From Alphaproteobacteria bacterium CG_4_10_14_0_8_um_filter_53_9 (GTDB lineage: Bacteria > Pseudomonadota > Alphaproteobacteria > UBA2136 > UBA6156), in NCBI GenBank assembly GCA_002791805.1, contig PFND01000009.1, forward strand, positions 1-38,227: a stretch of 38,227 nucleotides of DNA, written 5' to 3'. Position 1 is the stretch's first letter; each line of letters begins with the position of its first letter. The position numbers were made by a program, and so were the translations under genes. Positions 1-38,227 of the stretch are shown here, piece by piece. The notes beneath the pieces are model-generated. The model did no database searches. It was not told where the DNA came from and saw only the letters and a program-made list of their open reading frames with translations.

Positions 1-65
1 ACCTCAACAAGCTCCATGAGCAATGGCATCACAAGATAAATAAAGTAAAATCAATAACTTAAAAA

Positions 66-150
66 TGGTGCCCAGGAGAGGACTCGAACCTCCACGATGT
101 TACTCACTAGAACCTGAATCTAGCGCGTCTACCAGTTCCGCCACCTGGGC
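66..150 (-). tRNA. tRNA-Leu(CAG)
   Basis: Reverse complement GCCCAGGTGGCGGAACTGGTAGACGCG-CTAGA-TTCAGGT-TCTAG...GGAGGTTCGAGTCCTCTCCTGGGCACCA; long variable arm, encoded CCA, 85 nt. Confidence 0.97.
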
Positions 151-233
151 ACAGATGGTCTTAAAGCGTTGGTTTTTAGCCAACAAAAGTCTCCTAAGGC
201 AAAACGGCAAAGCCGTCAATAACAAAGAAAACA

Positions 234-309
234 TGGTGCCGACGATCTGAATCGAACAGACGACCTACGCATTACGAATGCGCCGCTCTACCAGCTGAGC
301 TACGTCGGC
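234..309 (-). tRNA. tRNA-Thr(CGT)
   Basis: Reverse complement GCCGACGTAGCTCAGCTGGTAGAGCG-GCGCA-TTCGTAA-TGCGT...GTTCGATT...CGTCGGCACCA, 76 nt. Confidence 0.97.
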
Positions 310-433
310 ACGCGAGAGGGGTTATACGCAATCCCCACAAATCCCGCAAGCGCAAAAACCAACAAAAAAAGCCCACTCTCGCAGCAGGCTTCTTAAGTTA
401 TCAGAACAAAAGACTTTCTAAAAAGGTCGGAGG

Positions 434-1531
434 CTAAGCAGCCTCGCGCGCACGGACCATACCAGAAAGAAAATGTTCGATCACGTTTTGCAATTCAATA
501 ATCTGGCTAGAAATATCGGTTGTCGCCAAAGTCTGTTCTTGCATCATGGCGTTAATACCGCCCGTTGTTTCCTGAACCGACAATACGGAAGTATTAAGCA
601 TCGTAATCGCAACCTGAACTTCTCCCGCCACACTACTAATCTGAGAAACCTGCGTACGAATATCTTCTGTGGCTTTATTCGTACTACGGGCAAGCTTTTT
701 AACTTCTTCTGCCACAACACTAAACCCTCTGCCTGCCTCACCCGCACGCGCAGCCTCAATACTCGCATTTAAGGCAAGCAGATTTGTCTGATCAGATAGG
801 TCATTAATAAATGCCACAATAGAGTTAATTTTATCAGCAAGCTCAGAAAGATAGTGGGAAGAATTTAAGGCTACAGAAACTTGGTCAGCCGCGCTATCTA
901 CCTGCGTTTTATTATTTTGTATTTGTTGGACAATAGAGGAAGAGGTGCTCGAAAGCTCTTCCGTCGCCGTCGCAATGGTACCAACAGAGTTACCAACTTG
1001 CCCTTGAAGTTCAGCCACCATCTGATCTAACTGAGCATCCGAAGCCCCTTTCACTGCGGCAAAATAGGCTTTGGCAATATTATTTAAGTCATTAAGCACA
1101 AGCTCTTCAAAAGACATCACAACATCACGCTGATAAGCGGAAGATTTGTCAGACATCGCATCCACAAGAGCCTGAGTCCCTTCTCTCAAAACGACAGTAT
1201 AGCCCTGAATAAAAGATTCAAGACCCAATCCTATTCTGCGGTGAGTATCACCAATAATTTCAATACGCTTAAAATACGCGTCATTTTCGCCCTCACGCAA
1301 CCGTCCAACCCAGTGGACACGCTGCTTGTCTTTCAAATGGGCCACCATTTCAGAAATGGAACGTTTACCAGAAACAGACTCAACAATAGCTTTCAAATGA
1401 TTTTGATTAACGAGCCAGCTATAAAAAATATCTAAAACCCCAGTCAGCACGGGTTCCAACTCTTCAAGCAAAAGTTGGTCTCCACGTTCCCATCGGGGCT
1501 GCCCGGCAAATCTTTTCTTCAAATTAAACAT
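434..1531 (-). CDS. Globin-coupled sensor / HemAT-like soluble methyl-accepting chemotaxis protein
   Basis: N-terminal sensor globin ([22 protein letters not shown] with proximal His); C-terminal MCP hairpin tip [34 protein letters not shown]; no TM segment. Confidence 0.9.
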
Positions 1532-1720
1532 TTATGTACAGTCCCTTCTTCTTTTTTTTATCAGCTATACGTTTTTTAGGGGTATGCATGCATATCAGTT
1601 CATGCTCTTAAAAAATCGTATTCTCAAGATAAAAAATTCAAAAATCATGATTAATTTTTAGCCTTGATATCATCATACAATTCAACACTATCTCAGCCCA
1701 TTCCACGCAAACCCGACAAC

Positions 1721-1746
1721 AAAAAACCCCGCAATCAAGCGGGGTT
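1721..1746 (-). terminator. Rho-independent terminator, probably the original ssrA terminator displaced by the island
   Basis: Minus strand AACCCCGC-TTGATT-GCGGGGTT-TTTT, about 35 nt beyond the duplicated tmRNA 3' end at 1781. Confidence 0.75.
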
Positions 1747-1780
1747 AAGAGACTTTGCAAGAGGCTCTAAGAAGTTAATC

Positions 1781-1797
1781 TGGTGGAGGCGGCGGGA
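1781..1797 (-). repeat. att site: duplicated tmRNA 3' end
   Basis: TGGTGGAGGCGGCGGGA, identical to 11042-11058 (17-bp direct repeat). Confidence 0.93.
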
Positions 1798-1954
1798 GCC
1801 GTAGACACCCGCCACAATACCCCTACCCACCGAAGGTGGTAAAATTGGTGGGGCGGCGTCACTCAAACTAACACCCTAAACACTTAATCTATAAAAGCTA
1901 ACTAGAGTTCGATTTTTGCATATATCCCCATTTACTTCCCAAATATCGATAAAC

Positions 1955-2683
1955 TTATTTCTCAAGAATAGGCTCAGCCCAGCAACGACAATTAAAATCA
2001 GCACCAGGGTTTCCACCCTCTGGCGGCCGCGCAATATCAAAAGTTGTCCCTTCCCGCATAGCATGTGCTAAACGAACCTCTTTATCTCCTTTTGTGCGCC
2101 AAATATATTGGCCATTTTTTATTTTAGCTTGGGCGTGACAATCCGTAGGCATTCGCACATCATCAAAAGTATTGATAGTTTTGCCTTGGCGCACAGCATC
2201 TGCAACCAGTCGCGCCATATAAAGATGGGGGTTCTGAGCCTGCTCAATCAGTTCACGCATTTTAGTCGCGCTTAGCACTAAGTCCCGCCCTATGCCATTA
2301 TTATGTATATCCATATAGCGTGCACAGGGCGCGGCACTACTACCACCTAAAAGATTTGTCTCAATAGCCAACCCAGCTACATGCACCAAAAGCTTGTTTA
2401 TTTTAGGATAAATATGACGACGGCTAAAATATTGTGGTGTCAGAGAAGTGGCAAAATCAGCCCAACTCAAAACGACACAGCTACTAAAGGCATGGCGAAA
2501 AGAATCCAAGTCATCATCAACGCCTGCTCGGCGCATACGCCCGCCGAGGTCTTGGACAGAAATGCCATTAATGCCCTGCCGTCTTCCATGCTCCATAGCC
2601 CATAAAGACATAGCTTTTTTAGCGGCAATCAATTCCTTCTTAATATCTTCAATGACGTCATCCATGCGGTCTGTCAAAGTCAT
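1955..2683 (-). CDS. Fusion of a toxin-like domain (DxFRH...E...MDxxNNxxG, DUF6973-like) and a C-terminal phage MuF/head-morphogenesis-like domain
   Basis: Start moved to ATG 2683 (AGGAG 8 nt upstream, avoids overlap with 2742-3359). Motifs DSFRHAFSS and MDIHNNGIGR; C-terminus YIWRTKGDKEVRLAHAMREG...GNPGADFNCRCWAEP. Confidence 0.75.
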   Translation of the reverse strand: MTLTDRMDDVIEDIKKELIAAKKAMSLWAMEHGRRQGINGISVQDLGGRMRRAGVDDDLDSFRHAFSSCVVLSWADFATSLTPQYFSRRHIYPKINKLLVHVAGLAIETNLLGGSSAAPCARYMDIHNNGIGRDLVLSATKMRELIEQAQNPHLYMARLVADAVRQGKTINTFDDVRMPTDCHAQAKIKNGQYIWRTKGDKEVRLAHAMREGTTFDIARPPEGGNPGADFNCRCWAEPILEK

Positions 2684-2702
2684 CTGTATGTCTCCTATTA
2701 TG

Positions 2703-2723
2703 AAAAAAGCTCCCTGTGGGAGC
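2703..2723 (-). terminator. Rho-independent terminator between the membrane gene and the toxin-MuF gene
   Basis: Minus strand GCTCCC-ACA-GGGAGC-TTTTTT. Confidence 0.7.
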
Positions 2724-2741
2724 ATATTGATGTGGGGTATC

Positions 2742-3359
2742 CTAGAGTGATTTGAAAGAGAGCCACACTTCATGCGGTGCAAAACACAAGCCCTGCCATG
2801 CATGGTCCTTTGATGGATGAGAGACAAGCGACACTCGATATCCTTGTCCACCAAGCCGTCTCAAGTAAACAGAACCACGCATGTTCGTTTGAAATGCAGC
2901 TCCAAAGCGCTCCCATCGAACGGGGAGGCTAACCACACCTCCATCCGTAGCAAAGAGGAGCATCTCATCTTCGCCAAAGGGCAAAAAGCTCAAATCATCT
3001 GTCCCAAAAACATCATGATAAATAGCCCTAGATTCAAGCGCATCAAAATCATGAGCATACCCTCCCACGGGGCAAACAGCCCGCCAAGCAAAAGGAAGGG
3101 TTTGGACCAGTGGAACGTGCTTATGTCCCACCTCAATCGCACGTAAAAGAGCTTCTTGATGATACGCCATCACCGCATCATCCACCCAACGCACATTTAT
3201 CATGGCAGCACCCCACCAAACAAAAGAGCCTGCCCAAACAAAAGTGAGTATGCCTAAAGCGAGATAAGCCCAAAAGCGCTGCACCCCTTGCCAGCAAATC
3301 CACAAAGCAATACCAGCAAGGGCAAAAACACTACAAATCAAAATAATAATTATCTCCAC
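2742..3359 (-). CDS. Hypothetical membrane protein with two N-terminal TM helices
   Basis: 205-aa ORF with GTG start; two hydrophobic segments in the first ~55 aa, then a soluble domain. Confidence 0.65.
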   Translation of the reverse strand: MEIIIILICSVFALAGIALWICWQGVQRFWAYLALGILTFVWAGSFVWWGAAMINVRWVDDAVMAYHQEALLRAIEVGHKHVPLVQTLPFAWRAVCPVGGYAHDFDALESRAIYHDVFGTDDLSFLPFGEDEMLLFATDGGVVSLPVRWERFGAAFQTNMRGSVYLRRLGGQGYRVSLVSHPSKDHAWQGLCFAPHEVWLSFKSL

Positions 3360-3485
3360 CTTCTCAAACTAACAAAAAAAGCCGCACAAGGCGACGATAT
3401 ATTTTTTTAGCACCAAACTGCGGAAATGTCAAGAAAAATAAAGCCAATCCTTCCCACAAAGCCTCAAATCATCTAAAGTCATCCC

Positions 3486-6338
3486 ATGAGCCTCACCCCC
3501 GCCCAATTTATAGAAAACTGGAAAAACTCCAAGCTCGGAGAAAACCGCAACGGCAACGCAGCCCCCCAGCATTTCATCCAGCTCTGCCAGCTTTTGGGGG
3601 AGCCAACACCCCAAGAAGCCGACCCCAAGGGAGAATGGTATTGTTTTGAAAAAGGCGCAGCCCGCACCACAGGCACACGGGGCTGGGCCGATGTCTGGAA
3701 ACGCGGGCATTTCGGGTGGGAATATAAAGGCCCAGAGGGAGATCTCACCAAAGCGTATGATCAGCTTAAAAGCTACGCAGGGGCATTAGAGAACCCTCCC
3801 CTGCTCGTGGTGAGCGATACAAAACGCATCATCATCCACACCAACTGGACAAATGCGGTGACAGAAACGCATGAGATAGAGCTGGAAGATCTCACCAATC
3901 CCCACAATCTTCAAATTCTCAAATGGCTGTTTACAGATCCCGAGCGCCTGCGCCCCAGCAAAACCATCCAAGCCCTCACAGACGAAGCGGCGAAGAAATT
4001 CGCCAAACTTGCCCTTCAACTAAGGGAGCGCGGCCACAAACCAGAAGAAGTCGCTCACTTTATCAACCGCCTTGCCTTTTGCATGTTTGCAGAAGATGTG
4101 AACCTTCTGCCCAAAAACTTCTTCACCTCCCGTCTATATACCCTCGTCACCCACCCAGAAAGGGTGGAGCAAGCCCTCAAATCTCTCTTTAAGGCCATGA
4201 GCCAGAAAGACGGCATGTACGGAGACGAACCCATCGCCTGGTTTAACGGCGGGCTGTTTGAGGATGACAAGGTGCTCCCCCTCACGCGGGAAGATTTGGC
4301 ACTCCTTCACGAAGCCGCAAAAATGGATTGGGAGGATATAGACCCCAGCATCTTCGGCACGCTGTTTGAACGAGGGCTAGATCCCGCCAAACGCAGCCAA
4401 CTTGGTGCTCATTATACAGATGCCGCCAAGATAGAAATGATTATAGATCCCGTGATTAGCCAGCCTCTCATGCGAGAGTGGGAGGATGTCAAAGCATCAA
4501 TAGAAGCTGAAATGGGCCGCAAAACAACCTCTAAAGCCGCCGCCGTCAAATCTGCTGCCAAGGCCAAAGCTATGCGGGATGCCTTTATTGCAAAACTGCG
4601 AGAATTTAAAGTGCTGGATCCCGCCTGCGGCAGCGGAAACTTTCTCTATCTTGCGCTTAAAAGCCTAAAGGATATCGAGCTGAAAGCGTATATAGATACG
4701 GAAGGCTACTTCCCTCGCCCTAACCTCATGGAAACAGGCCCACACAATATGCTGGGAATAGAGCTAAACAGCTACGCAGCAGAGCTTGCCCGTATGACTG
4801 TGTGGATAGGAGAAATCCAATGGTGCCTCAAACATGGATGGCAGATTAAACGAGACCCCATCCTCCAGTCCCTCAAAACCATCACCAACCATGATGCTTT
4901 GATAAACCCAGACGGCTCAGAATATAAATGGCCTAAAGCCAACGTTATCATCGGTAACCCGCCTTTTTTAGGCTCTAAAAAACAAAAAGAAGAGCTTTCG
5001 CCGAAATATATTGGCCAAGTTCGTAAAGTTTATTCAAGCATAGCTAAAGGCTCTAACTTCGTTTGTTACTGGTTTTTAAAATCTTATAATCAGTTAGAAT
5101 CGGGGAACACTCAGCTTGCGGGTTTAGTATCCACAACTGCGATTAAGCAGAAGTACAGCCAAAAAGTTATGGAAGAAATAACTACAAATTTAACGATTTA
5201 TAACGCCTACTCAGATGAAGAATGGGCAGTTGATGGTGCTGCCGTGCGTGTTTCTCTTATTTGTTTTGCAAAAAACGCTCCCACCAATCCATTTTTAGAT
5301 GGGCAGGCGGTTGGAGGGATAACCTCAAAACTTAAACCTCTCAAAAAATCTACTGCCAGTTATGTAAAACCTCAAACTCTTACTTCAAATAAGAAAGTTG
5401 CCTTTACTGGCACCCAAAAAACAGGGCCATTTGAGATATCTGGAAATTTAGCAAGGGTGTGGCTCCAAACACCCTCTAATCCAAACGGCAGAAAAAACAG
5501 CGATGTTCTGAAACATTGGAGCAATGGACAATCTTTGGTAAAAATAAGACCTACAGACACTTGGATAATTGATTTTGGGGCTAAGATGTCAGAAAAGGAT
5601 GCTGCTTTTTATGAAGCTCCTTTTGACTACGTGATGAAAAATATCAAACCCCTTAGGGATAAAAATAATGACAAAAACCGCCGCGAGAACTATTGGCTAC
5701 ATGCCCCAGCTGGTACAGAAATGCGAAAAGCACTAACCCAACTTTCGCGCTACATTATTACTCCGTTTACCTCCAAGCACCGCATTTATATATGGAAAGA
5801 CCTAAGTCTTCTACCTGATATATCTACCGTTGCTATTGCTCGTGAAGATGATGTAGCTTTTGGAATATTAAGCTCTCGCCATCACGATATTTGGGCATTG
5901 TACTGGAGCGGGCGTATGGGAAAAGGAAATGACCCCCGCTATACTGTTAGCACTACATTTGAAACCTTCCCCTTCCCCAAAGGGCTGGAACCCAACCGCA
6001 AACCCAGCGAGTATGATAACCCCCACGCACAGGCCATTGCCGATGCCGCCAAAACTCTGAACGAACTTCGGGAGCGCTGGCTGAACCCGCCTGAGCTTGT
6101 GGATATCTTGCCCGAAGTGGTGGAAGGCTACCCCGACCGCATCCTCCCAAAAAACGAGAAAGCCGCCGGTATCCTGAAAAACCGAACCCTCACCAAACTC
6201 TATAACGAAAACCCCGCATGGCTCCAAAACGCCCACGCAAACCTAAACATAGCCGTCTCCCAAGCCTACGGCTGGGAAAATGACATGAAAGATGATGAAA
6301 TCCTCGCAGAACTCTTAAAAAGAAATACGGAGCAATAA
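3486..6338 (+). CDS. MmeI/YeeA-like Type IIL (IIG) restriction-modification fusion enzyme
   Basis: N-terminal nuclease motif ADVWKRGHFGWEYK; FNGGLF; GAHYT; motif I VLDPACGSGNFL; motif IV GNPPF (amino-MTase); C-terminal TRD and FETFPFP. Confidence 0.93.
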   Translation: MSLTPAQFIENWKNSKLGENRNGNAAPQHFIQLCQLLGEPTPQEADPKGEWYCFEKGAARTTGTRGWADVWKRGHFGWEYKGPEGDLTKAYDQLKSYAGALENPPLLVVSDTKRIIIHTNWTNAVTETHEIELEDLTNPHNLQILKWLFTDPERLRPSKTIQALTDEAAKKFAKLALQLRERGHKPEEVAHFINRLAFCMFAEDVNLLPKNFFTSRLYTLVTHPERVEQALKSLFKAMSQKDGMYGDEPIAWFNGGLFEDDKVLPLTREDLALLHEAAKMDWEDIDPSIFGTLFERGLDPAKRSQLGAHYTDAAKIEMIIDPVISQPLMREWEDVKASIEAEMGRKTTSKAAAVKSAAKAKAMRDAFIAKLREFKVLDPACGSGNFLYLALKSLKDIELKAYIDTEGYFPRPNLMETGPHNMLGIELNSYAAELARMTVWIGEIQWCLKHGWQIKRDPILQSLKTITNHDALINPDGSEYKWPKANVIIGNPPFLGSKKQKEELSPKYIGQVRKVYSSIAKGSNFVCYWFLKSYNQLESGNTQLAGLVSTTAIKQKYSQKVMEEITTNLTIYNAYSDEEWAVDGAAVRVSLICFAKNAPTNPFLDGQAVGGITSKLKPLKKSTASYVKPQTLTSNKKVAFTGTQKTGPFEISGNLARVWLQTPSNPNGRKNSDVLKHWSNGQSLVKIRPTDTWIIDFGAKMSEKDAAFYEAPFDYVMKNIKPLRDKNNDKNRRENYWLHAPAGTEMRKALTQLSRYIITPFTSKHRIYIWKDLSLLPDISTVAIAREDDVAFGILSSRHHDIWALYWSGRMGKGNDPRYTVSTTFETFPFPKGLEPNRKPSEYDNPHAQAIADAAKTLNELRERWLNPPELVDILPEVVEGYPDRILPKNEKAAGILKNRTLTKLYNENPAWLQNAHANLNIAVSQAYGWENDMKDDEILAELLKRNTEQ

Positions 6339-7304
6339 ATGAGTAGTCAAATATCTTCACAAGTCATATTTCACTTTGATATTATTGAAGACCACGCTGT
6401 TTCTATTGATACTTATATCAAGTCTTTAGAAGAAATAAGCAATATTTCAAGCGCCCTGAATAATATATTATTTCAAGGAAAGCTTAATTGTACACTTGAG
6501 GTGCAAGCCCCAGAATCTGGCGGAGTAATCACTCCCATTAATTTTGCGGGTTTTTGCATAGCTGCTGCAGGCATTATGCAATTTATAGATTCCCCCACTC
6601 CGTCAAATCTAATCAAACGTCTCACAGGATACACTCCCGCAGAGTTTGTATTAAACTACGGCCGCGATATTTCAACTAGCGATCAAAGCGAAGTAATTAA
6701 TGCTCTTTCAGCGGAGTGTTCAAAAAGTTTTATATTTAAATCTACAAATGAGTTAATTTCTGGGGGTGTAGATTTTTCTTTATTCAGAGAAGCGTATGAG
6801 TCTAAAAACAGGCTCATACAAACAAACTTTCTTGATCCTAAAATCAAGGGGCTTGGTTTTAAAAGAGAAAACGATTTTATAATAAAAAAAGATAATTACT
6901 TTGATTTTATGGCTCCTTTGCCAGAGGAAGAAATCGAACGTATTTTTAAGACAAATTATAAAATTTCCATTGAGTCACCGAACTGGAGTAAGAACGATAC
7001 TAGACGGCCTTGGAAAGGTAAAAACTCAGATATGAAAGAACTCTATTTTCGTATAGATGACAACTTATTTTGGGAGTTCGTAGAATCTAATAAATTAGAA
7101 AATATAAGTACTCACGATCAAATGCTTGTTGAATTGATAAAAACAAAACAAGCTGGAACCCAGTCCACGAAAGTTATTAGAGTCTTATCATTTAATGGAC
7201 AGAAGGTATCAGAGCCTCTAACTGAAGAAGAAATCGAAGAACTGATGAAAAACTCGATCCTATTTAAAGAAGATGAGTCAAATCAACCTACTTTACCTTT
7301 CTAA
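6339..7304 (+). CDS. Hypothetical protein, AT-rich, directly abutting the R-M gene
   Basis: 321-aa ORF whose ATG immediately follows the R-M stop (TAA-ATG). Confidence 0.8.
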   Translation: MSSQISSQVIFHFDIIEDHAVSIDTYIKSLEEISNISSALNNILFQGKLNCTLEVQAPESGGVITPINFAGFCIAAAGIMQFIDSPTPSNLIKRLTGYTPAEFVLNYGRDISTSDQSEVINALSAECSKSFIFKSTNELISGGVDFSLFREAYESKNRLIQTNFLDPKIKGLGFKRENDFIIKKDNYFDFMAPLPEEEIERIFKTNYKISIESPNWSKNDTRRPWKGKNSDMKELYFRIDDNLFWEFVESNKLENISTHDQMLVELIKTKQAGTQSTKVIRVLSFNGQKVSEPLTEEEIEELMKNSILFKEDESNQPTLPF

Positions 7305-8426
7305 TCACCGCAAAAGCCCAAAACGCCGTTCAGCCTCGCTAAATTTAGCGTCCATCCGCGCCGCATCTTCGCGCTTAAGCGCCGCTAAATGCTCGCTAAT
7401 CTCGCTTAAGGTAAGTTCTGCCTCCTCCAAACGCCGCTGCTTTAACGCAGTAAGCGCCGTTACCATCCCGCTAATATGCGTTAAATACTCGTTCATCTTC
7501 GCTAAACGTAGCCCCTCTAAAAGCTTCTCCCGTTTAAGCGCCGCATGAGCGGGGCCAAAAGCGCCTGCCGTAGCACTGAGAGCCTCTTCCCAGAACACCT
7601 CCAACGGCCAGCGAGAGCGGTTAGCGTCGCTTATACGGCGTACATAGCGTATATTTTGCAGCGCATGAGCGAACATGGTTCCCGCTTTTTCCTTAAAATC
7701 AGCGGCGCTTCTCGCGTCCCATTTGTCTAACTCTTCTTTACCCAAGCGCACTTCAACGCGCCAAACTTGCCCCTTGGGCCGCTTATCCATCCCCCAAACA
7801 TCATTCCAATAGAGCTTTTTAGCCGCTAAAATCTCCAAACTTTTATTGTAAAGCGCCACCTGCCGCCCGGGCATAGATCCCACGCGTATGGATTCCACCA
7901 CCTCGCCCCGCGTCACAGAATTCATGCCCATCTCGCCCTTCTTCGTGCGCTGATGCGCCACAAACAGCTCCGCCCTAGGTAAAAAAGCCTCTTCGGTGAA
8001 GAAATCAAAGCAGTAGTCCGCCCGCGCAATCTTCGCCACAAGGCCCAAACGCTGGTCACTCACACCCCATGCGCCAAGCTTGCCCAAAGTGTCATAAAGC
8101 CGCTCCCAAACCTCATCAAACGTCCGCACCAAAAAGCTGGCACTTCGCACACTCACCCGAATACCCCACCCTTTGGCGTTGTCAGAGTGAGACACAAACC
8201 AAACTTCCCCATCCTCTCCCGTGCTAAAACGATACCGAAAACCTCCTACCCCGCCCATCTCCGCCACTTCAACCAAAAGCCCATGCGGCCCTAAGGAACA
8301 CATAACAGGCTTTTTAGCCTCTTGTGCCTGATCTCGTGCCTCAGCAAGCTGTGCCAAAATCTCTTTGGGTAAAATCCCTTGAAAAGTAACATCTAACCCA
8401 TCAAAACCTTGATAAATCAGTTTCAT
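7305..8426 (-). CDS. Rep_trans-superfamily replication initiator / relaxase
   Basis: Start MKLIYQGFDGL at 8426 with AGGAGA SD; motifs ARADYCFD, VALYNK (candidate catalytic Tyr) and VWRVEVR match the R-x-D-x-x-x-D / Y-x-K / W-R-x-E pattern. Confidence 0.75.
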   Translation of the reverse strand: MKLIYQGFDGLDVTFQGILPKEILAQLAEARDQAQEAKKPVMCSLGPHGLLVEVAEMGGVGGFRYRFSTGEDGEVWFVSHSDNAKGWGIRVSVRSASFLVRTFDEVWERLYDTLGKLGAWGVSDQRLGLVAKIARADYCFDFFTEEAFLPRAELFVAHQRTKKGEMGMNSVTRGEVVESIRVGSMPGRQVALYNKSLEILAAKKLYWNDVWGMDKRPKGQVWRVEVRLGKEELDKWDARSAADFKEKAGTMFAHALQNIRYVRRISDANRSRWPLEVFWEEALSATAGAFGPAHAALKREKLLEGLRLAKMNEYLTHISGMVTALTALKQRRLEEAELTLSEISEHLAALKREDAARMDAKFSEAERRFGLLR

Positions 8427-8448
8427 TTTATATCTCCTTGTATGTGTA

Positions 8449-8476
8449 GGGGGGCGTGTTACAAAACCCGCCCCCC
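8449..8476. other. Candidate rolling-circle nick-site/origin hairpin
   Basis: GGGGGGCG-TGTTACAAAACC-CGCCCCCC, perfect 8-bp GC stem about 22 nt upstream of the rep start; no U tract. Confidence 0.5.
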
Positions 8477-8646
8477 ATACGGTTGTTCGTTGAAAATCAG
8501 CGCGCTCCGCGCAGGGACGGCTTAAGGTTTTAGAAGCAGAATAAGAAAATCGGCAGGCTGCTGGCACAGGCGCTGTTCACTCTGCACCAGCAACCGTTTT
8601 GCTTCCAAAACCCCCTAAGACGCCGTCACCTCCTTAGGGGAAAAAC

Positions 8647-8859
8647 TTATGCGCTAGCCTTCTGTTCGTCATACTTAGCTAGCAAACTCCGAATATCTTC
8701 CACGCGCCAAGCCGTTGTGCGTGGCCCCAGCTTCACAGGCGCAGGAAACCGCCCTTGGCGAACACCAAGCCACCAAGTAGATCTCCCAATAGGGAATACT
8801 TTGAGAATTGCTGGCAAGCGTATGTATCCTGTAAGAGGTAAAGAAATTTGATCAGACAT
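8647..8859 (-). CDS. alpA: AlpA-family regulator / excisionase
   Basis: YIRLPAILKVFPIGRSTWWLGVRQGRFPAPVKLGPRTTAWRVEDI; GGAG SD. Confidence 0.92.
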   Translation of the reverse strand: MSDQISLPLTGYIRLPAILKVFPIGRSTWWLGVRQGRFPAPVKLGPRTTAWRVEDIRSLLAKYDEQKASA

Positions 8860-8949
8860 TTTTAAACTCCTGTTTGGTTAATAACAAAAGGATGTTGTCA
8901 AAGTATCTGATAAAAAATAAGGGTAATTATTACCCCACAAAATGGGGAG

Positions 8950-9624
8950 TCATTTTCCCCTATGTAAAGAGGGGAAAGCCTCCACACGACTTCCACGCTT
9001 AACTAACTTTACTATCGTTTTATGAAGGTCATCTGGTATAGGCGTATAGATAGTTTCATTTTGATAGGTAAATTTTATAAATGAGAGAAATAGCTCGCAG
9101 CATTTTTCAAAATTTCCATTACGCGTTGAGGTAGCGATGTACCCATGGATTGCAAGTAAATGAAGAAACTCTGATAAAATAGCTTCTCTATACTTTCCCA
9201 AATTCCAGCTATGCTCAGAAAATTTCTTTAGATAATCATCTAATTCTTTAATGTTTTTCCTAAACTTTTCTGCACTCTTAATAAGTTTTTTTAGCGAGTC
9301 TGATGCAGGTTTATCTCTTAATAATAAAGCAATATGAAAACTAAATTTTTTTGGCCAGTCTAACATTGTAACTTGATCCATAAGCTTTAATAAATCATCT
9401 ATTTCTTTTCTTGAGTCTGAAAGAGATGGGTTATTATGCTTGCCATATAAATAAGATCTGTAAAAAATTATAAGCCAAGAAATTTTTATCAAGGTTTCTT
9501 GAGAAAGTGATATCCGACTTAATGACTCAATTTTTTCTTTGAATAGAAAAAGTTCATTTTCTTTTGGTTGAAATTCACTAATGCTAGGAGGCCTATAACC
9601 CCAATGAGCTTTTGGTCTAACCAT
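8950..9624 (-). CDS. Hypothetical protein, AT-rich
   Basis: 224-aa ORF starting 6 nt after the integrase stop. Confidence 0.7.
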   Translation of the reverse strand: MVRPKAHWGYRPPSISEFQPKENELFLFKEKIESLSRISLSQETLIKISWLIIFYRSYLYGKHNNPSLSDSRKEIDDLLKLMDQVTMLDWPKKFSFHIALLLRDKPASDSLKKLIKSAEKFRKNIKELDDYLKKFSEHSWNLGKYREAILSEFLHLLAIHGYIATSTRNGNFEKCCELFLSFIKFTYQNETIYTPIPDDLHKTIVKLVKRGSRVEAFPSLHRGK

Positions 9625-9630
9625 GAGTCT

Positions 9631-10818
9631 CTAACCTTCCTTCAATTTATCCAAATAATCAGCCCATGCCTGCATCATCTTCCGTCTCTCAGGGAGATAT
9701 TCAGCATGGTTATAAGCTGCCCGCACCTTGTTTTTTTCGCCATGGGCAAGCTGCCGTTCAATCGCATCCCTGTTCCACCCCTGCTCGTTCAAAAGAGTGC
9801 TCGCCATCGCCCTAAAGCCGTGGGCCACAATCATGTCTTTTTCAAAGCCCATCCTTCGCAGGGCACTATTCAAGGTGTTGTCACTCATGGGGCGGGCAAG
9901 CGTTCTTACACTCGGGAAGAGATATTTAGCCGCCTCGCCATGCCCCGTTAAAGGTTTAAGTACTTTCAGAATAGCCAAAGCCTGCTTAGAAAGCGGCACA
10001 ATGTGCTGCACGCGCATTTTCATCTTCTGGGCGGGTATGCGCCACTCTTTTTTCTCCCAATCAATCTCGCTCCACTCCGCATGGCGCAATTCACCTGGTC
10101 TCACAAATAGCATAGGCGCAAGCTGCAAAGCACATCGCACCTCCAAGCTCCCTTCATAAGTATCCATAGCCCTCAACAGCCCTGCAATCTCTTTAGGATC
10201 AGTCAACGTAGGAAAATGCGCCTTTCGTGTGGGGGGTATGGCCCCCACCAAATCATTGGCGGGGTCACGCTCCAGCCTCCCCGTCGCAATGGCATATCTA
10301 AAAATCTGACTACATGTGCTCCTCACACGATGAGTTGTCTCCACCGCACCTCGGCTTTCCATACGGCGCAAAACTTTAAGTAACTCGGGTGAGGTAATCT
10401 TTTCAACAGGCTCAGCTCCCAGCCATGGGAAGATATTTTGAGAAAGCCTTTTCAAAATAGCCTCACCATGTTTAGGCGTCCATGTGTGGAGGTGTTTAGC
10501 GTGCCATTCTCTCGCCACCACCTCAAAGCTATCCCCGCCCGCACGAGAGACCTTCTCAGCCTTTTTAATCTCCGCAGGGTCAACACCATTGGCCACCAGC
10601 TTGCGGGCCTCTTCCCGCCGCTCTCGGGCCTGAGACAGGCTGATATCAGGATAAACCCCAAACCCCATCCTCCGCTCTCTATCCTCAAAGCGATATTTAA
10701 AGCGCCAGTATTTGCCGCCTTTAGGGTTCACTTCTAAATAAAGGCCACGCCCATCAAACAAACGATAAAGTTTCTCTTGTGGCTTGGCGTTTTTAACTTT
10801 GAGCTCATTAAGGTGCAT
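9631..10818 (-). CDS. int: P4-like tyrosine integrase
   Basis: Start MHLNELKVKNAKP; arm-binding domain (DGRGLYLEV...WRFKYRF); catalytic R (VRPGELR), K, HGFR, LAH and Y (AAYN) all intact. Confidence 0.97.
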   Translation of the reverse strand: MHLNELKVKNAKPQEKLYRLFDGRGLYLEVNPKGGKYWRFKYRFEDRERRMGFGVYPDISLSQARERREEARKLVANGVDPAEIKKAEKVSRAGGDSFEVVAREWHAKHLHTWTPKHGEAILKRLSQNIFPWLGAEPVEKITSPELLKVLRRMESRGAVETTHRVRSTCSQIFRYAIATGRLERDPANDLVGAIPPTRKAHFPTLTDPKEIAGLLRAMDTYEGSLEVRCALQLAPMLFVRPGELRHAEWSEIDWEKKEWRIPAQKMKMRVQHIVPLSKQALAILKVLKPLTGHGEAAKYLFPSVRTLARPMSDNTLNSALRRMGFEKDMIVAHGFRAMASTLLNEQGWNRDAIERQLAHGEKNKVRAAYNHAEYLPERRKMMQAWADYLDKLKEG

Positions 10819-10854
10819 AGCTTTACCCTTATATTTCAATATCATAAAAGTTTT

Positions 10855-10951
10855 TGGGGATACACAAAACGCCAAATGGGGATACATGGGATAAGCGAGG
10901 GGGCATATATCCCCAAAATGTTTCCCCAAAAAGGGTAGATTTAGGGGTACA
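10855..10951. repeat. Candidate integrase arm-type binding sites
   Basis: TGGGGATACA at 10855 and 10877; AGGGGTACA at 10943; GCATATATCCCCA at 10903-10915 is repeated at 1918-1930 near the other end of the element. Confidence 0.65.
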
Positions 10952-11041
10952 TGGCAAGATGATGTTAGACATGAAATGACTATAAAGCCATTGTAATTCA
11001 TATGTAAAGTAGATTTTACTAGACGGGGATAGATAAAGAAA

Positions 11042-11467
11042 TGGTGGAGGCGGCGGGAATCGAACCCGCGTCCGCACTTTGTTCAGCTGAGGCTCTACAT
11101 GCTTATTTTCTGGAAAATACCTTAAGCGCCAGCCCAGAAACCCGCCAGCTCAAAAGGTCGGTTGCTAAAAGATTTAAGTGTTGGCCGCAACCGGGCCGCT
11201 ACCGAGTTTCCAAGAAGGGTTTAGCCACCCAGACCGCACGCAAGGAAACTGGCGGAACGGAAGGATGGGGCTGAAGCTCAGCCTCCGAACCAACGGAGGT
11301 TATTGAGTTAGGCAGCCATCGCCATTGCCGGCATTGCGGCCGGACGGAAAGCGATCACGTTAGATTTTTTGGCATCTATGACCTTGCCCTCTTTTTTAAG
11401 GCGGGAGAGGGCGCCCTCCGCATGCTCCTCGAGGCCTTACGCCGCACGTCGAAACCTGTGCGCCCCC
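11042..11467 (-). ncRNA. ssrA: tmRNA, standard one-piece form, 426 nt
   Basis: 5' GGGGGCG pairs with 3' CGCCTCC-ACCA including G3.U; GGTTTCGAC after the 5' end; T-arm GCGGGTTCGATTCCCGC; tag ORF ends in AA-stop. Confidence 0.96.
11308..11373 (-). other. tmRNA tag reading frame AKKSNVIAFRPAAMPAMAMAA*
   Basis: ATAGAT followed by a GCC resume codon; 21 codons to TAA; C-terminal AA. Confidence 0.85.
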
Positions 11468-11550
11468 AAGGCCCTCATTGTAAGTAAACAAAAGCCCAAA
11501 AGCAAGGCAAATCGCTCGCTCAAAACACAGCTCGTTGCTACCCTCCCCGC

Positions 11551-12288
11551 ATGAAAATCACCCTCCTCCTCCCGCTCGCCCTTGCCGCCTGCACGGCAGA
11601 GCAAATGACCCAGGCCACAAACATGTTAAACACAGGCCTGCAAAGCCCCATGGCAAGCAGCGCCACAAGCCTCACCCAAAGCCAAATCGTGGCGGGGTTA
11701 AAGGAGGCTCTCACCATCGCCGCAACCAACGTCACGCAAAATCTGGGGCAAACAGGCGGATTTCTCAACAAGACAGATATCCGTATCCCCCTGCCCCAAA
11801 GCCTGCAAAACATCAAATCGGGTCTGCAAATGGCGGGCCTCGGCAGCTATGCCGATGAGGTGGAGACGAAAATGAACCGCGCGGCAGAGGCCTCCATGCC
11901 GCTCGCGAAGGAGAGCTTTATCAAAGCCGTCCAAAGTATGAGCATACAGGATGCCATGGGCATCTTAAACGGGGGCAATACCGCCGCCACAGATTATTTT
12001 AAACAGAAGATGACACCGGATCTCACCACAAAAATCACGCCCATCGTGCAAACCAAACTGAACGAGGCCGGCGCGCTGCAGGCCTATAACGGCCTTGTAA
12101 GTCAAGCCCAAAGCCTCCCCATGGTCAGCATGCTGGCCCCAAACTTGGGCCAAAATCTCACAACCTACGCGGTGGATAAAACCCTCGCAGGCGCCTTTAC
12201 CTATATGGGGAAAGAGGAAGCCGCCATCCGCACCAACCCCGCCGCCCGCACGACAGATCTGCTAAAACAGGTCTTCGGCACAAAATAA
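11551..12288 (+). CDS. DUF4197-family lipoprotein
   Basis: Lipobox LAAC; GLKEAL, IRIPLP, MNRAAE, AATDYF and EEAAIRTNPAARTTDLLKQVF motifs. Confidence 0.9.
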   Translation: MKITLLLPLALAACTAEQMTQATNMLNTGLQSPMASSATSLTQSQIVAGLKEALTIAATNVTQNLGQTGGFLNKTDIRIPLPQSLQNIKSGLQMAGLGSYADEVETKMNRAAEASMPLAKESFIKAVQSMSIQDAMGILNGGNTAATDYFKQKMTPDLTTKITPIVQTKLNEAGALQAYNGLVSQAQSLPMVSMLAPNLGQNLTTYAVDKTLAGAFTYMGKEEAAIRTNPAARTTDLLKQVFGTK

Positions 12289-12299
12289 CCCCCCGCCTC

Positions 12300-12328
12300 T
12301 TGTATAGTATACCAAACAGCTCTATTCT
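12300..12328 (+). promoter_or_regulatory. Sigma70-like promoter of the orphan gene pair
   Basis: TTGTAT-N17-TATTCT. Confidence 0.55.
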
Positions 12329-12421
12329 AACCCCACAACCACCCCTGCGGAACGGCACAAATAGCCGCCCGCAAGGGCGCACCATCACCCCGTTTCCGCG
12401 CAAGCTCGAAAGGAGCTCAAT

Positions 12422-12814
12422 ATGAACATGCAGCTTACTTCCACAACACTCACAGGCACACCAATTGCCATGCCTGTTCGCCTCAACGCATGGCGAGATA
12501 CCGCCCCCGCCATCCGCCGCCACTATCGGGATGATCTGCCTGTACGGGTGGATCTGATGGTGTGGGCAGACGACGTGGAGGATGCCCACATCGCAACCCT
12601 CACCGCCATTGTGGATCACAAAGGCAGGGTCACAGGTGGTGATGTAACGGGTGCACACGATGTCACCTTCGAGCCGCCCAACTTCGGCCACCCCGACATC
12701 CCTCTTCCCGCCTTGATTGCGCAAGCCATCAAGGCCTGCTCCGAGGATATTTTCTGCGTCATCCTCCATATTGACGACGCCGAATACGTCCTCGACGCCG
12801 CCACCTTCCGTTAA
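12422..12814 (+). CDS. Hypothetical protein
   Basis: 130-aa ORF with AAGGAG SD. Confidence 0.7.
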   Translation: MNMQLTSTTLTGTPIAMPVRLNAWRDTAPAIRRHYRDDLPVRVDLMVWADDVEDAHIATLTAIVDHKGRVTGGDVTGAHDVTFEPPNFGHPDIPLPALIAQAIKACSEDIFCVILHIDDAEYVLDAATFR

Positions 12815-12823
12815 GGCAACATC

Positions 12824-13189
12824 ATGAAAATCCCCCACACTCAACTGGTCGAGGAGCTGAAAAAGCTCCTCGACCAAGGGCACCGGAAATTTTCGGTGGA
12901 ATACATTGCCGTCGACGAAGGAGGCAAAGCGACAACCCTCTTCACCGATGACATCATCGTCGATGACAACGGCAATCTGCAAACCCTCCGCACTCGTGCC
13001 ACAGGTGTAGAGGTAGACTACTCGAGCGGTCCTGCCCAAGGCAAACCCTTGGCAGAAGTGATTGCCGAAGGCGTTCACTCTCAAGAACATCCGGGTACCA
13101 GAAAACTTTGGGTCATCCCGCAAGGCCAGGAATCTCTGGAGTTTCTGGTGGAGGACGCATGGTACCTTCAAAGCCCCAACTGGCAATAA
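12824..13189 (+). CDS. Hypothetical protein
   Basis: 121-aa ORF 9 nt after the previous gene; AAGG SD; followed by a hairpin. Confidence 0.7.
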   Translation: MKIPHTQLVEELKKLLDQGHRKFSVEYIAVDEGGKATTLFTDDIIVDDNGNLQTLRTRATGVEVDYSSGPAQGKPLAEVIAEGVHSQEHPGTRKLWVIPQGQESLEFLVEDAWYLQSPNWQ

Positions 13190-13278
13190 TGCCAAAACGC
13201 CCTGCTGCACACCAGCGGGGCATATTTTTGTAACAAAAAACCCGTGCACCCCCTAAAAAGATATGATAGAAAGAAGAA

Positions 13279-15036
13279 ATGAGCACACGCTGGACAGCCG
13301 AAGAAGAAGCCCTTCTCACCGCCGCCTATAGAGGCGGATTAGATGTGAAGACAATCGCCGAGACCCACAACAGATCAGAAGGCGCCATTCAGGCCCGCCT
13401 TCACAAGCTGGATCTGATCGATTACGGCCCCCTCACCATTCTCATCGCCGATGATCACCCGCTGGATACTGCACAAGAGGAAAATCCGGAGACGCTCCCC
13501 AACACAGGCACGCCGTGGTCAGATGAGGACGTGAACAACCTCACCAAAATGTTTGAGAAAGACCCCACACCGGAAGGCCTCATCAAACTCGCCCCGCTGC
13601 TGGGCCGAACCCCGCGCAGCTTGGCGCTTAAACTGGTGCACACCGGGGTCATCACCCCCAAACCCAATCCCAACCCTCAGCCGCGCGCCCAAGCTCCCAA
13701 GGCCGCCAGCCTCAAAACCAAAGCCCTCACACCGCCCACAGCCCCCACCAAGCTTATTAAAATACAGGTAACGTCCGAGTTTCAAACCGCCGCCCACAGC
13801 GTCGCGGCAGGAGAGAACCTGCTTATTTTAGGGAGCGCCGGCACCGGCAAAAGTACCTTCCTCAAATGGCTCCGCAAGCAGCTGGAAGGTAAAAAGAAAT
13901 ACGCCGTCCTCGCCCCCACAGGCATGGCCGCGCTCAATGTGGGCGGGCAAACCATCCATAGCTTTTTCGGGCTGAAGCCGGAGCTGATCACCTCGTCCAA
14001 CAGCTGGCGCAAACCGCGCAATCCCAAAATGTTCAAAGCGCTGGATCTCTTGATTATCGATGAAGTCTCCATGGTGCGGGCAGATGTCTTTAGCGCCATG
14101 GATGCCTTCCTGCGCACCTTCGGCCCGTCAGATAACAAACCCTTCGGCGGCGTGCAAATCGTCCTGATGGGAGACCTCTGCCAACTCCCCCCCATCGTGA
14201 GACGAGACGAGATGGACACCTTCTCCAGCGTGTTCGATAGTCCGTTTTTCTTCAGCACTCCCACATGGCACCAAGGGCATTTTCACACCCTTCAGTTCAC
14301 GCATATTTTCAGGCAGGAGGATGAACCGTTCATCAATCTCCTCACGCAAATCCGTCACGGAGAATCAGGCCACGCCCTGCTGGAAAAACTCAACGCCCGC
14401 ACCCTCCAAACAGCAGAGGCTGGCACCATCACCCTCGCCGCCCGTAATGCCACGGTGGATAAAATCAATCAGACAGAGCTGGCCAAGCTCAGTGGCCCGT
14501 CCCGCACCTACACCGCCCGTGTCGCAGGCACAGCGGAGCCCTCGGCCTTCACCACCCCGGTAGATCTGGTGCTTAAAGAGGGCGCCCGCGTCATGTTCAC
14601 CAAAAACGATCCGGATATGCGCTGGGTCAACGGCAGCCAGGGAGTCGTCACACGGTTAGGAGAGAAAGACGTCACCGTCCGCCTCAGTAGCGGAGAAGAA
14701 TACGTGGTCGATCCCGCCAAGTGGGAGAGCATCCGGTACGAGATGGACAGCACGAGCGAAGCCCCCACCGCCAGCGTTTCAGGCAGCTTCACGCAAATCC
14801 CGCTCACCCTCGCCTGGGCGCTCACCATCCACAAATCTCAAGGCCAAACGCTGGAAAAATGCGTGCTGGATCTGTCAGACGGCGGCACCTTTGCCGAGGG
14901 CCAACTCTACGTCGCCCTCTCCCGCGCCAAAAGTCTGGAGGGCATTACGCTCACCACCCCCATCCGACCAAATCACATTAAAACTCACCCCGCCGTCATG
15001 GCCTTCTACAACTCCCTCAACAACCATCAACACTAA
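13279..15036 (+). CDS. Pif1/RecD-like SF1B DNA helicase with two N-terminal HTH/Myb-like repeats
   Basis: Motifs GSAGTGKS, LAPTGMAA, TIHSFF, IIDEVSM, PFGGVQIVLMGDLCQLPP, FRQ, TIHKSQGQT and YVALSR. Confidence 0.93.
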   Translation: MSTRWTAEEEALLTAAYRGGLDVKTIAETHNRSEGAIQARLHKLDLIDYGPLTILIADDHPLDTAQEENPETLPNTGTPWSDEDVNNLTKMFEKDPTPEGLIKLAPLLGRTPRSLALKLVHTGVITPKPNPNPQPRAQAPKAASLKTKALTPPTAPTKLIKIQVTSEFQTAAHSVAAGENLLILGSAGTGKSTFLKWLRKQLEGKKKYAVLAPTGMAALNVGGQTIHSFFGLKPELITSSNSWRKPRNPKMFKALDLLIIDEVSMVRADVFSAMDAFLRTFGPSDNKPFGGVQIVLMGDLCQLPPIVRRDEMDTFSSVFDSPFFFSTPTWHQGHFHTLQFTHIFRQEDEPFINLLTQIRHGESGHALLEKLNARTLQTAEAGTITLAARNATVDKINQTELAKLSGPSRTYTARVAGTAEPSAFTTPVDLVLKEGARVMFTKNDPDMRWVNGSQGVVTRLGEKDVTVRLSSGEEYVVDPAKWESIRYEMDSTSEAPTASVSGSFTQIPLTLAWALTIHKSQGQTLEKCVLDLSDGGTFAEGQLYVALSRAKSLEGITLTTPIRPNHIKTHPAVMAFYNSLNNHQH

Positions 15037-15057
15037 GCCTGCACCTGCCCTGCTCTC

Positions 15058-15900
15058 CTACTCCGCATAATCCTGGTGCCCGCCCGCAACAACCACAACC
15101 TCTCCCCCCACAATCGCCGCCATCTCGCGCGTGAGCGCTGGCGGCACCACTTTGTCAGATTGTCCGACATAGTGGGTGGAAGAAATCCTGCGTAAATCAT
15201 CAGCAAAATCGCTCATCTTCACCCACCCTTCAGGGGTCGGCACACGGTGGTGGGCATTCACCCTCTCGGGCATCAAATTTCCACCGTAGGTCACAAGGTC
15301 CACCTCCCTGCCCTGCTCTTGAAAAGCCACGGCCACAAGCTGAGCAATAACAGCCCCGCCGCTAAACCCCACCACGCGCACAGGCTCTGTATCACCCGCT
15401 TCACGCAACGCCACAGCCACCTGAGACCCCAAAATCTCGGGCACAAATCGCCGTTCTGTCCACACACGGTAATCTCCGCATGCCGTGCGCCGCTGCCCCC
15501 CCTGCCACTGGCAGGGTCGGCCCATATACATCACACGCCCGCCCTGCCTGTTCGCAAGGGCCAGCGTCAACCCCACAGGCACCCGCGGCGTCGGGTCGCG
15601 GCTGGGTGTCGCCGCATCAATATAAGCCAGTCCGTCTCCTTCTATATAAAGGGTCGTCCCAAGCGCTCGCTCACCGCCCAAATCCCCCACACGAAGGCGC
15701 GCAGCCTCGTCCCAACGCCACAAAACATCATGGTTCCCCACCCAACTTTCAAGCGGCATCACCCCTCGTCCCGCACACCCTCCCAGGGTGATAAAAAAAC
15801 AGGCACTTATAGCAAAAACCCCACGCTCAAAAGCCTTTCTGTCACCCCTGCGCAACACACGGGCACAAAGTTTGGCTAAAATTAAAAAATGACTTTTCAT
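15058..15900 (-). CDS. Alpha/beta hydrolase, possible lipoprotein
   Basis: GFSGG nucleophile elbow, SDKVV and GGH; RPCQ motif; LGGC lipobox-like sequence; start uncertain (15900 preferred). Confidence 0.8.
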   Translation of the reverse strand: MKSHFLILAKLCARVLRRGDRKAFERGVFAISACFFITLGGCAGRGVMPLESWVGNHDVLWRWDEAARLRVGDLGGERALGTTLYIEGDGLAYIDAATPSRDPTPRVPVGLTLALANRQGGRVMYMGRPCQWQGGQRRTACGDYRVWTERRFVPEILGSQVAVALREAGDTEPVRVVGFSGGAVIAQLVAVAFQEQGREVDLVTYGGNLMPERVNAHHRVPTPEGWVKMSDFADDLRRISSTHYVGQSDKVVPPALTREMAAIVGGEVVVVAGGHQDYAE

Positions 15901-15961
15901 CGGGAGAGAATGGCATGTATTGTCAGTTTGAACAATAAACCAAACAAGGATAATAAACCCC

Positions 15962-18397
15962 ATGTCTCGTTCTCTTCATCTCCTATCAGCCACCACGGCG
16001 CTTGTCGCCCTGTCAGCTGCAGCTGCCCACGCAGATACTGTAACTGTCGATCCCTCTGCCGTCCTAAGTACAGACGCCAGCACAGATGGTTATCTTATTT
16101 CTAATACCGTCGTCGTTTCTTCCACCACCGGCGCAGGGATTAATATAGACAGTGCTAACGCAGCCAAAAACGTGATTACGGTAGGTACAGGCGCCACCAT
16201 TTCAACATCTACCGCAGGCATTGGTTCCATCTCTGCTACCATTGATGTTGCTGGCGGTCTGATCGATATTTCAGGAAGCGTCATTAACCATGGCACCAGC
16301 GGCAAAGCAATCGATCTTTCGTTGGATACAGACAGCGGCTACACAATTAACAACAGCGGTACCATCAGTGGTTCCATCGTCGGTTCAGGCGCAGCAGATA
16401 TCTTTAAAAACTCTGGCACCATCACAGGCGCGATTGATCTTGGCGCAGGTGCCAACCTGGTCAGCCAAACGGCCGGTACCATCACAGGTGATCTCACCAC
16501 AGGCGCCGGTGCGGATGTTATCGATCTTTACGGCGGTACCCTCACAGGGAACATCGTTGCAGGTGATACAGGTACCAACACCATTACCGTTAGCGGTTCC
16601 ACCGTTACTGGTAATATTACCGGTGGTGATGCCACAGATACCTTCAATCTCGTCTCCGGTACCGTCACAGGTAACGTGAACTTGGGTACAGGCACCAACA
16701 CTATCAACATCTCTGGTGGTACACTGGATGGTAACCTTACAGGTGGCGGCACAGAAACCTTGAACATGAGTGCCGATCACTTCACCCTGACAGGTACAGT
16801 TGATGTCAACACCCTCAACGTCACCGCTGGTATCACAGAAATTGCCAACACCTTCAGCAGCGCCTCCAACGCGGCCGTCTCCGCAGGCGCCACCTTGGGT
16901 GTCAGCACCACCAACACCCTCGGCACGGTTAACCTCGCCGCTGGTACCAACGGTGGTAAACTTCTTGTGGATGGAGATACCTCCCTTACCACAGGCGCCA
17001 TCACATGGGGTGTAGGTTCCCAGTTCCAAATCGAAGTTGCCAGCAGCACCTCCGTGGGTAACATCATCACCAGCGGTAACCTGGCCAACATCGATAACGC
17101 CAGCCTCAGCATCGTTATGGGTTCCAGCGCAGGTTATATCGCGTCAGGTACCAGCTTCGTGATTGTGGATCAAACAGGCGGTGCGGCCACCACAACACCT
17201 ACTTTGCTCACCACGCAAAACGGCTTGTACAGCTTCAACATCGCCCGTAACGGCGGTAGCGATATCAGCCTGACCATCCTGCGCGCCAGCACAGCCAGCC
17301 TGGTAACTTCCGCTGCTGGTAAAGGTGCAGCCGGTGCGTTGGATGCCCTCGGTGCCTCCTCCACCGGAGATCTGGCCACCATCCAGAACAACCTGACCTC
17401 TGCTTCTTCTGCCGCAGCGGTTAACAACATTGTAGAATCTTTGTCTCCCGCAACGGATACAGGTTCTGTTCTGGCCGGTGTCAACGTCGGTATTCAAGCC
17501 GGTAACAACATCTCCAACCGTTTGGCCAGCTTGCGTCCCGCAGGCGTCGCCACAGGGTCAGATGGTTACAACCGTCACATGTGGGTCCAAGGTTTCGGTA
17601 ACGTCGCCGAGCAAGACGACAAAGATGGCAACAAAGGTTACGATGCCACCACCGCCGGTGCCAGCTTCGGTATGGATACAGACAGCATCATGCCGGGTAC
17701 AACCCTGGGTGCAGCCTTCTCCTACGCCAACTCCAAAGTGGATAGCAACGCCTCCAACAATGCCGAGACCAACATCGATAGCTACATCGCAACCTTGTAT
17801 GGTTCCCGCGTTCTGGATCAAGGCTACTTCGTCAACGGTCAAGCCTCCCTTGGCTTCAACCAAAACGAGAGCGAGCGTCAAGTTGTTGGCTTTACCACCA
17901 AAACCAAAGGTGAGTATGACAGCATGCAGTACGGCCTCAAAGGTGAAGTCGGTCGCGATATCGCCTACGGCAACATGATCCTGACCCCACTGGCCAGCTT
18001 GCAGTACACCTACGCCAACCCGGATAGCTACACAGAGACAGGCCCTGCCGCCCTCACCGTCGATGGCGATGGTTTCTCCGCTCTGGATGCAGGCCTTGGT
18101 GGTACAGTTGCCTGGAACATGCCTCTTTCCAGCGGTGGCAGCATGAAGCCTGAGCTTCGCGCAAACTACCTCTACCGCATGGGTGATGCTCAAGCCGAAA
18201 CCAGCAGCCGCTTTGTGGCTGGTGGCACCGCCTTCCAAACATCAGGTGTTGAGGCCGATCGTTCTGCCCTTAACCTGGGTGCAGGTCTTACCATCGCCAG
18301 TGGCGCCGGTATGGATGTGAAAGTGGATTACGATGCCGATATCCGCAGCAGCTACACAGGTCACACAGGCCAAGTCAAACTGCGTTGGGCGTTCTAA
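15962..18397 (+). CDS. Autotransporter (type Va) with a Gly/Thr-rich beta-helical passenger
   Basis: Signal peptide ending AAAAHA; repeated GT[IVL]TG[ND][IVL] units; C-terminal beta-barrel (MWVQGFG...GQVKLRWAF) with terminal Phe. Confidence 0.93.
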   Translation: MSRSLHLLSATTALVALSAAAAHADTVTVDPSAVLSTDASTDGYLISNTVVVSSTTGAGINIDSANAAKNVITVGTGATISTSTAGIGSISATIDVAGGLIDISGSVINHGTSGKAIDLSLDTDSGYTINNSGTISGSIVGSGAADIFKNSGTITGAIDLGAGANLVSQTAGTITGDLTTGAGADVIDLYGGTLTGNIVAGDTGTNTITVSGSTVTGNITGGDATDTFNLVSGTVTGNVNLGTGTNTINISGGTLDGNLTGGGTETLNMSADHFTLTGTVDVNTLNVTAGITEIANTFSSASNAAVSAGATLGVSTTNTLGTVNLAAGTNGGKLLVDGDTSLTTGAITWGVGSQFQIEVASSTSVGNIITSGNLANIDNASLSIVMGSSAGYIASGTSFVIVDQTGGAATTTPTLLTTQNGLYSFNIARNGGSDISLTILRASTASLVTSAAGKGAAGALDALGASSTGDLATIQNNLTSASSAAAVNNIVESLSPATDTGSVLAGVNVGIQAGNNISNRLASLRPAGVATGSDGYNRHMWVQGFGNVAEQDDKDGNKGYDATTAGASFGMDTDSIMPGTTLGAAFSYANSKVDSNASNNAETNIDSYIATLYGSRVLDQGYFVNGQASLGFNQNESERQVVGFTTKTKGEYDSMQYGLKGEVGRDIAYGNMILTPLASLQYTYANPDSYTETGPAALTVDGDGFSALDAGLGGTVAWNMPLSSGGSMKPELRANYLYRMGDAQAETSSRFVAGGTAFQTSGVEADRSALNLGAGLTIASGAGMDVKVDYDADIRSSYTGHTGQVKLRWAF

Positions 18398-18420
18398 ACC
18401 AACCCGCCTAAAACAAAAAG

Positions 18421-18482
18421 AAGGAGCCGCAAGGCTCCTTTTTCATATCCGTACAACACCAAAAAAGGGGGCAAAGCCCCCT
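18421..18482. terminator. Two terminator hairpins between the convergent autotransporter and ugd genes
   Basis: AAGGAGCC-GCAA-GGCTCCTT-TTT and AAAAA-AGGGGGC-AAA-GCCCCCT. Confidence 0.8.
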
Positions 18483-18500
18483 CTTCGACTGTCCTGCTTA

Positions 18501-19898
18501 CTACGCAGTAGGCCGTCCCAGCGGATGGTAAACAAGCCCGGCCTCCGTCACATCGGCAGGCACATAAAGGTTGCGCAAATCAATCAAATCTTTGCCGCGC
18601 ATTGTCTCTGCCATATGTGCAAGGTCGAGAGATCTGAAATCGCTCCAGTCCGTCAGCACCACCGTGGCATCCGCACCGGCAAAAAGGCCGTCATCCATAA
18701 CAGAGGCAAAATTAAGGGCACCGGATGTTTTTTCAACAAATCCCCCATCAGCACCCGCCAGCTGGCCCAAAACACCCTCACGGGCTTGGCCAAGAAGCAG
18801 TTCTTTGGCGCGGGGCATGGCTTCGGGGTCAAACGCCACAATGTCGGCACCTTTGGCTTTAAGGGCGGGGATAATGGTCAACGCACTCGCATCGCGCATG
18901 TCATCGGTGTTGGCTTTAAAGGCCAGGCCTAAAATCGCAATGCGCTTGCCGGCCACGTTGCCGCCCAAAGCTTTTTCAATACGGCCCACCATGCTTTCTT
19001 TAATGCGCTGGTTGGCGGCAATGGTTTCTTCTACAAGGCTCAGCACCACACCGTGGTCACGCGCTGTCTTGGCCAACGCATGGGTATCTTTGGGGAAGCA
19101 ACTTCCACCATACCCGGGCCCGGGCTGCAAAAAGCGGGGCGCAATGCGGCTGTCCATCCCCATCCCTTTGCTCACACTCAAAACATCAGCACCCACGGCA
19201 TCGCACAGGGCAATCATTTCGTTAATAAAGGTAATTTTGGTGGCCAAAAAGGCATTGCTTGCATATTTAATCAATTCGCTGCTGGCACGGTTCACCACAA
19301 GCAAGGGGTAGTTCTGGTCGGTAAATGGCTTGTAAAAAGCGCGCATCATGGCTTCAGCGCGGGGCGTTTCCACACCCACAATCACGCGGTCCGGCTTCAT
19401 AAAATCTTCAACCGCTTCACCCTCGCGCAAAAATTCGGGGTTGCTCACCACATCAAAGGCAGCATCAGGGGCAACCTCGCGCATCAAGGCATCCACGCGG
19501 ATACCTGTACCCACAGGCACGGTAGATTTATTTACAATCACCGTATAACCCTGCAAATGGCTGGCAATCTGGCGGGCCGCAGTCTCAACATATTTAAGGT
19601 CGGCACTGCCGTCTTCGTCTTGGGGGGTGCCCACGGCAATAAAAACGGCATCACTGCCCGGTACGCATGTCGCAAGGTCGGTGGTAAAGGCAAGGCGCCC
19701 GGCCATCACATTCTTGTCTACAAGCTCTTTAAGGCCGGGCTCAAAAATAGGAATAATCCCTTCCTGCTCCAGCAATCTGATTTTTTCCGCATCCACATCA
19801 ACGCAGGTCACATGATACCCAAGCTCGGCAAAGCAGGTTCCGCTCACAAGGCCCACATAGCCTGTGCCAATCATGGTAATCTTCCGTGGCGTACTCAT
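18501..19898 (-). CDS. ugd: UDP-glucose 6-dehydrogenase
   Basis: GTGYVG Rossmann motif, SNPEFLREG, GYGGSCFPKD with catalytic Cys, LAFKANTDDMR; AAGGAG SD before MSTPRK. Confidence 0.96.
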   Translation of the reverse strand: MSTPRKITMIGTGYVGLVSGTCFAELGYHVTCVDVDAEKIRLLEQEGIIPIFEPGLKELVDKNVMAGRLAFTTDLATCVPGSDAVFIAVGTPQDEDGSADLKYVETAARQIASHLQGYTVIVNKSTVPVGTGIRVDALMREVAPDAAFDVVSNPEFLREGEAVEDFMKPDRVIVGVETPRAEAMMRAFYKPFTDQNYPLLVVNRASSELIKYASNAFLATKITFINEMIALCDAVGADVLSVSKGMGMDSRIAPRFLQPGPGYGGSCFPKDTHALAKTARDHGVVLSLVEETIAANQRIKESMVGRIEKALGGNVAGKRIAILGLAFKANTDDMRDASALTIIPALKAKGADIVAFDPEAMPRAKELLLGQAREGVLGQLAGADGGFVEKTSGALNFASVMDDGLFAGADATVVLTDWSDFRSLDLAHMAETMRGKDLIDLRNLYVPADVTEAGLVYHPLGRPTA

Positions 19899-20071
19899 AA
19901 CAGTGATAAATCTCCTTAACTCAAGCGCTATAAACCACCCCCCATCAAAAAGCAACCCACGTATACACTTTTTTAAGCGTAAAAATAAAGCCTCACCAGT
20001 GCCCGTGCTCCCTCATCTTCCAAATCTTCTTAACGGGCGTAACCCATAAGCTATTCTTAGTTCTGGTAAAA

Positions 20072-20470
20072 TTATTGCTCTTTCATCAGATACACCATTC
20101 TTTCTTTCTGATACTCAGCAGATTCTTCGTAATAATCGGCTCGCACAGCATCAACAAGGGCAATGCCTTCATGCTGCACACTTTGCGCCGCATGGTAAAC
20201 GCTCTCGCCAAGCGAGTCAGACTGCATCCCTTCAATACGGTAATAATCCCCCATCGCATCGTGGTAAGCACTGCTGATTTTTGCCGTATTTTCAGCAACG
20301 CGCTCATTCATCACCTGCGTGGCAACCGTATCCATTTCATTTTTTATCTCGGCTTTTTTATAATGATACCATACGCTTAAAGAAACAACATAAGCCAAAA
20401 TACAGCACAGAATAAAAGGGAGAGGCTTAATCGGAGCCCCTTCCAAGGTGTTTGTGTATTTCAAAGACAT
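20072..20470 (-). CDS. Hypothetical single-TM protein
   Basis: 132-aa ORF; TAAGGAG SD; one hydrophobic helix. Confidence 0.75.
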   Translation of the reverse strand: MSLKYTNTLEGAPIKPLPFILCCILAYVVSLSVWYHYKKAEIKNEMDTVATQVMNERVAENTAKISSAYHDAMGDYYRIEGMQSDSLGESVYHAAQSVQHEGIALVDAVRADYYEESAEYQKERMVYLMKEQ

Positions 20471-20566
20471 TGTAACGTGCTCCTTAGGGTATAAAAGTTG
20501 CTCTTGAATAGATAGACAGCCTAACCCAAAGCCTCACCTGATCATGTAAGAAAGACAGGGGCAATA

Positions 20567-20583
20567 TATTAAAAAGGTATAAA
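20567..20583 (-). promoter_or_regulatory. KdpE-like box 1
   Basis: Minus strand TTTATA-CCTTT-TTAATA; TAGGCT -10-like hexamer 43 nt downstream. Confidence 0.6.
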
Positions 20584-20609
20584 AAAGCGAATGTCCAAAG
20601 TCTGTCAGG

Positions 20610-21311
20610 CTATACAGCCGTCGTATCAAACATATAGCCAATACCTTGGAGCGTACGAATAAACGGTGGCTCAACGCCATCCTTGCTCAACTTTTTGCGT
20701 AGCTGACCCATATACACGCGCAAATATTGCTGGTTATCCGTATGGGCAGGCCCCCACACCTGCTGGAGCAAATGCCGGTGTGTCAGGGCTTTATTGGCAT
20801 GAGAGGCAAGCTCTTCCAGCAGGCGGAACTCTTTGGGAGAAAGCTCCACCAACTCCCCAGAAAAAGAAACCTCATGCCGGGTAAAATCAATAGAAACATC
20901 TCCTACAGAGAGCGTCGTATCGCCCGCTTTTTGCAAAACAGCGCGGCGCAGCAGGCTCCTCACACGGGCAAGCAGCTCTTCCATGCCAAACGGCTTGGTA
21001 AGGTAGTCATCCGCCCCATTATCAAGGGCCTGGACAATATCCGAGGAGTCCGATCGTACAGAAAGAACAAGGATAGGCTGCTTGTGCCCCGCCTCACGCA
21101 GCTTGCCAATCACTTCCTGGCCGTCCATCATTGGCAGTCCCAAATCGAGAAGAAACAAATCAGGCTTAAGGGCATTGGCAAGGCGAACACCCGCCATACC
21201 GTCTTCCGCTTCATCCACTTTAAAGCCTTCATGGGTCAGGCCAATACGTAAAAATTTCCGAATCTGGCTCTCATCATCAATCACCAGAATACGCGATTTT
21301 ATATCATTCAT
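20610..21311 (-). CDS. kdpE: KdpE-type OmpR-family response regulator
   Basis: VIDDE, LLDLGLP, ALDNGADDYLTKPFG, THRHLLQQVWGP and YLRVYMGQLRKKL; ATGA overlap with kdpD. Confidence 0.9.
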   Translation of the reverse strand: MNDIKSRILVIDDESQIRKFLRIGLTHEGFKVDEAEDGMAGVRLANALKPDLFLLDLGLPMMDGQEVIGKLREAGHKQPILVLSVRSDSSDIVQALDNGADDYLTKPFGMEELLARVRSLLRRAVLQKAGDTTLSVGDVSIDFTRHEVSFSGELVELSPKEFRLLEELASHANKALTHRHLLQQVWGPAHTDNQQYLRVYMGQLRKKLSKDGVEPPFIRTLQGIGYMFDTTAV

Positions 21312-23581
21312 GCAGCGTTCTCCTCATTAAGGTTAAGGGGGGTTTCCGAGGGCAAAGGCAGGGTAATCACAAAGGCCACTCCACCTTTGTTGTCATCGGG
21401 CTGGCGCACGGTAATGGTTCCTTCGTGCGCCATCACAATCCCCCGGCAGATAGAAAGCCCAAGCCCGCTACCAGCCACTGTATGGTCTTCTTTGGCATAG
21501 CGGTGGAACTTATCAAAAATCTTGTCTTCTTGGCCCGCAGGCAGGCCGGGGCCAAAGTCCCTCAGGCTCACAGTCACGTGGCTATGATCTTTAACCACAT
21601 CCAGCTCTAAAGCGCTGTCCGTACCCGCATATTTTACGGCATTGTCATAAAGGTTGTAAAAAACCTGCCCCATCAGTATCGGGTCAATCCGCAAAAGGGG
21701 CATATCATCAGATGAGGGCATGTTCACGACAAGCTTGGGATTATATTTCTTCGCGCGTTTCAAGCTGTCTTCTAAAAGCTCCTTAAGCTCCACAAATTCT
21801 TTTCTAGGCATCAGGTAGCCGCTTTCAAGTTTCGCAACTTCTAAAACATTGTGGATAATATGATGAAGGCGCTCCGCCTCAGATCTTGCAGATGTAATAA
21901 GTTCCTGCCGTTCCTGGGCCGGCAGGCCCATACCCACCTGCTCCAAAGTAGAGAGGCTGCCAATAATGCTCACAAGGGGTGTTTTCAAGTCATGAGATAC
22001 CGAAGAGAGCAGCGCCGAACGAAGCGATTCTCTATCCGCCTGCGCCGTCGCAAGGCTCGTCGCCATCCGCAGTTGGCGCTGTCGCAGCGCCGTCGCAAGC
22101 AAGTCGGCATAGCTCCGGATAAAGACCGTTAAGGGAAGAGAAAGGTTGGATTGAGGCGTAGACGCCACATCAAACTTAATCCCCATAACCCCCAGCACAT
22201 CATCCTTAAACGCCAGGGGGCACCAAAGCCAGGGCTGTTGAGCCGTAGGTTGGCTGACCTTACGCTGCTTCATCGCCTCTTGTATCTGGCGTCTTACGCC
22301 GTCCGTATGAGAAATTTCAGAAGGAAAAACCTGCCAAACCCCCTCCTCTTCAGTCTTCAAAATAATCTGGGCGTCAAAACCAAGGGTTTTTTTCAGGTTA
22401 TAGAGAGCCCCTTCCACAATGTCATCAAGCTTATCCTGATAATTAATATCATAAAGCAAGCGCATAAGTGCCTTAGAGAAAAGACTTTCATAGCTTTTAT
22501 GCAGCACGAGCCTGTTGTTTGTATAGGCAAGGTACCCCACCGAAATCGTGGTCACCATAAACGCTAAAAACGTAAAAAAGTCTGCTGTTTTATCAAAGGA
22601 AAAATGAAAATACGGCGTCATGTAAAAATAATTAAAGGCAGCAAACTGCAAAACAGCAATCAAGCTGCTGGTTATCAGGTTAACCCTAAGGGCTGTAATC
22701 AGGGGCCCCGCAAGCAACAGCATCCCTGCCCCCGCAAAACTAAGGCCATAATAATACCAGGCCATATGCACCGCAATCAGCAACAGGGCATTGATAATAA
22801 GCGCATAAGCCGTCTCTTGATAAAACTGAGCCGATCTCACATCCACCCAAAGTAAAGATTTAGGGGGGTTGGTCTCCGGCACAACCTGACGCGCCACATC
22901 ACCCACATGGCTGGCCACAATGCTCAACATAAACTCTCTCAAACGGGCCAGATTAAGCGTTTTAAAAATAGATTGTTCCTGAGATTTCAAATAAGAAGGC
23001 AAAACAATGCCCTTGGAATAATACTGCTCCATCATGGCTTCAGGCGTCGCATCATACGCCACAAACTCATAAACATTTTTTCTTAAAAAAGCCATGTCGA
23101 TAAGAGATTCCGGCGGCCAGATAATCACCGGGTTGGCCAAATCTCCCATACGGTCTATCGCCAGAAGAGAGAGGGATGTATAAACATGAGTTCCCTGCTC
23201 CAAAAGGGATAAAATATGCGCCAGGCGCTTAAGGTGCTGCGCACGCGAAAGGCCCACCTGCGTCAGTTCCGGAATCACGACATGTCCGGGCTTTCGCTCC
23301 ATCAGTGCCGCAAAAACATCATCATCGTGCAAACCCGTCTTAACTTGGAGAATCTCAATATTATCCTCCTTAAAAAGAGGCATAGCACGGTCTTCACCCT
23401 CCACCAAAACCAGGGCCCCCCTGTCATGTTTAGAGAGTATGCTCTCAACCTCAGCTCCCAAACCTTTAAGTTGTGGGCCAAGGGGCAAAATACCAAAATG
23501 AACTTTCAGGTGGCCTTTAGAGGTCGGCGCATGCCTGTCTTCCAGCTCACCCCCCAAATGTTTTAACAACGTATTTTTCAC
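21308..23581 (-). CDS. kdpD: Degenerate KdpD-like sensor histidine kinase
   Basis: Diverged N-terminal KdpD domain; 4-TM block (FNYFYMTPYFHF); GAF-like region; H-box LLSSVSHDLKTPL; N/G/F boxes (NAVKY, DFGPG, IFDKF, GSGLGL). Confidence 0.88.
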   Translation of the reverse strand: MKNTLLKHLGGELEDRHAPTSKGHLKVHFGILPLGPQLKGLGAEVESILSKHDRGALVLVEGEDRAMPLFKEDNIEILQVKTGLHDDDVFAALMERKPGHVVIPELTQVGLSRAQHLKRLAHILSLLEQGTHVYTSLSLLAIDRMGDLANPVIIWPPESLIDMAFLRKNVYEFVAYDATPEAMMEQYYSKGIVLPSYLKSQEQSIFKTLNLARLREFMLSIVASHVGDVARQVVPETNPPKSLLWVDVRSAQFYQETAYALIINALLLIAVHMAWYYYGLSFAGAGMLLLAGPLITALRVNLITSSLIAVLQFAAFNYFYMTPYFHFSFDKTADFFTFLAFMVTTISVGYLAYTNNRLVLHKSYESLFSKALMRLLYDINYQDKLDDIVEGALYNLKKTLGFDAQIILKTEEEGVWQVFPSEISHTDGVRRQIQEAMKQRKVSQPTAQQPWLWCPLAFKDDVLGVMGIKFDVASTPQSNLSLPLTVFIRSYADLLATALRQRQLRMATSLATAQADRESLRSALLSSVSHDLKTPLVSIIGSLSTLEQVGMGLPAQERQELITSARSEAERLHHIIHNVLEVAKLESGYLMPRKEFVELKELLEDSLKRAKKYNPKLVVNMPSSDDMPLLRIDPILMGQVFYNLYDNAVKYAGTDSALELDVVKDHSHVTVSLRDFGPGLPAGQEDKIFDKFHRYAKEDHTVAGSGLGLSICRGIVMAHEGTITVRQPDDNKGGVAFVITLPLPSETPLNLNEENAA

Positions 23582-23605
23582 AGAAACCTTAAAAATTTTT
23601 TATTA

Positions 23606-23908
23606 TCAGGTAGAGGCATACGCCAGGCAATCACCCGCCAAAGGGAGCGTGCCACCATAAAGAACAGACTGGCTCATTTTAGATTTTCCCGCAAGGCCAC
23701 CCGTCACGTCAGGCACCACATCCTTCACGTCTTCAACGTCTTTAAACGGGTCAATATCAATCTCGTCATCCAACCGTTCATCAAGCGTCTTTTCATCCTC
23801 TTCCTCTGGAGGAAGCCCACTCATCTCATATCCCCAAATATCAAAAGGGGGAGAGAGATTGTCATCCTGCAATGTCGGTACATCTGGCAAAAACAGAGTC
23901 ATCATCAT
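23606..23908 (-). CDS. Small acidic hypothetical protein
   Basis: GGGGAGGGG SD before MMMTLF; 100 aa, Asp/Glu-rich; ends 24 nt before the kdpD start. Confidence 0.6.
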   Translation of the reverse strand: MMMTLFLPDVPTLQDDNLSPPFDIWGYEMSGLPPEEEDEKTLDERLDDEIDIDPFKDVEDVKDVVPDVTGGLAGKSKMSQSVLYGGTLPLAGDCLAYAST

Positions 23909-23927
23909 CCCCTCCCCATCGTAACGG

Positions 23928-24056
23928 TTATTCTCCGGAGCCTTGAATCTGCTCACCGGTCTTTTCCACATCCTGGCCAAATCCTTCAACCGTGTTACCA
24001 CCGCCCACATAAGCCACAGCACCAACAATAATCAACGCAACAACAAGTAATCCCAT
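23928..24056 (-). CDS. Entericidin (EcnA/B)-like small protein
   Basis: Hydrophobic N-terminus then NTVEGFGQDVEKTGEQI; AAGGA SD; 42 aa. Confidence 0.8.
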   Translation of the reverse strand: MGLLVVALIIVGAVAYVGGGNTVEGFGQDVEKTGEQIQGSGE

Positions 24057-24153
24057 CGTCTTTATCCTTTTTTGTTTATAAGCATCTAAGGATGCTGTGA
24101 CGGGACAATAGAAGAAAACCACCTAAAAAATCTCTTCTCTAAATCTACCAGAA

Positions 24154-24170
24154 CATAAAAAAAACATAAA
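24154..24170 (-). promoter_or_regulatory. KdpE-like box 2
   Basis: Minus strand TTTATG-TTTTT-TTTATG; TATTGT 43 nt downstream. Confidence 0.6.
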
Positions 24171-24172
24171 AG

Positions 24173-24197
24173 AAAAGGAGGCCATCAAGCCTCCTTT
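24173..24197 (-). terminator. Terminator after the OmpA-family gene
   Basis: Minus strand AAAGGAGGC-TTGATG-GCCTCCTTTT. Confidence 0.75.
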
Positions 24198-24212
24198 CAA
24201 TAACAACCCAGG

Positions 24213-25097
24213 TTAGTAGGTCGTTTTTTTCATCATCTTGGTTTTTGTTGCTTCCGCATCAATGCCAACCACCACACGGCGGTTAGCTTCAAGGGCCACA
24301 CCATCGGCTGTAGGCACGGCATTACGGGTCTCACCCTCAGATTTCACCTCAATACGGAACTTGGATGCCGGTAACCCAAGGTATTCCGCCACAGCATTCG
24401 CACGGGCACGGGAGAGTTTTTCGTTATACGCCGCACTTCCTGCACGGTCGGTATGTCCGATAATCACAACAGATCCGTCCTCAGCGGTCTCAAGGCGGTT
24501 ACGGATAGCATCCAAAGTCGCCTTCGCCTCATCGCGCAGAGTAGCTTTGTCAAAATCAAAGTAAAGCGTGGCAATGCCTTCAATATTTTTAGTCATCATC
24601 ACTTGCACTTTTTTCGTAACGGGCACAGCCGCAGTCAGCCTGGGCAGCTGGCGCGCCGCGTTGATATAACCGGCTCTACAGTTCGTCATGTTGTGGCTCA
24701 TGTTCATCCCTGTTTCCTGCTGTTCCACCCAGCAATCATAGTACGCAAGAGCCCATGCCATGGCTTGGGGGTATTCATTTTGCGTTCCGGCATTCAGCCA
24801 GGCGTTCAGGCGGGCATGTTCCGCCATAAGGTCAGCTTGGCTACTTCGCACAAAACGCACACTGTCCATACGGGGGTGGGGTACAATATCACCGTAAAGC
24901 GCACGGCGCTCCTGCTCTTCAAGCACCAGAGAATCTTCAATATCAAAGCCCTGGTTCTCGCTTTTGGCCAACATATCGTAGGCATAAGCAAGGGTTTTTC
25001 TAAAAGCGGGGGTACCATCGGCCGCATAGGGGGCAGAAGCAAGCAGCGTAAAGCCGGCAAGCATGGTCATCGTCGTGGTTGTCATGGGGTTATGCAT
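24213..25097 (-). CDS. OmpA-family peptidoglycan-binding protein
   Basis: Signal peptide; YDCWVEQQE helical domain; C-terminal LYFDFDKA...GHTDRAGSAAYNEKLSRARA...NRRV. Confidence 0.92.
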   Translation of the reverse strand: MHNPMTTTTMTMLAGFTLLASAPYAADGTPAFRKTLAYAYDMLAKSENQGFDIEDSLVLEEQERRALYGDIVPHPRMDSVRFVRSSQADLMAEHARLNAWLNAGTQNEYPQAMAWALAYYDCWVEQQETGMNMSHNMTNCRAGYINAARQLPRLTAAVPVTKKVQVMMTKNIEGIATLYFDFDKATLRDEAKATLDAIRNRLETAEDGSVVIIGHTDRAGSAAYNEKLSRARANAVAEYLGLPASKFRIEVKSEGETRNAVPTADGVALEANRRVVVGIDAEATKTKMMKKTTY

Positions 25098-25183
25098 GGC
25101 ATGTCTCCTTATTTGTTCATGTTAGACACCTCATCTTATAAAGACCTTTTATTAAAAAAGATGCGTAAAAAGCGGGGAGGTTT

Positions 25184-25200
25184 TATTAAAAAACCATTAA
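25184..25200 (-). promoter_or_regulatory. KdpE-like box 3
   Basis: Minus strand TTAATG-GTTTT-TTAATA; TATAAG 43 nt downstream. Confidence 0.55.
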
Positions 25201-25246
25201 AAAAGAGGAGGCAAGCCCTCCTCTCCTTCTCTTATATAAGCAGCGC

Positions 25247-25429
25247 TTACGGTCTCCGTATCATCCCAAACACCAGGGCAATAATCGCAAAGATAATCGC
25301 AACCCAGAACAAGAGTTTAGCCCCGGCCATAGCCGTACCGGCAATTCCGCCAAAGCCTAAAAGAGCGCCCACAATGGCAACAATTAAAAAGATGACAGCC
25401 CAATGAAGTAAATTACCAACTTGAAACAT
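25247..25429 (-). CDS. DUF1328 (UPF0391, YtjA-like) small membrane protein
   Basis: LLHWAVIFLIVAIVGALLGFGGIAGTAMAGAKLLFWVAII; AAGGAG SD. Confidence 0.92.
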   Translation of the reverse strand: MFQVGNLLHWAVIFLIVAIVGALLGFGGIAGTAMAGAKLLFWVAIIFAIIALVFGMIRRP

Positions 25430-25522
25430 ATAAAGTCTCCTTACATTCGATGTTATTAAAGTTTATGTGTGCCCGATCAAAATCATTCCTAACCGGCACT
25501 ATAAGCAGGTTGATAGAATTTA

Positions 25523-25559
25523 CATAAAAACGATATAAGTCTCTTATCGCTTTTTTATA
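25523..25559. promoter_or_regulatory. Back-to-back KdpE-like boxes 4 and 5
   Basis: Minus strand CTTATA-TCGTT-TTTATG (25523-25539) faces DUF1328; plus strand CTTATC-GCTTT-TTTATA (25543-25559) faces the 25613 gene. Confidence 0.55.
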
Positions 25560-25612
25560 AAGAAACAGGCTAAATATCCACGTTGTTTAACTCAACCAAG
25601 AAAGGACAACTC

Positions 25613-25855
25613 ATGACAACAGGAAAAAACACAAACCTCATCCTCAGTATTCTTCTAGGTGCCATTGCCGTTATTGGGGTCATTTATGTACTTCAGCAGC
25701 CCCGCACAGTTGACGATCGCATGGATGCCGCCGTCGAGCAACTCCAGCAAGGCAATCTCGGTAACGCTGTAGATAATCTGGATAATCAAACCAATGGTGA
25801 ACAACTTAAGTCGGATATGGAAAATGCCGTCGAAAGCATGGACACCAATCGCTAA
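25613..25855 (+). CDS. Small membrane-anchored hypothetical protein
   Basis: AAAGGA SD before MTTGK; one TM helix then an acidic helical tail. Confidence 0.75.
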   Translation: MTTGKNTNLILSILLGAIAVIGVIYVLQQPRTVDDRMDAAVEQLQQGNLGNAVDNLDNQTNGEQLKSDMENAVESMDTNR

Positions 25856-25871
25856 ACTCAAAGCATGGTAA

Positions 25872-25902
25872 AAAGAAAACCCGCCAAAAAGCGGGTTTCT
25901 TT
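25872..25902. terminator. Bidirectional terminator
   Basis: AAACCCGC-CAAAAA-GCGGGTTT between the convergent 25613 gene and tRNA-Trp. Confidence 0.8.
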
Positions 25903-25925
25903 GTATCGTTTATATGAAAAGTCTA

Positions 25926-26001
25926 TGGCAGGGGAGACAGGACTCGAACCTGCAACCAATGGTTTTGGAGACCACTACTCTACCAATTGAGCCACTCCCC
26001 T
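25926..26001 (-). tRNA. tRNA-Trp(CCA)
   Basis: Reverse complement AGGGGAGTGGCTCAATTGGTAGAGTA-GTGGT-CTCCAAA-ACCAT...GGTTCGAGTCCTGTCTCCCCTGCCA, 76 nt. Confidence 0.97.
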
Positions 26002-26050
26002 ACACAAAAGGTGTCATATCAGAAAAGCCTTTGCACCGTCTAGCTTTTTT

Positions 26051-26656
26051 TTAACCTAAAGAAAGCGCCACAAACCCCAGCACCACAAGTACAGCCACAA
26101 AAGCGGTCATCACCTCAAAGTTTTTCTCAATCATATTGCGGAGAGGGGGGCCACCGTAATAAAGCAACGCCGCCACCAAAAAGTATTTGGCCCCGCGCGC
26201 AACAAGGCTGAGCGCCACAAAAGGCAAAAACGGGTAAACCAGCATGCCGCTCGCCAGCGTGCAAAGCTTGTACGGCAGCGGAGAGAACCCTGCCACCAGA
26301 ATCACCCACGCACCATATTGTTCATAAAGCGCCCGGTATTCCGTAAGTGCAGGGTCAATACCATAAAAGCTCAGCACAGGCACGGCCAGCAATTCCCAGG
26401 CAAAATGCCCAATAGCATAACCAATCATGCCGCCAATCACACTTCCTGCCGTGCATACAGCCGCAAAGCGGAAGGCTTTATCGGGCCGCGCAAAAATCAT
26501 CGGCAGCATCACCACATCAGGCGGAATAGGGAAAAAGCTGCTCTCCGCCACGGCCACGCCAAAAAGGCTCTTTTCAGCATGGGGAGAATTCGCCAAACCC
26601 AGCGTCCATTCATAAAGCTTACGCAGTGGATAGAATATCTTTTTTATCAAGCTCAT
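26051..26656 (-). CDS. yqaA: YqaA/DedA-family membrane protein
   Basis: AESSFFPIPPD, GSVIGGMIGYAIG and GFSPLPYK motifs. Confidence 0.9.
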   Translation of the reverse strand: MSLIKKIFYPLRKLYEWTLGLANSPHAEKSLFGVAVAESSFFPIPPDVVMLPMIFARPDKAFRFAAVCTAGSVIGGMIGYAIGHFAWELLAVPVLSFYGIDPALTEYRALYEQYGAWVILVAGFSPLPYKLCTLASGMLVYPFLPFVALSLVARGAKYFLVAALLYYGGPPLRNMIEKNFEVMTAFVAVLVVLGFVALSLG

Positions 26657-27183
26657 AGTGTATCATTCTCACGTAAAAAGTTAATTAAATCCAGCCATTC
26701 TATCGTATGACCCCAGCTTTCAATCACGCGGGTCATATCGGCGGGAGAAAGGGCAAGGGTCGCATCGTTTTGCAAAGGGTGCGGGTTGACAATATCATGC
26801 TCGAGCACGCCATTGTCCAGCACAAACCGAATCGCCCCCGCTCCCGCATTCACCAAACCCAGCGGCGTCACACTCCCGGGTTTTACTCCCAAAGTCTCCC
26901 ACAAAACATCCTCGCTCGCAAAGCTCAAACGCCCTTTCGCAGCACCTAATCCCTTGGCCAGCTTGTTTAAATCCACACGACGCTCATGCAAACACGTCAC
27001 TAAATAAAGCGCTCCGGCCTTATCTTTTAAAAACAGGTTTTTAATATGCGCACCGGGCAAATGATCTGTCTCGCACGCGGCCTCTTCCACCGTAAAAACA
27101 GGCTTGTGGGTGTGCAGAACATAAGGCACGCCCGCCGCACTCAAAGCCGCCAAAAGCTCGTCTCTGTCGTATCGTCTCGTCAT
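26653..27183 (-). CDS. YbaK/ProX-family aminoacyl-tRNA deacylase
   Basis: HKPVFTVEE, KNLFLKDK, RLSFA, LGVKPGSVTP and HPLQNDAT; ATGA overlaps at both ends. Confidence 0.9.
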   Translation of the reverse strand: MTRRYDRDELLAALSAAGVPYVLHTHKPVFTVEEAACETDHLPGAHIKNLFLKDKAGALYLVTCLHERRVDLNKLAKGLGAAKGRLSFASEDVLWETLGVKPGSVTPLGLVNAGAGAIRFVLDNGVLEHDIVNPHPLQNDATLALSPADMTRVIESWGHTIEWLDLINFLRENDTL

Positions 27184-28073
27184 CCAAAAAGGAGTAACAG
27201 AAACCCGGCCAAAATCAAGCCAAATCCAAGTACACTTGCGCGCCCCATGCGCACATGGCCCCGCCATAAGTCATAAGCTCCCAAAAGCGTTGCGGGCAAA
27301 AGCGTCACCACAAGCACAAGCGCCATGGGCAGGCTTTTGTAGGCAAAGCCCTCCATCACATTTCCTAAAAACACACATCCTAAAAGTACACTCACCCAGC
27401 GCCACGGCATGCCACCAAGCGCAGCCCGCACATCCTGCCGCGCCCATAAGCCTGCAAAGCATAGGGCAGCAAGGCCTTGGGCCAAAACAGCATAACTCAG
27501 CACATCGGGCTGGGCCAAAAGCCCCCGTTTATAAAAGCTAAGTTGAAGAACAACCACGCCGCACCACACGGCCAGAATCAACAACGAAACCCCCTTGCCA
27601 CGCCCCTCCTTGGGGGCAGAAGCTTGTTTTCCCAGCAGCATAGCGCCTCCCAGCAAACACACAATCGCCCCCATCGTCGCCAGCGGAAGAACATTCTCAA
27701 ACCAGAAAACATCGGCAACCGCCGCCCCCAGCGTAATCAGGCCTTTTTTATAACCCAAAACCTCGCTCAGGCTAAAGCGCATAATCAACCAGGCAAAACC
27801 GGTGCTGCTGGCCACCATCACACACGCCCACGCAAGGGGCCAGCGCAGGGCGCTCCAGCTCATATCCCACACCAGCAAGCCGCTGTGCACGCCACCCAAA
27901 GCAAGCGCCGCCCACAAAGGCAAAAGCAAACCCACAAGCGCAGGGAAGACAAAAGGAGAGGCCTTCACCCCCGCAGTCCGGCTGCCCGCATGCCCCAAAA
28001 TCTCTTTAAGCGCTACCTGAACCCCCGCAAAAGCGAGCCCACTCCCAAGCGCACACATCAAAGCAATATCCAT
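27180..28073 (-). CDS. Multi-pass membrane protein, DMT/EamA-like
   Basis: 297 aa with about 10 hydrophobic segments in two halves. Confidence 0.6.
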   Translation of the reverse strand: MDIALMCALGSGLAFAGVQVALKEILGHAGSRTAGVKASPFVFPALVGLLLPLWAALALGGVHSGLLVWDMSWSALRWPLAWACVMVASSTGFAWLIMRFSLSEVLGYKKGLITLGAAVADVFWFENVLPLATMGAIVCLLGGAMLLGKQASAPKEGRGKGVSLLILAVWCGVVVLQLSFYKRGLLAQPDVLSYAVLAQGLAALCFAGLWARQDVRAALGGMPWRWVSVLLGCVFLGNVMEGFAYKSLPMALVLVVTLLPATLLGAYDLWRGHVRMGRASVLGFGLILAGFLLLLFG

Positions 28074-28209
28074 TTTACTCTCAACTTTCTTACGAACAAC
28101 TACCCCACTATCAACTCTCTTGACATCCCCCCGCCCAATGTATACTCATATATCTACTCATCTTCACCCCTCCCGTTCCCCCAACGCCCCAAGGGCAAAG
28201 GACACGTCC

Positions 28210-28767
28210 ATGATGACCATCGGAGAATTCAAAATTTTCAATGATGTCTTGCCACTCCTCCTGCAAAGCGTCGGCGTACCGGCAGAACATGCCGGGCCGA
28301 AGGCACTTCATCACAACCTGCAAGAATGGCAAGGATCTGGGCGGGGCAAACCCGAAATTCTGCCCAGTCTTGTCCGCTATGCCTTCATTCACGGTATGGC
28401 GTCTCCCCCAACACCCATCTATCTGAGTTATGTGAAAAAATTTTCACATTCAGGAGGAGAGGATGTTGTCATTATCTTCCCATGTGAAAAATACACAGAA
28501 GATGAAAAGTTGAAAAAGCACCACCTGCTCATCCTCCGTATCTCCCCCATCATAGAGGAAGAACACACCAGTTTCCATTTGTGTGTAGAAGGTGGAGGAT
28601 GCGCCATCCCTCTCCCCTACCATCCGGCAAGGGAAGGCGTCCCGCCCGTCGTCCATAAATGGCTGATAGAAGATAGCATCTTCACCCCGATGATGAGAAA
28701 AATCCTCGCCAAGCTGTTCGATCTGGAAATCCCCGAGGACATGAAGCCCCTCATTCAGGGAGCCTGA
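28210..28767 (+). CDS. Hypothetical protein
   Basis: AAAGGA SD before MMTIGEF; followed by terminator CCCCCGC-TTCG-GCGGGGG-TTTT. Confidence 0.7.
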   Translation: MMTIGEFKIFNDVLPLLLQSVGVPAEHAGPKALHHNLQEWQGSGRGKPEILPSLVRYAFIHGMASPPTPIYLSYVKKFSHSGGEDVVIIFPCEKYTEDEKLKKHHLLILRISPIIEEEHTSFHLCVEGGGCAIPLPYHPAREGVPPVVHKWLIEDSIFTPMMRKILAKLFDLEIPEDMKPLIQGA

Positions 28768-28849
28768 CCCCCTTCCCCATCGCAATCCCCCCCGCTTCGG
28801 CGGGGGTTTTGCGTTGCCCCCCTCCTCCTTTTCCCCTATCCTGCCTCCC

Positions 28850-29980
28850 ATGCTCACCCCCGCCCAAAAAGCCACTCTGCGCCTTGCCCGCACGCCGCGC
28901 ATCGGCCCGGTTACCTATAGGCGGCTCATCACGCGCTATGGCACAGCAGAAGAAATTATAGAGCGCTGGCCCCACATCGCCAAAAACGGCCACATCCTCG
29001 CCTCTCTGGGGGATATTGAGAAAGAGCTGGAGCTCACAGGAAAAGCAGGCGGCTGGCTGATAACCATAGAAGATGATGCCTACCCGCAGGTCTTAAAACA
29101 TCTGGCAGATAGTCCGCTCACCCTCAGCGGTCTGGGCAGCGTCCGCGCCCTGTCCACCCGCCACATCGGCATCGTAGGCACACGCAATGCCAGCCTCGCA
29201 GGCACGCAGTGGGTGGAGGATCTGTCCCACACACTGGCCAAAACAGGCCTCACCATCACCAGCGGATTAGCCAGAGGGATGGATGGCGCCGCCCACAAAG
29301 GCGCTCTAAAAGCAGCGGGGCTCACCGTTGCCGTGCTGGGCGGCGGGGCCGATAGCCTTTACCCGCCGGAGCACACCAAGCTGCGGGAACAGATCACCGA
29401 AGGCGGCGGCGCCATCATATCCGAGCAACCGTGGGGCACGCCCCCCCGGGCAGAGCTTTTTCCCCGCCGCAACCGCATCATCGCAGGCCTGTCCGAGGCT
29501 GTCGTGGTGGCCGAGGCCAGCCGTCACAGCGGCAGCCTCATCACGGCGCAGTACGCGCTGGAATACGGGAAAGAGGTGTTTGCCGTGCCCGGCAACCCGA
29601 CAGATCCGCGCGCCGCAGGCCCCAACTGGCTCCTCAAAAACGGTGCCACCCTCACAGAAAATGCTCAAGATATTCTGGATGCCCTGCCGGCTCATGCGCC
29701 CGCACACCTCTCCTCCCGCCTCCCCGGCACAAACGACAGGATTCAAAATCCCCCCTCCCTCTTCCAAGGTATCCCTTACTCCCAACTCTCAACTCCCAAC
29801 CCTCACCTTGAAACACCCGGCTCTCAACTCATAGATCTCCTCTCTCCCCAAGGGGTAGAGCTGGATGATCTGATACGAGAAACAGGCCAAAAAGAAACGG
29901 CCCTCATGGCCGAGCTGACCGAGCTGGAGCTCATGGGCCAAGCACAGCGCACACCCGATGGCCGCTGGCAAAAAGCCTAA
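28850..29980 (+). CDS. dprA: DNA-processing protein DprA
   Basis: IVGTRNAS, SGLARGMDGAAH, FPRRNRIIAGLS, SGSLITA and VFAVPG; C-terminal winged helix. Confidence 0.96.
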   Translation: MLTPAQKATLRLARTPRIGPVTYRRLITRYGTAEEIIERWPHIAKNGHILASLGDIEKELELTGKAGGWLITIEDDAYPQVLKHLADSPLTLSGLGSVRALSTRHIGIVGTRNASLAGTQWVEDLSHTLAKTGLTITSGLARGMDGAAHKGALKAAGLTVAVLGGGADSLYPPEHTKLREQITEGGGAIISEQPWGTPPRAELFPRRNRIIAGLSEAVVVAEASRHSGSLITAQYALEYGKEVFAVPGNPTDPRAAGPNWLLKNGATLTENAQDILDALPAHAPAHLSSRLPGTNDRIQNPPSLFQGIPYSQLSTPNPHLETPGSQLIDLLSPQGVELDDLIRETGQKETALMAELTELELMGQAQRTPDGRWQKA

Positions 29981-29983
29981 AAC

Positions 29984-30709
29984 CTACCGCAACACCATCA
30001 AATACCGCGTATCCACCCCCGTCGCCGCCACCCAGCGTTGAGAAAGGGTTAAAAAGCGCAAATACTGCACATGGTCAGGGGTGAGGCCGTGCTTGCGCGC
30101 CACCGCTTTCACCACCGAGGGTTTGTAAAAGCGGGAATACGACCGCTGCCCCACAGGCACACGGCGGTACACCCGCTCCGAGAGAACAATGTGCATGAAC
30201 CACGCCTTAAACGTGTGGTTAATGGCCGAGAAAATAATCATTCCCCCCGGTGCCAAAAGCTGTTTCAGGGTCCAGATAAAGCGGTCAAGGTCATCAACAT
30301 CTTCGGCCACATCAAGGGCCAGAATCACATCAAAACGATGGCCTTGGGGCAATAAATCTCCGGCCCTGCACTGCAAAAAGTGCACAGGAGAGCCAAAGGC
30401 CTCCGCACTGGCGCGGGCCACATCCAGCACGGCGGGGTTGGGGTCAATCGCAGTAATATCGGCACCGGAAAGCCCCAGAAACTCCGAAATAGAGCTCTCG
30501 CCGCACCCCACATCAAGCAGTTTTTTTCCAAACAGCGGGGCAGGTTCATCGGCGCGTATCTTAAAATGGGCCACCGTTTGTTCTAAAATATATCTTTGGC
30601 GCAACACGTTAAAGCTGCGGTAAACCTCGCGTTTCGCGGGCGGAGATTGCAAAAGACCCACCAGCTGACGCGCAGGCAAAGTGGTGGAATGCAAAGATCT
30701 CTTGTCCAT
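29984..30709 (-). CDS. UbiG-like class I SAM-dependent methyltransferase, divergent
   Basis: LLDVGCG motif I; [18 protein letters not shown] resembles UbiG. Confidence 0.75.
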
Positions 30710-30830
30710 AAGAAGCGGTAGGATAGACGGGTTTAATGCCCTTGCCAAGGGGGCATGCATATGGCACAACGCACACGTGCGCACAGGCGTACAATATACT
30801 AACCAGACCACTAGAAAGGTTGTGATACGC

Positions 30831-31031
30831 ATGGTTCGAGTAGACGTTAGAGATAACGATGTCGAGCAGGCGCTCCGACGGATGAAAAAGGTTATGAATC
30901 GTGAAGGGTTGTTTCGCGAGCTTCGCGCTCGTCGCCACCACGAGAAACCGTTTGAAATCCGTGCCCGCGAGAAAAAGGAAGGCATTCGCCGGACTCGTAA
31001 AGCGGACTGGAAACGCCGCGTAGAACTCTAG
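30831..31031 (+). CDS. rpsU: 30S ribosomal protein S21
   Basis: [20 protein letters not shown]...RRHHEKP; followed by a terminator at 31050-31077. Confidence 0.95.
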
Positions 31032-31098
31032 AAGTTCCACACGTTCTATAAAAAAGGCGGCTTCGGTCGCCTTTTTTCTTGCGCTCGCGGGCGTAAAA

Positions 31099-32433
31099 AT
31101 GAATACTGAACTCATGGAAACCATCAAACTCACAGGCGCCGTCGGCGGCTTCCCGGAATTTCTTCCCGCCCAGCAGCGCGCGGCAGATGAGATCATCAGC
31201 ATCATCAAAACGCAGTATGAAAGCTATGGATATACCCCGCTCGAGACCGCCACGGTGGAGAAGATAGAAACCCTTCTCGCCAAAGGCATCGCCGCAAAGG
31301 AAGTTTATGGCCTGCGCCGGTTGAATGCAGAAGACGGCGAAGGCGATAAAGAACTGGCCCTCCGGTTCGATCTTACCGTCCCGCTCGCCCGCTACGTGGT
31401 GCAAAATCAAAACGAACTGGTCTTCCCTTTCCGCCGCTATCAAATCCAACCTGTCTTTCGGGGAGAACGACCCCAAAAAGGCCGATACCGTCAGTTTCAT
31501 CAGGCAGATATTGATATTCTCGGACAAGAAACCCTCCCCCTCTCGGCCGATGCCGAGGTCATCGCCTGCGCCACACAAACGCTGGCGGCCATCCTCCCCA
31601 AAGGGGAAGAGTTTATCCTGCGCATCAACAACCGCAAACTGCTGCAAGGCCTCGTCGCATGGGCAGGGTCGGCAGATATCCCCGCCGCCATCAAAACCAT
31701 CGATAATGCGGAGAAAGTCGGCTGGCCCAAAACCATAGAAGGTCTTATCCAAACCGCCATTGCAGCCCCCAAAGCTGAGGATCTGGCAGCGCTTCTTCAA
31801 GCCTCCAATCTGGAGAATCTCACAAAACTCGGCCTTTCAGGCGAGGCCGAAGAAGGACTGACCGAACTGCAAACCGTGCTCTCTCTCGCCAAAACCCTGC
31901 TGCCCCCTGCCCTTCATGGCAACCTGAAGGCCGATCTCACCATCGCCCGCGGGCTGGATTATTATACAGGCACCGTGGTAGAGACAGTCGTCGCATCCGC
32001 AAAAGAACTCGGCAGCGTGTGTAGCGGCGGTCGGTACGAAAATCTTACGGCAAGCCTCGGTAAAAAAGCCATCCCGGGTGTGGGCCTCAGCATTGGCCTG
32101 TCGCGCCTGCTCGCGTGGCTGCTTACACAAGAGCCTTGGGCCTCCATGCCCGCCACCCCCGCCACAGTGCTCGTCACCTGTCAGGATGAAAACCTGATGG
32201 CCTACTATGCCAAAGTGGCGCAAACATTGCGCCAGGCGGGCATCAAAACCGAGCTGCACCCGGGCGGCCAGGCCCTCGGCACACAAATCAAAAACGGGGT
32301 TAAACGGGGCCTCACCTTCGCCATCATGGCGAATGATGACGATGCGAAGGCAAACCGCGTGCAACTGAAAAATCTGGCCACCGCCACCCAATCCGAGCAA
32401 GCGCTGGAAACCCTCCCCACCGCCCTCCTCTAA
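31099..32433 (+). CDS. hisS: Histidine--tRNA ligase
   Basis: LRFDLTVPLAR, FRGERPQKGRYRQFHQ, ARGLDYYTG and GGRY; true start may be 31114. Confidence 0.97.
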   Translation: MNTELMETIKLTGAVGGFPEFLPAQQRAADEIISIIKTQYESYGYTPLETATVEKIETLLAKGIAAKEVYGLRRLNAEDGEGDKELALRFDLTVPLARYVVQNQNELVFPFRRYQIQPVFRGERPQKGRYRQFHQADIDILGQETLPLSADAEVIACATQTLAAILPKGEEFILRINNRKLLQGLVAWAGSADIPAAIKTIDNAEKVGWPKTIEGLIQTAIAAPKAEDLAALLQASNLENLTKLGLSGEAEEGLTELQTVLSLAKTLLPPALHGNLKADLTIARGLDYYTGTVVETVVASAKELGSVCSGGRYENLTASLGKKAIPGVGLSIGLSRLLAWLLTQEPWASMPATPATVLVTCQDENLMAYYAKVAQTLRQAGIKTELHPGGQALGTQIKNGVKRGLTFAIMANDDDAKANRVQLKNLATATQSEQALETLPTALL

Positions 32434-32445
32434 AGTAGCGAGACA

Positions 32446-32482
32446 AAAAAGAAGGGCCGGCGCAAATTGCACCGGCCCTTCT
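32446..32482. terminator. Bidirectional terminator
   Basis: AGAAGGGCCGG...CCGGCCCTTCT between convergent genes. Confidence 0.8.
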
Positions 32483-32496
32483 CCTCCTTTCATCGT

Positions 32497-34173
32497 TCAA
32501 TGCGTCACCAGTTCTCTCGAAGCCTCCGAAGAGGCGCGATAGATAGCCAACTCAACAGGGGCATAAGGCGTTGTGTCTTCAACACTCACAGCACCACCTT
32601 CAATTGCGTCCCAAAGGAGGTTCTGAATCTCCTCATGAGCCAGACGCGAAAGATGTTCACGGCTATAAGCATAAGTCCCTGCAAGCAAATTCAAGAGACC
32701 TGAAGTTACAAAAACCTCTTTCCCATTCTGGTTTGCCCTTTCAAGCATCTCCGTCATGGATAATCCCTCACGGGCCGTTTGTGGACGATAGAGATGAAGT
32801 CTCTCTCGCCCACGCATCTTCCCCTTAGGATCAAGCAAGGCCTTCATAGCCTGAATGTCCCCATACATGTGACCCAAAAGAGGCGTCACTTCTTCCCGAG
32901 GTTTGGAGATTTCCTCCAACCTTTCGGAAAGAACATTGAGTTGATGAAGATACGGCTCAACAATCTGCTTCACAGCCAGCACGATTCCCTCGATAATATC
33001 GCGAGAAACAGAAGGAAGCAGCTCTGCAATCTGGGCAACAGCATCATTTGCAGATGTTCGTGCCACATGAGTGGCCTTGTCCATCGTCAAACTTTCAGGC
33101 AAAACAGGCGCAGGCATCTCTGCCAGAACCCGCGTTGCAATCGCCGATGCCAAAGCATCAACATCCATCTCCGCCGCAGGCCCCGCATGGGCACCCACCA
33201 CTTCAATAGCTTTCCGCGCAGCTTGCGCTTCAAGAGATGCAGCCCGTGCAGAACCGCCAGCACTTCTCACGCCATCCAGAATCACATCAAGATGATCAAA
33301 AAGAGTGGCGTCCATGCTGGAAGATCCACGCAAAGCTTCCTTAAGCTCGGCGATAACCTTCGGATCAAACCCTTGGATATGCCGCAAAGCTTCCCTCAGG
33401 CCATCACGCTCCGCAGCCACGTGTGCCACCTCAAGCCGAAGCTCAAGAGTGTATTCGCGCACACGTGCTTGCATTCTGGCTTCTTCTGTCTGTCGACGAA
33501 CCTTGGCCGAAACCAAAAAAGCCTTCAGGAGATCAGCGTGCCGCAAAAAGCGCCGCCGCAAAGCAGCCCCCTCAGCAAGAACATCCTGCTGAGCTTGAAG
33601 CGTTTCCGCTTCAAGCTGATTCACACGATCTTGGTACAAACCCTCAAGCGCTGCCATACGTTCAGAAAACGCGCCTTCCAGCGCATCTTCCTTGGCACGA
33701 AGCGTTTCAGCATCGGCCGCACGGCTTCGTGCCAAGGCATCCGCCGCATGCCGCTTAATGGCATCCACCGAAGCTTGCGCATCCGTGATAGCTTTGTCCG
33801 CAGCCTCTTCCCGTGCTTTAGCAGCTTGAAGAGCCACCTCTGCACGTTCATTGGCCGCCAAAATGGCTTTATCTGCGTCGTCTTTCACAAGACGCCGCAG
33901 ATCGGCCAGTTCGTCAGCAAACTCTCCTTTCGCAGTCTCCAGACGCCGCTGAGCTTCCGTCACCTGAAGAGCAAGCTCTTCATTGCGTTCGGTCAGCCGA
34001 TTCTTCTCAGCAATTACTGCCGTAAGATCTCCCGCCAACCGAGTATTTTCGGCCAGGACGGCCTCAGCCGCCGCCAGTGTTTTTTCCCAGAGGTCAGCAT
34101 TAACGGCAACCTCTCCGTCCCGAAGACGGTCAGCATCGCCCCCCGAAGAAGACGTTTGTGTTTGAGCGTTCAT
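32497..34173 (-). CDS. Long coiled-coil hypothetical protein
   Basis: 558 aa, A/E/L/R-rich heptad-like N-terminal half; AAAGGA SD. Confidence 0.8.
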   Translation of the reverse strand: MNAQTQTSSSGGDADRLRDGEVAVNADLWEKTLAAAEAVLAENTRLAGDLTAVIAEKNRLTERNEELALQVTEAQRRLETAKGEFADELADLRRLVKDDADKAILAANERAEVALQAAKAREEAADKAITDAQASVDAIKRHAADALARSRAADAETLRAKEDALEGAFSERMAALEGLYQDRVNQLEAETLQAQQDVLAEGAALRRRFLRHADLLKAFLVSAKVRRQTEEARMQARVREYTLELRLEVAHVAAERDGLREALRHIQGFDPKVIAELKEALRGSSSMDATLFDHLDVILDGVRSAGGSARAASLEAQAARKAIEVVGAHAGPAAEMDVDALASAIATRVLAEMPAPVLPESLTMDKATHVARTSANDAVAQIAELLPSVSRDIIEGIVLAVKQIVEPYLHQLNVLSERLEEISKPREEVTPLLGHMYGDIQAMKALLDPKGKMRGRERLHLYRPQTAREGLSMTEMLERANQNGKEVFVTSGLLNLLAGTYAYSREHLSRLAHEEIQNLLWDAIEGGAVSVEDTTPYAPVELAIYRASSEASRELVTH

Positions 34174-34416
34174 AGCCCAGTCCTTTCTCCCTCAAGGGGA
34201 ATGAGTCGCCCAGATTAGTAATCCAGACGAGAAAAGTGACACAAGCCCCCGAAAGGGCTTAGATTTATACTTACCCTGTTTATAGAACACACCTCACCAA
34301 ATACAAGCCCTCACGCCCACAAAATGTATACTAAATAGGTGCAAACACTCCTAAAAACACATTTTGTGCACCACATCCCTCAAAACCCTCTCAAAAATCA
34401 TCAACATTCTCCACCT

Positions 34417-34515
34417 CCTACCCGTCTCTTACCCGCCCCTTACCCCGCGCTTACCCGTCGCTTACCCTTAAAACCCCCGCCCCTTACCCCTCGTTTACCC
34501 GCCTCTAACCACCGT
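34417..34515. repeat. Degenerate tandem array of nine 11-bp units, consensus CTTACCCgNNN
   Basis: cctacccgtct/cttacccgccc/cttaccccgcg/cttacccgtcg/cttacccttaa/aacccccgccc/cttacccctcg/tttacccgcct/ctaaccaccgt. Confidence 0.85.
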
Positions 34516-34529
34516 TTGCTTCATCCCAC

Positions 34530-34558
34530 TTGACCTTCCGCCAAAACCCCCGTAAAAC
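34530..34558 (+). promoter_or_regulatory. Sigma70-like promoter of prfA
   Basis: TTGACC-N17-TAAAAC, 7 nt before ATG 34566. Confidence 0.6.
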
Positions 34559-34565
34559 CGTGCTT

Positions 34566-35654
34566 ATGTCGCTCAATATGCAAAGTCAAATCCAAAAAAT
34601 CATCACCCGCAGGGCCGAAGTTGCGGAGAAATTAATGGATCCCACCGTCACCTCAGACATCGCAAGTTACACAAAATTATCCAAAGAATACAAAGCATTA
34701 GAGGAAGTCTGCACCCAAGGCGAAACCTATCTCGCCCTCGCAAAATCCAAATCCGAAGCCGCCGAGATCCTCGCCGATAAAACCGCCGACCCCGACTTCA
34801 AATCCATGGCCCAAGACGAGTACGATAACGCCTTGAAAGAACTTCCAAAACTGGAAGAAAATCTCAAAGTCCTCCTCCTCCCCAAAGATGAAGATGACGA
34901 ACGCAACGCCATCCTCGAAATCCGCGCTGGAACTGGCGGAGACGAGGCTGCCCTCTTCGCCGCAGACCTGTTTAAGATGTATAACGCCTACGCCGCCACG
35001 CAAGATTGGACGGTAGAAATTCAGGATGTCTCAGAATCAGACGTCGGCGGCTACAAAGAAATTATTGCAAAAATAACAGGTTATAATGTATTTGGTAAAC
35101 TGAAGTTTGAAAGCGGTGTCCACCGTGTACAACGTGTCCCCGCCACCGAGACACAAGGCCGCGTCCACACCTCCGCCGCCACCGTTGCTGTCCTGCCAGA
35201 GGCCGAAGAAGTCGATGTTCATATTGAGGAAAAAGACCTCAGAATCGATGTTTTCCGGAGCTCAGGCCCAGGTGGCCAAAGCGTAAACACCACCGATAGT
35301 GCTGTGCGTATCACCCACCTGCCCACCAACATTGTTGTGCAATGCCAAGATGAGAAAAGCCAACTCAAAAACAAAGCCAAAGCTCTTAATATTTTAAGGT
35401 CACGCATCCTCGCTGCCGAGCGAGAAAAAGTAGACGCAGTAAGGGCTCTATCCCGTAAAAGCATGGTTGGTAGTGGCGATAGATCAGAAAAAATTCGTAC
35501 TTACAACTACCCTCAATCACGGGTGACCGATCACCGAATCGAAACCTCTTGGCATAGCCTGAACAGCATTATGCAAGGCATTGGGTTAGAAGACGTTATC
35601 GACACATTGCAAAGAGAAGATCAGGCAGCTCGCCTTGCGGCTCTTGCTGAATAA
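34566..35654 (+). CDS. prfA: Peptide chain release factor 1
   Basis: RAGTGGDEA, QRVPATE (PxT motif), GPGGQ and IRTYNYPQ. Confidence 0.98.
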   Translation: MSLNMQSQIQKIITRRAEVAEKLMDPTVTSDIASYTKLSKEYKALEEVCTQGETYLALAKSKSEAAEILADKTADPDFKSMAQDEYDNALKELPKLEENLKVLLLPKDEDDERNAILEIRAGTGGDEAALFAADLFKMYNAYAATQDWTVEIQDVSESDVGGYKEIIAKITGYNVFGKLKFESGVHRVQRVPATETQGRVHTSAATVAVLPEAEEVDVHIEEKDLRIDVFRSSGPGGQSVNTTDSAVRITHLPTNIVVQCQDEKSQLKNKAKALNILRSRILAAEREKVDAVRALSRKSMVGSGDRSEKIRTYNYPQSRVTDHRIETSWHSLNSIMQGIGLEDVIDTLQREDQAARLAALAE

Positions 35655-35655
35655 A

Positions 35656-36516
35656 ATGCCCCTTCCCTCCGTCGGCCAACTCTGGCGAGATCTTCAAAAA
35701 AAACTAGATGAATCTGATATAAACCCTGCGCCACGAGAAGGAAAAATGATCCTTGCTCATGCACTTGGTTGCCAGATAGAGGATCTTCTTCTATGTGAAG
35801 ATGCCTTCGTAACAAATGATGTTTATAGACAAACACAATCCCTCCTCAAGCGACGCCAAACGAAAGAACCTCTTGGATATGTTTTAGGAAGAGCTCCTTT
35901 TTGGAAGCAAGACTGGATCGTAAGGTCTGGCGTCCTGATCCCCAGACCCGACAGCGAAATTCTCATTGCAGAAGTCCTCAAAGAGAGAGAAAAAAATCTC
36001 TCCATTCTAGAAGTTGGTACAGGCTCAGGAGCTCTTCTTGCAAGCATCTTGCAAGAACGTCCCACATGGTATGGAACAGGCCTAGAAAACAACCCTATCG
36101 CCCGTGCATGCAGTGAGGAAAACCTTTCATCTTACATACCACGTACTCGTTTTAATTTATTAGATTCCATAGATGATTTAGAGCAAACCCCTCTTTCCTT
36201 TTCTATCATCTTCACAAACCCTCCCTACATATCAGAAGAGGAATTTGAAAATTTAGACGAATGCGTTAAAGACCACGAGCCAAAATCAGCCCTTACGGGA
36301 GAAAAAGACAACCCGACAGGACTTACTTACTACACAGACTGGATACCCCGCCTTAAAAATATGTTAGTACCTCATGGCCTCTTGGCTATGGAGATCGGAC
36401 ACACACAAGCTGCTGAAGTCCAAAATTTGTTCCTGCTTAACGGCTTCTCACAAATCGTCATAATAGAGGATATTGCAGGCCGCCCAAGGGTCGTCAAAGG
36501 ATATAACATCCGCTAA
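35656..36516 (+). CDS. prmC: Release factor glutamine methyltransferase
   Basis: EPLGYVLG, VLIPRPDSE, EVGTGSG and NPPY; directly downstream of prfA. Confidence 0.95.
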   Translation: MPLPSVGQLWRDLQKKLDESDINPAPREGKMILAHALGCQIEDLLLCEDAFVTNDVYRQTQSLLKRRQTKEPLGYVLGRAPFWKQDWIVRSGVLIPRPDSEILIAEVLKEREKNLSILEVGTGSGALLASILQERPTWYGTGLENNPIARACSEENLSSYIPRTRFNLLDSIDDLEQTPLSFSIIFTNPPYISEEEFENLDECVKDHEPKSALTGEKDNPTGLTYYTDWIPRLKNMLVPHGLLAMEIGHTQAAEVQNLFLLNGFSQIVIIEDIAGRPRVVKGYNIR

Positions 36517-36526
36517 CCTTGCTAGC

Positions 36527-37117
36527 ATGTTTAGTAGTAAAAATTATTTTATGCACATATGGGTTGCCCCCTTATTTCTCACGCTAATCGGGTGTGTTTC
36601 TCAAAAACCATTAACCAACCCTCTGCCTTATCACTTCACAAAAGCAACATTTGTTGATGAACGATCTGAAGAGGACAGAAATGATGTCAGACTTAATGAA
36701 ACACCTTTTAATCCCTCTCGTTTTACAGAAGCCTTAAAAGGTGGGCTTCCAAGAAGCATCTTTTCAAACAATAGCGCCACTCTTCACGTAACCCTTCAAC
36801 ACTATGAGATCACACGCTTTAACAATAGTTATGCCCTCTCTATCGTGGCCAAGATGAGCAGTAATGATGCTTACGGGCGAAAACTAGCCTCACATGTTAC
36901 AGCCTGTTCAGAAGTAGGGAGAGAAGGCTTTGCGCTCGTGGATTATGCAACACAGTTGAGAGAAGAAAAAGACCTCCGAAGCTTGACCTCCGAAGGACGG
37001 GCATCAAATATGTGGCAAAAGCTATACAATACATGCGTACATAGCCTTATAAGCCAATACGCCATGGCCTTAGAGACTGACAGCCTGATCCCTGATTCAG
37101 GCTCAACCAAGGAGTAA
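36527..37117 (+). CDS. Hypothetical protein, probable lipoprotein
   Basis: LTLIGC lipobox-like sequence; start uncertain (36527 or 36551). Confidence 0.7.
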   Translation: MFSSKNYFMHIWVAPLFLTLIGCVSQKPLTNPLPYHFTKATFVDERSEEDRNDVRLNETPFNPSRFTEALKGGLPRSIFSNNSATLHVTLQHYEITRFNNSYALSIVAKMSSNDAYGRKLASHVTACSEVGREGFALVDYATQLREEKDLRSLTSEGRASNMWQKLYNTCVHSLISQYAMALETDSLIPDSGSTKE

Positions 37118-37122
37118 CCTTT

Positions 37123-37896
37123 ATGATAAAATCTGCGGCCCTTATCTTGGCTACACTCAGCACCCTAGGTCTCTCTGCTTGTAGTGGAAGCATTTATAAA
37201 CCTGCTGTATACCCCCCCTATGAAGGCGCGGGCTTTACAGACCGCCTTCCAACAGAGAAAGAGCGTATTCTCTCCCGGAAAGATTTTAGTATTGAAGTTG
37301 CCAGTGTAAAAGATGATCGCCGTCCACGATCAGATGCCATGGATGCCACCGATACAATTATTTACGAGTATGAACCAAACGATTTACTCCAAGGTGTGAC
37401 GTACCGTGCCCCTGTTCTTATTAATAAATATCTAACCTACGGACCAAAGAAAACAAAACACTACCTCGCGGATATTAAAATGCATAAAATGAAAGCTCAG
37501 ATTATCAGTGGCACATTTCTTAAAGGGGGACATAATGGGCAGTATAGAGTTATCCTAGAAGGAGAAATCCAAGCCCGGCGGGCAGAAAGCAGCCTAATTG
37601 TCCTTAACCAACCTTTTGCTTATGAACTGGTTCAGGCGCGGCGCAGCTTTGATGGCAGACACCCCAGTGCCGAGATGGACAGAGCAAGAACTTATGATCT
37701 AATGGAAGATGCCTTCCGTAAACTCGCCGAGCGCATTGCCTGGCAAATACGCCAGCAAGATGCTCGTTACTGGAATATAGAGAAAGATCAGATTCAAGAA
37801 GATACGGCAGCAGCAATGAGAGCCGCTCCACAGACCCTGACCGAGCAACTTCAGTATCAAGTAGAACCAGTACCAACGCCTACGTACCAGCCATAA
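37123..37896 (+). CDS. Hypothetical lipoprotein
   Basis: AAGGAG SD; lipobox LSAC. Confidence 0.8.
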   Translation: MIKSAALILATLSTLGLSACSGSIYKPAVYPPYEGAGFTDRLPTEKERILSRKDFSIEVASVKDDRRPRSDAMDATDTIIYEYEPNDLLQGVTYRAPVLINKYLTYGPKKTKHYLADIKMHKMKAQIISGTFLKGGHNGQYRVILEGEIQARRAESSLIVLNQPFAYELVQARRSFDGRHPSAEMDRARTYDLMEDAFRKLAERIAWQIRQQDARYWNIEKDQIQEDTAAAMRAAPQTLTEQLQYQVEPVPTPTYQP

Positions 37897-37965
37897 AAAA
37901 ATCTTACTAAAGATTAAGGTTTTCTCTTGGCATAGACGCTTTGCTATGTAAAAGTGCGGCCCAAT

Positions 37966-38040
37966 GCCGACATAGCACAGTGGTAGTGCAGTGGTTTTGT
38001 AAACCAAAGGTCGGGAGTTCAAATCTCTCTGTCGGCACCA
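37966..38040 (+). tRNA. tRNA-Thr(TGT)
   Basis: GCCGACA-TA-GCACAGTGGTAGTGC-A-GTGGT-TTTGTAA-ACCAA-AGGTC-GGGAGTTCAAATCTCTC-TGTCGGC-ACCA. Confidence 0.95.
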
Positions 38041-38067
38041 TTAAATATTTAAGTTTAAGGCTAAATT

Positions 38068-38093
38068 AAAAAGCTCCCTAAGGGAGCTTTTTT
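38068..38093. terminator. Bidirectional terminator
   Basis: AAAAAGCTCCC-TAA-GGGAGCTTTTTT. Confidence 0.85.
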
Positions 38094-38115
38094 CCTTACG
38101 GAGATTAACTAGAAA

Positions 38116-38227
38116 CTAGTTAACGCTATCGCGCAGGGATTTACCAGCTTTGAATTTAGGCTGGGTTTTGGCAGCAATTTTAATGCTGTCGCCAGTGCGG
38201 GGGTTGCGGCCCGTTGTGGCTTTGCGC
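38116..38227 (-). CDS. hup: HU DNA-binding protein, 3' part only (runs off the window)
   Basis: Translates to [36 protein letters not shown]. Confidence 0.92.

What the first reader, a model, noticed from the sequence alone, without database searches (positions are those of the whole stretch)
20072..25855. KdpDE without kdpFABC, apparently controlling a local cluster of small envelope/stress genes through five oriented KdpE-like boxes
Seen: kdpD-kdpE have no kdpFABC beside them. Their neighbours are an entericidin-like gene, an acidic ORF, an OmpA-family gene, DUF1328 and two small TM proteins. Each of the five putative transcription units is preceded by a 6-N5-6 direct repeat pointing toward its gene: TTTATA-CCTTT-TTAATA (20567-83), TTTATG-TTTTT-TTTATG (24154-70), TTAATG-GTTTT-TTAATA (25184-200), CTTATA-TCGTT-TTTATG (25523-39) and CTTATC-GCTTT-TTTATA (25543-59). 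The last two sit back-to-back in a divergent promoter. In three cases a -10-like hexamer (TAGGCT, TATTGT, TATAAG) starts exactly 43 nt after the box. Known: the E. coli KdpE site is TTTATA-N5-TTTACA, and entericidin and YtjA/DUF1328 are osmotic or general-stress genes. Inference: an autoregulated KdpDE-derived system repurposed from K+ uptake to a stress regulon. Caveat: these spacers are AT-rich, so some matches could be chance.
Basis: partly seen in the sequence, partly recalled or inferred. Interest (0 to 1): 0.8.

Follow-up and report, generated by a model that had tools for sequence, protein, structure and literature searches.

The report
Pump-less KdpDE controlling local stress genes
A potassium-sensing two-component system that has lost the potassium pump it normally controls appears to have been rewired to switch on a small neighbouring cluster of envelope and stress genes, each preceded by the regulator's classic binding-site motif.

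Summary
kdpD-kdpE (21308-23581, 20610-21311, minus strand) sit among entericidin-like, acidic, OmpA-family, DUF1328 and two small membrane-protein genes. No kdpA or kdpC was found in the 1.27-Mb, 89.9%-complete genome. The five 6-N5-6 boxes are at the stated coordinates and are 5 of only 6 matches in the whole genome.

Comparative data support the interpretation:
- The same gene neighbourhood and TTTATA-N5-TTTATA boxes recur in 7 relatives from 6 other genera, 6 of them without kdpA.
- The window-derived pattern hits only the kdpA upstream region in canonical kdpFABCDE loci (10 hits in 868 kb, all there).
- A -10-like hexamer lies 43 nt after the box in three window promoters, against 42 nt in E. 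coli PkdpFABC.
- KdpE is the only OmpR-family regulator found in the genome and keeps E. coli's DNA-contact residues.
- The orphan KdpDs have lost the Usp domain and the Walker A motif of the serine-kinase domain that acts on KdpB.

Caveats: two boxes overlap terminator T-tails. The divergent pair is weaker and has a different geometry. Nothing is shown experimentally. Verdict: a new variant of a known system, recurrent in other pump-less lineages.

The parts
20072..20470 (-). 132-aa single-pass membrane protein of no known family (TM132); putative target gene 1
   Evidence: ORF. No Pfam family at E<=0.01. A weak relative (32% over 73 aa) lies downstream of kdpE in L038.
20518..20523 (-). -10-like hexamer TAGGCT, 43 nt after box 1
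   Evidence: The same spacing is seen with TAGGGT in L036 and L037.
20567..20583 (-). Box 1, TTTATA-CCTTT-TTAATA, pointing at TM132
   Evidence: Ranks 12th genome-wide with a matrix built only from the relatives' sites.
20610..21311 (-). kdpE: OmpR/PhoB-family response regulator
   Evidence: Pfam. Best solved relative is E. coli KdpE (4KFC, E 1.2e-56), with the equivalents of R193, R200 and T215 conserved. It is the only Trans_reg_C match in the genome.
21308..23581 (-). kdpD-like histidine kinase, 757 aa, without Usp domain and without Walker A GKT
   Evidence: Pfam. Alignment with canonical 899-aa KdpDs.
23606..23908 (-). Acidic ORF (about 100 aa) between ecn and kdpD
   Evidence: An acidic ORF holds the same position in L036. 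One run's contig carries a 6-nt in-frame insertion and 5 substitutions here.
23928..24056 (-). Entericidin-like small membrane protein (42 aa, no Cys, so no lipobox)
   Evidence: PF08085 at 28.1 bits. No Cys. Conserved in L036, L037, L038 and L042.
24105..24110 (-). -10-like hexamer TATTGT, 43 nt after box 2
24154..24170 (-). Box 2, TTTATG-TTTTT-TTTATG, before ecn-acidic-kdpD-kdpE (putative autoregulated promoter)
   Evidence: Top-scoring site of the whole genome under the relatives' matrix.
24173..24198 (-). Intrinsic-terminator-like hairpin after ompA, whose T-tail runs into box 2
   Evidence: 11 pairs, 5 G-C.
24213..25097 (-). OmpA-family (peptidoglycan-binding C-terminal domain) protein
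   Evidence: PF00691, E 5.9e-18. Orthologues lie beside kdpD in 6 of 7 relatives.
25135..25140 (-). -10-like hexamer TATAAG, 43 nt after box 3 (TAAGAT two bases further on)
25184..25200 (-). Box 3, TTAATG-GTTTT-TTAATA, before ompA
   Evidence: It begins immediately after the stem of the DUF1328 terminator.
25199..25229 (-). Intrinsic-terminator-like hairpin after DUF1328
   Evidence: 13 pairs, 5 G-C.
25247..25429 (-). DUF1328 (YtjA-like) small membrane protein
   Evidence: PF07043. Present in exactly the 8 genomes of the order that hold the KdpD-like gene.
25523..25539 (-). Box 4, CTTATA-TCGTT-TTTATG, pointing at DUF1328. Weaker; a third phased half-site, TCTATC, follows.
   Evidence: No TAnnnT at 43-46 nt. 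Rank 37.
25543..25559 (+). Box 5, CTTATC-GCTTT-TTTATA, pointing at the small TM gene. Its TTTATA half lies 11 nt before TAAATA.
   Evidence: TTTATAAAGAAA followed 10-11 nt later by TAAAAT/TAAATA is conserved before the homologous gene in L040 and L039.
25613..25855 (+). Small single-pass membrane protein (TM90; likely start ATG 25613)
   Evidence: Homologues lie divergent from DUF1328 in L039 and L040.
25876..25899 (.). Bidirectional terminator-like hairpin between TM90 and tRNA-Trp
   Evidence: tRNA-Trp at 25926-26001.

Best explanation
This is a KdpD/KdpE two-component system that has outlived its pump. kdpFABC has been lost.

KdpD keeps its membrane, GAF-like and histidine-kinase parts. It has shed the Usp domain and the Walker A motif of the N-terminal serine-kinase domain, whose only known substrate is KdpB.

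KdpE keeps the classic KdpE specificity: a 6-N5-6 direct repeat, TTTATA-N5-TTTAYA. It now activates a compact set of neighbouring promoters:
- its own operon, in which an entericidin-like gene and an acidic ORF occupy the place of kdpFABC;
- the 132-aa membrane protein gene downstream;
- the OmpA-family gene;
- probably DUF1328 and the divergent small membrane protein.

At three promoters the box lies about -72 to -56 from the start site implied by a -10 hexamer 43 nt downstream. This is the same upstream-activator geometry as E. coli PkdpFABC.

What is shown: gene content, motif rarity, periodicity, spacing, conservation, domain loss. What is inferred: that KdpE~P binds the boxes and activates, that the operon is autoregulated, and that the signal is still K+ or turgor.
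For: 1. Pump absent. KdpA and KdpC gave 0 matches and KdpB only far-sub-cut-off hits in the own genome. KdpA was found in 1 of the 29 genomes of the order, G012.

2. Motif rarity. 5 of the 6 genome-wide matches are here, 0 of 5000 local shuffles reach 5, and only period-11 repeats are enriched.

3. Positive control. In 58 canonical loci with kdpA/B beside kdpD (868 kb), the window-derived pattern has 10 hits. All 10 lie 314-564 nt upstream of kdpA.

4. Conservation. Synteny holds in 7 of 7 relatives fetched. Boxes precede orthologous targets there. Strict-pattern hits inside the fetched locus over hits in the whole genome are: G002 1/1, G005 2/3, G009 1/2, G012 1/10, G017 2/33, G023 2/21, G008 0/3. 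That is 9 hits where my hand estimate from locus size over genome size expects about 0.75. G009's DUF1328 lies on another contig and still has TTAATA-CAAGT-TTTACC upstream (found by eye).

5. Geometry. TAnnnT lies at offset 44 in 6 of 22 curated sites and at 43-46 in 10 of 22, against a mean of 0.5 per offset. In E. coli PkdpF the only TAnnnT within 70 nt lies at offset 43. The published footprint is -72 to -50 (PMC3264566, passages).

6. Regulator. KdpE is the only Trans_reg_C protein found. It is closest to E. coli KdpE, and the residues named as needed for binding (R193, R200, T215; PMC3264566 abstract) are conserved.

7. Sensor. All 8 orphan KdpDs lack the roughly 140-aa Usp block. The 6 of the window's own family also lack GKT; the two of the sister families keep remnants (..EKT..GKV). 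The Walker A motif is needed to phosphorylate KdpB S162 (PMC11018627, passages).

8. Co-occurrence. DUF1328 is in exactly the same 8 of 29 genomes as the KdpD-like gene.

9. Recurrence elsewhere. Three further genomes outside the order (G041-G043) have a KdpD-like/KdpE pair near DUF1328 and no KdpA match. They also have clustered boxes. In G041 two of these have the offset-44 hexamer.
Against: - No experiment, no RNA data and no mapped transcription start support any step.
- The genome is 89.9% complete in 98 contigs, so a kdpFABC contig or a second OmpR-family regulator could be missing. The lack of any CtrA-like match in an alphaproteobacterium hints that something may be unassembled.
- Boxes 2 and 3 overlap terminator T-tails.
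- Boxes 4 and 5 start with C and lack the 43-nt spacing. TM90's ATG is only 53 nt after box 5.
- Under the relatives' matrix, box 4 ranks 37th and boxes 3 and 5 fall outside the top 40. T-rich sites elsewhere score as high.
- In G017 and G023 the box before kdpD lies only about 22 nt from the first possible start codon. This does not fit the same geometry.
- The relatives' sites were found with a matrix trained on the window, and three L036 sites were found by eye.
- The 22-site list for the spacing test is curated.
- Co-occurrence of DUF1328 and kdpDE may reflect physical linkage only.
- G012 carries a kdpA fragment on a 3-kb contig, so loss of the pump is not universal among holders of this kdpD type.
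- A Caulobacter ChIP-seq preprint proposes a quite different KdpE motif, TCGAMRACGCSMKC (10.1101/2023.07.05.547876, passages).
Confidence: 0.7

Rival explanations
1. The boxes are not regulatory sites. They are by-products of AT-rich spacers, terminator T-tails and UP-element-like T-runs in a locally AT-rich gene cluster, and their likeness to the KdpE site is coincidence.
For: Boxes 2 and 3 coincide with terminator tails. The spacers are 33-40% G+C against about 49% for rough intergenic DNA genome-wide. T-rich sites elsewhere in the genome score as well under the relatives' matrix. The pattern was fitted after the fact.
Against: Shuffles that keep the spacers' own dinucleotide content give a mean of 0.026 against 5 observed. 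Enrichment is specific to period 11. The other terminators and spacers of the genome yield only 1 further match. The same pattern picks out only the kdpA upstream region in 868 kb of canonical loci. The spacing to a -10 hexamer matches E. coli to within 1 bp. Boxes recur before orthologous genes in genomes of 41-60% G+C.
Confidence: 0.07
2. The boxes are real cis-elements, but the logic differs. Either another DNA-binding protein reads them (an unassembled OmpR-family regulator or a nucleoid protein), or KdpE represses rather than activates at some of them, notably the divergent DUF1328/TM90 pair and the sites about 22 nt from kdpD in G017 and G023.
For: The assembly is about 90% complete. Box 5 lies 10-11 nt before a -10-like TAAATA, overlapping the -35 region; this element is conserved in L039 and L040. 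Such a position suits either PhoB-style activation or repression. The boxes in G017 and G023 abut the kdpD start.
Against: KdpE is the only Trans_reg_C protein found. An 11-bp direct repeat of TTTAYA is the documented KdpE site (PMC3264566). The -35 regions at boxes 1-3 are poor, which fits dependence on an activator (reading). The boxes occur only where kdpDE occurs.
Confidence: 0.15
3. KdpDE here is still a potassium-uptake regulator. Its main target is a kdpFABC operon (or another K+ transporter) that lies in the unassembled tenth of the genome or elsewhere, and the local boxes are secondary.
For: The genome is incomplete. G012, which carries the same type of kdpD, has a kdpA fragment on a short contig. 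Kup is present.
Against: KdpA was not found in 7 genomes with this kdpD type, at 88-97% completeness, nor in G041-G043. The Walker A motif needed to act on KdpB is gone. No box lies upstream of kup. TrkH was not found.
Confidence: 0.05

Closest known systems
E. coli KdpD/KdpE and the kdpFABC promoter
   Same: Same kinase/regulator pair with overlapping genes. Same half-site and spacing: TTTATA-N5-TTTACA in E. coli. Same distance from box to -10 (42 against 43 nt). The DNA-contact residues are conserved. Positive autoregulation arises because kdpDE lie downstream of the KdpE-dependent promoter.
   Different: No pump. The genes behind the autoregulated promoter are an entericidin-like gene and an acidic ORF. 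There are several target promoters, whereas genomic SELEX classed E. coli KdpE as a single-target regulator (PMC5934670, passages). KdpD lacks Usp and Walker A.
KdpDE with targets beyond kdp (virulence genes in pathogens; more than 100 ChIP-seq sites in Caulobacter)
   Same: KdpE is proposed to act on promoters other than kdpFABC. Sources: the review text citing Freeman et al. 2013 in PMC6584805 and the Caulobacter preprint 10.1101/2023.07.05.547876.
   Different: In those organisms the pump is present and remains the main target. Here the extra targets are all that is left, they are contiguous with kdpDE, and they carry canonical boxes.
Short KdpD variants (serine-kinase-only KdpD of Deinococcus; PMC11018627)
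   Same: Natural KdpD forms that have dropped part of the tandem kinase.
   Different: The opposite reduction. Those keep the serine-kinase domain and lose the histidine kinase, in species without KdpE. This form keeps the histidine kinase and KdpE and lets the serine-kinase motifs decay. That survey took only species with annotated Kdp(F)ABC (figure legend), so pump-less forms were outside its scope.
General stress regulons (sigma-S of enterobacteria; PhyR-NepR-sigma-EcfG of alphaproteobacteria)
   Same: The same kinds of target genes. ecnB, yjbJ (CsbD) and ytjA (DUF1328) are listed among small proteins tightly controlled by sigma-S in Salmonella (PMC5437024, table passages). The relatives' loci add CsbD, DUF2383, PRC-barrel and DUF883-like genes.
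   Different: Control is by a two-component activator with sigma-70-type -10 hexamers, not by an alternative sigma factor. No PhyR was found in any of the 8 island-bearing genomes.
PhoB pho-box promoters (recalled from memory, not checked in a call)
   Same: An OmpR-family direct repeat lying about 10 bp upstream of the -10 and replacing the -35, as box 5 does before TM90.
   Different: Different regulator and half-site. This applies to at most one or two of the five promoters.

Membership tests
KdpE (OmpR/PhoB-family response regulator of the Kdp system) | Receiver domain plus winged-helix Trans_reg_C domain | tested here: met
   PF00072 at E 5e-29 and PF00486 at E 3e-22.
KdpE (OmpR/PhoB-family response regulator of the Kdp system) | Closest to KdpE among solved regulators; R193, R200 and T215 of E. 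coli KdpE conserved | tested here: met
   4KFC at E 1.2e-56 against 1e-45 for the next family, MtrA. The aligned residues are R198, R205 and T in 'FIRTLQG'. The residues are named in the PMC3264566 abstract.
KdpE (OmpR/PhoB-family response regulator of the Kdp system) | Encoded directly after, and overlapping, kdpD | tested here: met
   4-nt overlap, 21308-21311.
KdpE (OmpR/PhoB-family response regulator of the Kdp system) | Activates kdpFABC | tested here: not met
   No kdpA or kdpC in the genome. By descent it is a KdpE, but it cannot have this function.
KdpD sensor kinase | N-terminal KdpD domain (PF02702) | tested here: met
   53.2 bits against a cut-off of 26.1, but only profile positions 76-210 of 210 match.
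KdpD sensor kinase | Walker A G-X5-GKT and Walker B (D-E) of the atypical serine kinase | tested here: not met
   The window has GILPLGPQLKG where canonical relatives have GAAPGVGKT, and ..IPEL.. where they have ..IDEL... The motif is defined in PMC11018627.
KdpD sensor kinase | Usp domain between the KdpD domain and the membrane domain | tested here: not met
   A block of about 140 aligned columns is present in the two canonical 899-aa KdpDs and absent from all 8 orphan forms. There is no Usp Pfam hit.
KdpD sensor kinase | DUF4118 membrane domain, then HisKA with the phospho-accepting His, then HATPase_c | tested here: met
   PF13493, PF00512 and PF02518. SHDLKTPL and the N, G1 and G2 boxes are invariant.
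KdpE box (cis-element) | Two AT-rich 6-bp direct repeats beginning TT, separated by 5 bp | tested here: met
   Boxes 1-3 meet this fully. Boxes 4 and 5 have C at the first position of the first half-site. The definition is from PMC3264566.
KdpE box (cis-element) | Position about -72 to -50 from the transcription start | tested here: inconclusive
   A -10-like hexamer lies 43 nt after boxes 1-3, against 42 nt in E. coli. No start site has been mapped, and boxes 4 and 5 do not fit.
KdpE box (cis-element) | Bound by phosphorylated KdpE | not testable with these tools
   Needs EMSA, footprinting or DAP-seq.
Entericidin EcnA/B | Match to PF08085 | tested here: met
   28.1 bits against a cut-off of 23.3.
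Entericidin EcnA/B | Lipoprotein signal peptide with lipobox Cys (feature recalled from memory) | tested here: not met
   No Cys in the 42-aa product. It looks like a membrane-anchored relative rather than a lipoprotein.
PhyR-NepR-sigma-EcfG general stress system (considered as the usual controller of such genes) | PhyR with a sigma-like domain plus receiver | tested here: not met
   PF22029 gave 0 matches in the own genome and is present only in 5 genomes of genus g7. None of the 6 receiver-domain ORFs has the size or architecture of PhyR.

The most novel reading that the evidence does not exclude
Pump-less KdpDE is a recurrent, self-contained stress module, not a one-off relic. In several streamlined lineages the K+/turgor sensor KdpD (with its serine-kinase motifs decayed or its N-terminal domain gone) and KdpE form the master switch of a miniature general stress regulon. 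These lineages are this groundwater alphaproteobacterial order, at least two other alphaproteobacterial MAGs and one Armatimonadota MAG. The regulon includes entericidin-like, DUF1328, CsbD, DUF883, DUF2383, PRC-barrel and OmpA-like genes. It takes over the role that sigma-S or PhyR/sigma-EcfG plays elsewhere. The module is gained or lost as one island.
Probability: 0.35. Interest if true: 0.75.

Novelty: new variant of a known kind. Interest (0 to 1): 0.62.

Why it matters
KdpDE is a textbook example of a two-component system dedicated to one operon. In E. coli, genomic SELEX found a single KdpE target. This locus shows what can happen when that target is lost:
- the regulator keeps its DNA specificity and promoter geometry;
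- the sensor sheds the parts that acted on the pump;
- the pair is kept to drive small envelope and stress proteins that other bacteria place under stress sigma factors.

This gives a clean natural case of regulon rewiring with an unchanged cis-code. It also gives a testable function (K+/osmotic-stress induction) for several families of unknown function: DUF1328, the entericidin-like proteins, the acidic ORF and the two small membrane proteins. Finally, it is a computational handle, box plus 43-nt spacing, for finding the same module in other uncultured lineages.

Tried and rejected
- RNA evidence: no RNA holder was listed for window 20000-26000. Contigs of four groundwater DNA runs were laid. 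They were identical to the window in the spacers they covered, so they gave no variation to test constraint on the boxes.
- A single-protein search for close relatives of the KdpD N-terminal half in genome contigs found none. An alignment-based search was used instead.
- A box upstream of kup: none.
- The sixth genome-wide match (C76:7485) lies between uvrB and uvrC with no evident downstream gene. It is treated as chance or unexplained.
- 'KdpDE replaces PhyR/EcfG' tested as exclusion: there is 0 overlap between the 8 island genomes and the 5 PhyR genomes. All 5 belong to one genus, and chance alone gives no overlap with probability of about 0.17 (my hypergeometric estimate). This is kept only as the novel case.
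- A common -10 spacing for boxes 4 and 5 was sought and not found.
- ORF-X between ecn and kdpD in L037 and L038 (181-184 aa) could not be shown to be homologous to the acidic ORF.
- Literature: I found no paper describing a pump-less KdpDE with such a regulon in searches. Only the top 12-15 listed rows of each were seen. Figure S3 of PMC3264566 (alignment of kdp promoters), Supplementary Fig. 7 of PMC11018627 (KdpD variants) and Tables S5/S6 of the Caulobacter preprint may bear on the motif and on prior sightings.

Full report
**What is there.** The window is contig C63 of a 1.27-Mb, 98-contig genome rated 89.9% complete. Runs holding it are labelled groundwater metagenomes. Its nearest relatives in public records are uncultured alphaproteobacterial MAGs.

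Between 20072 and 25855 lie, all on the minus strand except the last:
- a 132-aa membrane protein;
- kdpE;
- a 757-aa kdpD-like gene that overlaps kdpE by 4 nt;
- an acidic ORF of about 100 aa;
- a 42-aa entericidin-like ORF;
- an OmpA-family gene;
- DUF1328;
- divergently, a small membrane protein.

tRNA-Trp follows. KdpA and KdpC have no match in the genome, and KdpB has only generic P-type-ATPase-level hits. Kup is the only K+ uptake system detected.

- The fitted pattern occurs 6 times in 1.27 Mb, 5 of them in this 5-kb stretch.
- None of 5000 dinucleotide-preserving shuffles of the four local spacers reached 5; the mean was 0.026.
- Because the pattern is post hoc, I also ran a motif-blind test. 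Near-identical hexamers repeated at period 11 occur 16 times in the spacers, against 3.5 +/- 2.9 in shuffles (5 of 1000 reach 16). Periods 8-10 and 12-14 show nothing.
The same 'hairpin, then box' arrangement recurs in L036, L037 and L038. This looks like compact packing of a terminator and the next promoter rather than an artefact.

**Positive control for the motif.** E. coli's site is TTTATA-N5-TTTACA, footprinted at -72 to -50 (PMC3264566, passages; sequence read). An alignment of the 8 orphan KdpDs retrieved 80 distant loci. Of these, 58 have kdpA/B beside kdpD. In those 58 loci (868 kb, mostly 59-67% G+C) the window-derived pattern has 10 hits. Every one lies 314-564 nt upstream of kdpA. 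So the pattern learned from this window is, in effect, the kdp promoter motif of canonical alphaproteobacteria. Two class-level relatives with kdpFABCDE also show phased repeats there: TCTATA-TGACT-TTTATA and CCTTAC-GCGTT-CCTTAC (read by eye).

**Conservation.** The order holds 29 genomes in the collection.
- A long KdpD-like gene is present in 8 of them: G000, G002, G005, G008, G009, G012, G017 and G023. KdpA is present in 1, G012, as a fragment on a 3-kb contig.
- In all 7 relatives, kdpD-kdpE lie with some of OmpA, entericidin-like, DUF1328 and homologues of the two small membrane proteins. G017 and G023 add DUF2383, PRC-barrel, MgtC and DUF883-like genes, and G008 adds CsbD.
- KdpE is 51-77% identical across them, KdpD only 26-39%.
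- Boxes of the form TTTATA-nnnTT-TTTATA precede DUF1328 (G017, G023), OmpA (G012), DUF883-like and DUF2383 genes (G017, G023), kdpD or the ORF before it (G002, G005, G017, G023) and others. In the 59%-G+C genome G009 they are degenerate but recognisable.
- Genome-wide, the strict pattern is rare in the family. Hits inside the fetched locus over all hits are G002 1/1, G005 2/3, G009 1/2, G012 1/10, G008 0/3, G017 2/33 and G023 2/21.
- Three family genomes without the island have 2-6 hits each, none examined further.
- DUF1328 occurs in exactly the 8 KdpD-bearing genomes and in none of the other 21. In 7 of the 8 it is in the same locus, so this may be linkage as much as function.

**Promoter geometry.** I curated a list of 22 sites for the spacing test. 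It comprised the 5 window boxes, 14 matrix hits that lie outside long ORFs and point at a gene start, and 3 L036 sites found by eye. I left out hits inside long ORFs, phase-shifted duplicates of a listed site, and hits not facing a nearby start.
- TAnnnT begins at offset 44 in 6 of the 22 sites and at 43-46 in 10, against 0.5 per offset on average.
- Several others have CAnAnT at that position (read by eye).
- In E. coli PkdpF the only TAnnnT within 70 nt is TACCCT at offset 43.
- Boxes 1-3 of the window follow this rule. Boxes 4 and 5 do not.
- Before the small membrane gene, the second half-site (TTTATA) plus AAGAAA and a TAAAAT/TAAATA 10-11 nt downstream are conserved in three genera. This suggests a box that overlaps the -35 region.
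- In G017 and G023 the box before kdpD sits only about 22 nt from the first start codon. I cannot explain that.

**The proteins.** KdpE's best solved relative is E. coli KdpE (E 1.2e-56). The residues reported as required for DNA binding are conserved. It is the only Trans_reg_C match in the genome, among 6 receiver domains.

Aligned with two canonical 899-aa KdpDs, all 8 orphan KdpDs lack the Usp block. The 6 from the window's own family have no GKT in the Walker A position; G017 and G023 keep remnants. The H, N, G1 and G2 boxes are intact. Since the Walker A motif is what lets KdpD phosphorylate KdpB S162 (PMC11018627, passages), its decay fits long-standing absence of the pump.

**Mechanism proposed.** KdpD senses K+ or turgor (inferred) and phosphorylates KdpE. 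KdpE~P binds the boxes and recruits RNA polymerase from about -64, as at PkdpFABC. Its targets would be its own ecn-acidic-kdpDE operon, the gene downstream, ompA and, with different geometry, DUF1328 and the small membrane gene. The target families are ones that Salmonella places under sigma-S (ecnB, yjbJ/CsbD, ytjA/DUF1328; PMC5437024, table passages).

**Beyond the order.** Of the 22 distant loci without a pump gene in the flank, three have DUF1328 nearby. These are L169 (labelled Rickettsiales MAG), L191 (alphaproteobacterial MAG) and L210 (Fimbriimonadaceae MAG).
- Their genomes (G041-G043) have no KdpA match (completeness not given).
- Their KdpD-like genes are about 660 aa and begin with a Usp-like segment, by my reading.
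- Boxes cluster at the loci: 5 of G041's 22 genome-wide hits lie within 8 kb, 2 of G043's 7 within 100 nt, and 2 of G042's 80.
- In G041 the boxes before DUF1328 and before an acidic ORF upstream of kdpD have TAnnnT at offset 44.
- L189 (34% G+C) has 5 hits in 8.7 kb (not followed up).

**Novelty and verdict.** The parts are known: KdpDE, its box, and extra KdpE targets in some bacteria. New as far as my searches reach is the combination:
- the pump is lost;
- the kinase is trimmed of its pump-directed parts;
- the canonical cis-code is retained;
- the regulon consists of contiguous small stress and envelope genes;
- the arrangement recurs in several lineages.

The published KdpD survey sampled only Kdp(F)ABC-bearing species. 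I rate this a new variant of a known kind, with interest 0.62 and confidence 0.7 in the main mechanism. No step of binding or regulation has been shown experimentally.

Noticed in passing
G000 contig C76, about 7400-7600 (outside the window): The only other strict-pattern match in the genome (TTTATGGGATTTTTATA, minus strand, 7485) lies in a roughly 690-nt gap between uvrB and uvrC. The gap also holds two TTATCCACA DnaA-box-like 9-mers.
   Followed up: partly
order-level genomes G006, G011, G013, G015, G016: PhyR (PF22029), with a divergent ECF sigma neighbour, is present only in the 5 genomes of genus g7. It is in none of the 8 genomes with the KdpDE island, and 16 genomes have neither. The pattern is suggestive of alternative stress controllers but is not significant.
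   Followed up: partly
G012 contig C147 (L035): A kdpA fragment (503 bits) lies on a 3-kb contig in a genome that also has the Walker-A-less kdpD type. It could be a retained pump, a second system or contamination (2%).
   Followed up: no
window 23661-23801: One groundwater run (X3) has a contig with 5 substitutions and a 6-nt in-frame insertion inside the acidic ORF, while the rest of the locus is identical. This is consistent with a coding, fast-evolving, low-complexity acidic protein.
   Followed up: no
L169 8470-8844: In the pump-less locus of G041 an extra single-domain receiver protein (124 aa) lies between the KdpD-like kinase and KdpE.
   Followed up: no
window 11042-11572 and 15962-18397: A tmRNA gene with tag AKKSNVIAFRPAAMPAMAMAA and an 811-aa autotransporter-like ORF lie upstream of the locus. 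They are unrelated to the finding.
   Followed up: no
own genome: Only one Trans_reg_C protein was found and no CtrA-like regulator, which is unusual for an alphaproteobacterium. There are four sigma-70-family genes, two of them ECF-type, one next to a 217-aa membrane protein that I read as NrsF-like.
   Followed up: partly
L041 7846 and L042 10601: In G017 and G023 a strong box (TTTATAGAATTTTTATA and TTTATAGTTTTTTTACA) ends only about 22 nt before the first possible start codon of kdpD. The placement is conserved between the two families and does not fit the 43-nt geometry.
   Followed up: no
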